From NCBI GenBank assembly GCA_045661245.1, contig JAZRFH010000010.1, positions 18,098 to 82,097 on the forward strand: 64,000 bases of DNA. Reading direction: 5' to 3'. Below, piece after piece: positions 1-64,000 of the stretch. How positions within the stretch are numbered: position 1 is the first letter of the stretch; each line of letters starts with the position of its first letter. The position numbers and the translations under genes were made by a program. The notes below the pieces were generated by a model. It saw only the letters and a program-made list of their open reading frames with translations. It did not search any database and was not told the origin of the DNA. The stretch is from Eubacteriales bacterium (lineage in GTDB: Bacteria; Bacillota; Clostridia; Oscillospirales; CAG-272).

Positions 1-2
1 TT

Positions 3-542
3 TATGATGCTGATGTTCTCAGGAGAGATACCGGTTGTTTCATACACTATCGCAAGTATTTGCGCCGCCTCTGCCGCCTGGAGAGCCTCGGCACCCACTA
101 TAACGCTTGCAGACCCCTCTGAAATTACGGCAACGCAGTCCTCAAAACCTTTTGCCTTAACGAGTGTTTCAATATTAGCCTCGTTTTGAATATCAAGGGC
201 AATTTTAGCGAGCTTTTCGCTTGCCTCAGCGCGCGCCTCTTCGCTTGACTCCTGCGACTCGGTAACGAGCTTTAATACGTCGATTGCCTCATCTCTCGAC
301 TGCTCGCGGTTAAGTGCAACTGCGGTAAAATAATCGTTCTCCTGGCTATTTGAGCCTGTGGAGCTTGAGCCGTCAAAATTATCGTCCATATTGTTGTCGC
401 CGTAGCCCATAGAATAAGCGGGGTCATAGAATATGCGGTAATTGGCGTAAACGGCAACGCCTATCATTACCACCGCAAGAAAAAGGGCAATCGCCCGAGC
501 CTTGCCCGACCCGAATAGCTTTTTGATTTTCTGCTTGTTCAT
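3..542 (-). CDS. spoIIIAH: Stage III sporulation protein AH (3' end runs off the window)
   Basis: Hand-translated: MNKQKIKK-TM segment-...YFTAVALNREQSRDEAIDVL...EANIETLVKAKGFEDCVAVI; RBS AAGGAG; last gene of the spoIIIA operon; not in the ORF track because it is truncated. Confidence 0.9.
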   Translation of the reverse strand, partial: MNKQKIKKLFGSGKARAIALFLAVVMIGVAVYANYRIFYDPAYSMGYGDNNMDDNFDGSSSTGSNSQENDYFTAVALNREQSRDEAIDVLKLVTESQESSEEARAEASEKLAKIALDIQNEANIETLVKAKGFEDCVAVISEGSASVIVGAEALQAAEAAQILAIVYETTGISPENISII

Positions 543-575
543 AGTATGTAATTCTCCTTTTTGTGTTACTGATAA

Positions 576-604
576 AGACTATGCCGAGGCCGCTGTGATT
601 ATTA
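576..604 (-). promoter_or_regulatory. SigmaE-type promoter upstream of spoIIIAH
   Basis: Minus strand TAATAAT-N14-CATAGTCT matches the sigmaE consensus and spacing. Confidence 0.6.
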
Positions 605-623
605 CACTTTTAAGAGTAAAAAT

Positions 624-1034
624 TCACGGATAGCCCCCAAGCTTCTCCACCCTTATTCTATTCGCGCCTATGCCGAAAACAGAGGACAAAACCGAGCTCA
701 CCCTTTGTTTGACCGCTACGCTCTCCCCGCCCTCACATACAACCGCAATACCGGATATAACACTCTCCGTGCCCTTGCCGTAGCCAAGACTCCTCTCTTC
801 ATAGGTAACGAGCACCCGGCACTGCCCCACCCCCTCAAGCGAGGAGCAGAGCTCGGTTATATCCGTTTCAAGCGTATCTGCCGTCTCAGACGTGTCGGCC
901 GTATTGCCGCCGCCCATACCGAAAAATATAAGTAGAAGCCCAAGCCCGATAAGCAAAGCGATTTTCATATACCCGTGGCCCTCGACAAGCTGCTTAAGTA
1001 ATTTCAATTTCAACCTCACATCCCCCCGTTTCAA
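624..1034 (-). CDS. spoIIIAG: Stage III sporulation protein AG (short form)
   Basis: N-terminal TM; LEGVGQCRVLVT and ISGIAVVCEGG...FGIGANRI motifs; operon position; start uncertain. Confidence 0.8.
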   Translation of the reverse strand: MKRGDVRLKLKLLKQLVEGHGYMKIALLIGLGLLLIFFGMGGGNTADTSETADTLETDITELCSSLEGVGQCRVLVTYEERSLGYGKGTESVISGIAVVCEGGESVAVKQRVSSVLSSVFGIGANRIRVEKLGGYP

Positions 1035-1443
1035 CAGAATTTATAACAAACTCGCGCACTGCACGGTAATCAAGCAAGGCCGCCTTGCCCGTAAGTGTTA
1101 CGTAAACCTTTTTCGAGTACATAGTTTCAAAAACAAAGCCGTCGCAATAGACGTAAAAGCAATCTCTAGGGGCGGAAAACTCGTCTGAGAGTGCCGCGGC
1201 AATACCCTTGCAGTACGCCTCTTCGGTAACGGCGGTATAGCTCTCGCCAAAGGTAAAATCGCCCGATGGCAGTCTGACGTCAAGGACGCCCGAGATAAGC
1301 GAGGCTATCGGCGAGAGCATAAAGAGAAGAAGAACTACGCCCATAGCCGCGCGCACACTCTCGCGCAAGGACGTATGAGATAGGTGATAAAGCACGGCGC
1401 TTATAAACGCAAGTGAGATGCACCCGAAAATATAGCTACCCAT
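994..1443 (-). CDS. spoIIIAF: Stage III sporulation protein AF-like
   Basis: Two N-terminal TM segments plus soluble domain; lies between AE and AG. Confidence 0.7.
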   Translation of the reverse strand: MGSYIFGCISLAFISAVLYHLSHTSLRESVRAAMGVVLLLFMLSPIASLISGVLDVRLPSGDFTFGESYTAVTEEAYCKGIAAALSDEFSAPRDCFYVYCDGFVFETMYSKKVYVTLTGKAALLDYRAVREFVINSVETGGCEVEIEIT

Positions 1444-2528
1444 TACACACCCACCCTTGACGATAAAATTATAGCTATTTCAAGCACGTATACAACCGCG
1501 GCGACAACGTAAACCGATATAAGACCGTCAAGGGCATCGCGTATAGCCGAGATACAAGAAGCACCCTCGCGCGCACCCAAAAAATCAAGAAAGGAAAGCA
1601 CGATAAAAAAGCATAGCTTATACCCGAGGAGAATAACGAGCGGTGAAATTGCAAAGCCTACTATAATGCTTATTGCACTGCCGCCGATAACGCTTTTTGC
1701 GTAGGTGATACCGCCGACGAGAGTAGAGAGCGCACCCGCCACCGTACTGCCCACAACGGGGATAAAGCCCGAGGTTGCGTATCTTGCCGCACGCAGAGCC
1801 ATATTGTCACCCGTGGCAGATATAAGAGTTTGCAATGCCAGTGTACCGAGCAAGACCGTAGCCACAAGACCAATACCTCTCGTAAATGTGTTTTTTATAC
1901 CCGAGGCAAGAATTGTAATACCGCCGCCGAAGGAGCTGACAACGCCCGAGAGAAACATTGAAAACACAAGGAGCCCTAAAACCTTTTCTGTAAACAGAGC
2001 GCACAAATCAAGTGTTACGCTCATACCAAAAGCACCCGTGCCGGCACTCAAGCTACCGCCCCCCGAGGCCTGCACCGTACCGAGAATAGGTATAAGGGCT
2101 GAGAAAAACCCCGAGATAACAGACAGTGACTCGGCAATTTCGCTGACAAGGGGCAAAACCTTCATAAAGACAAGCAATGATGCAATACCAGATGCCGCGT
2201 CACGCAAAAGCGGAGCAAGCTCACCCGAGAGAGTGCCTGAGAGAACAATCATAACCGCGGCACCCATAAGTAAAAGAAAAAACGAGGCAATTCTGCCGCT
2301 TTCCCCGCGTACCGAGGCAAGTATTTCTCCCATTACCGCGTCAATACCGAGCGAGCTGACAACTCCGGCACCGTCGGGCATTGTAGCCCCCTCGGGCAAA
2401 ATACTCTCATAGTCACCAAGCGCATCTTCAGGCGAGGTATATCCGTCTGCCGAGGCAACTGTGGGAAAGAGAAACAGAGCAATAACAGCTACTGTTAAAA
2501 ATTGTAAACATCTTTTTACCTTTTTCAT
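1443..2528 (-). CDS. spoIIIAE: Stage III sporulation protein AE
   Basis: Polytopic membrane protein with FIPVVG motif; operon position. Confidence 0.88.
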   Translation of the reverse strand: MKKVKRCLQFLTVAVIALFLFPTVASADGYTSPEDALGDYESILPEGATMPDGAGVVSSLGIDAVMGEILASVRGESGRIASFFLLLMGAAVMIVLSGTLSGELAPLLRDAASGIASLLVFMKVLPLVSEIAESLSVISGFFSALIPILGTVQASGGGSLSAGTGAFGMSVTLDLCALFTEKVLGLLVFSMFLSGVVSSFGGGITILASGIKNTFTRGIGLVATVLLGTLALQTLISATGDNMALRAARYATSGFIPVVGSTVAGALSTLVGGITYAKSVIGGSAISIIVGFAISPLVILLGYKLCFFIVLSFLDFLGAREGASCISAIRDALDGLISVYVVAAVVYVLEIAIILSSRVGV

Positions 2529-2911
2529 TTTAAATAACTCATTCCGAGCTCAAAAATTTCACGAAATGCAGGCATACAAAGCAGTAAAATCTCGACACGC
2601 CCCACGGCTAACAAAGCGCCTGCCACCCCATTCTCACCAAGCTCGCGGCAAATATCAGAGCCTATACCGAATATGTACCCTACCCCTACTATCTTGATAA
2701 AAAGGCGCACCGCCCACTGTGCACTCTCGGAGAGCTCACCGACACCGATAAGAGAAACAAGGCGGCCGGTCAACCCCAGAGCAAGTCCCATTATAGTAAT
2801 CAAGGCGACGCAGGATAAGAGCTTGGCCCCCTTAAACCCCGCCTCACGCAAAAGCAGTGTGGCAAACGCCGCGATTATGCCGACACCGACAGTACGTATA
2901 GCGTCACTCAT
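2525..2911 (-). CDS. spoIIIAD: Stage III sporulation protein AD
   Basis: KIVGVGYI...SDICRELGE motif. Confidence 0.88.
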   Translation of the reverse strand: MSDAIRTVGVGIIAAFATLLLREAGFKGAKLLSCVALITIMGLALGLTGRLVSLIGVGELSESAQWAVRLFIKIVGVGYIFGIGSDICRELGENGVAGALLAVGRVEILLLCMPAFREIFELGMSYLK

Positions 2912-3102
2912 AGCCCAAAAACCCCGCGCAGCTCTGATATGAGCTCGCCAATCTCGCGTACCAAAAGAAGAAATATTATCACTATACCCGTAATTGATAC
3001 CAGAACCGACTGCTCATCTCTGCCCGCACGGGTAAGTATCTGACATATTACCGCAACGGTAAGGCCTACACCCGCGACCTTTAAAACTATATCAATATCC
3101 AT
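2908..3102 (-). CDS. spoIIIAC: Stage III sporulation protein AC
   Basis: MDIDIVLKVAGVG...QILTRAGRDEQ, 64 aa. Confidence 0.93.
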   Translation of the reverse strand: MDIDIVLKVAGVGLTVAVICQILTRAGRDEQSVLVSITGIVIIFLLLVREIGELISELRGVFGL

Positions 3103-3118
3103 TCTTTTTATGTCCCTT

Positions 3119-3601
3119 CTATATCACCGTAACGGCAAGTCCAAGGCCAAGTGACAGTAAAACCACACGCACAAGCCGACACTTTACCGTTGTATTTTCT
3201 TTCTTCACCCGGTATTCCTCGTTAAGCACCGACAAAATCTCGATACAGCTTTTCTCTACGTCATTAACAGTACCCCGTGTTGCAAAATTAAAAAAATCCT
3301 CTATCAAGGCACACGTCCCCGAAGATAAATAAAGCTCACTCTTAATATTGCGGTATGCATTAACCGGGACCTCACCGCCCGCAAGCGCCTCAAGGAAACC
3401 AAGCCTTTCAAGCTCAGGAGCTTCCAGACCGCTGACGAGCACAGATAAGGGGCGAACGCCCAGCGTGAGTCGGTTTTTGATATGCCCGAAAAATGAACAA
3501 AGCTCACCAAGCACAACAACTCCGTGCATCGAGCGCTTTCTATACGTCTTATCTATCAAAAGACACGCGGAAAGTATCAGTATAACGCCGACCGTTTGCA
3601 T
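3119..3601 (-). CDS. spoIIIAB: Stage III sporulation protein AB-like
   Basis: N- and C-terminal TM helices; lies between AA and AC; RBS AGAGGGG before ATG 3601. Confidence 0.75.
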   Translation of the reverse strand: MQTVGVILILSACLLIDKTYRKRSMHGVVVLGELCSFFGHIKNRLTLGVRPLSVLVSGLEAPELERLGFLEALAGGEVPVNAYRNIKSELYLSSGTCALIEDFFNFATRGTVNDVEKSCIEILSVLNEEYRVKKENTTVKCRLVRVVLLSLGLGLAVTVI

Positions 3602-4469
3602 CGTATACCCCCTCTGCCGTGTAAAGAAAATCACCGTTCGAGCGCTGAATTGAAATTACGCCCGAGAATACGCCGAGAGTGAAAAGACGGTCAATATAAG
3701 CTCGCTTTCTGACCTCAGTAAGGCTTGTACCGTGGGCGGTAGCTATTACGGTTACTCCTGCACCCACAGCGCCCATAAGAGCATCGGCATCCTCTTCACC
3801 GAATATTTCGTCACACACAACAACCTCGGGGCAAGCGGTGCGTACCGCAATTTCAATACCTGATGCCCGAGAGTGACCTGTTATAATGTCAACACTGCTG
3901 TTTACGTAATCGGTTGGCAGAAACTCCGAGCGGCTGTCCACTACCGCGACACGGCGCATTTTACTGCCCTTACCTATATGCATAGCGAGCGAGCGCAGTG
4001 CCGTTGTTTTACCGCCGCCGGGCTCTGAGATTATAAGAGTGCCGCACATACCGAGCGACCGCCAAGCAGTGTAAAGCTCACTGCCAAAGCCGATAACCGA
4101 GCGCGGTATGCGGAAAACAAGAGCAGATATTTCCCCCGTGGAAAAAGCGTTGCCCACAACACCTACACGAATACCGCGTACGGTTACATACCCTTCCTGC
4201 AGACTATCGCGATAGGCATAAACCGCCCCCTCTGTAAGCGTATCAAATATTTGTGAGAGCGTATAGCCGTCAAGCCGCGAAAGCAGCATATAATCTCTGC
4301 CGGCAACCCTGTAGCTAGACACCGAGTCCTTACGCAGCCGTATCTCCTCAAGCTCACACTCCCTGCCGGGTATTGCATCACTTAATTCTCGCGCAAGCAA
4401 CGGCGCAGACCTGAATATAATTTCTTTTAAGTTCTCATACGCCGCGGGGCGTGCTTTTACCGTCTTCAT
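3549..4469 (-). CDS. spoIIIAA: Stage III sporulation protein AA (ATPase)
   Basis: EEIRLR, Walker A PGGGKTT, PEVVVCDEI, ATAHG motifs. Confidence 0.92.
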   Translation of the reverse strand: MKTVKARPAAYENLKEIIFRSAPLLARELSDAIPGRECELEEIRLRKDSVSSYRVAGRDYMLLSRLDGYTLSQIFDTLTEGAVYAYRDSLQEGYVTVRGIRVGVVGNAFSTGEISALVFRIPRSVIGFGSELYTAWRSLGMCGTLIISEPGGGKTTALRSLAMHIGKGSKMRRVAVVDSRSEFLPTDYVNSSVDIITGHSRASGIEIAVRTACPEVVVCDEIFGEEDADALMGAVGAGVTVIATAHGTSLTEVRKRAYIDRLFTLGVFSGVISIQRSNGDFLYTAEGVYDANGRRYTDTFRVSFDR

Positions 4470-4520
4470 TTTTTATGCCTCTACTTTCCATTTTTTCCCT
4501 GTTTTTACTGTTAAACCGTC

Positions 4521-4549
4521 TTGACTTTATACCTCGGTTATGTTAGAAT
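4521..4549 (+). promoter_or_regulatory. SigmaA promoter of abrB
   Basis: TTGACT-N17-TAGAAT with extended -10 TG. Confidence 0.6.
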
Positions 4550-4584
4550 AATTTTGCAAAATTCAATCAAGAATGGAGGTAGTA

Positions 4585-4824
4585 ATGAAATCTACGGGTA
4601 TTGTCAGAAACGTTGATGAGCTCGGGCGTATAGTCATTCCCAAGGAGATGCGCCGCGCGATGGGTATTACAAGCGCCGACCCTGTTGAAATCTTTGTCGA
4701 GGGTGATAGAATAATACTTGAAAAATACCGTCCCTGCTGCCACTTCTGCTCCTCTGCCGATAACGTTATCGAATTTAAGGGCAAGAATATATGCAAGTCC
4801 TGCATTAACAGCCTAAAGGGATAA
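4585..4824 (+). CDS. abrB: AbrB-family transition-state regulator
   Basis: MKSTGIVRNVDELGRIVIPKE; C-terminal CxxC...CxxC; RBS GGAGGT. Confidence 0.93.
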   Translation: MKSTGIVRNVDELGRIVIPKEMRRAMGITSADPVEIFVEGDRIILEKYRPCCHFCSSADNVIEFKGKNICKSCINSLKG

Positions 4825-4893
4825 CTCACGGTATAAATGTATGCTTGATAATAACAAAATATAATTAAAACAATTCAGGAAGGATTATTAACT

Positions 4894-5919
4894 ATGAAGG
4901 TTGTAACTTTCGGTGAGCTTATGCTCCGTCTTCAGCCCTATAACTACGAGAGATTTGTACAGTGCGACCACGTTGAATTTACCTTCGGCGGCGGTGAGGC
5001 AAACGTTGCGGTTTCGCTTGCCAACTACGGTATGGACGCAAGATACGTAACCAAGCTCCCCGCTCACGCTATCGGTCAGGCGGCTGTAAACAGTCTGCGC
5101 AGATACGGCGTTGACACAACAAAAATCGTTCGCGGCGGCGACAGAGTAGGTATCTACTTTAACGAAAAGGGTGCATCTCAGAGAGGCTCTGTATGTATCT
5201 ACGACCGTGCTAACTCCGCTATCTCAAAGGCAAGCCGTGAGGACTTTAACTGGGACGAGATTTTTGAGGGTGCAGATTGGTTCCACTTTACAGGTATTAC
5301 CCCCGCACTTGGCGCAAACGTTGTTGAAATCTGCAAGGACGCGTGCGTTGCCGCTAAGGCAAAGGGTATCAAAATCTCCTGCGACCTTAACTACCGCGGC
5401 AAGCTTTGGACCCGTGCTGAGGCAAGAGAGGCTATGACAGAGCTTTGTAAGTACGTTGACGTATGTATCTCTAACGAAGAGGACGCAAAGGACGTATTCG
5501 GCATTGAGGCAGAGGCTACCGATATTTACGGTGGTAAGCTTAACCACGAGGGCTACAAGTCGGTTGCAAAGCAGCTTGCTGATAAGTTTGGCTTTGAATA
5601 CGTTGCAATCACTCTGCGTGAGAGCCGCTCGGCATTTGATAACGGTTGGTCTGCTATGCTTTATGACGTAAATGGCAACGAATACTGCTTCTCCAAGAAA
5701 TACGACCTGCACATTATTGACAGTGTTGGCGGCGGTGACTCCTTCGGCGGCGGTCTTATCTACTCGCTTATGAACGGCAAGTCCACCCAGGCGGCAGTTG
5801 AATTTGCAGTTGCGGCATCCGCACTCAAGCACTCCATCGAGGGTGACTATAATATGGTTACCGTTTCTGAGGTTGAGAAGCTTGCGGGCGGCGACGGCTC
5901 GGGCAGAATTCAGAGATAA
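4894..5919 (+). CDS. kdgK: PfkB-family sugar kinase, 2-dehydro-3-deoxygluconokinase-like
   Basis: GGGEANVA, DLNYR and GGGDSF motifs. Confidence 0.85.
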   Translation: MKVVTFGELMLRLQPYNYERFVQCDHVEFTFGGGEANVAVSLANYGMDARYVTKLPAHAIGQAAVNSLRRYGVDTTKIVRGGDRVGIYFNEKGASQRGSVCIYDRANSAISKASREDFNWDEIFEGADWFHFTGITPALGANVVEICKDACVAAKAKGIKISCDLNYRGKLWTRAEAREAMTELCKYVDVCISNEEDAKDVFGIEAEATDIYGGKLNHEGYKSVAKQLADKFGFEYVAITLRESRSAFDNGWSAMLYDVNGNEYCFSKKYDLHIIDSVGGGDSFGGGLIYSLMNGKSTQAAVEFAVAASALKHSIEGDYNMVTVSEVEKLAGGDGSGRIQR

Positions 5920-5935
5920 TTTTCTAACAAAATAA

Positions 5936-5996
5936 AAAGAGCAAGAGTACGGGGTAAGCACATAACCAAACCCTATATTCTTGCTTTTATTTTTTG
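5936..5996 (+). terminator. Rho-independent terminator after kdgK
   Basis: AAGAGCAAGAGTACGGGG...CCCTATATTCTTGCTTTT stem followed by T-tract. Confidence 0.6.
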
Positions 5997-6093
5997 TCAC
6001 CTAAAACCTAAACCGCCAACTCTCTCCCTCGCGCGTACGCGCTAGTCACTAGTAGTACTAGGATTTTTACTTATTTTTAATTATTTATGAAAT

Positions 6094-6154
6094 TCGCCAA
6101 ATAGGCGGAAAATTCTCGCCAAATAGGCGAACATATCCCGCCAAGGAAACGGCG
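6094..6154. repeat. Three iteron-like direct repeats with 22-bp period
   Basis: TCGCCAAATAGGCG at 6094 and 6116; degenerate CCGCCAA...GGCG at 6138. Confidence 0.75.
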
Positions 6155-6161
6155 AGAATGT

Positions 6162-6195
6162 AATTGAAAATTGAAAGTTGAAAATTGAAAATGAA
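6162..6195. repeat. Heptamer tandem repeat (TTGAAAA)n
   Basis: AATTGAAAATTGAAAGTTGAAAATTGAAAATGAA. Confidence 0.8.
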
Positions 6196-6282
6196 AAAGC
6201 AAGAATAAAGGCTTAATTTCCTCTATCCTTGCTTTGTATATTCATAGTAAGTGTCTGTGCTCTTTGCTTTAACTAAAACTTA

Positions 6283-6368
6283 TTTTGCATTTTGCATTTT
6301 CGTAACTCTCGTCTTGATTTTGCATTTTGCATTTTGCATTTAATTGCATTTAATTGCATTTTGCATTT
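6283..6368. repeat. Heptamer tandem repeat (TTTTGCA)n
   Basis: Eight TTGCATT units in two blocks, overlapping the stop of the SGNH gene. Confidence 0.85.
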
Positions 6369-7003
6369 AAATATATGAGTACTTGTTCTGCAATCTCACG
6401 CATACCCTTATCCGACGGATGGTTATTTATAACGTCGGGCTGGGTCAAGTGTATTGCCTCACACCCAAAGTGGTTGGCGGATGCGGTAAAGGCGTTTCTT
6501 ATCTCTTCCCTTATCATGGGGTTTACGATAAAGATTATGCGTGACGTCGGCAATCCCTCGCGCAGCATACGGGTAAAATAAGGAATTGCAGGCAAAATGG
6601 AATACATCTCTTCTTCGCTCGCACCGTCAAGCTTAAATTCGCCAAGCGGTACGCCTGCCCAGGAGTCGTTAGTGCCACCAAAGACGAGTACCGTATCAAT
6701 TCTTTCCCTCTCAAAAAAGCCGTCTTTAAATAGTTTGCGCGCCCTTGTTATAAAGGAACTGTCGCGCACGTCCTTACCGTCATATCCCGTATGGCATACA
6801 GTCGTGCCAGACCAGCTGTCGTTACGCACAAGCTCGCACTCTATTTTTGAAAACAGTATTCTCCACCACGTGCCGTCAACACCCGCTAGGCCGTTAGTTC
6901 CGTCTTGATACCAATGAGCATACCCCTCGGGAATATATCCTTCAAACGTTGAGTAGCTGTCGCCTATTATGAGAGTACGGCCGATATTAACACCTTTTGA
7001 CAT
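6350..7003 (-). CDS. SGNH/GDSL-family hydrolase (esterase)
   Basis: GDSYS block I, GGTND block III, NNHP block V. Confidence 0.88.
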   Translation of the reverse strand: MSKGVNIGRTLIIGDSYSTFEGYIPEGYAHWYQDGTNGLAGVDGTWWRILFSKIECELVRNDSWSGTTVCHTGYDGKDVRDSSFITRARKLFKDGFFERERIDTVLVFGGTNDSWAGVPLGEFKLDGASEEEMYSILPAIPYFTRMLREGLPTSRIIFIVNPMIREEIRNAFTASANHFGCEAIHLTQPDVINNHPSDKGMREIAEQVLIYLNAKCN

Positions 7004-7158
7004 TTTAACGTGTCCCCTTTAGTTTTTCTTTTGCAGTATACTGCTGTTTTTATTATTAGGACCAGTATTTCTGAAATACACCGAAAATCCCTTGCGCAGA
7101 AACAAAATTACTGTAACAGAATGCTGCTATCGTATCATATTTTTACTGCTTGCTTTGT

Positions 7159-7527
7159 TTATTTCGGGATAAGCACAACGTAAAGAAACGAGCCTGCCGA
7201 TAAAGCGACGTAGGCTATGCTAATCACAAGCGACACGATACCCCACACCCGTCTTTTACCTTCGGATTTTTTGATAATAAATGCCGAGAGCGTGACTGAC
7301 ACAAGCGAAAGCACCGACGTAGCAATAGCACCAAGAGCAACAAAAATCAGGAGTATCGCAATACTAAAGCCTAAGCCCAACAAATCGCCCTCATCTGCCG
7401 TGCCCTTTTTAGCAATACAGCCGATAAGGTCGCAAACAAAAGCAAGTAAGCAACCCGCAAAGATGCTTGAAAGCACGAAAAGGACGCTATGCGCTACCGT
7501 GTGAATTATTCTGCCTGTACGAGCCAT
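7159..7527 (-). CDS. Hypothetical membrane protein (about 3 TM)
   Basis: Hydrophobic segments; RBS AAAGGGGA. Confidence 0.65.
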   Translation of the reverse strand: MARTGRIIHTVAHSVLFVLSSIFAGCLLAFVCDLIGCIAKKGTADEGDLLGLGFSIAILLIFVALGAIATSVLSLVSVTLSAFIIKKSEGKRRVWGIVSLVISIAYVALSAGSFLYVVLIPK

Positions 7528-7626
7528 AATTTATCCCCTTTTTCTTTATTTTAACATAGTAATTTCGGCGTGTCAATATATCCGGCGGTACATATACATA
7601 CTATCGGTACGGTTTTAAAAAAATAT

Positions 7627-7655
7627 TGACAAAGAGGGTTGGCTGTGCTATACTC
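7627..7655 (+). promoter_or_regulatory. Near-consensus sigmaA promoter
   Basis: TTGACA-N17-TATACT with extended -10 TG. Confidence 0.75.
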
Positions 7656-7714
7656 TACGCATAATAAATCACCTACAAAAAATCAATTTGAACAAAGGAC
7701 GGTAAACGCTGTTT

Positions 7715-8137
7715 ATGACACTTTACGAGGAGCTTTATTTTGAAATTACACTTACCGGCACAAAATCGGAAATCAAGCGCTTTGCAAGCTTTTTGAAATC
7801 GGGTGAGCTCGACGACTTTTTTGAGGTTGAGCCTGATTATATCAGCCTTGACGACAGCTATGCTACCGCTGACGAGGACGAAGAAACACGCCTCGTTTTC
7901 ACCAATGACGACTGGGGTGTTGCAATTGACGAATTTGACGTAGACGAATTTCTCGACACCTTCTGCCGCGCAGCAAAGAGCCTTGAGGTACAGGGCACGC
8001 TTTACGATGCCGACGACGAGGAATACAGCTTTATCAGTGCCGCAGGCGACGGCTACTACGTCAACGCAAAATCCATAACCAAGTTCAATGACGAGCTTGA
8101 CGAGCACGCACGCGAGGAAGAGAGCGACGAGGAATAA
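7715..8137 (+). CDS. Highly acidic hypothetical protein
   Basis: 140 aa, about 42 D/E vs 10 K/R; host-like codon usage. Confidence 0.8.
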   Translation: MTLYEELYFEITLTGTKSEIKRFASFLKSGELDDFFEVEPDYISLDDSYATADEDEETRLVFTNDDWGVAIDEFDVDEFLDTFCRAAKSLEVQGTLYDADDEEYSFISAAGDGYYVNAKSITKFNDELDEHAREEESDEE

Positions 8138-8164
8138 AACCTCATATCGCGCAAGAAAAAATTT

Positions 8165-8353
8165 ATGAGAAATAAAAGCAACAAGCACCTTGGTATTGAA
8201 ATTGACCCCGAGCTGCATTACAAGCTGCACTATATATCCAAATATTACGGCCGCTCTGCAAACGGTGAAATTCTTTACTTGATACGGCAGGAAATAAAGG
8301 CTTTTGAAAAAGCCGAGGGAGAAATAGAAATACCTAAGGCAACCGAAAACTAA
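8165..8353 (+). CDS. Arc-like ribbon-helix-helix DNA-binding protein
   Basis: Beta-strand HLGIEID, helix ELHYKLHYIS, GRSANGEI turn-helix. Confidence 0.8.
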   Translation: MRNKSNKHLGIEIDPELHYKLHYISKYYGRSANGEILYLIRQEIKAFEKAEGEIEIPKATEN

Positions 8354-8370
8354 ATACAATTTGTTTATTG

Positions 8371-8410
8371 AAGAAGAGAGCGAGGATTACGTAAAGCTCT
8401 CTTTTTCTTT
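8371..8410 (+). terminator. Terminator / dispersed palindromic repeat
   Basis: AAGAGAGC...GCTCTCTT stem followed by T-tract. Confidence 0.65.
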
Positions 8411-8531
8411 TGCCGTATATTTGCGGCATTCGGTTTTTAATTTGCTTTTTATTCATTTATTTATCGCAATAAGACCCCGAATACCCCCTCTTTACAGCTA
8501 TTTAAAGAGGTTTTTTTATTGTTCTTTCTGT

Positions 8532-8598
8532 TTCGCCATAAACTTTTGTGTTGCGACAGCGCTGCTTCTACACCGTTTGCACTGTGTTTTGTGTAGAA
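8532..8598. promoter_or_regulatory. Cluster of Spo0A boxes upstream of spoIIE
   Basis: TTCGCCA (=TGGCGAA) at 8532, TGCGACA at 8552, TTCTACA at 8566, TGTAGAA at 8592; consensus TGNCGAA. Confidence 0.55.
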
Positions 8599-8630
8599 TA
8601 AAGAAAACTTTTATTAAGGGGTCGGTATAA

Positions 8631-11051
8631 ATGGATAGGCAAAACACCAACACACAGGACGCTCGAGCAGAAAGACACGGACCTATACAAAGGGTAAAGA
8701 AAGAGCTTAAGGCGGCAATAAGCAAGCGGCAAGCAAATAAGCTTGAGCCCGCACTTGACCTATGCACCTTTCTTATAGCTCTTTTGTTTGCAAGGTGCCA
8801 TGCGGTTTTCGGCGCGCACCCTTTTTCGGTAGCCTTTATTTCAATTTTGCCATCAAGAGTATGGATAGCCGTGCTTGGCAGTGCCCTCGGTGCACTAACG
8901 CTCGGCAAGCAGGGGCTTATCTATGCTATGATTTCGGCAATCGTAGTTTTTTTACGGATTATCGTTTCAACGACCGACAAAAGAGAGGAAAACGCTCGGT
9001 CGCTGTTTTCGGAGAACCTCGCCCTCAGAGCCTCGGCCGCGCTTATCGGTGGGTTTATAGCCGCGGTTTACGAGTCGCTTTTGTCGGGTCTTTCTGAGGC
9101 AACCGTGCTTTTCGGAGTAAGTATGATATTACTCTCGCCCTTGGTTACCCTCGCTCTTTCGGGATTTTTTGATACGGGGGTGCAGGTTTTGCCGAAAATT
9201 TTATCCGATACGCCTATTTTCTCGCTAAGAGGCAAGACGGAAAAGGAAAAATACTCTCTGCTCTTTTTCCAGGCCTCGGCACTTATCTTTGCGTTTCTTA
9301 TATCCCTCTCGCTTGCTGAATACACTCTATTCGGCATAAACACCTCGTATATATTTGCAGGCGTATTAACGCTGGTTACAGCACGCAGATTCGGTGCATT
9401 GCGTGCCACCGCAATAGGCTTTGCATCAACGCTTGGGCTCTCAAGCGTTTACTCTGTTTCATTTGCCCTTATGGGTCTTGTAGCGGGTGTACTCTTCCCC
9501 GTAGGTATACCCTACGCCTTGGTTGCAGGCGGCATCACCCTCTCTGCCTGGTGTGCGTATGCCGGTGGCGTTGCGGGCTTTCTCTCGGTTTTCCCCGAAT
9601 ACTCTATTGCCGCACTTGCAGGCGCTCCGATACTTACAAGAATCAAAGGTGAATTAAGCGAGGAAAGGTTTGAGGAAGGCACAGCTACTGCCAAGGATAT
9701 GCTGGGCACTATGGCACTCTCCTACAAAAATCAATACTCAGGCAGGACCGAGGCACTTGAGGCGGCACTATCCGCCATATCGGTGGTGGTAAAGCGGCAA
9801 AGAGATAAGGACGGGCACCCGACAAGGGAAGAATACTGTGCCCTTATCGACCAGTGCGCAGAAAAATACTGTGCGCTATGCAGTGATACAGAGGTGTGCG
9901 AGGGCAACGAGCACATAGCCGGCGGAATAAAGGGCTTATGCGCGCAAAAGCTACTCTCGGGCATACCGATTACAGCACAGGATTTATCTACAAGAGGCGG
10001 TGACTGCACGCGTGAGGGAGAGCTTGCAAAAACGATTAACCGCGCGGCTGCAATTCTCGCAGAGGACAAGTACCGCAGCTATAAAAAGGACTCCTCGCCC
10101 GATATGATAAGCCTTATATCGCGCTTGATTGCCGAATCGAGAGCTATTGACACAGAGGAGCGGGCAACAAACGAGGAGCTTACAGAAAAGCTTCTGGGGA
10201 GCCTTGAGAGTGTAGAGATATTTAACGGCGCGGCAAGGGTTTTCGGTAAAAGGCGGCCCTACTTTATAGTGGCGTGTGAGGACGCAAGCGGGGAAAAGAT
10301 AAAATCAGACGCCTTACGCGCCCTTATAGAAAGCACCGCAGGCGTACGGCTTGACACGCCCGAGCTATACCGCAAGGGCAAGATGGCTCTTATGGCGGCA
10401 GGCGCGGCAAAGCGCTATTCTGCATCGTACGGCATCGTGGGTAAGGCAGGAGCTAAGGACACGGTTTCAGGCGACACCGCGCACGCACAGGTAAGCAACT
10501 ACGAGCATTATTACGCACTTTTATCTGACGGTATGGGCAGCGGTACAGAGGCGCGTGACACCTCGGAATTTGTATCCGACCTGCTTATGCGTGCACTTGA
10601 ATTTACCCCGTCGTACGAGGTGCTCCTAAAGCTTGTAAACAGGTTTGTCAGGGAGAGGTGCGAGGAATGCTCTGCCACGGTTGACCTCTTTACGCTTGAC
10701 CTGGTAAGCGGTACTGCGGCATTTATAAAAAGCGGTGCGGCACCCTCTTATATTAAGCGCGGCTCCTCACTCTTCCGCATCAAATCGCGCACGGCACCGC
10801 TTGGGCTTATGAAGGATACCCCCGCTGAGAAAATACGCGTAGATATACAAGGCGGCGACTATATAATTATGCTCTCTGACGGAGTGAGTCAGAACATCGA
10901 GGACGCGCCGTGGCTTATCGACCTATTATCAAGGCCGCCAAAGGAAGACCCCGAAAAATATGCAAAATGGATACTTGACTCTGCTATGCACCACTCCTTA
11001 CCAAACGACGATATGACTGTGCTGGTAACAAAAATTGAAGACGCAGAATAA
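8631..11051 (+). CDS. spoIIE: Stage II sporulation protein E (PP2C phosphatase)
   Basis: About 10 TM N-terminus; SGD, LSDGMGSG, SDG and DDMT PP2C motifs; 806 aa. Confidence 0.93.
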   Translation: MDRQNTNTQDARAERHGPIQRVKKELKAAISKRQANKLEPALDLCTFLIALLFARCHAVFGAHPFSVAFISILPSRVWIAVLGSALGALTLGKQGLIYAMISAIVVFLRIIVSTTDKREENARSLFSENLALRASAALIGGFIAAVYESLLSGLSEATVLFGVSMILLSPLVTLALSGFFDTGVQVLPKILSDTPIFSLRGKTEKEKYSLLFFQASALIFAFLISLSLAEYTLFGINTSYIFAGVLTLVTARRFGALRATAIGFASTLGLSSVYSVSFALMGLVAGVLFPVGIPYALVAGGITLSAWCAYAGGVAGFLSVFPEYSIAALAGAPILTRIKGELSEERFEEGTATAKDMLGTMALSYKNQYSGRTEALEAALSAISVVVKRQRDKDGHPTREEYCALIDQCAEKYCALCSDTEVCEGNEHIAGGIKGLCAQKLLSGIPITAQDLSTRGGDCTREGELAKTINRAAAILAEDKYRSYKKDSSPDMISLISRLIAESRAIDTEERATNEELTEKLLGSLESVEIFNGAARVFGKRRPYFIVACEDASGEKIKSDALRALIESTAGVRLDTPELYRKGKMALMAAGAAKRYSASYGIVGKAGAKDTVSGDTAHAQVSNYEHYYALLSDGMGSGTEARDTSEFVSDLLMRALEFTPSYEVLLKLVNRFVRERCEECSATVDLFTLDLVSGTAAFIKSGAAPSYIKRGSSLFRIKSRTAPLGLMKDTPAEKIRVDIQGGDYIIMLSDGVSQNIEDAPWLIDLLSRPPKEDPEKYAKWILDSAMHHSLPNDDMTVLVTKIEDAE

Positions 11052-11080
11052 CCAAAAATGTAAAGTGTAAGACTTCATTA

Positions 11081-11122
11081 AAAAAGAGAGAACATTACGT
11101 AAACCCGTTTTGCTCTCTCTTA
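11081..11122. terminator. Bidirectional terminator between spoIIE and htrA
   Basis: AAAAAGAGAGAACA...TGCTCTCTCTT. Confidence 0.6.
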
Positions 11123-11140
11123 TTTTGTTGCTTTAAAAAA

Positions 11141-12427
11141 TCAATCCCATTTTGTAAGGGCTTTCTCGGTTATATTAAGCGTTAGCTCCAGCTCCTCGCC
11201 GCCGCGAAGCACCGTAACCTTTACCAATGAGCCCACACGTGCGTTAAGCATACAGTCAACAACCTGGAATATTCTCGTTATCTCGTACTTAACCCCGTCA
11301 ACGCTTATCGACTTGATAATATCGCCCGTCTTCACAATACCGTCTGCAATTCCGCCGGCGGTAACGTCCTGCACCTTAACGTCCTCAAGCTTATGGATTT
11401 TACCCGTTTCGGTGTCGTACTTAGAGTAGCTTCTGCTTGCGGTTACGGTGATACCCACAAGACATCTGTAGGGTGTTTCGGCATTCTTGCCGTCGCAGTA
11501 GTAAAGTATATTGTCAGCGACGTATTTTACAACGTTAGATGGAATGGCGTAGCCGATGTTTTCACTATCAATCATTTTTGCGTTTACTATACCTATAAGC
11601 TCACCGCTCGAGTTAAACAAGCCGCCGCCGGAGTTACCGCTGTTTACAGGTGTATCGACTCGCATAACGCGCAGCTCTATCTCGCGCTGACCCGTAGGCA
11701 TAGTGAAATTAAGCAGCACGTACTCACTGTCTACGCTGACGTAGCCGACTGTTGCCGAAATGCCGTCGCCCTCGGGATTGCCTACCGCTATTGCCGTGTC
11801 AAGCACAGAAACAGCATTAGAATCAGCAAAGCTTACAGGTGCCGCGTTGCTCTCGGCAAGGATACGGCTGCCGCTTACCTTAAGCACGGCAAGGTCATAC
11901 TGCATAGAGCCGCCGACGTAGGTAGCGTCGATAGCGTAAGCGGCATTCTCCATACCGTAAAGGAAGAGCTTGATATCGTCACATATTTTATTTGCGGTGT
12001 TTGCCTCGTGATTATATACAACGTGGTGATTTGTAATTACGTACGCGTCGCCCGTGGTTTTATCAAGCTTATATATAATGCCCGAGCCTGCACTGTAGCT
12101 CTCGGTAGTAGTCGACTGACCAAAGCCCGATTGGCTTACCGTTCTGAACGTGCAGTAAACGCTTACAGCAGAAAGGAGCGCGCGGCTTGCAAGCGTGAGA
12201 TTCAGCTTTTCACCGCCCTCTATCGTAATATCGTAATTATCGCCGCCGTTGACGGTTACATTACCTATAAGCTTGTTATTAAGCATATCTTCAAGCTCTG
12301 ATTTAGTTACGTAATCGCCCTTATTGCCCTGCCCCAGCTGCATATACATACAAGAGGTGAGCATTGTTGACGATAAGAGAACAAGCACACAAAGAACTGC
12401 CGTCAAGGCCCTTTTGAATTTACTCAT
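11141..12427 (-). CDS. htrA: HtrA/DegP-family serine protease with PDZ domain
   Basis: TNHHV, DLAV, GNSGGG catalytic triad; C-terminal PDZ; signal/lipoprotein N-terminus. Confidence 0.88.
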   Translation of the reverse strand: MSKFKRALTAVLCVLVLLSSTMLTSCMYMQLGQGNKGDYVTKSELEDMLNNKLIGNVTVNGGDNYDITIEGGEKLNLTLASRALLSAVSVYCTFRTVSQSGFGQSTTTESYSAGSGIIYKLDKTTGDAYVITNHHVVYNHEANTANKICDDIKLFLYGMENAAYAIDATYVGGSMQYDLAVLKVSGSRILAESNAAPVSFADSNAVSVLDTAIAVGNPEGDGISATVGYVSVDSEYVLLNFTMPTGQREIELRVMRVDTPVNSGNSGGGLFNSSGELIGIVNAKMIDSENIGYAIPSNVVKYVADNILYYCDGKNAETPYRCLVGITVTASRSYSKYDTETGKIHKLEDVKVQDVTAGGIADGIVKTGDIIKSISVDGVKYEITRIFQVVDCMLNARVGSLVKVTVLRGGEELELTLNITEKALTKWD

Positions 12428-12499
12428 AAATCCTCCATCATTTGAGAGATAAGACCATTTTACACAAAAAATATGACCTTACTGTTACAAAAGAATTAT

Positions 12500-13615
12500 C
12501 TAGTTTTTAAAATACTGGTAAAGGTAACACGGCAGCATTCCGTTATAAAGCTTTTTGACCTTATCTGCGCGCTTGCCGTAAAGACGCTCAAATCCCTCGT
12601 GCGAGGTAATAACGTAGACCTGCCAAGGGCTTAGCGAGCGAAAATGAACGCCTATATCCCTATAAAGCGCCTCTACCTCTTTAACAGTGCCCAGGCGCTC
12701 ACCGTACGGGGGATTGGTGACTATCGTACCCCTGCGGCCGATGGCGGAGATATACCGCGCGTCCTTTTCAAAAACACGCATAGAATTTAACACGCCTGCC
12801 CTGTATGCGTTTGCCTTGGTAAGCTCAACACAGTCCTTATCTATATCGGTGGCGAACGCCTCAAAGTCGGACGGTGTGATTTTCTCATGCGCCTCTTCGC
12901 GCGCATCTCTCCATATATTCTCCTTGATAAACGGGAACTGCTCTGCGGCAAAATGCCTCTTCATTCCCGGTGCAATATTACGCATCAGCATAGCCGCCTC
13001 AATGGCAATCGTGCCGCTGCCGCACATCGGGTCCCAGAACAAAACGTTCTCACGCGGACGGGATACTGCCGCTATTGCCGCAGCCAGAGTTTCACGTATA
13101 GGCGCAAGATTTGCCTCCTTGCGGTAGCCGCGCTTGTGAAGTGGAACGCCCGAGGTATCAATCATAAGGGTGGCCTCGTCTTTAAAAATAAAGAACTCTA
13201 TTTGATACTTTATGCCGTCCTCGGAAAAATATGTGATGCCGTATTTATCCGACATACTGTCTACCACCGCTTTTTTAACGATTGACTGGCAGTCGGGTAT
13301 GGAATGTAGGAGTGATTTTATCGCGTGACCCTTTACGGGAAAGGCGTCGTGACTGCCGATAAACTCACTCCACGGCAAAGCACGCGTGCCGCGATAAAGC
13401 TCGTCAAAGGTAGATGCGGGGAACGAGCCGAGAGAAATATAAACGCGCTCGGCATATCTTAAAAAGACGTTTGAGAGAGCCACCGCCTCGGCATCACCCA
13501 AAAAGGTAACTCTGCCGTCTATCGTTTTGATTTTTTCGTAGCCCAAAGCCTCGATTTCTTCTCCGAGCATATGCTCAAGTCCGAAAAGGCAGGTAGCAAC
13601 TAAAGTTAATTTCAT
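12500..13615 (-). CDS. THUMP-domain rRNA m2G methyltransferase (RlmL/YpsC-like)
   Basis: LHKRGYR, APIRETLAA, DPMCGSGT, NPPYGERL. Confidence 0.9.
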   Translation of the reverse strand: MKLTLVATCLFGLEHMLGEEIEALGYEKIKTIDGRVTFLGDAEAVALSNVFLRYAERVYISLGSFPASTFDELYRGTRALPWSEFIGSHDAFPVKGHAIKSLLHSIPDCQSIVKKAVVDSMSDKYGITYFSEDGIKYQIEFFIFKDEATLMIDTSGVPLHKRGYRKEANLAPIRETLAAAIAAVSRPRENVLFWDPMCGSGTIAIEAAMLMRNIAPGMKRHFAAEQFPFIKENIWRDAREEAHEKITPSDFEAFATDIDKDCVELTKANAYRAGVLNSMRVFEKDARYISAIGRRGTIVTNPPYGERLGTVKEVEALYRDIGVHFRSLSPWQVYVITSHEGFERLYGKRADKVKKLYNGMLPCYLYQYFKN

Positions 13616-13665
13616 ATTTATTCCTTACCAATAAGGGCCGAGCTATAAGCCCAGCCCCGTGTAAA

Positions 13666-14511
13666 TTATTTATCCTTGGGTATATATTTTTCAAATATTA
13701 CGCTGTCAAAGCCGTTTTGCCTTGCCAGCACCTCGTCCTCTTCACTTCTGACAGTCCACGCAAAGGTAGGCGTGCGGAAGATAAAGCGAATAAGTCTGAG
13801 AGCGAGCACTCCGCTATCGGTATGACGGTACGCGATAAAATCAGGGCGAAAAAGAAAGTTCGTTCTCAGCCTTTCAAGAAATCTGTAGAGCACCTTGCCG
13901 CGATACTCCTCTTCTTTCATATACGCCATAGAGAGAATGCCGAGAGGGATATCCCTGCGAGCGCGTCTTACAGTACGCAAGGCCTTGGGGTTAAAGCTCT
14001 CAACGATGTATTCGCCGCTGTAGCCCTCTATCTCCTCTAGGAATTTTTCCGCAACTCCGCTCTCGTCAGTGCCATTCTTAATTTCAATAAGCAGGGGTAC
14101 CTTGCCGGAAACAAGCTCCAACACTTCACGAAAGGTCGGCACAGTATCGTCTGTACCGAGGAGCTTAAGCTCACGAAGCTCGGAGAGGTCAAGGTCAATA
14201 ACTTTTTTATCAACGTCTGCAACCCGAGTTAGCGTAGGGTCGTGAAAAACCACCAGCTCACCCGATTTGCAAAGCCTTATATCAAGTTCAATACCGTAGC
14301 CTGCATCAACTGCTTTAGCAAAAGCAGTCATAGAGTTTTCTGCAACGCCGTCTGTGTGTAAGCCCCTGTGCGCAAAGCGCACGGACCTATATTTTTTATT
14401 GCACCTCGTGGGAATACTCGGTGCAGTGAGAAAAAGCCAGACCGCAAATACAAGCAAAGCCACACCAAAAGCCGAAAGTATAGAGATAAGAGCAATTTGA
14501 GGTGCGGACAT
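13666..14511 (-). CDS. Glycerophosphodiester phosphodiesterase
   Basis: AHRG, ENS, GIELD, VFHD, IEIK motifs; N-terminal TM. Confidence 0.9.
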   Translation of the reverse strand: MSAPQIALISILSAFGVALLVFAVWLFLTAPSIPTRCNKKYRSVRFAHRGLHTDGVAENSMTAFAKAVDAGYGIELDIRLCKSGELVVFHDPTLTRVADVDKKVIDLDLSELRELKLLGTDDTVPTFREVLELVSGKVPLLIEIKNGTDESGVAEKFLEEIEGYSGEYIVESFNPKALRTVRRARRDIPLGILSMAYMKEEEYRGKVLYRFLERLRTNFLFRPDFIAYRHTDSGVLALRLIRFIFRTPTFAWTVRSEEDEVLARQNGFDSVIFEKYIPKDK

Positions 14512-14513
14512 TC

Positions 14514-15800
14514 TTATTCCTCCGCCCCTGCGAGGCTTTCAAGAGCACCGCGCTTTTCGGGCTTTGAGTCACCGTGCTTAACAAACAGCATTGTTACGAA
14601 CGATAACCCTGCAAACACTGCCGCATAGGGGAAGAAAACTCCCCAGCCGAACGCCGAAACAAGAGCACCCGAGAAAACAGGGGTAATAATCTGCGCCGCC
14701 ATTGACGCAGTATAGTAGTAGCCCGTATATTTACCGACGTCGCCTGCCTTTGCAAGCTCAACCGCCATCGGGAACGAGTTTACGTTTATAGTTGCCCAGC
14801 CGATGCCCGCAAGAGCAAATATCGGGAACATATAAATTTCGCTCTTAACCTCTTTTAAGAAAATGCCGACCGTAAAAGCCGCGGTAAGCATTACAACACC
14901 TGCAAGTATACTCTTTTTTCTGCCGATTTTAGAGGAAATGATACCTACGGGTATGTAAGCAACGACAGCAGCTGCCTGCGCGACTATAAGAGTTGTGTTG
15001 AAATCAACTCTCAAAACCTCTTCTGCATAAACCGAGTATTTACTTGTTACCGCGTTATATCCGGTATACCAGAGTGCAACCGATGCAAGAATAAGAATAA
15101 GTGATATAAATTCGCCTTTTGTAAGCTTTCTCTTCTCTGCTACAGCCTCGCCCTCAGGCTTATCAAGGCCAAGCCTTTCACTCTCCACTTGCATCTCTCG
15201 CGCCCAGCGTGGCTCGTTAACGAAGAGGAGAAATACTATAAGACCGATAACCATAAGAATACCGATAGCCGCGGTATATGCGGAGAAATCGGTTTTACCT
15301 ACCGCACCGGTATTAAACACGATACCGAGAGCAAGAACGATAATACCGCCTGCAGTGCCCATAAGATTTATAATTGCATTACCCTTTGAGCGCAGTGGCT
15401 TTAAGGTAACGTCGGGCATAAGCGCAACTGCGGGTGAACGGAAGATTGACATTGATACAAGCGTGAGCAAAAGCACCGCCACAAACAGAATAAGCATACC
15501 GCGGTTGTCTATAAGACCGAGCAGGACAAAGAAGATTGCCGCGAGAATAGTACCTACGAGAATAAAGGGCGTGCGCTTACCCGTCTTAAATGTCATTTTA
15601 TCCGAAAGCGAGCCAAAAAACGGGAGCATAAAGAGAGCAAAAACGTTATCGAGCGACATAATGATACCCGACGCCCACTGCTCCATATGGAATAAATTCG
15701 TCAGAATTTTCGGCACTATTGCATCATACGCGCCCCAAAAAGCGGTAATTACAAAAAATGCAAAGCCGACAAGAATTGTTCTTTTATAGTTCAGCTTCAT
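14514..15800 (-). CDS. MFS transporter (sugar/glycoside type)
   Basis: About 12 TM; GSLSDK...GKRTPFI loop. Confidence 0.88.
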   Translation of the reverse strand: MKLNYKRTILVGFAFFVITAFWGAYDAIVPKILTNLFHMEQWASGIIMSLDNVFALFMLPFFGSLSDKMTFKTGKRTPFILVGTILAAIFFVLLGLIDNRGMLILFVAVLLLTLVSMSIFRSPAVALMPDVTLKPLRSKGNAIINLMGTAGGIIVLALGIVFNTGAVGKTDFSAYTAAIGILMVIGLIVFLLFVNEPRWAREMQVESERLGLDKPEGEAVAEKRKLTKGEFISLILILASVALWYTGYNAVTSKYSVYAEEVLRVDFNTTLIVAQAAAVVAYIPVGIISSKIGRKKSILAGVVMLTAAFTVGIFLKEVKSEIYMFPIFALAGIGWATINVNSFPMAVELAKAGDVGKYTGYYYTASMAAQIITPVFSGALVSAFGWGVFFPYAAVFAGLSFVTMLFVKHGDSKPEKRGALESLAGAEE

Positions 15801-15926
15801 AACATACCTCATAATAGTAATGTACAAGTGTAATTGTAGCACAATTCGTTTTGCTTGTCAATTATAAAGTAAGATTGACTTTTTACTTAAAGTATAGTAG
15901 AATATAAAAAAGAAAGGGGGGCGCGT

Positions 15927-16826
15927 ATGCAGATAATTGAATACCGCGGTATAGGCAGTGCCGCTTGTGAAGATAACCTATGCTGTGCCCTCGGTTTTTT
16001 TGACGGAGTGCACGCAGGGCACCGCCACCTGCTCTCAGAGTGTATAAAAGAAGCAAGAAAGAGGGGGCTTACACCTGCAGCTTTCACATTTCGCGCTGAG
16101 GACACCATGCTCAGCAAAAGCTCCCAAAGGCTATATACAACTGCAGAAAAGACAGAGATTTTTAAAGAATTAGGCATAGAGGTCCTGATAATTGCCGACT
16201 TTGAGAGTGTGCGAGGGCTTTGCCCCGAGAATTTTGTTCGCGACGTGCTGATAGGCGAGCTTGGCTGTAGAATTGCTATTTCGGGAGAGGGATTCCGTTT
16301 TGGCAAGAATGCGATAGGCGACACGCAGACGCTTAAGATGCTTATGGGGAAAAACGGCTGTACGGGAATTGTTGTGCCTGACTTGAAAATAGACGGAGCT
16401 ACAGTATCTTCGACCAAAATCAAAGAGGCTCTTAAAAATGGTGATGTAAAGCAAGCAAATACTCTGCTTGGCGCACCTTATTTTATTAAAGGCAGGGTTA
16501 AGCACGGACGAGGGGTCGGGCATATCTACGGTTTTCCCACCCTGAATACGGACTTGCCCGAGAACACTGTTTTAAAGGGCGGAGTTTACCGCTCGGAGAT
16601 TGTTATTGGTGATAAACGCTACGTCGCACTAACAAATATCGGCACTTGCCCGACGTTTAACCTATCAGAGATTCACGCTGAAACCATGGTGTTGGGTTTT
16701 GAGGGTGATTTATACGGAGAAGAGGTAAAAATAAGCCTTACCGATTTTATAAGGGGCGAGAGAAAATTTGACACGCCTGAGGACTTAAAGGCTCAGATTG
16801 AGCGCGATGTGAAAGGATTGGAGTAA
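15927..16826 (+). CDS. ribF: Bifunctional riboflavin kinase/FAD synthetase
   Basis: GFFDGVHAGH, VSSTKI, GFPTLN, NIGTCPTF. Confidence 0.95.
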   Translation: MQIIEYRGIGSAACEDNLCCALGFFDGVHAGHRHLLSECIKEARKRGLTPAAFTFRAEDTMLSKSSQRLYTTAEKTEIFKELGIEVLIIADFESVRGLCPENFVRDVLIGELGCRIAISGEGFRFGKNAIGDTQTLKMLMGKNGCTGIVVPDLKIDGATVSSTKIKEALKNGDVKQANTLLGAPYFIKGRVKHGRGVGHIYGFPTLNTDLPENTVLKGGVYRSEIVIGDKRYVALTNIGTCPTFNLSEIHAETMVLGFEGDLYGEEVKISLTDFIRGERKFDTPEDLKAQIERDVKGLE

Positions 16827-16828
16827 AA

Positions 16829-17743
16829 ATGGCAGGAGCATGGACAAAGCTTACCGTTACGGGCAAAACGCGTGACCTTGACGAAATATGCGCGGTTATG
16901 AGTATGCTTGATAACGGACTTATGATAGAGGACTACAGCGATTTTTCGCTCAACGGAATGTATGGAGAGCTCGTTGACGAGGCAATACTGAACGCCGACC
17001 GCGAAACGGTTAAGGTATCTATATTCGTTCCCGAGGAGAAAAACCTTGAGGAGTACATAGCATTTTTAAGAGAGAGGCTTTGTGCGCTTGAAATAAATGC
17101 CGATATATCGCTTGAGGGGCTTAACGAAGAGGATTGGTCCGAGAGCTGGAAGCAATATTACAAGCCCGTACCCCTCGGCAGAATTACGGTTGTGCCTGCC
17201 TGGGAAAAATACGAGGCCAAGGACGGCGAGGTTATCGTGAGAATGGACCCGGGTATGGCATTCGGCACGGGCACGCACGAAACCACGCGCCTTGTAATCA
17301 AAATTTTGCAGGACGAAAAGCTTGAAGGTAAGCGTGTGCTGGACGTTGGCACGGGCTCGGGTATACTTTCGATATGCGCCTCAAAGCTCGGAGCTCTGGA
17401 ATGCTACGCATACGACATTGACCCCGTGGCGGTTAAGGTAGCGCGCGACAATTGCCTCTCTGACGGCTGTACGAACATTACCGTCGGCGTATCCGACCTT
17501 TTAAGGAACGTTGACACCTCGGGCGGCAAATTTGATATTTGCGTTGCCAACATAGTTTCTGATATTATTATCCGCATGATGCCCGATATTGCCGAGTATC
17601 TTGCACCGCAGGCGCCTCTTATTCTCTCCGGAATTATCGGGCAGAGAAGCGACGAGGTTAAGAGTGCGGTGCTGAAAGCGGGCTTCAAAATTGAGCGCGA
17701 GGAGTGGGAAAACGACTGGGTTGCCCTGCTCTGCCGCAGTTAG
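16829..17743 (+). CDS. prmA: Ribosomal protein L11 methyltransferase
   Basis: DPGMAFGTGTHETT, LDVGTGSGIL. Confidence 0.96.
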   Translation: MAGAWTKLTVTGKTRDLDEICAVMSMLDNGLMIEDYSDFSLNGMYGELVDEAILNADRETVKVSIFVPEEKNLEEYIAFLRERLCALEINADISLEGLNEEDWSESWKQYYKPVPLGRITVVPAWEKYEAKDGEVIVRMDPGMAFGTGTHETTRLVIKILQDEKLEGKRVLDVGTGSGILSICASKLGALECYAYDIDPVAVKVARDNCLSDGCTNITVGVSDLLRNVDTSGGKFDICVANIVSDIIIRMMPDIAEYLAPQAPLILSGIIGQRSDEVKSAVLKAGFKIEREEWENDWVALLCRS

Positions 17744-17752
17744 GAGATTATT

Positions 17753-18493
17753 ATGCCGAGATTTTTCGTCTTGCCCACCGACATAGACAGAGAAAACAAA
17801 ACCGCCGCCCTTTACGGCGACGACGCAAGACATATAGCGCGCTCGCTTCGAATGGCTGTAGGCGACCTTATTACGCTTTGCGACGGCGAGGGCACCGAAT
17901 ACACCGCGCGGCTTACCAGAATACGCGACGAGGAATGCTTACTGTCACTTGAAAAGGAATCCCTCTCGGAAGCAGAGCCTCTGGCAGAGATTACTCTGTT
18001 TATGGCTTACCCCAAGGCAGACAAGCTTGAAACAGTTGTACAAAAGGCCGTAGAGCTTGGCTGTACAAGGATAGTTCCTTTTATCTCCGAAAGATGCATA
18101 AAGCGCCCGAATGACGAAAAGAAGGATAAGCAAACCGCGCGTTTATTAAGAATTGCACACGAGGCTGCAAAGCAGTGCGGCAGAGGCAGATTGCCTGCGG
18201 TTGAGAATGCAATAAGCTTTGACGAGTTACTTAAAAGAATTCCCGATTACACTCTCACTCTCTTTTGCTACGAGGGCGAGGGCACAGAGCCTATAAAGAA
18301 CGTGTTAAACCCGAAAGCTACATATAAGACGATTGCCGTTATAGTTGGTTCTGAGGGTGGCTTTTCAGAAAATGAGGCGCAGAAAATTTGCTCTAACGGT
18401 AGTACTGCCGTAGGTCTTGGCAAGAGAATTTTGCGCTGTGAGACCGCGCCCACCGTATGCTTATCTATGATTTGCTACGCGCTTGAGCTTTAA
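17753..18493 (+). CDS. rsmE: 16S rRNA m3U1498 methyltransferase
   Basis: MPRFF, QKAVELG, EAAKQCGR, GSEGGF, LGKRILRCETA. Confidence 0.96.
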   Translation: MPRFFVLPTDIDRENKTAALYGDDARHIARSLRMAVGDLITLCDGEGTEYTARLTRIRDEECLLSLEKESLSEAEPLAEITLFMAYPKADKLETVVQKAVELGCTRIVPFISERCIKRPNDEKKDKQTARLLRIAHEAAKQCGRGRLPAVENAISFDELLKRIPDYTLTLFCYEGEGTEPIKNVLNPKATYKTIAVIVGSEGGFSENEAQKICSNGSTAVGLGKRILRCETAPTVCLSMICYALEL

Positions 18494-18661
18494 ATCACAG
18501 CATCGAAAAAACGCGAAAAACTGCCGATTAAGTGCCATTTTTGTGCCTGTATCGGCTTTTTTCACGCAGGTATCAGCAATATGCCTCGATATCTTAGTAG
18601 GATATTACACAAATATTTAAAGAGCTTTTTGTATATTTTATGAATTTTTTCTAAAAAACTA

Positions 18662-18780
18662 TTGAAATTTATCTAAAAATCATTTACAATATAGTACAGT
18701 ATTAACAAATAAAGCACAGTATTAACAAATACACGCGGTAGCGCGGGATTTTTGCGTCCCCCAGCCCCGTTTTTTATTTA
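18662..18780 (+). promoter_or_regulatory. Promoter and structured leader of the CdaR-family gene
   Basis: TTGAAA-N17-TACAAT, then ACAGTATTAACAAATA twice (18696, 18716), then a GC-rich hairpin with T-tract. Confidence 0.55.
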
Positions 18781-18804
18781 TATCTGAAAGGATAGGTTAA
18801 GACA

Positions 18805-19890
18805 ATGTCAAACCGTTTATTTCAAAACGTAATACACCAGATGAGGGACGTCATAGGCCGCACAGTCGGTGTAATTGACGAAAATGGAATTATCGTTGCA
18901 TGCAGTGACATCGCTAAAATCGGTGAGTCAAGGCAGCGTATAAGAGAGGAGCTTTCCTACTCCGGCGACGTAGTAGTTTACGAGCACTATACATACAGAT
19001 TTCTCGCACCTCAGAACAAGCTCAATTCAATAGTTTTCGTAGAGGGCGACGACGGTGAGGCTGACAAGGCGGCTAAGATGCTCTCTATCACCCTTGGCTC
19101 TGTAAAAAGCCTTTACGACGAGAAATACGACAAAGGCTCGTTTATCAAGAACATAATTCTCGATAACATTCTGCCTAACGATATATATATCAAGTCAAAC
19201 GAACTACACATGAATAACGACGGGCTGCGCGCGGTAATGGTTGTAAAATTTCAGGGCGGCACCGATATGCCCCCTTATGAGATTGTGCAGAATCTTGTCG
19301 ACGAAAACGGCAAGGATTACGTTATAAACATCAGTGAGCAGGACATAGTAATAGTTAAGGAGCTTGACGAAGAGTGCGACGAGGATGCGCTTGAGAAAGA
19401 AGCGCTTGAGCTTATTAAAAAGGCTGCAAGCGAGCACGGTGCAAGGCTTCTTATCGGAATTTCTTCTATCGTTGAAAAGCTTAAGGACCTTGCAAGAGCC
19501 TATAAAGAGGCAAGAATTGCACTTGAGGTAGGCAAGGTGTTTGATATTGAGCACCCCGTTATGTCTTACGAGAGCCTTGGTATCGGCAGACTTATTTATC
19601 AGCTGCCCACCACTCTTTGCGAGATTTTCTTACAAGAGGTATTCAAGAAGGGCTCGCTTGAGTCGCTTGACCGCGAAACTCTTATGACCGTACAGAGCTT
19701 CTTTGAAAACAACCTTAACGTATCGGAAACCTCAAGAAAGCTTTTCGTACACAGAAACACCCTTGTATACAGACTTGAAAAGATACGCAAGCTTACAGGT
19801 CTTGACCTGCGCGAGTTTGACCATGCGGTTACGTTCAAGGTAGCGCTTATGGTTAAAAAGTATCTTACCAACAAGCCAACCAAATTCTGA
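18805..19890 (+). CDS. CdaR/PucR-family transcriptional regulator
   Basis: C-terminal HTH NLNVSETSRKLFVHRNTLVYRLEKI. Confidence 0.92.
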   Translation: MSNRLFQNVIHQMRDVIGRTVGVIDENGIIVACSDIAKIGESRQRIREELSYSGDVVVYEHYTYRFLAPQNKLNSIVFVEGDDGEADKAAKMLSITLGSVKSLYDEKYDKGSFIKNIILDNILPNDIYIKSNELHMNNDGLRAVMVVKFQGGTDMPPYEIVQNLVDENGKDYVINISEQDIVIVKELDEECDEDALEKEALELIKKAASEHGARLLIGISSIVEKLKDLARAYKEARIALEVGKVFDIEHPVMSYESLGIGRLIYQLPTTLCEIFLQEVFKKGSLESLDRETLMTVQSFFENNLNVSETSRKLFVHRNTLVYRLEKIRKLTGLDLREFDHAVTFKVALMVKKYLTNKPTKF

Positions 19891-19979
19891 TTACCGTCTA
19901 TATTTGCTTGCCCTGCGCTTGCCGCAGGGTAAGCTGTTGTTTTATTAAAACGATATAAAGCGGAAGGAATACGAAAGAC

Positions 19980-21338
19980 TTGCAAAGCAAGAACACAATC
20001 AGGGTAACACGAATTACCGCCGTTATTTTTTCTCTTTTGTTAATTATGGCTATGGCCGTGTTTGCCCTTTTATACTCCTTGGCAGGCAAAGGTGATAAGC
20101 CCCCGCTTACCAAAGAAGAAATACTGGCAAATATTATAACCGTGACAGAGAGCAAAAGGGACTACAGATATGCAGCCTATTATCTCTCCGAATACGGAAT
20201 TTCGGGCTTTGATGCGTCGAAATTCAAGGCGGCGGAGTCATTTTTTGAAACCCGTTCGGTTTACGAGCAAAAGCCGAAGGAAGAGCTGGCACTTAAAACC
20301 GCAGAGCTTTTTCTCGAATACTATTTCGATACTCTTGACTTAAGCGACAAGGCTCTGGTGACCGATAAGCTTATAACCTGCTTTGTCGAGGCTACGGGTG
20401 ACAAATACGCGGTTTACAGAACCGCCGGAGAATACGAAGAATATAACACGGATATGTCGGGCTCCTTTGTCGGCATAGGCGTTTACGTAAAATATTCGGA
20501 GCAGGATAACACTGTTATTGTAAGCTCGGTTATGGAAAATTCAGCCGCACTTGAGGCCGGAATTCTTGCAGGTGACTATCTGCACGCTGTTGACGGCAAA
20601 ACACTCGCAGAGCTTGGCTACGACGCCTTTATAAACGCAATACGCGGCGAGGTTGGCACGAGCGTTACCTTGACAGTTATCAGAGGCGGTGAATATATTA
20701 ACCTTACCGCAGTGCGAAAGCAGATAACCGAAAAGAGTGTAAGCTACAGTATTGACGCTGAGAAAATCGGCAAGGTTATGATAACCGGCTTCAAGCAAAA
20801 CACCGCAGAACAGTTTCGCAAGGCAATAGATGCACTTGAGGCTGCGGGCGCTGTGGGAATTATTTTTGATTTGCGTGATAACCCCGGCGGATATCTTCAA
20901 ACAACAGTCGACGTAATTGATTATCTGGTGCCTGTGGGTACGAGGATAGCCTCTACCAAACGTATTTCGGGTGAGGATATTTATACTGCGAAAAACGAGC
21001 ATTTTATAACCGTGCCGATAACGGTTTTATTTAACGACGCAACGGCGTCGGGCGGCGAGCTTTTTTCTGCCGCTATGCGCGACTATGCCGCGATGGGTAT
21101 ACTCAAATGCACGACCGTTGGCACGAACACCTACTCTAAGGGTGTAATGCAGAGCACGGGCACCTTTAAGGACGGCTCAACCCTCACGCTGACCGTGGGC
21201 TATTACAACCCGCCGAGCGAAGTAAACTACGACGGTATCGGTGTTGCCCCAGACGTTGAGGTGAAGTGGAGTGCCGATGGCGACCCACAGCTTGACGCGG
21301 CTTATACCGAGATAAAAAAGCTAATTGAACAAAAATAA
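19980..21338 (+). CDS. S41-family C-terminal processing protease (CtpA/CtpB-like)
   Basis: GIGV PDZ motif, DLRDNPGG, TASGGE, SKG; TM anchor. Confidence 0.9.
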   Translation: MQSKNTIRVTRITAVIFSLLLIMAMAVFALLYSLAGKGDKPPLTKEEILANIITVTESKRDYRYAAYYLSEYGISGFDASKFKAAESFFETRSVYEQKPKEELALKTAELFLEYYFDTLDLSDKALVTDKLITCFVEATGDKYAVYRTAGEYEEYNTDMSGSFVGIGVYVKYSEQDNTVIVSSVMENSAALEAGILAGDYLHAVDGKTLAELGYDAFINAIRGEVGTSVTLTVIRGGEYINLTAVRKQITEKSVSYSIDAEKIGKVMITGFKQNTAEQFRKAIDALEAAGAVGIIFDLRDNPGGYLQTTVDVIDYLVPVGTRIASTKRISGEDIYTAKNEHFITVPITVLFNDATASGGELFSAAMRDYAAMGILKCTTVGTNTYSKGVMQSTGTFKDGSTLTLTVGYYNPPSEVNYDGIGVAPDVEVKWSADGDPQLDAAYTEIKKLIEQK

Positions 21339-21375
21339 ACAAAACTTAACATTATATATTTAGGAGAATACCAAG

Positions 21376-21858
21376 ATGGAACAGAAATTTTACACGCCCC
21401 AAGGCTTTAAGGCACTTCAGGACGAGCTTGACCACCTTATTAACGTAAAAGCTGAGGAAAATAAAAAGGAAATATCGACTGCGCGCTCTTACGGTGACCT
21501 TTCCGAGAACAGTGAATACGATGCCGCAAAGCAGGAGCAGGCTGTTATACACGCAAGAATTGACGAGCTGCGTGAAATGATTGCAAACGCAAGGGTAATT
21601 GACGAGTCGCAGATTGACGAGTCTAAAATCAGCGTAGGCTCTATCGTTAAGCTTTTTAACGTAGAGAGAAACCGCGAGGTTACTTATCACATAGTAGGCT
21701 CATACGAGTCTGACCCCGAGAACGGCAAAATCTCCGACGCCTCGCCTATCGGCTCTGCTCTTCTTGGTGCACGCGAGGGTGAAGAGGTTGTTGTTTCGGG
21801 CGCAAAGCTTGTTCAGCATTTAAGAATACTCGCAGTATCAAGAGCAAAGGAAAATTAA
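21376..21858 (+). CDS. greA: Transcription elongation factor GreA
   Basis: GDLSENSEY, SPIGSALLG. Confidence 0.96.
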   Translation: MEQKFYTPQGFKALQDELDHLINVKAEENKKEISTARSYGDLSENSEYDAAKQEQAVIHARIDELREMIANARVIDESQIDESKISVGSIVKLFNVERNREVTYHIVGSYESDPENGKISDASPIGSALLGAREGEEVVVSGAKLVQHLRILAVSRAKEN

Positions 21859-21881
21859 ATTTATCCCACGGGAGAAATAAA

Positions 21882-23378
21882 ATGGATAATAACGTACAAA
21901 ATTCGACTAACGAACTTGTAGTAAGGAGAGAAAAGCTGGCGGCACTTAAGGAAGCCGGCAAGAACCCCTTCACTATTACCAAGTATAACGTAACACACAC
22001 CGCCCCCGAGGCAAGACGTGAGTTTGAGAGCCGCGAGAGCGAGCTTGCAGAGGGTGAGGCTATAACTGCGCGCCTTGCAGGCCGCCTTGTTTCACGCAGA
22101 ATAATGGGTAAGGCATCCTTTGCGCATTTGCAGGACGGTGAAGGAAAGCTTCAGCTTTATATCGCAAGAGATGGCATAGGCGAAGAGGATTATGCAGCCT
22201 TCAAGAAATGGGACGTTGGTGACATCGTAGGTGTAGAGGGTACTCTTTTCCGTACGAGAACGGGTGAGGTTTCACTCCACGCAACCTCGGTTACTCTGCT
22301 CTCAAAGTCGCTTTTGCCCCTGCCGGAGAAGTTCCACGGTCTTACCAACCTTGAGCAGAGATACAGACAGAGATACGTTGACCTTATCGTTAACCCCGAG
22401 GTTAAGGACACGTTTGTTAAGCGCTCAAAGATTTTAAAGCTGATACGCGAGTTTCTTGATTCGCGCGGTTATCTTGAGGTTGACACGCCCATACTTTTAC
22501 CCCTTGAGATTGGCGCAAACGCGCGCCCCTTCGTTACCCACCACAACACGCTTGACATAGATATGTATCTGAGAATTGAAACCGAGCTTTACCTTAAAAG
22601 ACTTATCGTCGGCGGTATGCACAAGGTTTACGAGGTTGGCCGAATTTTCAGAAACGAGGGTATGGACCAGAAGCATAACCCCGAGTTTACCTCTATCGAG
22701 CTTTACGAGGCGTTTACCGATTATTACGGTATGATGGACCTTGTTGAGGAGCTTTACAAGATGCTCGCACGCGAGGTTTGCGGTGACACAAAGATTACTT
22801 ATCAGGGCACTGAAATTGACCTTGGCAAGTGGGACAGACTCACTATGGTCGAGGCGGTTAAGAAGTATGCAGACGTAGACTACTACGCATGGACAAGCGA
22901 CGAGGACGCACGCGCCGATGCAAAGAGATTGCACGTAGAGGTGCCCGCAGATGCTACGCGCGGCACTGTGCTTGTCGAGCTGTTTGACGCATTCGTAGAG
23001 GATAAGCTTATACAGCCTACCTTTATCTACGACTACCCCGTTGAGAACAGCCCCCTTGCAAAGAGAAAGCCCGAGGACCCGAACTTTACCGAAAGATTCG
23101 AGTACTTTATCAACTGCACCGAGTACGGCAACGCATTCTCCGAGCTTAACGACCCGATTGACCAGCGCGAGAGATTTGAAGGTCAGGTTGAGGCTAAGCG
23201 CCGTGAGAACCCGAACACGACAGCCGAGGTTGACTACGATTACATTACCGCGCTTGAATACGGTCTGCCCCCCACAGGCGGTCTTGGCTTTGGCGTAGAC
23301 AGGCTTGTAATGCTTCTTACAGACTCGCCCTCTATCAGGGACGTGCTTTTGTTCCCGACTATGAAGCCCGAGGTTTAA
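21882..23378 (+). CDS. lysS: Lysyl-tRNA synthetase (class II)
   Basis: YRQRYVDL, FRNEG, HNPEF, YGLPPTGG. Confidence 0.98.
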   Translation: MDNNVQNSTNELVVRREKLAALKEAGKNPFTITKYNVTHTAPEARREFESRESELAEGEAITARLAGRLVSRRIMGKASFAHLQDGEGKLQLYIARDGIGEEDYAAFKKWDVGDIVGVEGTLFRTRTGEVSLHATSVTLLSKSLLPLPEKFHGLTNLEQRYRQRYVDLIVNPEVKDTFVKRSKILKLIREFLDSRGYLEVDTPILLPLEIGANARPFVTHHNTLDIDMYLRIETELYLKRLIVGGMHKVYEVGRIFRNEGMDQKHNPEFTSIELYEAFTDYYGMMDLVEELYKMLAREVCGDTKITYQGTEIDLGKWDRLTMVEAVKKYADVDYYAWTSDEDARADAKRLHVEVPADATRGTVLVELFDAFVEDKLIQPTFIYDYPVENSPLAKRKPEDPNFTERFEYFINCTEYGNAFSELNDPIDQRERFEGQVEAKRRENPNTTAEVDYDYITALEYGLPPTGGLGFGVDRLVMLLTDSPSIRDVLLFPTMKPEV

Positions 23379-23412
23379 TCAAAGCTAATTTGTGCATAAG
23401 CATAAAAATACA

Positions 23413-23464
23413 AAGAAAGAGCTATGAACTAAGCGTTGTTTGCGCCACTCATAGCTCTTTTTTA
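23413..23464 (+). terminator. Terminator after lysS
   Basis: AAAGAGCTATGA...TCATAGCTCTTTTTT. Confidence 0.7.
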
Positions 23465-23531
23465 TAAACCGCGGCCTTTTGTTGCAATTGGGTTTAATTT
23501 GTGTTATAATCTATTTTAGAAAAAAGGGGGT

Positions 23532-24254
23532 ATGGCTATGTCCGATAATGAGAATATAAATGTCACGGGCGGATTGCGCGCGAAAATAGAAAATTTCTGG
23601 TATCACTACAAGTGGCATTCTATCGTGTCGGTGTTTGTGATAATAGCGGTTTTGGTTTGCTCCTTACAAATGTGCGGCAAGGAAAAATTCGATGCGTATA
23701 TAATGTATGCCGGTGGCTACGCCGTATCGCAGGTTGAGGACGGTGACGTTGCAGAATACGTAAAGCTTCACTCCTCGTTTAAGCGAGTTGTGCCTGACAC
23801 TGACGAAAACGGTGATATTAACCCCTCGTTTTTAAATCTCTACACGCCCTCTGACGAGGAGCTTAATAATGCCGGCTCCGGCTCTCACAATCTCATAAGA
23901 GAGGACTTTTCGCGTCTTGAATACGAGCTGGTTTCGGGCAGCGAATACTATATATGCCTTCTATCCTCTGCAAACTACGATAAATACAAGGTATTTGGCG
24001 AGGTGTCGCTCTTTACGCCTCTATCAGACCTTGTACCCGATGGGTGTGAGGTAGAATACTACGACGAGGGTGCTGTTTATTTACACTCCCTGCCCTTCTC
24101 CGAGCTTGACGGTATAAGGAATTTGCCCGAGGACACGGTAATAGCTCTGCGAAAGCTCAGTGCCGTAGCGTCTGTTTTTGACAAGGGCTCTAATACGAGA
24201 AACCGCGAATACGCCGAGAAAATACTTATTAACATTCTTACTTACAGCAAATAA
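23532..24254 (+). CDS. Membrane-anchored hypothetical protein
   Basis: ENFWYHYKWH motif before one TM, then an extracytoplasmic domain. Confidence 0.75.
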   Translation: MAMSDNENINVTGGLRAKIENFWYHYKWHSIVSVFVIIAVLVCSLQMCGKEKFDAYIMYAGGYAVSQVEDGDVAEYVKLHSSFKRVVPDTDENGDINPSFLNLYTPSDEELNNAGSGSHNLIREDFSRLEYELVSGSEYYICLLSSANYDKYKVFGEVSLFTPLSDLVPDGCEVEYYDEGAVYLHSLPFSELDGIRNLPEDTVIALRKLSAVASVFDKGSNTRNREYAEKILINILTYSK

Positions 24255-24334
24255 AGGCAAAAAAGCCCCTACCGACATATACTGCCGATAGGGGTTAATT
24301 TTATCCCCATTTTAATACTTAATGGAGAAAAATT

Positions 24335-24418
24335 ATGAAAATAGTTGTACTGAAATCTCCGCGGCTCTTATCACGTCTTATCTCGAAGCTGATGAGAGAT
24401 AAATCAAAAGAACACTGA
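24335..24418 (+). CDS. spoVM: Stage V sporulation protein M (27-aa amphipathic peptide)
   Basis: MKIVVLKSPRLLSRLISKLMRDKSKEH with Pro9 as in SpoVM; RBS GGAG; sigmaE-like -10 CATATACT at 24276; below the ORF-track cutoff. Confidence 0.8.
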   Translation: MKIVVLKSPRLLSRLISKLMRDKSKEH

Positions 24419-26261
24419 TATCGGCAGGGTTAACTCCGCTTATTCTTGATGCGCGACCTATGCTTTCGGGTCTGATTTTTTCAAGCTTTTCTGCCGCTTC
24501 AAGTCTAAGCCCCTTGATTTTGCCGTAATCTATGTCAGATGGGATTTTCCTCTCGTCAAGCCTGCGCTGGCGCTCTGCCTCGCGCAGCTCTCTTTTTATA
24601 TATCCCTCGTATTTTATTTCAACACCCACCGATAGCTTTACCGCATCGGGCAGGGGCTCTCTTTTTTCGTCAATCTCTGCGAGCATCTCATAATCAAGCT
24701 CGGGTCTGCGTAAAAGCTCGGCAAGCTTAATGCCCGTGGTGATAGGGGTAGAATCATGATTTGTAAGAAATGCATTTACCTTCTCACTAGGCGGTACTGT
24801 TGTTTCGCAAATACGCTTGATTTCTGCCTTTATAAGCTCGGTTTTTCTCACAAAAGCGTCATATTGCCCATCACTGACAAGACCAACCTCGCGACCTATG
24901 GGAGTCAAACGCGCATCGGCGTTATCCTGCCTTAGAAGCAGTCTATATTCACTGCGCGAGGTCATCATTCTGTACGGCTCCTCCGTACCCTTGGTAACGA
25001 GGTCGTCAATAAGCGTGCCGATATACGACGAGTCACGCGAGAGAATCATTGGCTCGCGCCCCTTTATTTTGAGTGCGGCATTAATGCCTGCAACCAAGCC
25101 CTGTGCGGCGGCCTCCTCATACCCCGAGGTGCCGTTAAACTGCCCTGCACCGAAAAGGCCCGAAACACGCTTGAATTCAAGCGCGGCATTAAGCTCGCAC
25201 GGGTCAACACAGTCATACTCTATTGCGTATGCGTAACGCATAATTTCAGCATTTTCAAAGCCGGGGAGCGAGCGTAGCATTTCATACTGCACGTCTGTGG
25301 GCATAGAGGTGGAAAAGCCTTGAATATACATCTCGTCAGTATCAAGGCCGCACGGCTCGACAAACAGCTGATGTCTATCCTTTTCGGAAAAGCGAACGAG
25401 CTTTGTTTCAATGGACGGGCAGTACCTCGGACCCGCGCCTACTATATTGCCCGAATACATAGCTGAGCGGTTCATATTTTTACGAATTATATCGTGAGTT
25501 TTACTGTTTGTATAAACTATATGACATTCGGTGAGATTGGCACCTGTCCTATACTCCTTACCAGTAGAATAAGAAAACGGCATAGGATTATCCTCGCCCG
25601 TCTGTGCGTCAAGCACGGATAAATCAATAGAGCGACGGTGAACACGCGCGGGGGTGCCGGTTTTAAATCTGCGGAGCGACACGCCAAGCGATAAAAGAGA
25701 GCTTGAAAGGCCGCGCGCCGCTGTCATACCGTCAGGCCCTGCACTGTATACCTTATCACCGACAAAGATTTCACTTTCAAGAAAGGTGCCCGAGGCTATA
25801 ATAACGCATTTTGCGTGCCATATCTCACCAAGGTGAGTTATAACACCGCATACACGTACACTGCCGCCCTCGCTCTCTGTCAATATCTCTACTATCTCCG
25901 ACTGAATAAGGCGGAGATTTTTTTCTTTTTCAAGAGTTCTCTTCATTTCGCTCTTGTATCTCTGCCTGTCTGCCTGCACGCGCTTTGCGTGAACGGCACT
26001 GCCGCGGCCGAGGTTTAAGGTTCTTGACTGTATTGTTGCTTTATCGGCACATTTGCCCATCTCGCCGCCGAGAGCATCTATCTCATAAACGAGATGCCCC
26101 TTTGCGGAGCCGCCGACAGATGGATTGCAGGGCATATTTGCTACAGCGTCGAGGCTTATCGTAAATAAAACGGTGTCTATACCCATTCTTGCCGAGGCGA
26201 GCGCCGCCTCACAGCCCGCGTGGCCTGCGCCTATTACTATACATTCGGTATTAAAATCCAT
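24378..26261 (-). CDS. mnmG: tRNA U34 modification enzyme MnmG (GidA)
   Basis: GAGHAGCEAA, MPCNPSVGG, GPRYCPSIE, GQFNGTSGYEEAA. Confidence 0.98.
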   Translation of the reverse strand: MDFNTECIVIGAGHAGCEAALASARMGIDTVLFTISLDAVANMPCNPSVGGSAKGHLVYEIDALGGEMGKCADKATIQSRTLNLGRGSAVHAKRVQADRQRYKSEMKRTLEKEKNLRLIQSEIVEILTESEGGSVRVCGVITHLGEIWHAKCVIIASGTFLESEIFVGDKVYSAGPDGMTAARGLSSSLLSLGVSLRRFKTGTPARVHRRSIDLSVLDAQTGEDNPMPFSYSTGKEYRTGANLTECHIVYTNSKTHDIIRKNMNRSAMYSGNIVGAGPRYCPSIETKLVRFSEKDRHQLFVEPCGLDTDEMYIQGFSTSMPTDVQYEMLRSLPGFENAEIMRYAYAIEYDCVDPCELNAALEFKRVSGLFGAGQFNGTSGYEEAAAQGLVAGINAALKIKGREPMILSRDSSYIGTLIDDLVTKGTEEPYRMMTSRSEYRLLLRQDNADARLTPIGREVGLVSDGQYDAFVRKTELIKAEIKRICETTVPPSEKVNAFLTNHDSTPITTGIKLAELLRRPELDYEMLAEIDEKREPLPDAVKLSVGVEIKYEGYIKRELREAERQRRLDERKIPSDIDYGKIKGLRLEAAEKLEKIRPESIGRASRISGVNPADISVLLIYLSSASR

Positions 26262-26328
26262 ACTACCTCTAAATGTAAACTATTGTTTATAGATTTTGGG
26301 TATAGAGTGTCGAACACCCTATACCGTG

Positions 26329-27102
26329 TTAAATTTTCACTCTCTTTACGTCAATTACCCGATAGGTTATGTTATCAAGAGTAAACACTGCGCCCGAGCA
26401 CTCAACCTCACCCTGCGATGGGCGGAAGCGAGGCGGCATGTGTGTGCGCATAGTTTCAATTACACTGTCTTTATCAATGCCTAAGATACCGCCGCTCTCA
26501 CCGCACATACCAATGTCGGTTATATAGCCCGTGCCATGCGGTAAAATACATTCGTCAGCCGTTGCCACGTGAGTGTGCGTGCCGAAAACCACGTTAATTC
26601 TGCCGTCGTACGAGTGAGCTATAGCAAGCTTTTCACCCGTAGCCTCGGCGTGAATATCGAGAATAGCTACGTCAAAGTTCCCCTTTTCACTCTCAAGCAC
26701 CGCATCTATAAATGAATAGGGTGCGTCAAGATTCGGCTCTATGTGCACACAGCCCATCGCCGAGATAACGAGAACCCGTCTGCCCGATGCGTCAAGCACC
26801 GTATATCCGCGCCCGGGAGCTGAGTCACCGAAATTTATCGGGCGGAGCATTTCTCTGTTCTCGTCAAGAAAGGTATATATCTGCTTATTTCTGAGTGTAT
26901 GGTTACCGCCCGTAAGGCAATCTGCACCTCCGCGAAGGAGCTTTTCTGCAACCTCAGGCCCCGCCCCCGTTATAAACGACGCATTCTCTGCGTTTACGAC
27001 GGTAAAATCAATCTGATTTTCTTCTCTATAGCGCCAAAGCTTGCGTGAAAGATACTCTGCCGCCCTCGGACTTGTTACGTCACCTATTGCTAAGATTTTC
27101 AT
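26329..27102 (-). CDS. ymdB: YmdB-family metallophosphoesterase
   Basis: GD, NAEN, GGNH, HAEATGEK, GTHTH. Confidence 0.92.
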   Translation of the reverse strand: MKILAIGDVTSPRAAEYLSRKLWRYREENQIDFTVVNAENASFITGAGPEVAEKLLRGGADCLTGGNHTLRNKQIYTFLDENREMLRPINFGDSAPGRGYTVLDASGRRVLVISAMGCVHIEPNLDAPYSFIDAVLESEKGNFDVAILDIHAEATGEKLAIAHSYDGRINVVFGTHTHVATADECILPHGTGYITDIGMCGESGGILGIDKDSVIETMRTHMPPRFRPSQGEVECSGAVFTLDNITYRVIDVKRVKI

Positions 27103-27124
27103 ATTTTTTCCATTCTATCCCTTA

Positions 27125-27478
27125 TCAAAGGGCACCAAATACTCCGCTTATCTGAACTATCGCGGAGAAGACACCGAATACTGTGCCTACTATAGCGGTT
27201 ATAAGACCGAAAATTGAAATTTTATCAAAAAAACCGAGCCTGTGCCTTGCATAAACCGCAAGACCGATAGAGGCAAGCGCAAGTATAATTGATAGCACCC
27301 ACACCTGCGCGACGAGTATAGAAAGCACTCCGCTCACAAGTGAAAGTATCGACCAGAGCATACTGCGGCTTTTAGGACTTTCGGGCAAGGCGTAAACCTC
27401 GTCCTCCTGTGCGCTTAATTGCTGAAGCTGTGCATCTTCCTTTATCTCAGAAAGCGAGCGTTCGTTATTATCAGTCAT
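27125..27478 (-). CDS. Small membrane protein
   Basis: 2-3 TM segments; overlaps the pyrR stop. Confidence 0.7.
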   Translation of the reverse strand: MTDNNERSLSEIKEDAQLQQLSAQEDEVYALPESPKSRSMLWSILSLVSGVLSILVAQVWVLSIILALASIGLAVYARHRLGFFDKISIFGLITAIVGTVFGVFSAIVQISGVFGAL

Positions 27479-28020
27479 TCGGTATCCTCTCTTTCAAATA
27501 TTTCAACTGAGCTCTCGTTATCAAGTGCGAAAAATTTAACACGTACTACCTCTTTATGCGAGGTGGGAATGTTTTTACCTACAAAATCAGGCTTAAAGGG
27601 CAGCTCTCTTTGCCCTCTGTCTATAAGCACAAGCAGCTTGATGCTGTCGGGTCTTCCGCGTCTGAAAAGTGCATCAATCGCACACCTTACGGTTCTGCCG
27701 GTATAAAGCACGTCGTCAACTAAAATTACGTTCTTTTTGTTAACGTCAAAGGGCAGCTGTGTGCCGTTCATTACAGGCTGAGGACTTATGCGCGAAAGGT
27801 CGTCGCGGTAGAACGTAATATCTATGCTGCCCACAGGAATGTCTATGCTGCCGGCACGGCAAAGCTCGTCTTTGATTATCTTCGCAAGAATAGCTCCACG
27901 CCTTTCAACACCTACAATTACAGTGTCGGACGATATTCCGCGTTCAAGAAGCTCATGCGTCAGCCTTGTAACAGCGCGTGACATTGAGACTTCATCCATT
28001 ATTTTAGCTTTAAGACGCAT
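27475..28020 (-). CDS. pyrR: PyrR regulator / uracil phosphoribosyltransferase
   Basis: DITFYRDD, ILVDDVLYTGRT, VGKNIPT. Confidence 0.95.
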   Translation of the reverse strand: MRLKAKIMDEVSMSRAVTRLTHELLERGISSDTVIVGVERRGAILAKIIKDELCRAGSIDIPVGSIDITFYRDDLSRISPQPVMNGTQLPFDVNKKNVILVDDVLYTGRTVRCAIDALFRRGRPDSIKLLVLIDRGQRELPFKPDFVGKNIPTSHKEVVRVKFFALDNESSVEIFEREDTE

Positions 28021-28145
28021 TCTGGCACTCCTTGTACTGATTTAACAAATTTATTTTATCATAGCACAGGTTAAAAATCAATACGAATAAATAACAAAAA
28101 AATACTTATAATAACCAAAAAACGAGCAAAAGAGGATTAAATACC

Positions 28146-28595
28146 GTGGATATTTATACCAAAGAGGGCAAAACCAAGCTTATAAAGAGGTTTACGCCGA
28201 AAACCAAGCTTTTAAAAACCTGCCTGTTAGCCTTTATCTTCGGCGGAATAATTACCGCACTTGGCGAGGGGTTAAGACAGCTTTTTCTGTACCTGAGTGT
28301 TGAAAAGGACACGGCGGGCCTTCTCGTCAGCCTTATTTTTGTTTTTATAGCTTCCTTTCTTACAGCCGTCGGTATTTTCGACCGTATTGCAAAGCACGCA
28401 GGGGCAGGCACGCTCGTACCGATTACAGGGTTTTCAAACGCGATTACCTCTGAGGCAATGGACTCGGCAAGCGAGGGATATATTCTCGGCGTAGGCGCAA
28501 AAATTTTCACAGTGGCAGGTCCCGTGCTGCTTTACGGCATTACGGCAGGCGTGATTTACGGAATACTTTATTATTTGTTTGGAGTTCTTTTATGA
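28146..28595 (+). CDS. spoVAC: Stage V sporulation protein AC
   Basis: AGAGTLVPITGFSN, IFTVAGPV. Confidence 0.95.
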   Translation: MDIYTKEGKTKLIKRFTPKTKLLKTCLLAFIFGGIITALGEGLRQLFLYLSVEKDTAGLLVSLIFVFIASFLTAVGIFDRIAKHAGAGTLVPITGFSNAITSEAMDSASEGYILGVGAKIFTVAGPVLLYGITAGVIYGILYYLFGVLL

Positions 28596-29593
28596 AAAGA
28601 GTTAAGATTTTAAATAATCCTGTCAGGTTTGTTTCCTACGCATCGGTAGGTGGCTACGAGGAAGGTCGAGGCCCGCTCGGAGAAAAGCTTGACTTTATAG
28701 ACGAGAGTGATAATTTTGGGCAAAGCACATGGGAGCTTGCAGAGGGCGAGATGGGCAGATGCGCTATGAATATAGCTTTAACCAAGGCAGGTATGTCACA
28801 CGAGGCGCTTGGCCTTATAATTGCCGGAGACCTGCAAAACCAGTGTGTGGCAAGCTCTGTTGGGCTTGAGTGCTTCGGTGCGCCCTTTCTCGGTGTATAC
28901 GGAGCGTGCTCTACCTGCACAGAGTCACTCCTGATTCTCGCCTCAATGATGAGCGAGGGTTTTACCGACACGGGCGCAGCTCTTACCACCTCCCACAACT
29001 CTGCCGCGGAGCGACAATTCAGAACACCCGTGGAATACGGCGGTCAGCGCACCCCGTCTGCACAGTGGACGGCAACCGCAGGCGGTGCTTTTATTTTATC
29101 AAGCGAGGTCGGGGCAGGTGCCGAGATATGCGAGGTGATGGCGGGTAAAATTATCGACGGTGCAACAACCGATGCCTCAAACATGGGCGGTGCTATGGCG
29201 TTTGCCGCCGCAGACTCAATTTTAACCTATTTTTCCGACACGGGGTATGACGTGCGCGAGTTTGACCACATTATAACAGGCGACCTCGGTCAAGTGGGCT
29301 CTGATATTTTACGGCATATTCTCAGTGAAAAATTACCCGCCGCCGCGCCGCGCCACCTTGACTGCGGACTGCTGCTTTACGACAGCAATTCAAAGGACGT
29401 ACACGCAGGAGCCTCCGGATGCGGCACGTCTGCCTCTGTGCTTGCGGCACACTTTTTACCAATGCTTGAGCGCGGCGAGCTTAAAAACGTTTTATTTTTA
29501 TCCACGGGTGCACTTATGTCACCGTCAAGTGTACTGCAAGGCAAAACCATAAAGGCCGTAGCTCCGGCTATAAGAATAGTTCACAGGGGGTAA
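28592..29593 (+). CDS. spoVAD: Stage V sporulation protein AD
   Basis: GDLQNQ, YGACST, AERQFR, TGDLG, GALMSP. Confidence 0.96.
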   Translation: MKRVKILNNPVRFVSYASVGGYEEGRGPLGEKLDFIDESDNFGQSTWELAEGEMGRCAMNIALTKAGMSHEALGLIIAGDLQNQCVASSVGLECFGAPFLGVYGACSTCTESLLILASMMSEGFTDTGAALTTSHNSAAERQFRTPVEYGGQRTPSAQWTATAGGAFILSSEVGAGAEICEVMAGKIIDGATTDASNMGGAMAFAAADSILTYFSDTGYDVREFDHIITGDLGQVGSDILRHILSEKLPAAAPRHLDCGLLLYDSNSKDVHAGASGCGTSASVLAAHFLPMLERGELKNVLFLSTGALMSPSSVLQGKTIKAVAPAIRIVHRG

Positions 29594-29596
29594 TTT

Positions 29597-29968
29597 ATGA
29601 ATATCGTATTTTCAATTCTTCTGGCCGCGCTAGGCGGCGGCTTGCTTTGCGTTATTGCACAGCTTTTGCTCGATTTAACCCGTCTTACCCCTGCAAGAAT
29701 ACTCGTCTTATATGTAACGGGCGGAGTTTTACTGTATGCAACGGGCGCTTACGACGCTATGTTCAAGCTTTTCGGCGCAGGTGCGTCCTTGCCTCTTATC
29801 GGCTTTGGTGCCGCAATAGGAAAAGGCGTTAAAGAGGCAATCCTCGAAAAGGGAGCTATCGGTATTATAACCGGCGGTCTTTCTGCCACCGCGGCAGGCA
29901 TTACCGTGGCTCTGGTGCTTGGTCTTGTGGCATCTCTTTTTACAAAGGGCCGCCCAAAGAGAATGTAA
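29597..29968 (+). CDS. spoVAE: Stage V sporulation protein AE(b)
   Basis: GGLLCVIAQLLLD, TPARILV, GAGASLPLIGFG. Confidence 0.93.
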   Translation: MNIVFSILLAALGGGLLCVIAQLLLDLTRLTPARILVLYVTGGVLLYATGAYDAMFKLFGAGASLPLIGFGAAIGKGVKEAILEKGAIGIITGGLSATAAGITVALVLGLVASLFTKGRPKRM

Positions 29969-30024
29969 ACAAAAGTTTTGCTTTGAATATTTAATAGAAA
30001 AGTGCAATTTTCGCGCGCGTGGTA

Positions 30025-30053
30025 TTGATTTTTAAATATTTTTATGTTATACT
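30025..30053 (+). promoter_or_regulatory. SigmaA promoter of dnaA
   Basis: TTGATT-N17-TATACT with extended -10 TG. Confidence 0.65.
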
Positions 30054-30127
30054 ATGTTTAACTATCTATTTATTATGTACGCGCGCAAGCGCATAAACAC
30101 ATCTCACTCTGAAAGGACGGTACAGAT

Positions 30128-31534
30128 ATGGACGAAAAAATGGACGAGCTCTCCAGCATAGTTAAGCTTATGATATCCGCAATTGAAGAAAAGGTAAGCT
30201 CTGTCCCCGCTGTTTTCAACCTTTGGTTTGGCGACCTTAAGCTCGTAAGCTTGAACGAAACCAGCGCGGTATTTACCACCCCGACACAGTTAAGAAAAAA
30301 CATTCTGCTCACACAGTATAAGGATACTATAGAAAAAACGCTTGAAGAAATTATCGGCTTTCACGTAAGCGTTGAGCTTTACTCGGTTGCCGAATATGCA
30401 GGCATTCGTCCGAGTGCGCCCGTGGGTGAAATCACGGACATAGATGCAGACCTTTTAAAGGAAGGCAAGGAAGAGGAAGAAAGAGTTGCGGAGTATCTCA
30501 GCACATCGGCCGACAAGCGCTCGTTGCTTGACGAATACACGTTTGACAACTTTGTTGAGGGCTCGTCTAACAAGTTTGCCCGTGCGGCATGCTATGCGGT
30601 AGCAAACGAGCCGAACACATACAACCCTCTCTTTATATACGGCCACTCGGGCCTTGGTAAAACGCATCTGCTTTATGCGGTAATTCACCATATGAGAAAG
30701 AACCATCCCGAGCTTAAGATTGTATATAAAAAGTGCGAGACCTTTCTTGACGAGCTTATCAAGGCTATAAAGAGCGGCTCGACCGCCCCATTTAAGGAAA
30801 AATACCGTACGGCCGACGTTTTGCTTATAGACGACGTACAGTTCCTTGCGGGTAAGGAGCAGACGCAGGAGGAGTTTTTCCACACCTTCTCGGCTCTTTA
30901 TGAGGCAGACAAGCAGATAATACTTACCTCCGACCGCCCGCCGAAGGAAATCAAGCCGCTCGAGGACAGGCTGAGAACGAGATTTGAGGGTGGCTTGCTT
31001 GCAGACGTACAACCCCCGAGCTTTGAGCTCAGAATTGCCATTATAAAGAAAAAAGCAGACGCGATGGGTCTCTCGATATCAAATGAGCTTATTGAATATA
31101 TGGCGGAAAGACTGCAGAACAACATCCGTCAGATAGAGGGCGTGCTTAAAAAGATTTACGCGCTTTACTCGCTGACAAGCGCAGAGGTAACCCGCGAGAA
31201 AATCGACGACGCAATTTCGATAATCGACCCCGGCAATATTCCGACTGACGCACTTATTGAGCGCATACTTTCGGCTGTCGGCCGCTCGTTCGGTGTATCA
31301 AGCGAGGATATGAAATCCAAGAAGAGAACCGATAATATAGCTTCCTCGCGTCAGGTAGCTATGTACATAATTAAAAAGCTGACCGACCTTACCTTAAAGG
31401 AAATCGGTGCGATATTCAACCGCGACCACGCAACGGTAATTTCCTCTATCGACAAGGTTGAAAACAACATTAAGACGGTCAACAACTACGAAAACGAGAT
31501 TAACAGGCTTATAAAGGAAATTAAGGACAAATAA
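30128..31534 (+). CDS. dnaA: Chromosomal replication initiator DnaA
   Basis: YTFDNFV, YNPLFIYGHSGLGKTHL, LLIDDVQF, QEEFFHTF, domain IV RDHATV. Confidence 0.98.
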   Translation: MDEKMDELSSIVKLMISAIEEKVSSVPAVFNLWFGDLKLVSLNETSAVFTTPTQLRKNILLTQYKDTIEKTLEEIIGFHVSVELYSVAEYAGIRPSAPVGEITDIDADLLKEGKEEEERVAEYLSTSADKRSLLDEYTFDNFVEGSSNKFARAACYAVANEPNTYNPLFIYGHSGLGKTHLLYAVIHHMRKNHPELKIVYKKCETFLDELIKAIKSGSTAPFKEKYRTADVLLIDDVQFLAGKEQTQEEFFHTFSALYEADKQIILTSDRPPKEIKPLEDRLRTRFEGGLLADVQPPSFELRIAIIKKKADAMGLSISNELIEYMAERLQNNIRQIEGVLKKIYALYSLTSAEVTREKIDDAISIIDPGNIPTDALIERILSAVGRSFGVSSEDMKSKKRTDNIASSRQVAMYIIKKLTDLTLKEIGAIFNRDHATVISSIDKVENNIKTVNNYENEINRLIKEIKDK

Positions 31535-31762
31535 TTCTCAACATTTCGGTGTTTAAAAGACCCGATTTTGCCTGTTTGTTAAATGTTGGAAGAGTGTTTG
31601 TAACGTTGTTGATTTAAGACAACAGAGTCCTAACAGATTTCGGCAGAGAGGGTTGTTGAAAAAGATTGGCAAAAAGCCTTGAATATCAAGACAATTTCAG
31701 ATTGTCAACAATTTCAACAGCACTAACACAACTGCCACAACCCAATAATAAATAATTTATTT
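31535..31762. other. oriC (dnaA-dnaN intergenic) with variant DnaA boxes and AT-rich unwinding region
   Basis: Boxes TTCTCAACA 31535, TGTTGGAAG 31584, TGTTGATTT 31607, TGTTGAAAA 31654, tandem TTGTCAACA/ATTTCAACA 31702-31719, then an A/C-rich triplet run and an AT-rich tract. Confidence 0.8.
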
Positions 31763-31811
31763 ATCCGCCCTTCGGGCAAAGCAATCAGAAGAAAGGTAAC
31801 GAGAGATAGCT

Positions 31812-32972
31812 ATGAAATTCACAGTACAAAAATCCGAGTTTATGAAGGTTTTAACCCCTGCTATGGGAACGGTTTCAAATAAAAATACAATTACGTCAAT
31901 CGAGGGTGTTCTTATAGAAACGCTTGAGTCGGGGCTTATACAAATATCCACGTACGATATGAACAAGGGCTTCAGAGCAACGGTCGAGCCTGTAAGCATT
32001 GAGCGCGACGGAAGATTTATTATCAACGCTCAAAGGCTTTACCAGACAGTAAGAGTTTTGCCTGACGACGAGATTACCTTTGACATTGACGACAGACTCT
32101 CCTGCGAGATTTCCTGCGGTAAGGCATCATTCTCTATGTTCGCTCTTCGCGGTGCTGACTTCCCGAATTTACCCGAGCTTGTTACCGAGCGCGGATTTAC
32201 GATTTCGGCAGACTCACTGCGTAAAATGATTTCAAAGGTTACTCATTCCATCGCTGAGGCTGATACGCGCCCTATGCTTTGCGGTGCGTTTATGAAGGTT
32301 ACCGAGGGGGGGCTTGAGGTAGTATCGTGCGACAGCTACAGGCTTTCAAGATGCCGTATGGCATGTGATATAGGTGCGCTCGGAGCTGACAGTGAGCTTG
32401 AATACTCATTTATCGTGCCCGGCCACGCACTTGGCGAGCTTAACAAGATTCTTGCAGATGCAGACGAGGAAAGCTGCAGATTCTATCTTTCAAGAAAGCA
32501 CGCTATAGTAAATAAAGGAAACGTTATATTCTTTACAAGACTTATAGACAGTGAATATATTGATTACAACAGAATTATCCCGCGCGACAACGATATACAT
32601 ATCACGGTTGACAGAGAAAGATTGCTTTCAGGCCTTGAGCGCGCGAACATTATCGCAGAGGAAAAGATACAGGGCAGCGGCAGAAGCTACGTTAAGCTTT
32701 CGGTAGAGGGGCATTATCTCAATCTCACTTCAACCTCTGTAAACGGCGGTGTTACCGACGAGATGGACTGTGTACACGATGGCGGAGATATTGATATAGG
32801 CTTTAATTGCCGTTATCTTATAGATGCTGTAAAAGCGGCAGAGGGCGAGGAAATACTCATTAAGCTAAAGAGCGCAAACCAGGCTATAACTATCGAGGCT
32901 AAGGAGCGCGACGAGAAATTTGATTACTTCTATATGATTTTGCCCGTAAGAATGAACGACGCGGAAAGATAA
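31812..32972 (+). CDS. dnaN: DNA polymerase III beta clamp
   Basis: Follows dnaA; SCDSYRLS, IGFNCRYL, MILPVR. Confidence 0.97.
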   Translation: MKFTVQKSEFMKVLTPAMGTVSNKNTITSIEGVLIETLESGLIQISTYDMNKGFRATVEPVSIERDGRFIINAQRLYQTVRVLPDDEITFDIDDRLSCEISCGKASFSMFALRGADFPNLPELVTERGFTISADSLRKMISKVTHSIAEADTRPMLCGAFMKVTEGGLEVVSCDSYRLSRCRMACDIGALGADSELEYSFIVPGHALGELNKILADADEESCRFYLSRKHAIVNKGNVIFFTRLIDSEYIDYNRIIPRDNDIHITVDRERLLSGLERANIIAEEKIQGSGRSYVKLSVEGHYLNLTSTSVNGGVTDEMDCVHDGGDIDIGFNCRYLIDAVKAAEGEEILIKLKSANQAITIEAKERDEKFDYFYMILPVRMNDAER

Positions 32973-34062
32973 ATGAAATTAAAAAGATTTACCGCTGAGG
33001 GCTACAGAAACATTGAAGGATGCGACATAGGCTTTGATAGCGGAGTAAACCTATTTATCGGTGACAATGCAGAGGGTAAAACGAACGTTGTTGAGGGGAT
33101 ATATCTTTTCTCGCGCGGGCGCTCCTTCCGCTCGTCTGACGATAAGGAGCTTGTAGGCTTTGGCAAAGAGGGGTTTCGCATATCCATCGAATACGAGGAC
33201 AAGGACGGCACAAATACGCTTGAATATGCTCTCTTTGGAAAAGCGAGAACAAGAAAAAAGAACGGATATAAGCTCACAGGCGTCAGCGAAATGCTGGGCA
33301 ACTTCCGTGCGGTGCTGTTCTTCCCTGACGACTTAAGGCTTGTAAAGGGAGAGCCTGAGGAAAGACGAGCTTTTCTCAACGTTGCGGTATCGCACTGCAG
33401 GCCGACCTACCTCTCTGATTATAAGCGCTTTAAAAGCGCTCTTGAAAACCGCAATGCGATATTAAAAAACGCATCACGCGGCTTGTATTATGACGAGGGC
33501 GAGCTTATTGCGTGGAGTGAGGCTATGGCGGAATATTCTGCCGAGATAAATCTTGCACGCAGAGAATATATTGCCTTGCTTGAAAAATATGCCTGTGAGC
33601 ATATTTCGCTACTTTCGGACAGCAAGGAAAGACTTAAGCTTACCTATAAATCGGATATTAAGGAAGATTGCACCGATAAGGCTGAGATAAAAGAAGAATA
33701 CAAAAGAGTTTATACCGTGGGCCTTGAAAAAGAAAAGATTGTCGGTACGTCGCTTTACGGCCCGCACAGGGACGACCTTTTAATCGAGCTTAACGGAAGT
33801 GCCGCGCGCAGCTTTGCTTCACAAGGTCAGCAGAGGTCAATAGTGCTTAGCCTTAAGCTTGCAGAGGGCGAGGTTATACGCGAGATACACGGCGAATACC
33901 CGGTATTTCTCTTTGACGACGTGCTAAGCGAGCTTGACGAGGGGCGGCGCGCGTACGTTGCGGGTAAGATTAAGAAAATGCAGACGGTTATCACTTCGTG
34001 CGAGGATATAGACGGTCTGTCAGGAGAGGACGCAAACGTTATTCTTGTAAAAGGAGGCAATT

Positions 34063-34082
<20 letters not shown>
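32973..34082 (+). CDS. recF: DNA replication/repair protein RecF
   Basis: GDNAEGKTN, GPHRDD, SQGQQR, DDVLSELD. Confidence 0.97.
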
Positions 34083-36284
<2,202 letters not shown>

Positions 36285-36294
36285 GAGGTAGAAA

Positions 36295-38874
36295 ATGGAG
36301 CATAACTATAAAAGCACGGATATAGAATTTCCGAATCAGAAAATTGAATACAGAGATATGGAAAAAGAGGTAAAGACCTCGTTTATAGAGTATTCTATGA
36401 GCGTTATTACCTCTCGTGCCCTGCCCGACGTGCGTGACGGCTTAAAGCCGGGACAAAGAAGAATTCTTTACGCTATGTACGAGGATAATCTTACGCACGA
36501 CAAGCCCTTTAGAAAATCGGCTACAACCGTTGGTAACGTGCTTGGTAGATACCATCCGCACGGTGACGCCGCGGTATATCAGTCAATGGTAAGAATGGCG
36601 CAGGATTTCTCTCTTCGCTATACGCTTGTTGAGGGTCACGGTAACTTCGGTAACGTAGACGGCGACGGTGCTGCTGCATACCGTTATACCGAGGCGAGAA
36701 TGTCAAGGATTGCATCGCATATGATGAGCGACATTGAGAAAAAGGTCGTTCCTATGACGAGAAACTTTGACAATACGAGAGATGAGCCGACTGTTTTGCC
36801 CTCGCGTTTCCCCAACCTGCTTGTAAATGGCTCTGTAGGTATCGCTGTCGGAATGGCGACGAATATACCGCCCCACAACCTTACCGAGGTTATTGACGGC
36901 ACCATTTACAGAATGGAGAACCCTGAGTGCTCGGTTGACGAGCTTATGGAGTTTATAAAGGGCCCGGACTTCCCGACCTCTGCAATTATATACGGCTCAC
37001 GCGGTATAAGAGAGGCTTACGAAACGGGCAGAGGCCGTGTATACGTAAGAGCAAGAGCTACAATCGAGGACGAAAAGCGAAGAATTATCTTTACCGAGAT
37101 TCCTTATATGGTAAACAAGGCTATGCTTATAGAGAGCATGGCAAACCTCGTAAAGGATAAGAAAATTGAGGGCATCACTGCCCTGCGCGACGAGTCCGGA
37201 CGCGGCGGTATGAGAATCGTTGTTGAGTACAGGCGCGACGCTAACGCAGAGGTAATACTCAATCAGCTTTACAAGTATACGCAGCTGCAGGACACGTGCT
37301 CTGTAAATATGCTTGTAATAGACGGCGGCGAGCCTAAGACTCTCTCACTCCCTGCGATACTTGACAAGTACATTGAGTTCCAGAAGAGTGTAATTACCAA
37401 CAGAGTAAGATTTGACCTTGACAAGGCCCTGCGTGAGATGCACATTCTTGAGGGCTACAAGACGGCAATTGATAATATCGACGAGGTAATTTCCATAATC
37501 AAAACGAGTGAGTCTATACCTAACGCTAAGGATAGACTTATCGAGAGATACGGTCTGTCAGAAACTCAGGCTCAGGCTATTGTGGAAATGACGCTTGGTA
37601 AGCTCTCCGGCCTTGAGAGAAAGAAGGTTGAGGACAGAATTGCCAAGCTTACCGAGCTTGTTATAGAGTACAGGGGTATACTTGCTGACGAGGGCAAGGT
37701 TATTGAAATAATCAAAAACGAGCTTACCGACATTAAAAATCGCTTTGGTGACGAAAGACGCACTGAGCTTGTTGAGGCAACTGAGGAAATTGACCTTGAG
37801 GACCTTATCGAAAGACATACATGCGTAATTACAGTAAGCCACGCAGGCTACATCAAGAGGCAGAGAGCTGACGTTTACTCTGCACAGAACAGAGGCGGTA
37901 AGGGCATTATCGGTATGACGACCAAGGAAGACGATTTCGTTGAGGACGTTATCGTTTCAAACAGCCACGCACATCTTATGTTCTTTACAAATAAGGGTAG
38001 AGTTTACTCTAAGAAGGCTTACAGAATCCCCGAGGCATCAAGACAGGCAAAGGGAACGAACCTTGTAAACATTATCGAGCTCTCGGAAGGTGAATACGTA
38101 ACTGCTATCATTCCTATCACCGAGTTTAAAGAGGGTGAGTATCTTACTATGGTAACCAAGAGAGGCGTTACCAAGAGAACTCTGCTTGAAGACTTTGAGT
38201 ATCAGAGAAGAGGCGGTAAGATTGCAATAAATCTTGACGAAGACGACGAGCTTATATTCGTACGCCACACAACCGGCAACGAGAGTCTTATTATCGCAAC
38301 CAGAAACGGTATGGCGGTAAGATTTGACGAGAATAACGTAAGAGCTATGGGCAGAGCGGCGCGCGGTGTGCGCGGAATTACGCTTGATACTGACGACTAC
38401 GTAGTAGGAGTTGCTTTGGTTGACGACACAAAAGCACTTCTTACCGTTACCGAGGGTGGTATGGGTAAGAGAACATCGTTTGAGGACTTCAGACAAATGA
38501 AGCACCGCGGTGGTAAGGGTGTTGCGTGCCATAAGATTACCGATAAGAGCGGAAAGCTTTCCTCTATCGTAACGGTCAGTGAGGACGACGATATTATGCT
38601 GATAACCAACGAGGGTACTATTATACGTACCTCTGTTTCGGGTATCAACATTTATTCAAGAACTGCTACGGGTGTTATCATAATGCGTTTGTCTGAGGGT
38701 AGCTCCATAAACAACGTAGCAAGACTTGATAAGGCCGAAGACATTGAAAAGGAAAGTGCCGAGGTTGAGTCTGAGATTGCAAAGGATGCAACAAATAATG
38801 CACCGAATACAGCTCCCGAATTTAATACAGAAGAGCCTGTAAAAGAGGACTTGGCTGAGGACGGAGAGGTATGA
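36295..38874 (+). CDS. gyrA: DNA gyrase subunit A
   Basis: [25 protein letters not shown], GyrA-box QNRGGKG. Confidence 0.98.
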
Positions 38875-39539
38875 GGCGTTCGTTAAAACGGTTTATCTGT
38901 TTACTATTAACAGCACTTGTTATACTATCCCTCGCCTCTTGTAACAGAAGCTATGACGAGGACGAGGTGATAGCAAGTGCAAAGGCTCTTTTGAAGAAGG
39001 CCGAGGTGCTAAACGAGATATATTACGGGAGCGGTATTCAGTATACTACCTCGGGATATATTGACGGGTACTATTATGAGGCAGACCCGATACACCTTAA
39101 CAGTCTTGGATTTAAAACTGTCGAGGAGCTGAAAAACAAAACTCTTGAGGTGTTTACGTACGGATACGCCGAGCAGATATTTGCAACAAAGCTTTCTGCG
39201 ATAGAGGACGAAACAGGCGTTCAGCAAATGACACGGTATTATCAGAGGTATGACGGTCCAAACGTGCTTGCACCTATATGCATTATGGTGTATTCTAAGG
39301 CACCTGTTCTCTTTAAAGACGAAATAGTTTATGATTACGGTTCCCTTCGCGTTATAGGTTCAAAGAAGCAGACGGTACTTGTTGAGATAGATGCGACCGT
39401 AACAAACGAAGAGGGAAAAAGTCAAACTATCACTGTAAATTTGGACCTTATTGAAGAGGACGATGGCTGGAGAATTGATAATCCCTGCTATGCCAACTAT
39501 AATGACAGTGTAGATAAATATAACGAGCTTGATAAATAA
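38871..39539 (+). CDS. Putative lipoprotein
   Basis: Signal peptide with lipobox LASC. Confidence 0.75.
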
Positions 39540-39561
39540 AATTTAAAAAGGAGATAAAGAT

Positions 39562-39981
39562 ATGACTTTTAAGGAAAAACTCGTAAAACTCAGAAAGCTG
39601 AAGGGTATTACACAGGACGAATTTGCAAGCGCCGTAGGAGTATCTCGCCAGGCGGTTTATAAATGGGAGTCGGGACAGTCATATCCCGAGGTATCAAAGC
39701 TTCTTGAAATCAAGGCACTATTTAACATCAGCATAGACGACCTTCTTGACGACAGCTATGAGGTAGTTTTGCCCGAGAAGAGCAAGAAAAAGCTTTCAGC
39801 AGCACGCCGCCGTGCAATTGAAGAGGCTGTAGAGAATGAAGAGGCAAGGGCTAACGATGCGCCTATGGTTGAGGCTGAGCCCGCTATCACATCGGCAGAC
39901 CCTATACCTGAGGCAGTAGTAGCTGAGGATAAGGCAGAGCCCCAGAAACGAGGATTCTTCTCAAGAATTTTTGGCAGATAA
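39562..39981 (+). CDS. XRE-family HTH protein with C-terminal amphipathic helix
   Basis: LRKLKGITQDEFASAVGVSRQAVYKWESG; ends KRGFFSRIFGR. Confidence 0.88.
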   Translation: MTFKEKLVKLRKLKGITQDEFASAVGVSRQAVYKWESGQSYPEVSKLLEIKALFNISIDDLLDDSYEVVLPEKSKKKLSAARRRAIEEAVENEEARANDAPMVEAEPAITSADPIPEAVVAEDKAEPQKRGFFSRIFGR

Positions 39982-40108
39982 CCTTTTGATTTATGTTTGT
40001 GGGTGAGAGCTTTGGTCGAAACGTAAGACATACTCTCACCCAATTTTACTTTAGTGGAATAAACGTAGATAGCTTTGACAATAATTCCCTTAAAAAAGGG
40101 GGTATAAA

Positions 40109-40390
40109 ATGCTTCGAGGCTGTCAGAAAAAAATCGTATTTTTAAAAAATACGGGTAGTAAAATCTTTGACGAGGCATATTTTGTAATAAGCGATAAGGA
40201 GAGCGCATATGCCCCGCCCGACCTGATTGCTGAAGCAAACAGGATAATTGAAGAGAACGTTTTGTCGGAGGAAAAAGCTGAGCGCGGCTCGCGTGTAAGA
40301 AAAATATTGAAAAACAGGATAGTTGTTTTTTTACTCGGTGCCTTATTCTCCGGAATTTTAGCTATGATAACAGTATTATTTATTAAATAA
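40109..40390 (+). CDS. Small hypothetical protein with C-terminal TM
   Basis: RBS GGGGG; MLRGCQKKIVFLKNTGSKIFDEAYFV. Confidence 0.7.
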   Translation: MLRGCQKKIVFLKNTGSKIFDEAYFVISDKESAYAPPDLIAEANRIIEENVLSEEKAERGSRVRKILKNRIVVFLLGALFSGILAMITVLFIK

Positions 40391-40479
40391 CATTGAAAGG
40401 AATAAGTCTTAATTTTGTTAACAATAGTGGTCAAAAAATATTATAGACCCACAGGCGTGTTAAGACTTTGCAATAGATT

Positions 40480-42171
40480 ATGCAAAAAAAAGAAAAGGGA
40501 AAGCCAAGACTGAAAACACCTCTTCGTGTAATGTGCCTTGGCGGTCTTGGTGAAATAGGCAAAAATATGACCGTGCTTGAGTACGGCGACGACATAATAA
40601 TTATTGACTGCGGAATGGGATTTCCCGACGAAGATATGCCGGGCGTTGACTTAGTAATACCCGACGTTAGTTATCTTGTGGCGAATGCACATAAAATAAA
40701 GGGTTTGCTTATTACTCACGGCCACGAGGACCATATCGGAGCTGTGCCGTATATTTTAAGACAAATTAACGTACCGATTTACGGAACGAGGTTATCTCTT
40801 GGCATTATTGAAGGCAAGCTTGACGAGCACCCCCTGCCAGAAGAACCCGAGCTTTATACAGTTGAGGCAGGTGACGTTGTAAATCTGGGCGTTTTTAAGG
40901 CAGAATTTATACACGTTAATCACTCTATAGCAGATGCCTGCGCGATAGCGGTAAGGACGCCCATAGGTATCGTTTATCACTCAGGTGACTTTAAGCTTGA
41001 CGTTTCACCGATAGACGGTAATATGATGGACCTTGTGAGAATCGGAGAGCTTGGGCGTGAGGGAGTTACACTTTTGCTTTGTGAGTCCACAAACGCAGAG
41101 CGCCCGGGATTCACCCCATCTGAGAGAACAGTCGGCTCCTCACTCGAAAGAATATTTCAGCAGTATGAGAATAAAAGGCTGATTATCGCAACCTTCTCGT
41201 CAAACGTTCACAGAGTTCAGCAAATAATCAACGCGAGCGCAAATCACTCAAGAAAGGTTGCCGTTCTTGGCAGAAGTATGGTAAACGTTATAGGCGCTGC
41301 GGCAGAGCTTGGATATATGGATTTGCCCGACGGCGTGCTTATTGACGTTAACGAGATAAAAAAATACAAGCCCGAGCAAATTACTCTTATCACTACGGGC
41401 AGCCAGGGTGAGCCGATGTCGGCGCTTTACAGGATTGCTTTTTCTGAGCACGACAGAGTTAAACTTACCCCAAACGACGTTGTAGTTCTTTCTTCAAGCG
41501 CAATTCCTGGTAATGAAAAGCTTGTAGGTAAGATAATAAACGCACTTATCAAATCGGGGGTTAAGGTAGTAAACGATTCGACAGAGGATGTGCACGTTTC
41601 GGGTCACGCATGCTCTGAGGAAATCAAGCTTTTGATGGCACTATTAAAGCCTAAGTTTTTAATGCCTATACACGGTGAGTCACGTCACCTATACGCGTGC
41701 CGTGAGATAGGTGAATATATGGGTATATCTGCAGAAAACATTCACATCGGGGAGATAGGCCGAGTGCTTGAGGTAGATAAAAAGTCGGCTAAATTCACAT
41801 CTCTCGTGCCTTCCGGAAAGGTGCTTGTTGACGGAGCAGGAGTTGGTGACATTGGCAGTGTTGTTTTGAGGGATAGAAAGCATCTCGCAGAAGACGGACT
41901 TGTGGTTGTTGTAGCAACGGTAGATACTGATGCAAGACTTATAGTTTCAGGCCCCGATATAGTATCTCGCGGATTCGTTTACGTAAAGGAGAGTGAGGAG
42001 CTTATGCAGAGAGTTAAAAAGGTAGCCGAGCAATCCATAGAAAGACTGATTTCAAAGAGAGTCAGCGAATGGGCACAGATAAAGGGTGTAATCAAGGACG
42101 ACCTTGCGAAGTTTATATTTAAGGAAACAAAGCGCAAGCCCATGATTTTGCCGGTTATAATGGATATGTAA
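40480..42171 (+). CDS. rnj: Ribonuclease J
   Basis: GGLGEIGKN, THGHEDHIG, GSQGEP, HVSGH. Confidence 0.97.
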   Translation: MQKKEKGKPRLKTPLRVMCLGGLGEIGKNMTVLEYGDDIIIIDCGMGFPDEDMPGVDLVIPDVSYLVANAHKIKGLLITHGHEDHIGAVPYILRQINVPIYGTRLSLGIIEGKLDEHPLPEEPELYTVEAGDVVNLGVFKAEFIHVNHSIADACAIAVRTPIGIVYHSGDFKLDVSPIDGNMMDLVRIGELGREGVTLLLCESTNAERPGFTPSERTVGSSLERIFQQYENKRLIIATFSSNVHRVQQIINASANHSRKVAVLGRSMVNVIGAAAELGYMDLPDGVLIDVNEIKKYKPEQITLITTGSQGEPMSALYRIAFSEHDRVKLTPNDVVVLSSSAIPGNEKLVGKIINALIKSGVKVVNDSTEDVHVSGHACSEEIKLLMALLKPKFLMPIHGESRHLYACREIGEYMGISAENIHIGEIGRVLEVDKKSAKFTSLVPSGKVLVDGAGVGDIGSVVLRDRKHLAEDGLVVVVATVDTDARLIVSGPDIVSRGFVYVKESEELMQRVKKVAEQSIERLISKRVSEWAQIKGVIKDDLAKFIFKETKRKPMILPVIMDM

Positions 42172-42917
42172 TGATAAGTTTAATTGTAGCTGACATAAAA
42201 GATTTTAAAGACATGCAGGCCCGGTGTAAGGCTGATATAAACGGTTTGGAAGAGTCGTTTATTAAAACTCTCACAGATGCTCAAATCAGCACTGACGGAA
42301 AAAACAGAGATACGCTTTACACCCGACTTGCAGCATACAGAGTGCTTGAGCTGGTATATCCCGTGCTTTTCTGCAGCAAATACTGCGGAATATGGCGCGA
42401 TAAGGAAGGAAAACCGCATCTGAAGGCAGAAAATATAGGCATCTGTTCCCTGCCACCTGAGTTCAGCTTATCCCACAGCGGCGACCTTGTCGCTCTTGCT
42501 TTTTATAATAATTGCGTAGATAAAAAATGTAATTCTTATCAAATAGGTGTTGATATTGAGCTCCATAGGCAAATACCGCACAAGAAAAAAATAGAGCAAA
42601 AATACTTGCAAAATGTAAACGATAATTTACAAAACAGCAAAAAAACACAAAAAATCCCCTTGTTTTTAGCTCTTTCAGCTGACGGGAAAACGATAGAAAA
42701 TGTAAGTGAGCGCAAAAGCGCAGTGATAAAACAGGTAAGTCATAGTGAATGGGTGTTTTTTGACAAATGGACCAGGCTCGAAGCAACGCTTAAGGCAGAT
42801 GGAAGGGGCTTTGGCTCGATTGATTGCTTTGAAGAAAAATATTCTCGTGCTTACATATCAACCTACAGAATTAAATATAATGATAATGAGTATTCTCTCT
42901 CCCCGGCTCTGTTATAA
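42171..42917 (+). CDS. Sfp-type 4'-phosphopantetheinyl transferase
   Basis: GKP, FSLSHSG, IGVDIE, WTRLEATLKADGRG. Confidence 0.85.
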   Translation: MISLIVADIKDFKDMQARCKADINGLEESFIKTLTDAQISTDGKNRDTLYTRLAAYRVLELVYPVLFCSKYCGIWRDKEGKPHLKAENIGICSLPPEFSLSHSGDLVALAFYNNCVDKKCNSYQIGVDIELHRQIPHKKKIEQKYLQNVNDNLQNSKKTQKIPLFLALSADGKTIENVSERKSAVIKQVSHSEWVFFDKWTRLEATLKADGRGFGSIDCFEEKYSRAYISTYRIKYNDNEYSLSPALL

Positions 42918-43035
42918 GCCGGGGTTTTTATTATAAAGTGAATTTATTGTAAATGAAGAATAAACTTTTGTGGAATTCTGTTGAAAAAAAGCTCTCTATA
43001 ATATATAATTCTAATATAAACCGCAGGGAGGTTTT

Positions 43036-43599
43036 ATGTACAGAAATATCTGGAATGATATTATCCTTATGAATCTGAAGGATTTTGAAAACATAGGTAT
43101 TAGCTTTTATATAAATGTATTCACCTTTTGCGTTACGGTGTGCATTTGTATTGCAGGTGTTATCTTTGAGATTAACAGAGGTCAAATGAATCTTCTAATT
43201 AAGCAGTTAACCAGGCACGCTGCTACTGACGAAGAGAGTGCTAAGACACTTTCGGATTTAGGATTAAAGGATAAGAGAATTATTAAATACTTTCTCAACC
43301 GCCGCAGTCGTCTATCTACCCTTGTGTCAAGAGTCGGTGCACCCATTATATCGTACGAGGAATACATAAAAATGTCTGCTGTAAAGCGCAAGGAGCTTGA
43401 GAAATTTGATATAAGTACTGCAAGGTTTTATATATCCGAGGAAAATAAAGAGAGGGCTAATAAGGTGTTACACACCTATGCCTTTTCCTTGCCGAGGGCA
43501 ATACTCTTTTGTTTGTTTATTCTGCTCTTTTGGGCACTGATTACCGTGTTTTCTTATGAAATTATCTGCCTTATAAATACCGGTCTGGGACACCTTTAA
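43036..43599 (+). CDS. Hypothetical membrane protein
   Basis: Two TM segments; RBS GGAGG; TTGAAA-N17-TATAAT promoter at 42981-43009. Confidence 0.7.
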   Translation: MYRNIWNDIILMNLKDFENIGISFYINVFTFCVTVCICIAGVIFEINRGQMNLLIKQLTRHAATDEESAKTLSDLGLKDKRIIKYFLNRRSRLSTLVSRVGAPIISYEEYIKMSAVKRKELEKFDISTARFYISEENKERANKVLHTYAFSLPRAILFCLFILLFWALITVFSYEIICLINTGLGHL

Positions 43600-43714
43600 T
43601 TTGACACGGGTACTTGAAAAACACTTAAATTAATAACAATATTATATATTAAAATAAAAACAGCAGAAAGACCAACGTCCGAAGACTCAGGTGCTCCCTG
43701 CTGTTTTTATTTAT

Positions 43715-44608
43715 TTATACCTCGTCAAGAAAATCACTTCCGCATATCGTTTTTAAAAGCTCGTCAAGGTCCTCGTTGTCCTCGTAGAATAACGTTAGGG
43801 TCTTTTTTTTGCCCTTATCCTTAATTTTGGCTTTTCTGCCAAGCTGACGCTGGATTTTCAACTCCATCTCTCTCAAGTAATCGACAAAAGGAAGTTCTTC
43901 TTCGTTTTCTTCCTTTATTTTCTTGGGTCTGTTGATTTTTTTTACCTCTTCTTCAAGCTGACGGACCGACATATCACCCTCTGCTGCCATTTGAGCAAGC
44001 AAAAGCATATCCTCGGGGTCGCGAACTCCAAGCAAGGTTCTTGCATGCCCTGCGCTTAACTCGCGGCTTGCTACCATCGTAAGTATTTCCTCTGGCAAGT
44101 CAAGAAGTCTTAGGGTATTCGCTATTGCACTGCGGCTCTTTCCTATTCTTTCAGAAAGCTCCTCTTGGGTCATATCGTACTCAGTCCGCAGGGATTTATA
44201 AGCCATCGCCTCTTCAATTGGATTAAGGTCTTCACGCTGTATATTTTCAATAAGAGCAATCTCTGCAACCGCCTTATCGCTTTTATTAAGGATTATTGCA
44301 GGAATTTCTGCCATGCCTGCGAGCTTACATGCTCTGAATCGGCGTTCGCCTGCTATAATCTGATACCGGCCCTCACCGTATTCGCGCACAAGTATAGGCT
44401 GTAATAATCCATTCTCCTTTATAGAAGTGGCAAGCTCCTCAAGAGCTTCCTTATCAAAGTATTTTCTTGGTTGATCGCTCTTGGGGTCTACAAGTGATAT
44501 TCTGAGAGAATTTACACCTGTATTGTTTTTTTCTTCTTCTCTTGCACGAGTGTTATCTAAAAATATTGCATCTAGGCCTCTGCCAAGGCCGCTATTCTTT
44601 TTTGCCAT
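43715..44608 (-). CDS. parB: Chromosome partitioning protein ParB (Spo0J)
   Basis: GLGRGL, QPRK, IAGERRFRA, ENIQREDL. Confidence 0.97.
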   Translation of the reverse strand: MAKKNSGLGRGLDAIFLDNTRAREEEKNNTGVNSLRISLVDPKSDQPRKYFDKEALEELATSIKENGLLQPILVREYGEGRYQIIAGERRFRACKLAGMAEIPAIILNKSDKAVAEIALIENIQREDLNPIEEAMAYKSLRTEYDMTQEELSERIGKSRSAIANTLRLLDLPEEILTMVASRELSAGHARTLLGVRDPEDMLLLAQMAAEGDMSVRQLEEEVKKINRPKKIKEENEEELPFVDYLREMELKIQRQLGRKAKIKDKGKKKTLTLFYEDNEDLDELLKTICGSDFLDEV

Positions 44609-44716
44609 ATTAAACTCCATTCTTAATTAACTAGTATGCAAATTAACAAGATAATTGACAAAACGGTTTAAGTGTCAATTTAAAACCCTGATAAATTGGC
44701 TTTTGTGTTAAAAAAT

Positions 44717-44732
44717 TGTTTCACGTGAAACA
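44717..44732. promoter_or_regulatory. parS site
   Basis: Perfect TGTTTCACGTGAAACA. Confidence 0.95.
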
Positions 44733-44737
44733 TTAGA

Positions 44738-45499
44738 TTAGATACGCAACATAAGTTCTTTTGCTACTGCAGCATATTCTAAGGAACCCTTGCCGTATGG
44801 GTCATGATAACATATCGGCTCACCGTATCCCGGAGCCTCTGATATTCTTACAGTACGGGAAATAGGCACTTTAAATAAAGTATCGGCATAATATTTCTTT
44901 AACTCTGCAACAACTTGGTTAGTAAGTGTCAATCTACCGTTGTACATTGTAAGTAATATTCCTACAATCTGTAGAGCGGGATTGTATAACTCACGAATAC
45001 GTTTTACTGTATTTAATAGCTGCGACATACCTTCGAGTGAGTAAAACTCACATTGCATAGGAATTACAACACCGTCTGATATAGTTAATGCCTCTATTGT
45101 TAATAATCCAAGTGATGGTGGGCAATCAATGAATATGTAGTCGTAATCGTCCTTTATTGTGTCCAAAGCAATTTTAGTAAATCCAATACCCTCTTCGAGC
45201 TCGTACAATTCCCTTTCGGCTCCTGCAAGGTCTATAGTTGCCGGCAAAACTGATAAATTTTTGAATTTTGTCTTTACTATGGCATCACTAATTGGACAGT
45301 TCCCTATTATTACGTTATATATTGAGTTTTTTATCTTAGATTTAGATAAACCAAGCCCGCTTGTTGCATTTCCCTGTGGGTCCATGTCTATAAGCAATAC
45401 GTTTTTGCCCTTCTTGGCAATCTGCGCTGCGATATTAACACATGACGTAGTTTTTCCTACTCCGCCCTTTTGATTTGAGAAAGATACTACTTTTGCCAT
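44738..45499 (-). CDS. parA: ParA/Soj ATPase
   Basis: NQKGGVGKTT, DMDPQGNAT, DCPPSLG. Confidence 0.97.
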   Translation of the reverse strand: MAKVVSFSNQKGGVGKTTSCVNIAAQIAKKGKNVLLIDMDPQGNATSGLGLSKSKIKNSIYNVIIGNCPISDAIVKTKFKNLSVLPATIDLAGAERELYELEEGIGFTKIALDTIKDDYDYIFIDCPPSLGLLTIEALTISDGVVIPMQCEFYSLEGMSQLLNTVKRIRELYNPALQIVGILLTMYNGRLTLTNQVVAELKKYYADTLFKVPISRTVRISEAPGYGEPICYHDPYGKGSLEYAAVAKELMLRI

Positions 45500-45593
45500 T
45501 CTTTTCTCCGATATTTTATATTTTTATTATAATAAGTATATCATTTTTTAATAATTTTGTCAATATGTACTTATAATAACGTTTATAAACATT

Positions 45594-45609
45594 TGTTTCA
45601 CGTGAAACA
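45594..45609. promoter_or_regulatory. parS site
   Basis: Perfect TGTTTCACGTGAAACA. Confidence 0.95.
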
Positions 45610-45811
45610 CTTGTGAATTTTAAAAAAGTGTGTTCTTTTGATTGTATCCGGACAAATAAATCTTTAAAATAAAGAAAATATTAGAAGAAAAAGTTTGATT
45701 TGTAATAAATAGTAAAAAATACGAAAAGTAGTAAGTTGCTTAAATAATAATGCTTGACATGCTATTGTTTGTATGGTAAAATCAAATTACAATTATATTT
45801 AAGAGGAATAT

Positions 45812-46465
45812 ATGAAAACCAGATTATATTTAATAAGGCATGGTGAAAGCCTTGGAAATATGGAGAGAAGATTTCTTGGTCATACAGATTTGGATTTGTC
45901 AGAGCTTGGATATATTCAAGCAGATATGACTGCAAAGGCTTTAGCTGACGTGCACTTTGATTATATTTATTCGAGTGATTTGATAAGAGCTTATAATACC
46001 GCCTTGCCTCATGCTAAACTAAGAGGCTTGGAGATTCATACCTCAAAAGAGTTAAGAGAGATATACGTTGGTAAGTGGGAAGGGAAGACTGTTAACGAAA
46101 TTCTTGAAGAATACGAGGATTTGTTTATTAACGGGTGGAGAAGAAATTTCGGACTGACAACTCCGCCGGATGGGGAAAACGTTCTCTCGGGCGGTAAGCG
46201 ATTTTTTAGCGAGCTGAAGAGGATAGCGTCAGCGCACGATGGAAAGACTGTTTTTATTGCATCTCACGCGGCGGTGATTCGTTCATTTTGGTCAATTATT
46301 ATGGGGCTTAAACCTGAGGAATTTGCCGAAGGCTTACACTTTGCCGGTAATGCATCATTTTCTATCGTTGATTATGAAAACGGTAGATTTACCCCTATAG
46401 AATACTCAAACTCTCAGCATTTAGGTGAGCTTGCAACCTATGTTGACGAAAGAATTAAACAATAA
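45812..46465 (+). CDS. Histidine phosphatase family protein
   Basis: LIRHGES, SSDLIRA, SHAA. Confidence 0.9.
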   Translation: MKTRLYLIRHGESLGNMERRFLGHTDLDLSELGYIQADMTAKALADVHFDYIYSSDLIRAYNTALPHAKLRGLEIHTSKELREIYVGKWEGKTVNEILEEYEDLFINGWRRNFGLTTPPDGENVLSGGKRFFSELKRIASAHDGKTVFIASHAAVIRSFWSIIMGLKPEEFAEGLHFAGNASFSIVDYENGRFTPIEYSNSQHLGELATYVDERIKQ

Positions 46466-46593
46466 CATTATATAAGATTTTTTAGCTTTAATAGGCAGGC
46501 GTGTTAAAAAAAGGCACTTGGATTGCATTTTCCAAGTGCCTAAAACATTTCTATAATGTAAATAACTATTTACATTATACCTTTGCGTTTGTG

Positions 46594-48477
46594 TTAGAAG
46601 ACAAATTTCTTAAGTACAAAGAATAGACCGACAAGAACCGAAACACCGCCGACAGACGAGCCTGCAATTATTATAGCTGTTGTGCTGCCGTTGTTCGCGG
46701 AAAGCATGGGAACGTAAATAAATTCCTCGTTGCCGCAACGCTCGCATACCTTACGGTTAAGACCGTACTCGTTTTCTGTAGCCTCTTTAAATACTGTTTC
46801 TAAACCGTAAAGGTGGTTGAGTGCCTCGGTTACAGAGCCCTCTGTTATAAGCTCGTTGCATGCCTTACAGTGCACGTCACCGGTATAACCGCCCTGAGAG
46901 CAGGTCGCGTCCTTCTTACCAACAAGCTTTGTTTCTGCATGTGTGCAGGGGGTATTGCCGCCTGTATTGCCGCCTGTATTGCCGCCGGGATTGTCACCGC
47001 CTGTATTGCCGCCCGTGTTACCACCGGTGTTGCCGCCTGTTTGGGCAGCCTGTACCAAGTAGAATGAAATTTCAAAAAGGTCGGAGTTTGCAGGAGAGTG
47101 GGTGCTCCAGTTGTCTTTGTCTGCGTACCATTCAAGGTAATTATTGCGCGCAGTGTTTTTCACGTAGAACACTCCTGTTTTGCCTGCTTGGGGTTCAAGG
47201 CTCCAAGACTTATTTGCTCCGGTATCGTTCAGCGAGTTGTAGCTGTCAGCAAGTGCCAAAACCTTTCCGCTTGCAGACGTAAACGTATATGAGCCGTCGC
47301 CGTTTACCTTGACCGTAAATATCTCGTCATTTGTTATGTTATTAAAGTTGACTGTAGTATAATCAACGCCCTTGTTGTAAAAAGAGCCCGCTTCAATTTT
47401 TTGTACCGAGAGAGCCTTATTGTAAGCAGGTGCGCCTATAACAACCTTGTCGCCATCGTTCAGTGTTGTTGTGAGGTTGTAAACCGTACCGGGAGTCGGT
47501 GTAGGAGTTGTGCCACCGGTATTGCCGCCGGTATTACCACCGGTGTTTCCACCTGTGTTTCCGCCTGTGTTTCCACCCGTGCCGTTCTTAGCAGCACCCG
47601 AGGGGGTAGTCATATCATTGGGTACCTGTTTACCAAATATAAGCCAAGCAAGCTCGGGATAATCAATAAATACGTTTCTGTTACCCTGGATATTCTCAAT
47701 AACCTCGTTTCTGCCCATTTCCCAGGTGTCAACGGGGTCAAGCTCACACCACTCAAGCAACACGTCAACGCTTTGGAATACCTTAGTGATGCTTGTAGCT
47801 CCCCAATCACTATTCCATCTTACGTAAACGTAAAGGCAAATTCTTGCAACATCGCCCTTAACGTTGTCAAGGGGTTCGAAATAAGTGGAGTTATACGTAC
47901 CGCCAAGAACACCGACTGCGGGGTCAGTGCCGTATTTTGACGAAGCTCCGGAGCCTGATTCGCCGTACTTTTTATTTCCGCGCGAGCTGTTAACACCCGA
48001 ATCGGAAGGACGGATATGGTGAAGGTCTGCGCCACCACCGCTTGTGTTACCACCGCCAAGGCTCTGGGGCCAAACGTGCTCGCGGTTCCAACCGTTCCAC
48101 TGACTCATAGTAGCATCGTATGAGGTATATATAAGAGAAACCTTACCGTTATTCTGCTCACAATCTGTTTTGTCTGCTTTATAATGACAGTCGTCGTAAG
48201 AAGAGTTTTTTGTGTGAGTAGTCCTCATAAGCGTTTGAAGGGCACTAAACAGTGCGGTCGACGAAAGGTCGTCAAGACTGTCATACGTATTGCTTCCCGT
48301 GTAATAACTGCCCGCACTTGTGCCTGCAAGGCTAGTACACACCTCGTCACGGGTGCCCGAGTTTGAAGTTTTTGAGTATGTAGCAGGTGCCGCAGAAACA
48401 GAAATTGGCGGAATCTGTACCAGAATAACTATTGCGATAATAAGCAGTGCTAATAATTGCTTTATTCTTTGTTTCAT
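46594..48477 (-). CDS. Secreted, membrane-anchored endonuclease I-family nuclease
   Basis: Signal peptide; WNREHVWPQS, DLHHIRP, NSSRGN, KGDVAR, QGNRNVFID; GGNT linkers; C-terminal TM plus KK. Confidence 0.88.
   Translation of the reverse strand: MKQRIKQLLALLIIAIVILVQIPPISVSAAPATYSKTSNSGTRDEVCTSLAGTSAGSYYTGSNTYDSLDDLSSTALFSALQTLMRTTHTKNSSYDDCHYKADKTDCEQNNGKVSLIYTSYDATMSQWNGWNREHVWPQSLGGGNTSGGGADLHHIRPSDSGVNSSRGNKKYGESGSGASSKYGTDPAVGVLGGTYNSTYFEPLDNVKGDVARICLYVYVRWNSDWGATSITKVFQSVDVLLEWCELDPVDTWEMGRNEVIENIQGNRNVFIDYPELAWLIFGKQVPNDMTTPSGAAKNGTGGNTGGNTGGNTGGNTGGNTGGTTPTPTPGTVYNLTTTLNDGDKVVIGAPAYNKALSVQKIEAGSFYNKGVDYTTVNFNNITNDEIFTVKVNGDGSYTFTSASGKVLALADSYNSLNDTGANKSWSLEPQAGKTGVFYVKNTARNNYLEWYADKDNWSTHSPANSDLFEISFYLVQAAQTGGNTGGNTGGNTGGDNPGGNTGGNTGGNTPCTHAETKLVGKKDATCSQGGYTGDVHCKACNELITEGSVTEALNHLYGLETVFKEATENEYGLNRKVCERCGNEEFIYVPMLSANNGSTTAIIIAGSSVGGVSVLVGLFFVLKKFVF
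46951..47040. repeat. 12-bp coding repeat (GGNT)n, second linker
   Basis: TGTATTGCCGCC-type units. Confidence 0.85.
47512..47586. repeat. 12-bp coding repeat (GGNT)n, first linker
   Basis: Tandem GGNT codons with synonymous variation. Confidence 0.85.
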
Positions 48478-48652
48478 TTTATTCTCCTGACAGAGTAAAA
48501 ATTTACTTGCACAGTATAGTATAACATATCGCACAATAAAAGTAAAGCAAAATAATTAAATATTCGACATTTTGGAGAAGGCAAAAAAGAAAAGCCCATT
48601 TTCAAAAAGCAAACGGGCCTTATAAATATAAAAAGTAAATAATTATTTACAT

Positions 48653-49210
48653 TTACGATTCTGCGTCAGGAACAATTGCTATACCGTTATACACGCTGTC
48701 AAAGCAATCAGACGTATCAGGGACCTCAATTCTTACACCGTCTATTCGAATATATCGCAAAAAATCGTAGGTGTAGGTAGCCAGGGGACGATTGAACGCA
48801 TCGTCGGTTTGCGCGGCAACAAGGGTATCCTCTCCCTCAAAGCCTACAATTAAAAGAGTGTGATAAAATCCGTCTTCCTCGCGCCCGAGCTGAATGATAT
48901 CTCCTATTTCAACCTCGTCGGGCCCGACCTCTCTGCCAAACGGCCCCACGCCCTTGTTTTGTGTAATAAAATTATAAAAATACTGAACACCCGTCCAGGA
49001 CGGCGAGCGGTCGTCCAGTGATATAAAATACCAGCCAAAGGTGGGGGTGTAATTCATAACACAGCTGCCTGCGTATAGAGCCTGACTTACAAAATTAGTG
49101 CAATTGCCGCCTATGCCCTTAAAGCTGGCAAAAACGGGGTTCTGCGAAAACGCATATTTTCTTGCATACTCAACGGCTCTTTCTCTGTTGTATTGTTTGA
49201 CTACGAGCAT
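48653..49210 (-). CDS. Putative amidase domain protein (Amidase_6-like)
   Basis: YNRERAVEYA, GGNCTNFVSQAL, GDIIQ, YH. Confidence 0.82.
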   Translation of the reverse strand: MLVVKQYNRERAVEYARKYAFSQNPVFASFKGIGGNCTNFVSQALYAGSCVMNYTPTFGWYFISLDDRSPSWTGVQYFYNFITQNKGVGPFGREVGPDEVEIGDIIQLGREEDGFYHTLLIVGFEGEDTLVAAQTDDAFNRPLATYTYDFLRYIRIDGVRIEVPDTSDCFDSVYNGIAIVPDAES

Positions 49211-49336
49211 AATAACCCTTTCAATTAGTGAAATAGTATATCAATATTTTATGTAAGGCAGGGCTTTTTGTTGAAAAAATATCTTGTAAATATGCAAAAT
49301 ATATTGTATAATTAAATAAAAAACTTGGGGGACGCT

Positions 49337-50317
49337 ATGGACGAAAACAAAAGACCCGAATCTATGGAGCGCATAACAACTCGCGCATTGGCAGATGCAT
49401 TTATTGAAAGAGAGGTAGCCAAGGTACGTGCAGAGGTTGGCGACAAAAAGGTGCTTCTCGCACTTTCCGGCGGCGTTGACTCTTCAGTAGTTGCAGCTTT
49501 GCTTATCAAAGCAATAGGAAAGCAGCTTATATCCGTGCACGTAAATCACGGCCTTATGAGAAAGGGTGAGAGTGAGCAGGTTGTAGAGGTGTTCCGTAAT
49601 CAGCTTGATGCTAACCTTGTTTACGTTGACGCGACGGATAGATTTTTGTCCTTGCTTGAAGGTGTAAGCGACCCCGAGAAGAAGAGAAAGATTATCGGCG
49701 GTGAGTTTATTAAGGTTTTCGACGAGGAAGCGGCAAAGCTCTCCGGTGTTGAATTTCTTGCACAGGGAACAATTTACCCGGATATAATTGAGAGCAAGGG
49801 TGTAAAGGCTCACCACAACGTTGGCGGCTTGCCCGAGGATATGCAGTTGAAGCTCGTAGAGCCTGTAAAGCTGCTTTATAAGGACGAGGTACGCGTGGTT
49901 GGTGAGGCGCTTGGGTTGCCGCATAATATGGTATACCGTCAGCCGTTCCCCGGCCCCGGTCTTGGCGTACGTTGCCTTGGAGCTATTACCCGTGACAGAT
50001 TAAACGCCCTGCGCGAGGCTGATGCTATTTTGCGTGAGGAATTTGACAACGCAGGTCTTGCGGGCAAGGTATGGCAGTATTTTATCGCTGTGCCCGATAC
50101 AAAGAGTGTTGGCGTAAAAGACGACAAGCGTTACGAGGGCTGGCCTGCTATTATTCGTGCGGTGAATACAACCGATGCTATGAATGCAACGATTGAGGAA
50201 ATAGATTACTCGCTTCTTCATAAGATAACAGCGCGCATCACGGCTGAGGTTGAGGGCATTAACAGAGTGCTTTACGACCTCACTCCTAAACCTGTAGGAA
50301 CAATCGAGTGGGAATGA
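49337..50317 (+). CDS. guaA: GMP synthase ATP-pyrophosphatase and C-terminal domains (no GATase domain)
   Basis: SGGVDSS, QGTIYPD, HHNVGGLP, PFPGPGL, KPVGTIEWE. Confidence 0.9.
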   Translation: MDENKRPESMERITTRALADAFIEREVAKVRAEVGDKKVLLALSGGVDSSVVAALLIKAIGKQLISVHVNHGLMRKGESEQVVEVFRNQLDANLVYVDATDRFLSLLEGVSDPEKKRKIIGGEFIKVFDEEAAKLSGVEFLAQGTIYPDIIESKGVKAHHNVGGLPEDMQLKLVEPVKLLYKDEVRVVGEALGLPHNMVYRQPFPGPGLGVRCLGAITRDRLNALREADAILREEFDNAGLAGKVWQYFIAVPDTKSVGVKDDKRYEGWPAIIRAVNTTDAMNATIEEIDYSLLHKITARITAEVEGINRVLYDLTPKPVGTIEWE

Positions 50318-50340
50318 GTTTTGCACCGCAAAACTCAACT

Positions 50341-50484
50341 ATGATCGTTTCGCAGAGACGATCATATCATAACATTTGGCGAAGCCAAATTCATAACTCT
50401 AAACTCATAACTTTTCCGTTTTCATCTGCGAAACGAGTTATCAGTTATGATTGCCTGCGGCAAGTTATGATTGGCTTCGCCAAG
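50341..50484. repeat. REP-like composite palindrome
   Basis: ATGATCGT/ACGATCAT hairpin; TTGGCGAAGCCAA vs TTGGCTTCGCCAA; TCATAAC vs GTTATGA heptamers in inverted arrangement. Confidence 0.75.
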
Positions 50485-50506
50485 TTTAAATTTACAGGAG
50501 ATTAAA

Positions 50507-50638
50507 ATGGCAGACAGTGTATTGAGAACAAAATCCAAGGAATTTGCTAAGGATATCGTTTTTCGAATATTACTCTGTTTTTATAACACAAGCGGTACAC
50601 AATTGACACCACAGATAACAAAAATGCCTTCCCCATAG
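50507..50638 (+). pseudogene. Truncated four-helix-bundle (23S rRNA IVP-like) gene fragment
   Basis: RBS AGGAG; MADSVLRTKSKEFAKDIVF resembles the family N-terminus, then unrelated sequence and a stop after 43 codons. Confidence 0.55.
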
Positions 50639-50743
50639 ATTGAAAGAAGGCATTCTTTATTGTAATTTATCGGAAATTTATTAAAGGGACTCAAGATTTC
50701 GATATGAACGAGAGTCCCAAGCTTTTCACTGCACCAACTGTTT

Positions 50744-50962
50744 TTATCTGTTTTGGTTGTTGCTCTGACTGTTCTGACGATTCTGATTGTTCTGATTGTT
50801 CTGATTATTCTGGTTGTTCTGGTTGTTCTGATTGTTCTGGTTGTTACGGTTATTCTGATTATTCTGATTATTCTGATTATTCTGGTTGTTCTGGCTATTC
50901 TGGTTGTTCTGGCTATTCTGGTTGTTCTGGTTGTTGCGATTGTTCTGGTAATAGTTTTCCAT
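50744..50962 (-). CDS. 72-aa Asn/Gln-rich (QNN)n protein
   Basis: RBS AAGGAAGG before ATG 50962; 9-bp repeats vary mostly synonymously (AAC/AAT); downstream hairpins at 50686-50718 and 50621-50658. Confidence 0.72.
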   Translation of the reverse strand: MENYYQNNRNNQNNQNSQNNQNSQNNQNNQNNQNNQNNRNNQNNQNNQNNQNNQNNQNNQNRQNSQSNNQNR

Positions 50963-51002
50963 AATTAAAAACCTTCCTTTGTGTATTTGCAATTGTTTGC
51001 AA

Positions 51003-51035
51003 GTATAGTTTTTACAAAGCTTATACAAACTATAC
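51003..51035. promoter_or_regulatory. Palindromic bidirectional sigmaG-like promoter
   Basis: + strand GTATA-N18-CAAACTA; - strand GTATA-N18-AAAACTA; arms GTATAGTTT/AAACTATAC. Confidence 0.6.
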
Positions 51036-51060
51036 ATGAAAAAATTCGGGAGGTTTTTAT

Positions 51061-52200
51061 ATGCTTTTAATTCAAAACGGACTGGTTTATACAATGGAGA
51101 GCAACGAAGAGAATTATGTCGACTTGCTTATCGAAAAAGGAAAAATAATACGCATTGCTAAAAAAATAAACCCGACTGACTGTAGGAGAATTATTGATGC
51201 CTCGGGCTTGCGCGTGTATCCCGGTTTTATCGACGCACATAGTCATATCGGAATATCTGAAGAGAAGAAAACAAGCCAAGGTGATAAGTGCAACGAGGGG
51301 ACAAATCCAATTACACCCGCCGTCCGCGCTATCGATGCAATCAATCCAATGGACAGTGCATTTCATAATGCTCTAGCTTCCGGAATAACAGGCGTTATGG
51401 TTGGTCCGGGAAGCTCGAACCCAATCGGTGGGCAATTTGCCTTTATAAAAACGCACGGCAGACGAATTGACGATATGGTTGTAAAGTCCCCGGCTGCTAT
51501 GAAATTTGCTTTTGGAGAAAATCCAATGACAAATTACGGTCCTAACGGAAATATTCCTTCTACACGCATGGGAATTGCATCGTTGATTAGGGAAGAGCTG
51601 ACCCTCGCAAAGCAATATTTCAGCGACAGTAACAGAGCGGAAAAAACCTTTACTATGGAGTGCTATCGAGATTTATTTGAGGGAAAAATACCAATGAAAG
51701 CGCACGTGCACCGTACAGACGATATTTTTACCGCCATTCGCATTGCGAATGAGTTTGGATTAGGGCTCACCTTGGACCACTGTACTGAAGGGCATCTTAT
51801 TGCCGATGCCATAGCTGAGAGTGGTTATCCGGCTATTGTCGGCCCTTCCTTAGCATCGCGCAGCAAGGACGAAGTAAGCCTGTCTGATTTCAAAACTCCG
51901 GGCGAGCTTGAAAAAGCCGGAGTTTTAGTGGCGTTAACAACAGACCACCCTGTATCGAGAATCCAATACCTTCCGCTCTGTGCAGCACTTGCAGTTAAAG
52001 AGGGAATGAGCGAGTGGGGTGCATTGCGTGCAATTACAATTAACGCAGCACGCATCTGCCGTGTCGAGGACCGATTGGGGAGTATAAAAGAAGGGAAAGA
52101 TGCCGATATCGTTATTTATGACGGTAATCCATTACAAATTGCTTCCTCTGTCAAATATACGGTTGTCAATGGAGAAATAGCTTGGCAAGCAAAGACATAG
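51061..52200 (+). CDS. Metal-dependent amidohydrolase
   Basis: PGFIDAHSHIG, HVH, LDH, TTDHP, GSIKEGKDADIV. Confidence 0.9.
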   Translation: MLLIQNGLVYTMESNEENYVDLLIEKGKIIRIAKKINPTDCRRIIDASGLRVYPGFIDAHSHIGISEEKKTSQGDKCNEGTNPITPAVRAIDAINPMDSAFHNALASGITGVMVGPGSSNPIGGQFAFIKTHGRRIDDMVVKSPAAMKFAFGENPMTNYGPNGNIPSTRMGIASLIREELTLAKQYFSDSNRAEKTFTMECYRDLFEGKIPMKAHVHRTDDIFTAIRIANEFGLGLTLDHCTEGHLIADAIAESGYPAIVGPSLASRSKDEVSLSDFKTPGELEKAGVLVALTTDHPVSRIQYLPLCAALAVKEGMSEWGALRAITINAARICRVEDRLGSIKEGKDADIVIYDGNPLQIASSVKYTVVNGEIAWQAKT

Positions 52201-52400
52201 AGTTATATTTAATAAATGTGTAACCTACTGCAAGCATTCAGAAAAATCACCCCTTGCGACAAATCAGCAGTTTCATGTTAATACCTTGTCAGGCGGCTTA
52301 GAGCTATTGCTTTAGGCCGTTTTTTCTTGTAAAAGTAATGGGGTTTTGTAGCAACATAGCATTGCTATAATATGGATTAAAATAATAAAAGCAAAACACC

Positions 52401-52456
52401 TTGAAAAAAAGCTTTTAATATGTTATAATAAAATTTACTGATTAAAGTTACTTTAA
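52401..52456 (+). promoter_or_regulatory. SigmaA promoter with downstream palindromic operator
   Basis: TTGAAA-N17-TATAAT with TG extension; perfect 7-1-7 inverted repeat TTAAAGT-T-ACTTTAA at 52442-52456. Confidence 0.65.
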
Positions 52457-52506
52457 CTGTATTTCGCTCAATTCGTGAAAATAATGAAGTCTAAAACGGA
52501 GTTAAT

Positions 52507-53667
52507 ATGGAAAATATCAACCATTTACAGAATGTAATAAAACGTTTTTCTCTCCATGGCAAGGTTACAAGCATCGTTAAAATCAACAAGGGATATATTA
52601 ACTCTACTTACAGAGTAGAAACACTTTCAGAGCACAACCACGTTCATAAATATCTTCTTCAGCGTATCAATACTAACGTTTTTCCAAACGTTGATGCTCT
52701 GGTCAGCAATTTTCAGATAACAACCGAACATTTGTGTAAGAATCTAGAAATGCCCGGGCAAAGAAAGAACGGAGGCGTGCAGACTCTTCGCACAACAAAG
52801 GATGGTAAGCTTTACTTTGAAGATGCCTTCGGGGTATGGCGAATTATGACGTATTTTGATAATTCGTACTCCTTGGATATACCTGACTCGCCCGAGGTGT
52901 TTTACTATGCAGGTGTTACGTTTGGCCGCTTTGCAAAGGCTATGAGCACGGTTGACGTGGATAAAATTCAAGTAGTAATCCCTAACTTTCACAACACAAT
53001 GAGCCGCTACAAGGATTTGGAAGAAGCTATTTTGATTGATAGCCAGGATAGGGTTAAGGAAGTATCGGACGAAATTGCCTTCGTGCGCGCTCATACTGAC
53101 CTGTACGGCAAAATCTCCGATGCCTTGGATAACGGGGAAATTCCTGTCCGTATTTGCCACAACGACTGTAATTTGAATAATATCCTGTTTGACAAAGATA
53201 CGCACCTTCCTGTTGCGGTTATTGATTTGGATACCGTAATGCCGTCCACTCCCTTGTATGATTTTGGTGACAGTATGAGAATCGGCACCAATACTGCCAA
53301 GGACGACGAGAGGGATATGAGCAAGATTTCATGTAATCTTGAGCTTTATGAAATGTATGCTCGCGGTTACCTTGAGGCTTGCGGTGATATACTTACAAGA
53401 GAAGAGCTTGAGCTGTTGCCTTACGCGGCTCTCGTTATCACTGCAGAGGACGCTATCAGATTTTTGACCGACCATATAAACGGTGATACCTATTATCGTA
53501 TTGAATATCTCGGTCAAAACCTTGACAGAGCGCGCAATCAGCTAAAGCTGCTTGAGGATATGGAGAAAAAGCTGCCGGATATCTGTATGATTCTTCAAAG
53601 AATTTATGATAAGCTTGGTCTTGATGCCACGGTTATACAAAATATTAAAGCTGGGAGTATGAAATGA
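52507..53667 (+). CDS. APH-fold anomeric sugar kinase (N-acetylhexosamine 1-kinase-like)
   Basis: GYINSTY, LQRIN, IPNFHNT, HNDCNLNNIL, VIDLDTVMP, RFLTDH. Confidence 0.8.
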   Translation: MENINHLQNVIKRFSLHGKVTSIVKINKGYINSTYRVETLSEHNHVHKYLLQRINTNVFPNVDALVSNFQITTEHLCKNLEMPGQRKNGGVQTLRTTKDGKLYFEDAFGVWRIMTYFDNSYSLDIPDSPEVFYYAGVTFGRFAKAMSTVDVDKIQVVIPNFHNTMSRYKDLEEAILIDSQDRVKEVSDEIAFVRAHTDLYGKISDALDNGEIPVRICHNDCNLNNILFDKDTHLPVAVIDLDTVMPSTPLYDFGDSMRIGTNTAKDDERDMSKISCNLELYEMYARGYLEACGDILTREELELLPYAALVITAEDAIRFLTDHINGDTYYRIEYLGQNLDRARNQLKLLEDMEKKLPDICMILQRIYDKLGLDATVIQNIKAGSMK

Positions 53668-54422
53668 AAGAAATCAGAGCGATTATACCGGCCGCAGGAA
53701 AGGGCAGCCGCCTGCAAAAGATAAGCGGAGACGTTCCTAAGGCGATGTTTTCTGTTTTGAATAGACCGATGATTGAGTTTGTTCTTGATAATATATCCTT
53801 TATAGACAAGAGTCAAACCTATATCGTAGTAGGCTACGGCAAAGAAAAAATTATAGAGCACTTAGGAGAGCCCTTCCATTACGTTGAGCAAAAGCAGCAG
53901 CTTGGTACGGGTCACGCGGTTATGGAGTGTGCCGAGCATTTTGCTGATTTTGACGGCAGTGTTCTAATTACCTTTGGAGATATGCCTCTTTTCCACCGCG
54001 AGGAGCTTCTGGCTATGTGCCGCTTACATATTGAAAATGGTGCCGACTGTACTTTAATGACGGCAGAAAATCCATCGCTCAAAATGTGGGCTCGTGTTAT
54101 TCGTGACGAAAACAACCGTTTTGAGAAAATTGTAGAGGGAAAGGACTGCACTACCGAACAGGCGGCAGTAAAGGAGCTGTTTTCCGGCGTAATGGTCTTT
54201 AACAGCAAATCCCTCTTTAAGATACTCCCGAGTGTTGGTTGCACTAACGTTCAGAAGGAGTATTATTTAACAGAGGTGCCCGAGCTCATGGTTAAAAACG
54301 GCATGAAGGTTGAAACTTATTTTACAAAGGACGGCGACGACCTTCGCGGAATTAACACTCCCGAGGACTTGGAAATCTGCGAGAGCATACTCGAAAAGCG
54401 CTTGCTCTTAGAGGTAAGGTAA
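53664..54422 (+). CDS. Stand-alone GlmU-type sugar-1-phosphate nucleotidyltransferase
   Basis: AAGKGSRL...PK, QQLGTGHAV, GDMPL, NVQKEYYLT, GINT; lacks the acetyltransferase domain. Confidence 0.85.
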   Translation: MKEIRAIIPAAGKGSRLQKISGDVPKAMFSVLNRPMIEFVLDNISFIDKSQTYIVVGYGKEKIIEHLGEPFHYVEQKQQLGTGHAVMECAEHFADFDGSVLITFGDMPLFHREELLAMCRLHIENGADCTLMTAENPSLKMWARVIRDENNRFEKIVEGKDCTTEQAAVKELFSGVMVFNSKSLFKILPSVGCTNVQKEYYLTEVPELMVKNGMKVETYFTKDGDDLRGINTPEDLEICESILEKRLLLEVR

Positions 54423-54519
54423 TAGAAAATGCAGAATGCAAAATTAAGTTTGCCCTTCAGGCGAGTGAAGCTTTACCTTTTATAAAGAAGCAGGCTGAGC
54501 CTAAATCAATATTACAAGC

Positions 54520-54555
54520 AAAAAGAGAGAACAACCGAATGCTCTCTCTTTTTTT
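54520..54555. terminator. Bidirectional terminator / dispersed palindromic repeat
   Basis: AAAAAGAGAGAACA...TGCTCTCTCTTTTTT. Confidence 0.65.
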
Positions 54556-54621
54556 ATTTGTTTTTCAAATTGCGGCTATGCCGCGAAGAAATCTTTTGCT
54601 TTGGTTAAATAGAATCTAAGG

Positions 54622-55563
54622 TTAGATATTTATGCGTCTATCCTTACCTGAAAATACGCAAACGTCGTAGTCACTGCTTACAAGGCGAGAGTAAATTCTG
54701 CCCTCGTATTTGCCTGCAAGCTCCTTTGCTGAAAGATTGGTTGAGATTATGGTCGAAAGACCCTTGTTCTGCCTTGTGTTGATAAGGTTGTAAAGGCAAG
54801 AGGTTGTAAACTGATTTGTAAACTCGGTGCCGAGGTCGTCAATTATCAGAAGGTCGCACTCCAAGTATTTATCCGACACATTCTCGTGCGGGCCGTAGCC
54901 GCTTTTGAATTTATCGTTTTCAAAGTCGGAGATTATATTTTGCGCACTGTCGTAAATCACGCCGAAGCCTTGATGGATTATCTCCTTAGCAATAGCACTT
55001 GAAAGGTGGGTTTTACCTGTGCCTGTTGTGCCTATTAACAATAAGTTACCCCCGTCGCGTGCAAAGTTATTAACATATTCTTTAGCTTTTTTTAGGTTGT
55101 TTTCCATAAGCTCGCGGTCGCGGCCCTCATAAATACCAAGCTCAAAATTATCAAACGACTGCTTCTCTATAAGCTTACCCATGCCCGAGGACTTTATGTT
55201 CTTCATTATAAGCAGCTCTTTTAAGCAGTTACACATTTTCGTGCCTATAAATCCCGTGTCAGAGCAGGCGGTGCAGGTGTAGTGTACGTCGGTGTAGTCC
55301 ATAGGATAGCCGAGATTTGCAATAAGCAGGCGGCGCTTTGACATAAGCATCTCATTCTTGCGCCTTACCGCCTCGATGTCGCCGCCGGAGCAGGCTACGC
55401 GGAAAAGCTCAAGCCCCGTGCCGCGAAGCTCTCTATCCGTTATGGCAATCTCCTCGCTCTTTTCTGCAAGAATGCGGTTGCGCTCCTCCGCCTTGGCTAT
55501 TGCAGACACGCGCCTTGCCTCTATTTCGGCCTTTGCGGCCGCATAATTATCTCTGGTATACAT
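54622..55563 (-). CDS. DnaC/DnaI-like helicase-loader ATPase
   Basis: Zn motif CTAC...CNC, GTTGTGKTHLS, LLIIDDLGTE, STNL. Confidence 0.88.
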   Translation of the reverse strand: MYTRDNYAAAKAEIEARRVSAIAKAEERNRILAEKSEEIAITDRELRGTGLELFRVACSGGDIEAVRRKNEMLMSKRRLLIANLGYPMDYTDVHYTCTACSDTGFIGTKMCNCLKELLIMKNIKSSGMGKLIEKQSFDNFELGIYEGRDRELMENNLKKAKEYVNNFARDGGNLLLIGTTGTGKTHLSSAIAKEIIHQGFGVIYDSAQNIISDFENDKFKSGYGPHENVSDKYLECDLLIIDDLGTEFTNQFTTSCLYNLINTRQNKGLSTIISTNLSAKELAGKYEGRIYSRLVSSDYDVCVFSGKDRRINI

Positions 55564-55572
55564 ATTTACCTC

Positions 55573-56547
55573 TTAGTCCTTGGATTTGCCGTAGCTGCGC
55601 TCTATTGCGCGCATCATAGCATCTTCGGCATTAAAGTTAGAGTATTTGGGAATTTCACTTTCAAGCTTGCGCGAGGGTCCTGCTGCCTTTTCGGCTCTCT
55701 CGGTCTTTAGGGCGGTACCTGTCTGCTCTCTGCGTGCCTTACATTCGGCAAGAGTCTTACAGCCGGCGTTATGCCAATCGGTAAGCAGAGTGTCCATATA
55801 AGGAAAGCTCACCCCGTGTGTGTTAATAACGGTTATCTCGTATGCTTCGGTAACAATAGCGGTGGAAAAACCGTACACGTGTGCCCATTTCTTTATGTAA
55901 TCACGCTCGGAAGAGGAGAAAGGGCGCGACCACATCTGCAAGGCTCTGCGGTACTCCCATTCGTCTGCCATTTGTTCAGATTTATCCTTGATGTAGGCTT
56001 CAAGCCCCTCGAGGGTATCAATATCCTTTGCTATCAGCTTTTCAGCCTCAGCGCGGAGCTTTTTTGCACTCAGCCTCTTGCCGTCGCTAAGCATACTCTT
56101 TAAAAATGCCGCAAGCGCAAGAATATATTCGGGAGATAGGGTTGTTTCGGTTGTGAGCGAGGTAATTATCTTAACGTCCTCGGTTGAAAGACTGTCCCTA
56201 TCCATAAGACGGGCACATTCCTCGATAAGCTCCGCAAGTCCCTCGTCACGTATCTCGCGCGCTACGGTTACAGCGCGTCTGTCTATTTCACATTCGGAAA
56301 ACTCGTCTTTAACAACCGCGTATCCGTCTACCTCACTAATAACTCCTGCTGACTCAAAAAGCGAAATTGCAGATTTAGCACGGGCGGTTGAAACTCCCGC
56401 CAGCTCGGAGAGCGTATCAAGATTTATTCTTCGCTTGTTGTACTCTGTAAGCACAAGTAAAACTCGCAATTCGCCTACGCTCGCTTCACAGAAGCATTCG
56501 TTTTTTGAAATATCGTTAAGGTCAACGGCAAAGCAATAATCAGTCAC
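55573..56547 (-). CDS. dnaD: DnaD-domain replication protein
   Basis: YMDTLLTDWHNAGCKT DnaD motif; directly upstream of the loader ATPase. Confidence 0.8.
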   Translation of the reverse strand: MTDYCFAVDLNDISKNECFCEASVGELRVLLVLTEYNKRRINLDTLSELAGVSTARAKSAISLFESAGVISEVDGYAVVKDEFSECEIDRRAVTVAREIRDEGLAELIEECARLMDRDSLSTEDVKIITSLTTETTLSPEYILALAAFLKSMLSDGKRLSAKKLRAEAEKLIAKDIDTLEGLEAYIKDKSEQMADEWEYRRALQMWSRPFSSSERDYIKKWAHVYGFSTAIVTEAYEITVINTHGVSFPYMDTLLTDWHNAGCKTLAECKARREQTGTALKTERAEKAAGPSRKLESEIPKYSNFNAEDAMMRAIERSYGKSKD

Positions 56548-57241
56548 GCGCTTCGCCCTCCCCGTCCTTTGTCTTTATTCTGTAGCAAAGTGTCATAAGG
56601 GAATCACCGAGGTGAATGTTTTCAACAATCATATCTGCCGAAGGTGGCGCAAGCTCCATATTTGCAAAGTTCCAGACTCCCTTTACTCCTGCAGCACAAA
56701 GAGTGTCGGTAATCTGCTTTGCACATTCCTTTGGTACGGTAAGCACACCTATATGAATATTGTTGTTTTTGCAAAAGTCGTAAAGCGCGTCGATATGATA
56801 AATGGGCGTGCCGTAAATCATTTTGCCAACGAGTTCGGGGTTAATATCAAAAAGCCCGAGCCTTGCAACTCCGCGTCTTTCAAACATGTGCGTTGCCGCA
56901 AGTGCCTTACCGAGATTACCTGCGCCTATAATTACCGCATTGTAGCCCTCAGATACACCGAGTAAGTCGGAGATTTTTGCGTGTAGGTATCTTATATTGT
57001 ATCCGTAGCCCTGCTGGCCAAAGCCGCCAAAGCAGTTTAAATCCTGCCTGATTTGTGAGGCGGTAACGCCCATAAGCTTTGAGAGCTCAGCAGAGGATAT
57101 ACGCAGCCTTCCGTCGCGTAAAAGGTCGCCAAGATATCTGTGGTACCTGGGCAGTCGCTTTATAACCGCCGCAGATACGTTAGCACGCGCCTCTTGGTAT
57201 TTTTTATCAAACGTGCCCTTAAGCTTGTCTATACTTTCCAT
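56540..57241 (-). CDS. rex: Redox-sensing transcriptional repressor Rex
   Basis: RLPRYHRYL, SQIRQDL, GYGY, GAGNLG. Confidence 0.95.
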   Translation of the reverse strand: MESIDKLKGTFDKKYQEARANVSAAVIKRLPRYHRYLGDLLRDGRLRISSAELSKLMGVTASQIRQDLNCFGGFGQQGYGYNIRYLHAKISDLLGVSEGYNAVIIGAGNLGKALAATHMFERRGVARLGLFDINPELVGKMIYGTPIYHIDALYDFCKNNNIHIGVLTVPKECAKQITDTLCAAGVKGVWNFANMELAPPSADMIVENIHLGDSLMTLCYRIKTKDGEGEARD

Positions 57242-57287
57242 TGTTTTAAACCTTTGTATGTAATCTTTGTAAATAATTGTTTGTAAT

Positions 57288-58367
57288 TTATCTTGTGATG
57301 CTATCTTCTGCGCTTGCATTGAGTGCTGAGGTGGCGGTAATGCCCGCAAGGTAATTATAATAGCCCTGCGCGCCTATCATACCCGCATTGTCACCGCAAA
57401 GAGAGAGGGGCGGTATAAAGAGCTTTCGCTGATACTTGTCGCATACACACTTTAATCTTGCACGCAGATGTGAGTTTGCCGCAACACCGCCGGCTACCGC
57501 AAGGTCAAGCCCCGGGTATCTCTCAAGGGCGAGCGACATTTTCTTAGCTACTGCCTCTATTGCCTCGTAGGTGTATCTTGCCGCAAAGCGGGAGCGAGAG
57601 AAGTCCTCACCTGTCTGCTCATATCTGTGTAAAAGATTTATAGCCGCGGTTTTTAAGCCCGAGAAGGAGAAATCAAGTGAATCGTCCTTAATTGCGGGCG
57701 ACGGCAGGGTATATTCGCGGTAAGCATCGGTTTTTGAGTATTTTTTGTAAAAATCAGTATCTGTACCGGTGGCATCTATAAAGCCCTCGCGCGATAGAGC
57801 GTCAAATCCTGCGCCTGCCGGGTAGGGTATACCTATAATTCTGCCTATCTTGTCAAAGGCCTCGCCTATCGCATCGTCGCGCGTTGTGCCTATCTCGCGC
57901 ATTTCGGTATAGCTCTCCACAAGGTATATGCCTGTATGACCGCCTGATACCGCAAGGGCAAGTAAGGGCGGCTTTGGCACACCGTATTCGGATGCAATAT
58001 AGCATGCGGCAATATGGCCCTTTATGTGGTCTACGGGGATTATAGGTTTGCCCCACGAGAGCGCCAGCGCCTTTGCAAAGTTTACGCCTACAAGCAAGGC
58101 ACCGATAAGGCCGGGGTTGCTCGTTACGGCAACTGCGTCAACCTCATTCATAGTAACGCCCGCAGTGTCAAGCGCCTCGTATGTAATAGACGAGATAGCC
58201 TCAATGTGCGCTCTGCTTGCAATCTCGGGCACAACTCCGCCGTAAAGCCGGTGCGTTTCAATTTGAGATGCTATTATATTCGATTTTACGGTTACTCTGT
58301 CACCCACCGCCTCAACTATAGCAGCAGAGGTTTCGTCACAAGAGCTTTCAAAGGCAAGAATAATCAT
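57288..58367 (-). CDS. tsaD: tRNA t6A synthesis protein TsaD
   Basis: ESSCDETS, GGVVPEIASRAH, HIKGH, SGGH, FSFSGLKT, DNAGMIG. Confidence 0.97.
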   Translation of the reverse strand: MIILAFESSCDETSAAIVEAVGDRVTVKSNIIASQIETHRLYGGVVPEIASRAHIEAISSITYEALDTAGVTMNEVDAVAVTSNPGLIGALLVGVNFAKALALSWGKPIIPVDHIKGHIAACYIASEYGVPKPPLLALAVSGGHTGIYLVESYTEMREIGTTRDDAIGEAFDKIGRIIGIPYPAGAGFDALSREGFIDATGTDTDFYKKYSKTDAYREYTLPSPAIKDDSLDFSFSGLKTAAINLLHRYEQTGEDFSRSRFAARYTYEAIEAVAKKMSLALERYPGLDLAVAGGVAANSHLRARLKCVCDKYQRKLFIPPLSLCGDNAGMIGAQGYYNYLAGITATSALNASAEDSITR

Positions 58368-58378
58368 AATTACACTTT

Positions 58379-58828
58379 CTAATCAATATACGCCCGAGCG
58401 CCCTTAAGCATAACTATTGCATCGTCGGTCGGGTCCTTATAGTAGTTTTTGCGTCTGCCGATTTCGGTAAAGCCGTAGGCAGTGTAAAGCTTTAGGGCAG
58501 GCAGATTTTGAGAGCGCACCTCAAGAAAGGCACACTCAAGCCCCGCACCGCGCGAGGTCTTCATAGCATAGTCAAGCAGTCTGTAAGCAATACCGCGCCG
58601 CCTATGCTCCTCTCTTACCGCAACGCGGTAAATCTCCCCTTCGGGCGCAATAAGCCTACCGAGCACGTAGGCAATAACCCGTCCGTTATCCACTGCAGAA
58701 AAGCACATCGCGCCCTCGGTGGATATTAAGTCGACTGTATCGCGGTAGCTCCAGGGGTCAGCAAAGGTGCTTTTTTCAATATCGGTAATATCAAAGGCAT
58801 CCTCGGGCCTTGTTCGTCTAAAATCCAT
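58379..58828 (-). CDS. rimI: Ribosomal-protein alanine N-acetyltransferase
   Basis: GNAT; LEVRSQN, GRRKNYY, DAIVM. Confidence 0.9.
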   Translation of the reverse strand: MDFRRTRPEDAFDITDIEKSTFADPWSYRDTVDLISTEGAMCFSAVDNGRVIAYVLGRLIAPEGEIYRVAVREEHRRRGIAYRLLDYAMKTSRGAGLECAFLEVRSQNLPALKLYTAYGFTEIGRRKNYYKDPTDDAIVMLKGARAYID

Positions 58829-59706
58829 TATTCAAGCGTTTTTGCAAGCTCAATTATGAATTTGCGTAGTTCCTCGCCGCACTCACAGTGCTCAATACCC
58901 TTAATCACGTTCGCCTTAAGAAATCCTAGCTTTGAGCCGAGGTCGTATCTGTCACCCTCAAATTCAAGCGCACAGATACCCGACTCACGTGCAACCTTCT
59001 TCATAGCGTCGGTAAGCTGATACTCTCCGCCGGCACCGGGTGTAAGGTTGTCTATTATATCAAAAATATCGGGTGTTAAAAGAACTCGTCCGAGAATTGA
59101 GAGGTTGGAAAACTCCTCGCCGGGAGCAGGCTTTTCAATCATATCGTCGCAGAAATAAACGTTAGGCTCGTCCGTAGGCTCAACCTTGAGCGAGGAATAC
59201 TTGCGTACGTCTGCCATGGGAACGGGCTTGACACCAACTACGGGCTTGCCGTGTTTTTCGTACACGTCAATGAGCTGACGGCATACGGGTGTCTTTGAAA
59301 AGATAACGTCGTCACCGTAAAGAACAACGAATGGCTCGTTACCTACAAAGCTGCGTGCTCTGCCTACCGCGTGGCCAAGGCCGCGTGTTTCCTTTTGGCG
59401 AAGAAAGAATACGTTTGCCATATTCGCTATGTCGTAAAGGCGCTTAGCCTCAGCGGTCTTGCCCTTTGATTCAAGCGCTACACCGTATTCAATAGAGAGG
59501 TCGAAGAAATCCTCCATAGCCTCTTTATCTCTGTTGGTAATAATTAGTATATCGGTAATTCCGCTCTTTACCGCTTCCTCAACAAGATAGTAAACCGCGG
59601 GCAAATCAACTATAGGCAGCATTTCCTTCGGTACTGTCTTTGATATAGGCAGCATACGCGTGCCAAGACCTGCCGCGGGAATAATTGCTTTAGTTATCTT
59701 CGTCAT
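58828..59706 (-). CDS. galU: UTP--glucose-1-phosphate uridylyltransferase
   Basis: KAIIPAAGLGTRMLP, PKEMLP, GLGHAV, IEKP, QLTDA. Confidence 0.95.
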   Translation of the reverse strand: MTKITKAIIPAAGLGTRMLPISKTVPKEMLPIVDLPAVYYLVEEAVKSGITDILIITNRDKEAMEDFFDLSIEYGVALESKGKTAEAKRLYDIANMANVFFLRQKETRGLGHAVGRARSFVGNEPFVVLYGDDVIFSKTPVCRQLIDVYEKHGKPVVGVKPVPMADVRKYSSLKVEPTDEPNVYFCDDMIEKPAPGEEFSNLSILGRVLLTPDIFDIIDNLTPGAGGEYQLTDAMKKVARESGICALEFEGDRYDLGSKLGFLKANVIKGIEHCECGEELRKFIIELAKTLE

Positions 59707-60055
59707 TTTTTTCTCCTTGGGCGTTTTTTATCTCCTCAAGCAGACGCGCTATTTTTGCACCGTGCTCAATTGAACTGTCCTTTACAAAATGAAGCTCTGG
59801 GGTGATTCTGAGATTAAGCGTTCTTGCTAAGTGATGTCGCAAAACTCCGCGGCATTTTTCAAGCCCAGCCTTTGCTTCCTCTGCATCCCCCATAGCAGAG
59901 AAATACACGCTCGCAAACTTTAAATCGGGTGCAACCTCTGCTCGGGTTATGCTTACAAAATTGTTTATTACCTTTGGTTCTCTCACCTCACCAAGAGCTA
60001 TTGCAAGCTCCTCGGCTACTGCATCGTTTATACGTCCTCGTCTGTATTTAGCCAT
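59690..60055 (-). CDS. rbfA: Ribosome-binding factor A
   Basis: DLKFASVY, LRITPELHF. Confidence 0.95.
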   Translation of the reverse strand: MAKYRRGRINDAVAEELAIALGEVREPKVINNFVSITRAEVAPDLKFASVYFSAMGDAEEAKAGLEKCRGVLRHHLARTLNLRITPELHFVKDSSIEHGAKIARLLEEIKNAQGEKNDEDN

Positions 60056-60070
60056 TTTTTCACGTCCTTT

Positions 60071-60757
60071 TTAAATATTTATAGTAAGACCTCTCTCAGT
60101 CGCCCGTGCCTCGGGATAGTGCCCGAGCTCGTATGCCGCGGCGAATGCCGAGCTTACCGTGTTTTCTATTCCGTATTTTTTCACTCTTTTGAGTATTTCA
60201 TTCTCAAGTGCCGGAAAATGCGTGCACCCTAAAATCAAGGTATCAGCACCCGAGTATTCAAGCGGAGCCAAAACGTCGTCTAAAAACCTAGCCTCTTTTT
60301 TTGATAGAGCACCGTCCCGCGCTCCCGATTCGGTGAGAGTAACAAGGCTTTGTATGGGTAAAGAGAGGGATAAGCTGTTCCCAAGTGCCCGTGCAAACGC
60401 GCCGTCCTTTACCGTTCTCTCTGTTGCTATAAGTGCGATTTTACCGCTTTTTGTTAGGCTCTGTGCCAGCATTGCGGTTGGCTCTATTATAGGTATTGAT
60501 ACTGACCTTTGTCGCTCGGAGAGCTTATCCCACACCGTACTTGCCGTACAGCAACCGATAAGCACACGCCTCGCCCCGTGCCTTAAAAGCAGGTCAATAT
60601 TTGCATTCGTTATATTTATAAGCTCCTCTTGGCTCTTAGTGCCGTAGGGGGCGTTTTTTGTATCCTTAAGCAGCAGTACGTCAAGTGCCGGATAAAGCTC
60701 TCTTACGTTTGCCGCTGTGTTTTCTCCGCCAATGCCGCTGTCAAGTATGCCTATCAA
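60071..60757 (-). CDS. murI: Glutamate racemase
   Basis: DSGIGG, PYGTKS, GCCTAS, LGCTHFP. Confidence 0.9.
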   Translation of the reverse strand: MIGILDSGIGGENTAANVRELYPALDVLLLKDTKNAPYGTKSQEELINITNANIDLLLRHGARRVLIGCCTASTVWDKLSERQRSVSIPIIEPTAMLAQSLTKSGKIALIATERTVKDGAFARALGNSLSLSLPIQSLVTLTESGARDGALSKKEARFLDDVLAPLEYSGADTLILGCTHFPALENEILKRVKKYGIENTVSSAFAAAYELGHYPEARATERGLTINI

Positions 60758-61752
60758 CCAAGACCACCCACAGCACTCTCAATAAGCGCGTCAAGCACAC
60801 GCCCTTCTTCTATCCCGTACGCGTCAAGCATAGCAAGGTAAAGGCTTGCGTCGGTAAATCCCGGCATTGTGTTGATTTCGTTAAGCAGGATTTTATCCCT
60901 ATGCAAAAAATAGTCAAACCGCGCCATTCTCTTAATGCCCATAACGTGAGCTAGGCGCTGCGTGTAATCGCTAAGAATATTTACGGTATCTTTACTGACG
61001 TCTGCTACAACGCGTGTTTCAGTGCGTTTTTTATACTTTTCGGCAAAGCCGTAGGTTCCGTCAAGAATTATCTCGGCAGGCGGTGTTATAAATTCGCCTT
61101 CGGCTGCGTTGAGATAGGCTACTTCGAGCTCTCGCTTGCCCTCAATAAGCTCCTCGGCTATAACGTCGTCTGCAAGCGCTATTGCCGCCGAATACACAGT
61201 GTAGAATTCTTCACGCGTGTGCACTGCTCCCGCTCCGTGTGAACTGCCGAGTGCGTTAGGCTTTATAAAGATGGGGTAGCCGAGCTCCTTTTCGCACAGT
61301 GTTCGCGCCTCTTCCTTGTCGGTACTTCGCAGAGCAACGAATTTTGCGGTCGGTATGCCCAAGGCTATCGCTATAAGCTTTGTGTTGATTTTGTCAAGAG
61401 CTAAGGCGCTGCTGCCGCAAGGCTCACCTACAACGTTAATTCCCGCAGTAGTGAGCGCGCCCTGTACAGTGCCGTCCTCACCGCCGTCACCGTGCAAAAG
61501 AGGAAATGCTGCATCGCAGGGAACAATACCGCCCGCACGCCAAAAGCCGCTTTTGCCCGAAAGCCGTGTCGGAAAGGTGGGGTAGCACTCGTCGCCTTTA
61601 ATTAAGTACCAGTCACCCGTTTTGTCTATAAAGACTTCAAGTAGGTCGTATTTTTGTGGGTCTATAAGCTTTTTGAAATTTTTACTGCCAAGCACCGAAA
61701 TCTCGTGCTCACAGCCTCGCCCCCCGTAAAGAAGAGCTACGGTTTTTCTCAT
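60754..61752 (-). CDS. ddl: D-alanine--D-alanine ligase
   Basis: GGRGCEHEIS, LHGDGGEDG, GSS, NEINTMPGFT. Confidence 0.93.
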   Translation of the reverse strand: MRKTVALLYGGRGCEHEISVLGSKNFKKLIDPQKYDLLEVFIDKTGDWYLIKGDECYPTFPTRLSGKSGFWRAGGIVPCDAAFPLLHGDGGEDGTVQGALTTAGINVVGEPCGSSALALDKINTKLIAIALGIPTAKFVALRSTDKEEARTLCEKELGYPIFIKPNALGSSHGAGAVHTREEFYTVYSAAIALADDVIAEELIEGKRELEVAYLNAAEGEFITPPAEIILDGTYGFAEKYKKRTETRVVADVSKDTVNILSDYTQRLAHVMGIKRMARFDYFLHRDKILLNEINTMPGFTDASLYLAMLDAYGIEEGRVLDALIESAVGGLG

Positions 61753-61795
61753 ATACATCACCTCGCCACAGTTTATGCAGGGCGGGCTGATTGAG

Positions 61796-62611
61796 TTATT
61801 GCCGTCTTATTACCGCAACGCGTGCGTTACCCGAATAATCGTAAATAATTTCTGTATTTGCGTTCAATTTATCTGCAAGAGCTGTTATTTTTTCTTTCTG
61901 GTCATAACCGATTTCAAATGCAACAAAACCGGATGGGTCGATAGTATCAAGTGATATTGGCAAAAGCCTTTCGTAAAACTCCATACCGTCGTGCTCTGCA
62001 ACAAAGGCACACTCAGGCTCACTGTATATCTCGGGGGCAAGCTCGGCGTAAGCCTCTCTTGTTACGTACGGCGGATTTGAAAGTATCGCATACGGACGGC
62101 GAGGGAGTGTGGGGAAGGAAGAGAGCAGGTCGCATTTCAAAAGATTGAGTCTATCAGCAACGCCTACACTCTCGGCATTTTTTTGCGCCAAAGCGAGTGC
62201 ACCGTCGGATATATCAACCGCTAAAGCCTCTGTATGCTGTGTGTTGTTGAGAACCGAAATGGCAATACATCCAGAGCCTGTGCATAAATCAAGAAAAAAT
62301 TCACCGCTCGGGATATGCTTTACCGCATAGTCAACAAGGTGCTCTGTATCCTGCCGCGGTATTAAAACGTCCGGGTTGACAAAATATTTTTCCCTGTAAA
62401 AATACACCTCACCGAGAATGTACTGCAAGGGCTCGCGCTCACATCTTCTCGCTATAAGCTGCCAAAAGCGGGGGTTGTCTATCTCTTTAGTCTTGTCAAT
62501 TCTATCCTGCCGCGGCTTTGCCGTCACAAAAAGGTACAGCTCGCGCGCATCCCATTCGGGTGAGTCAATCCCGGCCTTGGCAAGTATTTCCTCAGCGTCC
62601 TTAAGCGTCAT
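61796..62611 (-). CDS. prmC: Release factor glutamine methyltransferase
   Basis: EPLQYILG, VLIPRQDTE, DLCTGSGCI, SNPPY. Confidence 0.95.
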   Translation of the reverse strand: MTLKDAEEILAKAGIDSPEWDARELYLFVTAKPRQDRIDKTKEIDNPRFWQLIARRCEREPLQYILGEVYFYREKYFVNPDVLIPRQDTEHLVDYAVKHIPSGEFFLDLCTGSGCIAISVLNNTQHTEALAVDISDGALALAQKNAESVGVADRLNLLKCDLLSSFPTLPRRPYAILSNPPYVTREAYAELAPEIYSEPECAFVAEHDGMEFYERLLPISLDTIDPSGFVAFEIGYDQKEKITALADKLNANTEIIYDYSGNARVAVIRRQ

Positions 62612-63686
62612 TTTCCTGCTTTGCCTCGTTGGTGTCTGTGCTTTCGCAGTCGGGCGCTTCCTCTGCGCTCTCGGGCTTTTTCTCCCACGCGCGGCTCTCA
62701 TAAAACTCGCGGAACTCGGGGTAATCGTCGCGCAGAGCGCATTTTATAGAGGTTATAGCAACCTCAAGCATGTCAAGCGTCGGCTCTTTGGTAGTAATTC
62801 TTTGTACCCAAAGACCGGGGGCTGATATAGCACGTGTTAAAAAGTTATCGTGCTTGCCTGCAATCATAAGCACCTCGTAGCCGATACCCATAGATAAAGG
62901 CAGGGTTAAAAGGCTGATGCCGATATAAGCAAGCGGGCTAAGGTCGGTGAAAATCAAGCGTACGCAAAGGCTCAGCACAATGCCGAGGCCTATCATAAGA
63001 AACATAAAGCTCGTGCCGCAACGTGGGTGAAAGCGGCGGTGGCGCATAGCATTCTCGGGCGTCAGCTCCTCGCCTGCCTCAAAGCAAGCTATCGATTTAT
63101 GCTCGGCACCGTGATACATAAAGGTGCGGCGAATATCCTTAAGCAGTGACACGCCCCAAAGGTAAGCGATAAATATAAGCACCTTGACAACGCCCTCTGT
63201 CAGTGAAAGCCACGCATCGTCAAGAGTAATTTCAAACAGATGTAAGAAGGCGTAAGAGATACCGTAAGAGGCAAGCGCCGGTAAAACCTTAAACAGTGCA
63301 AGCGCCAAAACAAGTCCGAGTATCAGCGAAATTATCATTACAAGGTCGGTGAGCTTTATACCGATGTGGCGCTTAAGCCATTTTTCCAGCTTGCCGTCCT
63401 CTTCCTCAATACCCAGAGCCTCAGCAGATACGTTAAGTGTCTTAAAGCTCAAAATCATCATTTCCACAAAGTTAACAACTCCGCGCAAAATGGGTACGTT
63501 AAGTATTTTGTGCTTTTTTCTTACCGAAACAAATTTATTGTCGGTAACGGTGAGAGTGCCGTCGTCGCGCCTGCAGGTAGTAACCGTGCGCTCACCCGCC
63601 TTCATCATAACGCCCTCAAGCACCGCCTGACCGCCTACGCGGTTAAGCCTGTCGTTTTGTTTATTTTCACAGCAATTTTTGCTCAT
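62601..63686 (-). CDS. DUF1385 membrane protein
   Basis: GGQAVLEGVMM, YHGAEHK, HPRCGTSF, TTKEP; usual position upstream of prmC. Confidence 0.92.
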   Translation of the reverse strand: MSKNCCENKQNDRLNRVGGQAVLEGVMMKAGERTVTTCRRDDGTLTVTDNKFVSVRKKHKILNVPILRGVVNFVEMMILSFKTLNVSAEALGIEEEDGKLEKWLKRHIGIKLTDLVMIISLILGLVLALALFKVLPALASYGISYAFLHLFEITLDDAWLSLTEGVVKVLIFIAYLWGVSLLKDIRRTFMYHGAEHKSIACFEAGEELTPENAMRHRRFHPRCGTSFMFLMIGLGIVLSLCVRLIFTDLSPLAYIGISLLTLPLSMGIGYEVLMIAGKHDNFLTRAISAPGLWVQRITTKEPTLDMLEVAITSIKCALRDDYPEFREFYESRAWEKKPESAEEAPDCESTDTNEAKQENDA

Positions 63687-64000
63687 TTTTTACTCCGTTC
63701 CTGCCATAGGGCATAAGATACCAAGTAACATTATAGCACATATATATAAAAAAATAAACCCCGAAAACGAAAAATTAACAAAACAGTGGCTTGAAGGGAT
63801 AATAAAAACGGTCTGTATTATAGATTTATCGAATGCATATAAGAACGGTTTTTACGTTTGAATTATTAAGCCATAATCGTTGTGGCAGAGAGTAAAACCT
63901 ACCGGCCGTACCTTATAGAGCAAAACACACAATTAACGCACTATACCTGCAAGCATACACCCGTGGCAAGAAAAACGGAGATATTACTCGAAAACTCGAA

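Follow-up and report, generated by a model that had tools for sequence, protein, structure and literature searches.

The two divergent genes described here may well form a forespore (sigmaF/sigmaG-type) module in a lineage of gut Clostridia that is uncultured and forms spores, in which two fully overlapping divergent promoters would serve an Asn/Gln-rich reserve protein on one side and a hydrolase on the other. We put the probability of this reading at roughly 0.55. The genes lie within the window, a term used here for the whole stretch of 64,000 nt that was analysed, and their back-to-back layout, with both apparently read from one mirror-symmetric, spore-specific promoter, suggests an undescribed spore protein module.

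The Asn/Gln-rich reading frame

Translation of positions 50744-50962 (minus strand) reproduces the 72-residue polypeptide that the first-pass annotation had picked out, here called P0001, which ends at a stop codon and has a (QNN)n-like sequence made up of 40 N, 20 Q, 4 R, 4 S, 2 Y, 1 M and 1 E. Asparagine and glutamine account for 60 of the 72 residues (83%), a Q/N-rich low-complexity composition typical of prion-like or amyloid domains, with a net charge of about +3 and no hydrophobic core. The composition gives an estimated mass of about 8.7 kDa, and the sequence offers almost no sites for trypsin. A tandem repeat with a 9/27-nt period spans 50759-50949. The ribosome-binding site, which had been called strong, reads AAGGAAGG at 50972-50979 on the minus strand, 9 nt 5' of the ATG, and the hairpin reported downstream was found to be of the intrinsic-terminator type (50657-50620, minus strand; 15 pairs and a T run), predicted to end the transcript. 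A similar hairpin lies 3' of the gene at two other loci, L039 and L042. In a Pfam search P0001 matched no family at E <= 0.001, and hence showed no homology to the gamma-type SASP (SspE) family; it did not match the alpha/beta-type SASP profile PF00269 either, and its Protein Atlas neighbours are solely unnamed hypothetical clusters. The true alpha/beta SASP of the window's genome is encoded away from the small ORF, at C33:382-543.

The 27 members of the family, all of which have an RBS-like sequence because its presence was a selection criterion, start at an ATG, are 43-100 aa long and always N-rich, and usually carry R or K as the last residue (21/27). Repeat number varies freely within this range while composition is kept. 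Codon-position entropy is 1.20, 0.49 and 1.82 bits, so that variation concentrates at the third position, in keeping with the earlier claim that differences between the repeats are mostly synonymous; AAC is used 530 times and AAT 327 times, CAG 336 times and CAA 58 times. An open frame as such was rejected as evidence of coding, since in 23-27 of the 27 copies the repeat can be read through without a stop in three other frames as well. These open frames, together with the fact that slippage in 9-nt units keeps any frame open, could mean that the ORF is untranslated, the repeat being a slippage-prone DNA or RNA element and the frame a by-product of its composition. Such an explanation is very hard to credit, as the distance between RBS and ATG is fixed, a dedicated promoter-like element precedes them and a terminator follows, and the synonymous, third-position-biased variation is seen in the Asn/Gln frame only. 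Moreover the divergent members L060, L062, L059 and L107 have lost the simple repeat pattern but have remained N-rich, hydrophilic, of similar length and in the same frame. The small ORF is thus very probably a real gene, as judged from these patterns of sequence variation and layout.

The amidohydrolase

The gene on the other side of the gap (51061-52200, plus strand) encodes a metal-dependent amidohydrolase of 379 aa. It scores well above the gathering cut-offs of PF07969 (82.8 bits, cut-off 29.7) and PF01979 (62.2 bits, cut-off 25), and its metal-ligand motifs DAHSH, HVH, DH and TDH, corresponding to the HxH, H, H and D of the superfamily, align with those of PDB 3OOQ, the closest solved structure (E 2.9e-90, residues 3-372). 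Our search of the literature found no published function for 3OOQ, the sole paper with the code being a docking-methods preprint. Weaker PDB relatives are named Xaa-Pro dipeptidase, prolidase and Zn-dependent arginine carboxypeptidase, the last of these aligning over only its own N-terminal stretch. No equivalog cut-off in NCBIfam is reached. The isoaspartyl dipeptidase model IadA (TIGR01975) gives 41.8 bits against an equivalog cut-off of 331.25 and covers residues 2-63 only, which by this measure excludes membership of IadA, while an IadA-like activity may remain.

An RBS, GGGAGG, is found at 51048-51053 (plus strand), a terminator-like hairpin at 52291-52322 (plus strand), and a sigma70-like promoter of the next gene at 52401-52429. 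Members of the wider enzyme family are found beside housekeeping or cell-wall-peptidase genes (tsaE-tsaB-rimI, LD-carboxypeptidase, VanY), which speaks against the proposed spore module; the neighbourhoods of distant homologs, which are loose hints, also include MFS genes and tandem paralogs.

Conservation of the gene pair

The small ORF has 12 true matches in 212 other genomes of the genus, and when that of G005 is added 11 of the 13 adjoin the enzyme. Six other families of the order contributed a further eight true matches, five of them paired, and none was found in 400 genomes searched from the rest of the class, so that in these searches the small ORF recurs in one clostridial order. Related genomes in all of these counts are not independent samples. 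The carriers are MAGs of uncultured gut Clostridia. Several matches of the P0001 search, namely L037 (G218), L045 (G149), L061 (G519) and L195-L198, were dropped as larger or different low-complexity proteins.

Seen from the side of the enzyme, the association is equally selective. Among loci in genome contigs the small ORF is present at 9 of the 12 whose enzyme is at least 67% identical and at none of the 68 at or below 55%. In a quick tree search all amidohydrolases linked to an Asn/Gln gene fell into one clade (SH-aLRT 98), in which the small ORF is kept in 22 of 24 rows. Genes flanking the module differ in nearly all loci. The enzyme is missing beside five Asn/Gln genes (L039, L042, L058, L063 and L064), and the Asn/Gln gene beside two enzymes of the clade (L102 and L105). 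The pairing, as it appears in these genomes, is conserved and specific, and it is not obligatory. The first-pass annotation had asked whether amidohydrolase homologs elsewhere in the Clostridia adjoin such ORFs and whether the divergent arrangement and the palindrome between the genes are conserved with them, and on each point the comparison gives a positive answer for this one enzyme clade.

The intergenic palindrome

The head-to-head layout, the 98-bp gap (50963-51060) and the 33-bp palindrome within it (51003-51035, both strands) were all found as originally described. The palindrome is imperfect, with 13 of 16 positions pairing, and a repeat search gives arms of 22 nt that are 82% complementary. 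It can be interpreted as a pair of forespore-type promoters that diverge and overlap completely. Toward the amidohydrolase (51003-51032, plus strand) a -35 element GTATA at 51003-51007 is followed after N18 by a -10 element CAAACTA at 51026-51032; toward the Asn/Gln gene (51006-51035, minus strand) GTATA at 51035-51031 is followed after N18 by AAAACTA at 51012-51006. An element of the form GNAT[A/G]-N17/18-xAxAxTA accordingly stands at a suitable distance from both genes. In each arm the -35 box (GNATA) of one promoter would overlap the -10 box (xAAA[C/A]TA) of the other, and one mirror-symmetric element would hold two promoters of the sigmaF/sigmaG family exactly superimposed. Because the boxes overlap in each arm, forespore RNA polymerase could start in either direction, to the left for the Asn/Gln-polymer gene or to the right for the amidohydrolase gene, and each transcript would be monocistronic and end at its own terminator. 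A scan of the locus and of the SASP leader gave no Rfam family at threshold.

The working forespore consensus used for comparison has a GNATA-like -35, a spacer of 17-18 nt and a CAxAxTA-like -10. A strict pattern, G[ACT]ATA-N17-18-[CA]A[AT]A[ACT]TA, has 45 matches in the genome against about 23 in mononucleotide shuffles; because this enrichment is too weak alone, we used the looser pattern with gene-context and ortholog controls. The looser motif is found 21-59 nt upstream of 26 of the 27 Asn/Gln genes, against a background of 23 of 946 ORFs in the window's genome, and 23-36 nt from the start of all ten enzyme orthologs of at least 67% identity; among distant homologs the count is 2 of 57. 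Of the 21 paired loci, 18 show the match in both directions, the spacer being 17 or 18 nt long. Elsewhere in the window's genome the same motif precedes SpoVT, SpoVAC, SpoIIR, CwlD and SpoIIQ-like genes, which make up five of 20 annotated matches out of 43 overall. Sporulation proteins encoded in this genome include SigG (C36:2583-3341; 377.5 bits against a cut-off of 372) and a SigF-like protein, along with Spo0A, GPR and the alpha/beta SASP.

The first-pass annotation had proposed a sigmaG consensus in both directions. The forespore-type match in both directions stands; the factor may be either sigmaG or sigmaF, as the motif cannot separate the two. The consensus sequences of these two factors in Clostridioides difficile are shown as logos in the main text of PMC3789822 and PMC7438776, passages of which describe them as very similar to those of Bacillus subtilis and to each other. 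Upstream of the single alpha/beta SASP gene of the genus, found in 36 of 38 high-quality genomes, there is an element [T/A][A/C]ATA-N17-xACAATA at about 95 nt, without the -35 G; in the window's genome it reads TAATA-N17-CAAAATA and is related, not identical, to the motif of the Asn/Gln genes. An alpha/beta SASP gene is a textbook sigmaG target, and this difference counts against the forespore reading.

Loci in which one partner has been lost act as natural dissections of the element. In L039 and L042, which have the Asn/Gln gene only, GCATA-N18-AAAACTA is kept toward that gene and the opposite -35 has decayed to GCGTA. In L102 and L105, which have the enzyme only, the motif is kept toward the enzyme, and at L105 the other arm has lost its reading as a -10. 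In the unpaired genes L063 and L064 the motif lacks the GTTT extension. The TAGTTT...AAACTA core is nevertheless still symmetric in L039, L042 and L102 although one of the genes is gone, and a site for a dimeric regulator would also explain this. The 33-bp inverted repeat with its conserved core might then be chiefly an operator, bound by a dimeric transcription factor that controls the two genes together, and its likeness to forespore promoters would be secondary or coincidental. We consider this quite improbable. ATAGTTT-N12-16-AAACTAT occurs only once in the 1.38-Mb genome, at the palindrome, leaving the supposed regulator no second site, and no regulator gene is conserved beside the module amid its changing flanks. 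Arm spacing varies by 1 bp, and at position 2 of the -35 all four bases occur in the paired loci, varying independently between the arms; what is kept at L105, L063 and L064 is a motif that faces one way only and has no symmetry. No sigma70-like promoter, nor any other recognisable one, was found in the gap, and the motif recurs in front of spoVT, spoVAC, spoIIR and cwlD. Taken together, the promoters are likely to be of the forespore type and bidirectional.

Possible function

Neither the Asn/Gln protein nor the amidohydrolase has a signal peptide, and both products should accumulate in the spore core. There the Asn/Gln protein would most likely act as an amide-rich reserve or as a protectant, with the hydrolase co-packaged. 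The first-pass annotation had offered a nitrogen store with a mobilising hydrolase, or a prion- or amyloid-like protein, and both remain proposals. As a small hydrophilic spore protein it would fill the place that the gamma-type SASP has in Bacillus, serving as an amide-rich reserve with about two N atoms per residue and possibly also as a filler that forms a gel or glass. Packaged alongside, the amidohydrolase would at germination degrade the protein or its deamidated or isoaspartyl breakdown peptides. Such a reserve-plus-hydrolase function is put forward tentatively, at somewhat less than even odds. A more elaborate version, which we think doubtful, would have the spore core packed with a near-pure poly-(Gln-Asn-Asn) protein as a reversible amyloid- or gel-like amide store, a non-homologous counterpart of the gamma-SASP dismantled at germination by the co-packaged amidohydrolase, with both genes fired from one palindromic forespore promoter.

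It is also conceivable, if unlikely, that the Asn/Gln protein is structural or protective and not a reserve, as a disordered, polar-zipper, amyloid- or gel-forming core filler or a prion-like switch, and that the enzyme is co-regulated for another reason or trims and matures the protein by removal of the C-terminal Arg or Lys or by deamidation. The extreme composition, its net charge and want of a hydrophobic core, and its retention while repeat number varies would suit a structural protein, and passages of PMC5241399 report that the Asn-rich repeats of C. difficile GerG gel spontaneously in vitro, although they also report that these repeats are dispensable for GerG function. The frequent terminal R or K and the distant relative named as an arginine carboxypeptidase would fit trimming, with the reservation that this relative aligns over its N-terminal stretch alone. 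Maturation by the enzyme cannot be essential, however, because five Asn/Gln genes occur without it.

Significance

To our knowledge, only alpha/beta-type SASPs are firmly known in Clostridia. If the proposed reserve-plus-hydrolase module is real, it would extend this repertoire by a new class of major small spore protein, and one linked to a dedicated enzyme. It would also provide a clean natural case of two alternative-sigma promoters fused in one palindrome and a function for a clade of 3OOQ-like amidohydrolases. So extreme a natural Q/N polymer could serve as a model for amyloid, gel or glass states in dormant cells, and the motif together with the Asn/Gln ORF may offer a compact signature for spore-specific genes in uncultured gut anaerobes.

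Comparison with known systems

The gamma-type SASP of Bacillales, SspE, is Gln/Asn-rich and is regarded as an amino-acid reserve for germination. The Asn/Gln protein resembles it in being small, hydrophilic, low in complexity and repeat-containing, with no obvious fold. It differs in having no sequence similarity to SspE, a far more extreme composition and, on an informal look, no recognisable match to what we take to be the GPR cleavage motif; it also belongs to a clostridial order and is paired with an enzyme of the amidohydrolase superfamily instead of being served by GPR alone. The general absence of SspE from clostridia, which the first-pass annotation had stated, is in print, as sections of PMC3533761 report that SspE is absent from clostridial genomes and that SASP genes are sigmaG-dependent.

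A second point of comparison is GerG, which passages of PMC5241399 describe as a spore-associated protein of C. difficile with Asn-rich variable-number repeats and a prion-like composition. These features are shared with the Asn/Gln protein, but GerG is the larger protein, and its GMPNNMSNNMNSNM repeats lie between stretches of non-repeat sequence; the same passages give those dispensable repeats as about 30% Asn and assign to GerG the control of Csp incorporation. There is no evident homology between the two. As to the enzyme, it shares with 3OOQ and the COG1228-type amidohydrolase peptidases an alignment over nearly its whole length and the metal-ligand motifs, whereas it belongs to a derived clade which alone has the forespore motif and the Asn/Gln partner.

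The putative promoters have the GNATA-like -35, 17-18 nt spacer and CAxAxTA-like -10 of B. subtilis and C. difficile sigmaF/sigmaG promoters, as far as the working consensus goes. The difference is that two are here superimposed as one palindrome, each 10-nt arm being a -35 in one direction and a -10 in the other, an arrangement of forespore promoters for which no description was found in the literature searched. Bidirectional sigma70 promoters driven by symmetry were reportedly described by Warman et al. in 2021, with a near-palindromic -10 hexamer and transcription start sites said to lie about 18 bp apart. In both cases divergent transcription would arise from the inverted-repeat symmetry of promoter elements; in the palindrome described here, by contrast, whole alternative-sigma promoters, -35 as well as -10, appear to be mirrored, and the inferred starts are about 40 bp apart.

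The small gene and its predicted protein

The small ORF at 50744-50962 (minus strand) translates into a 72-residue protein, P0001, with 40 Asn, 20 Gln, 4 Arg, 4 Ser, 2 Tyr, 1 Met and 1 Glu, and is made up of a degenerate 9/27-nt repeat. On the same strand a ribosome-binding site, AAGGAAGG, stands 9 nt 5' of the ORF, and a terminator-like hairpin of 15 pairs with a T run lies 3' of it (50657-50620). Such a hairpin also follows the Asn/Gln (N/Q) gene at L039 and L042, the loci of genomes G021 and G187 that have the N/Q gene only. In 23-27 of the 27 N/Q copies three other frames over the repeat are free of stops too, and slippage by 9-nt units preserves any frame, so openness alone is little proof of coding. 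The ORF recurs in many genomes at 43-100 aa, with an RBS, ATG and stop, and its last residue is usually R or K. Variation in the N/Q frame falls mostly at third codon positions (entropy 1.20/0.49/1.82 bits), AAC alternating with AAT and CAG with CAA. In divergent members, for example L060 (MENNNRNNEKRKNERENENNRNKQ...) and L059 (MNNQKNNQNQQNNRNNQNERNRQ...), the simple repeat is gone and the same frame is still N-rich, hydrophilic and of similar size. N/Q copies also have a promoter-like element of their own. Given this recurrence, the third-position variation, the divergent members and the promoter- and terminator-like elements, the small ORF is very probably a real gene.

The amidohydrolase and its association with the small gene

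Head-to-head with the small gene, across a gap of 98 bp, lies a predicted amidohydrolase of 379 aa (51061-52200, plus strand; profile matches to Amidohydro_1 and Amidohydro_3). A terminator-like hairpin follows it (52291-52322, plus strand), and the gene downstream has a sigma70-like promoter of its own. The nearest solved structure is 3OOQ (E 2.9e-90, residues 3-372), with which the metal-ligand motifs align; the entry is named only 'amidohydrolase', and in the accessible portion of the literature its code occurs only in a docking-methods preprint. The enzyme reached the cut-off of no NCBIfam equivalog model, and membership of the isoaspartyl dipeptidases was rejected at 41.8 bits against a cut-off of 331.

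Searched against 212 other genomes from the genus, P0001 had 14 matches: 12 genuine small N/Q ORFs and two other proteins, L037 and L045. One further genome, G005, was added through the enzyme search, and in 11 of the resulting 13 an amidohydrolase ortholog is head-to-head with the N/Q ORF, the exceptions being G021 and G187. Among 400 genomes of the order there were matches in nine, true in eight, from six other families; five of these loci (L056, L057, L059, L060, L062) have the head-to-head enzyme and three (L058, L063, L064) do not. The same search of 400 genomes from the rest of the class found no true member. The related loci stem from MAGs of uncultured gut Clostridia, Eubacteriales and Acutalibacteraceae.

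Searching genome contigs with the enzyme gave 80 loci, and the conservation that the first-pass annotation had proposed to look for is borne out among close homologs: a divergent N/Q ORF occurs in 9 of 12 loci at at least 67% identity and in none of 68 at 55% or less. In a maximum-likelihood tree of 89 homologs (quick search, SH-aLRT support) every enzyme linked to an N/Q ORF belongs to a single clade (24 rows, support 98). The ORF is present in 22 of these, including L097 and L099, where it runs off the contig end, and absent in L102 and L105, which argues for a single origin with a small number of later losses. Almost all paired loci have different neighbours (a crude longest-ORF comparison leaves 27 of 30 flank clusters as singletons), so the two genes remain together as their surroundings change, with no regulator gene travelling with them. 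These genome comparisons show the two predicted genes to be a conserved, isolated divergent pair. At L056, in a genome from another family of the order (G238), the amidohydrolase is 85% identical to that of the window, as high as between members of one genus; this identity and the differing flanks suggest that the pair may have moved laterally as a unit.

Distant enzyme homologs neighbour tsaE-tsaB-rimI, MFS transporters, LD-carboxypeptidase, VanY-type carboxypeptidase or paralogs in tandem. The tandem sets at L111, L112, L136, L138 and L140 comprise two or three paralogs, and some adjoin LD-carboxypeptidase or VanY-type peptidase genes.

Other genes lie close to the pair in the window. A 330-aa protein (49325-50317) has the ATP-pyrophosphatase and C-terminal domain of GMP synthase, with no glutamine-amidotransferase domain in the same ORF; a gene of this type also adjoins the N/Q gene in G021 and G187. 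At 52507-54422 the reading frames of an APH-family kinase (PF01636; without a match in NCBIfam) and of a nucleotidyltransferase resembling the N-terminal part of GlmU share 4 nt. The two resemble a sugar-1-kinase/nucleotidyltransferase salvage pair, comparable to AmgK/MurU. An Endonuclease_1 (PF04231) protein of 646 aa (46594-48534, minus strand) starts with a signal-like sequence and ends in a membrane anchor; it also has a Cys-rich module and two low-complexity (GGNT)n linkers.

A palindrome read as two promoters

The gap holds a 33-bp palindrome (51003-51035, both strands; 13 of 16 positions pair) that reads GTATA-N18-CAAACTA rightward and GTATA-N18-AAAACTA leftward. The RBS, downstream hairpin, mostly synonymous variation, head-to-head enzyme and both motif readings reported by the first-pass annotation are all present, so that its observation is confirmed. 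No sigma70-like promoter was found in the gap, and the core pattern occurs once in the 1.38-Mb genome. The element fits the Bacillus subtilis sigmaG consensus, approximately TGAATA-N17/18-CATACTA. Aligned gaps of paired loci keep the arms, G-N-A-T-A-G-T-T-T ... A-A-A-C-T-A-T-N-C, around a freely varying centre, with a spacer of 17 or 18 nt. Position 2 of the -35 and position 1 of the -10 each take all four bases and the arms vary independently, which is what would be expected of free promoter positions.

Scored with a loose pattern, GNAT[A/G]-N17/18-xAxAxTA, the motif lies 21-59 nt 5' of the ATG in 26 of 27 N/Q genes, against a background of 23/946 RBS-bearing ORFs of at least 150 aa in G000, the genome that holds the window. 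It lies 23-36 nt before the start in 10/10 clade enzymes versus 2/57 distant homologs; the ten exclude L096 and L100, dropped by an alignment filter, and L100 matches in the paired-locus comparison. Of 21 non-identical paired loci, 18 carry it in both directions and the other three are one mismatch off.

The symmetry could also be that of an operator for a dimeric regulator, and the symmetric TAGTTT...AAACTA core that persists in L039, L042 and L102 would fit such a regulator. Loci with one partner act as natural dissections, and they favour two promoters. G021 and G187 lack the enzyme and have, upstream, a co-directional gene of the creatininase family; the N/Q gene retains GCATA-N18-AAAACTA while the opposite -35 is GCGTA. 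Where the N/Q gene is absent, the enzyme retains GCATA-N17-CAAACTA opposite a -35 of TTATA (L102), or GTATA-N18-TATACTA with the -10 lost in the other arm (L105). At L063 and L064, which are unpaired, GAATA or GTATA is followed by N18-CAAAATA, and the GTTT extension, which in paired loci is the opposite -10, is lacking. On these patterns we regard the operator as quite improbable.

Probable forespore character of the motif

The loose motif has 43 matches in G000 with an RBS-bearing ORF downstream. Twenty were annotated with NCBIfam, and five of these have a canonical forespore gene as best match: SpoVT (235.1 bits, cut-off 235.9), SpoVAC (window 28085-28595, C10:46182-46692; 147.8 bits, cut-off 164; preceded by GAATA-N17-TATAATA), SpoIIR (142.7, cut-off 151.9), CwlD (206.7, cut-off 221.55) and a SpoIIQ-like M23 protein (84.1, cut-off 250). 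As the scores lie just or well under the equivalog cut-offs, these are best matches and not formal members. Among the sporulation proteins of G000 are SigG (377.5 bits, cut-off 372), Spo0A, GPR, a SigF-like sigma factor and a single alpha/beta SASP; of 38 high-quality genomes from the genus, 36 have SASP. This makes the lineage a spore former, and the motif, standing before canonical forespore genes, marks its forespore genes.

We put at about three in four the probability that both directions of the shared element are promoters of the forespore type. The first-pass annotation had called it sigmaG-like; its bidirectional, forespore-type character is upheld, and the motif cannot tell sigmaG from sigmaF. 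The -10 of L058, GGGAATAATG, which we take to be sigmaF-type, also stands before gpr in G000. PMC3789822 and PMC7438776, which give the Clostridioides difficile sigmaF and sigmaG motifs as logos, state that these are similar to one another and to the B. subtilis motifs.

A discrepancy remains in the SASP genes of the genus, where a related element without the -35 G, [T/A][A/C]ATA-N17-xACAATA, lies ~95 nt upstream (TAATA-N17-CAAAATA in G000) and is followed by a conserved structured leader. This upstream block (L048:230-372, on contig C33 of G000; L065-L094) conserves [T/A][A/C]ATA-N17-xACAATA-ATA[A/G]CAGAG, then a variable hairpin, then GCTCGATNATATAGAT ~30 nt 5' of the ATG. It suggests a structured 5' leader of ~85 nt, which had no match in Rfam. 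Just beyond the window end (C10:82213-82730) a 151-aa ORF has GAATA-N18-CAAAATA upstream; from its N-terminus we take it to be a CotF-like spore protein, and its single NCBIfam match is a weak one to ferritin-like EncB (29 bits).

Possible function and relation to known systems

The earlier interpretation holds in part, and its regulatory side has gained considerably in support; the function is what we infer. Forespore RNA polymerase would transcribe either gene from the same 33 bp, and both cytosolic products would end up in the spore core. There the N/Q protein might serve as a gel-like filler, as a reserve rich in amides, or in both roles; the amidohydrolase, stored alongside, could have this protein or its deamidated peptides as its target at germination. 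We hold this reserve-plus-hydrolase function only tentatively. A purely protective or amyloid N/Q protein, or an enzyme that matures it, for example by removing the conserved C-terminal Arg/Lys, seems to us less likely still; the in vitro gelling of the Asn-rich repeats of GerG, described in PMC5241399, agrees with a protective role.

In the literature searched, mostly open-access papers, we found no account of a protein of this kind, of the pairing or of a promoter laid out in this way. The kinds are already known, namely small low-complexity forespore proteins and symmetric bidirectional promoters. The role proposed for the N/Q protein is that of the gamma-type SASP of Bacillus, a family which, as the first-pass annotation had noted and PMC3533761 states, is absent from clostridial genomes.
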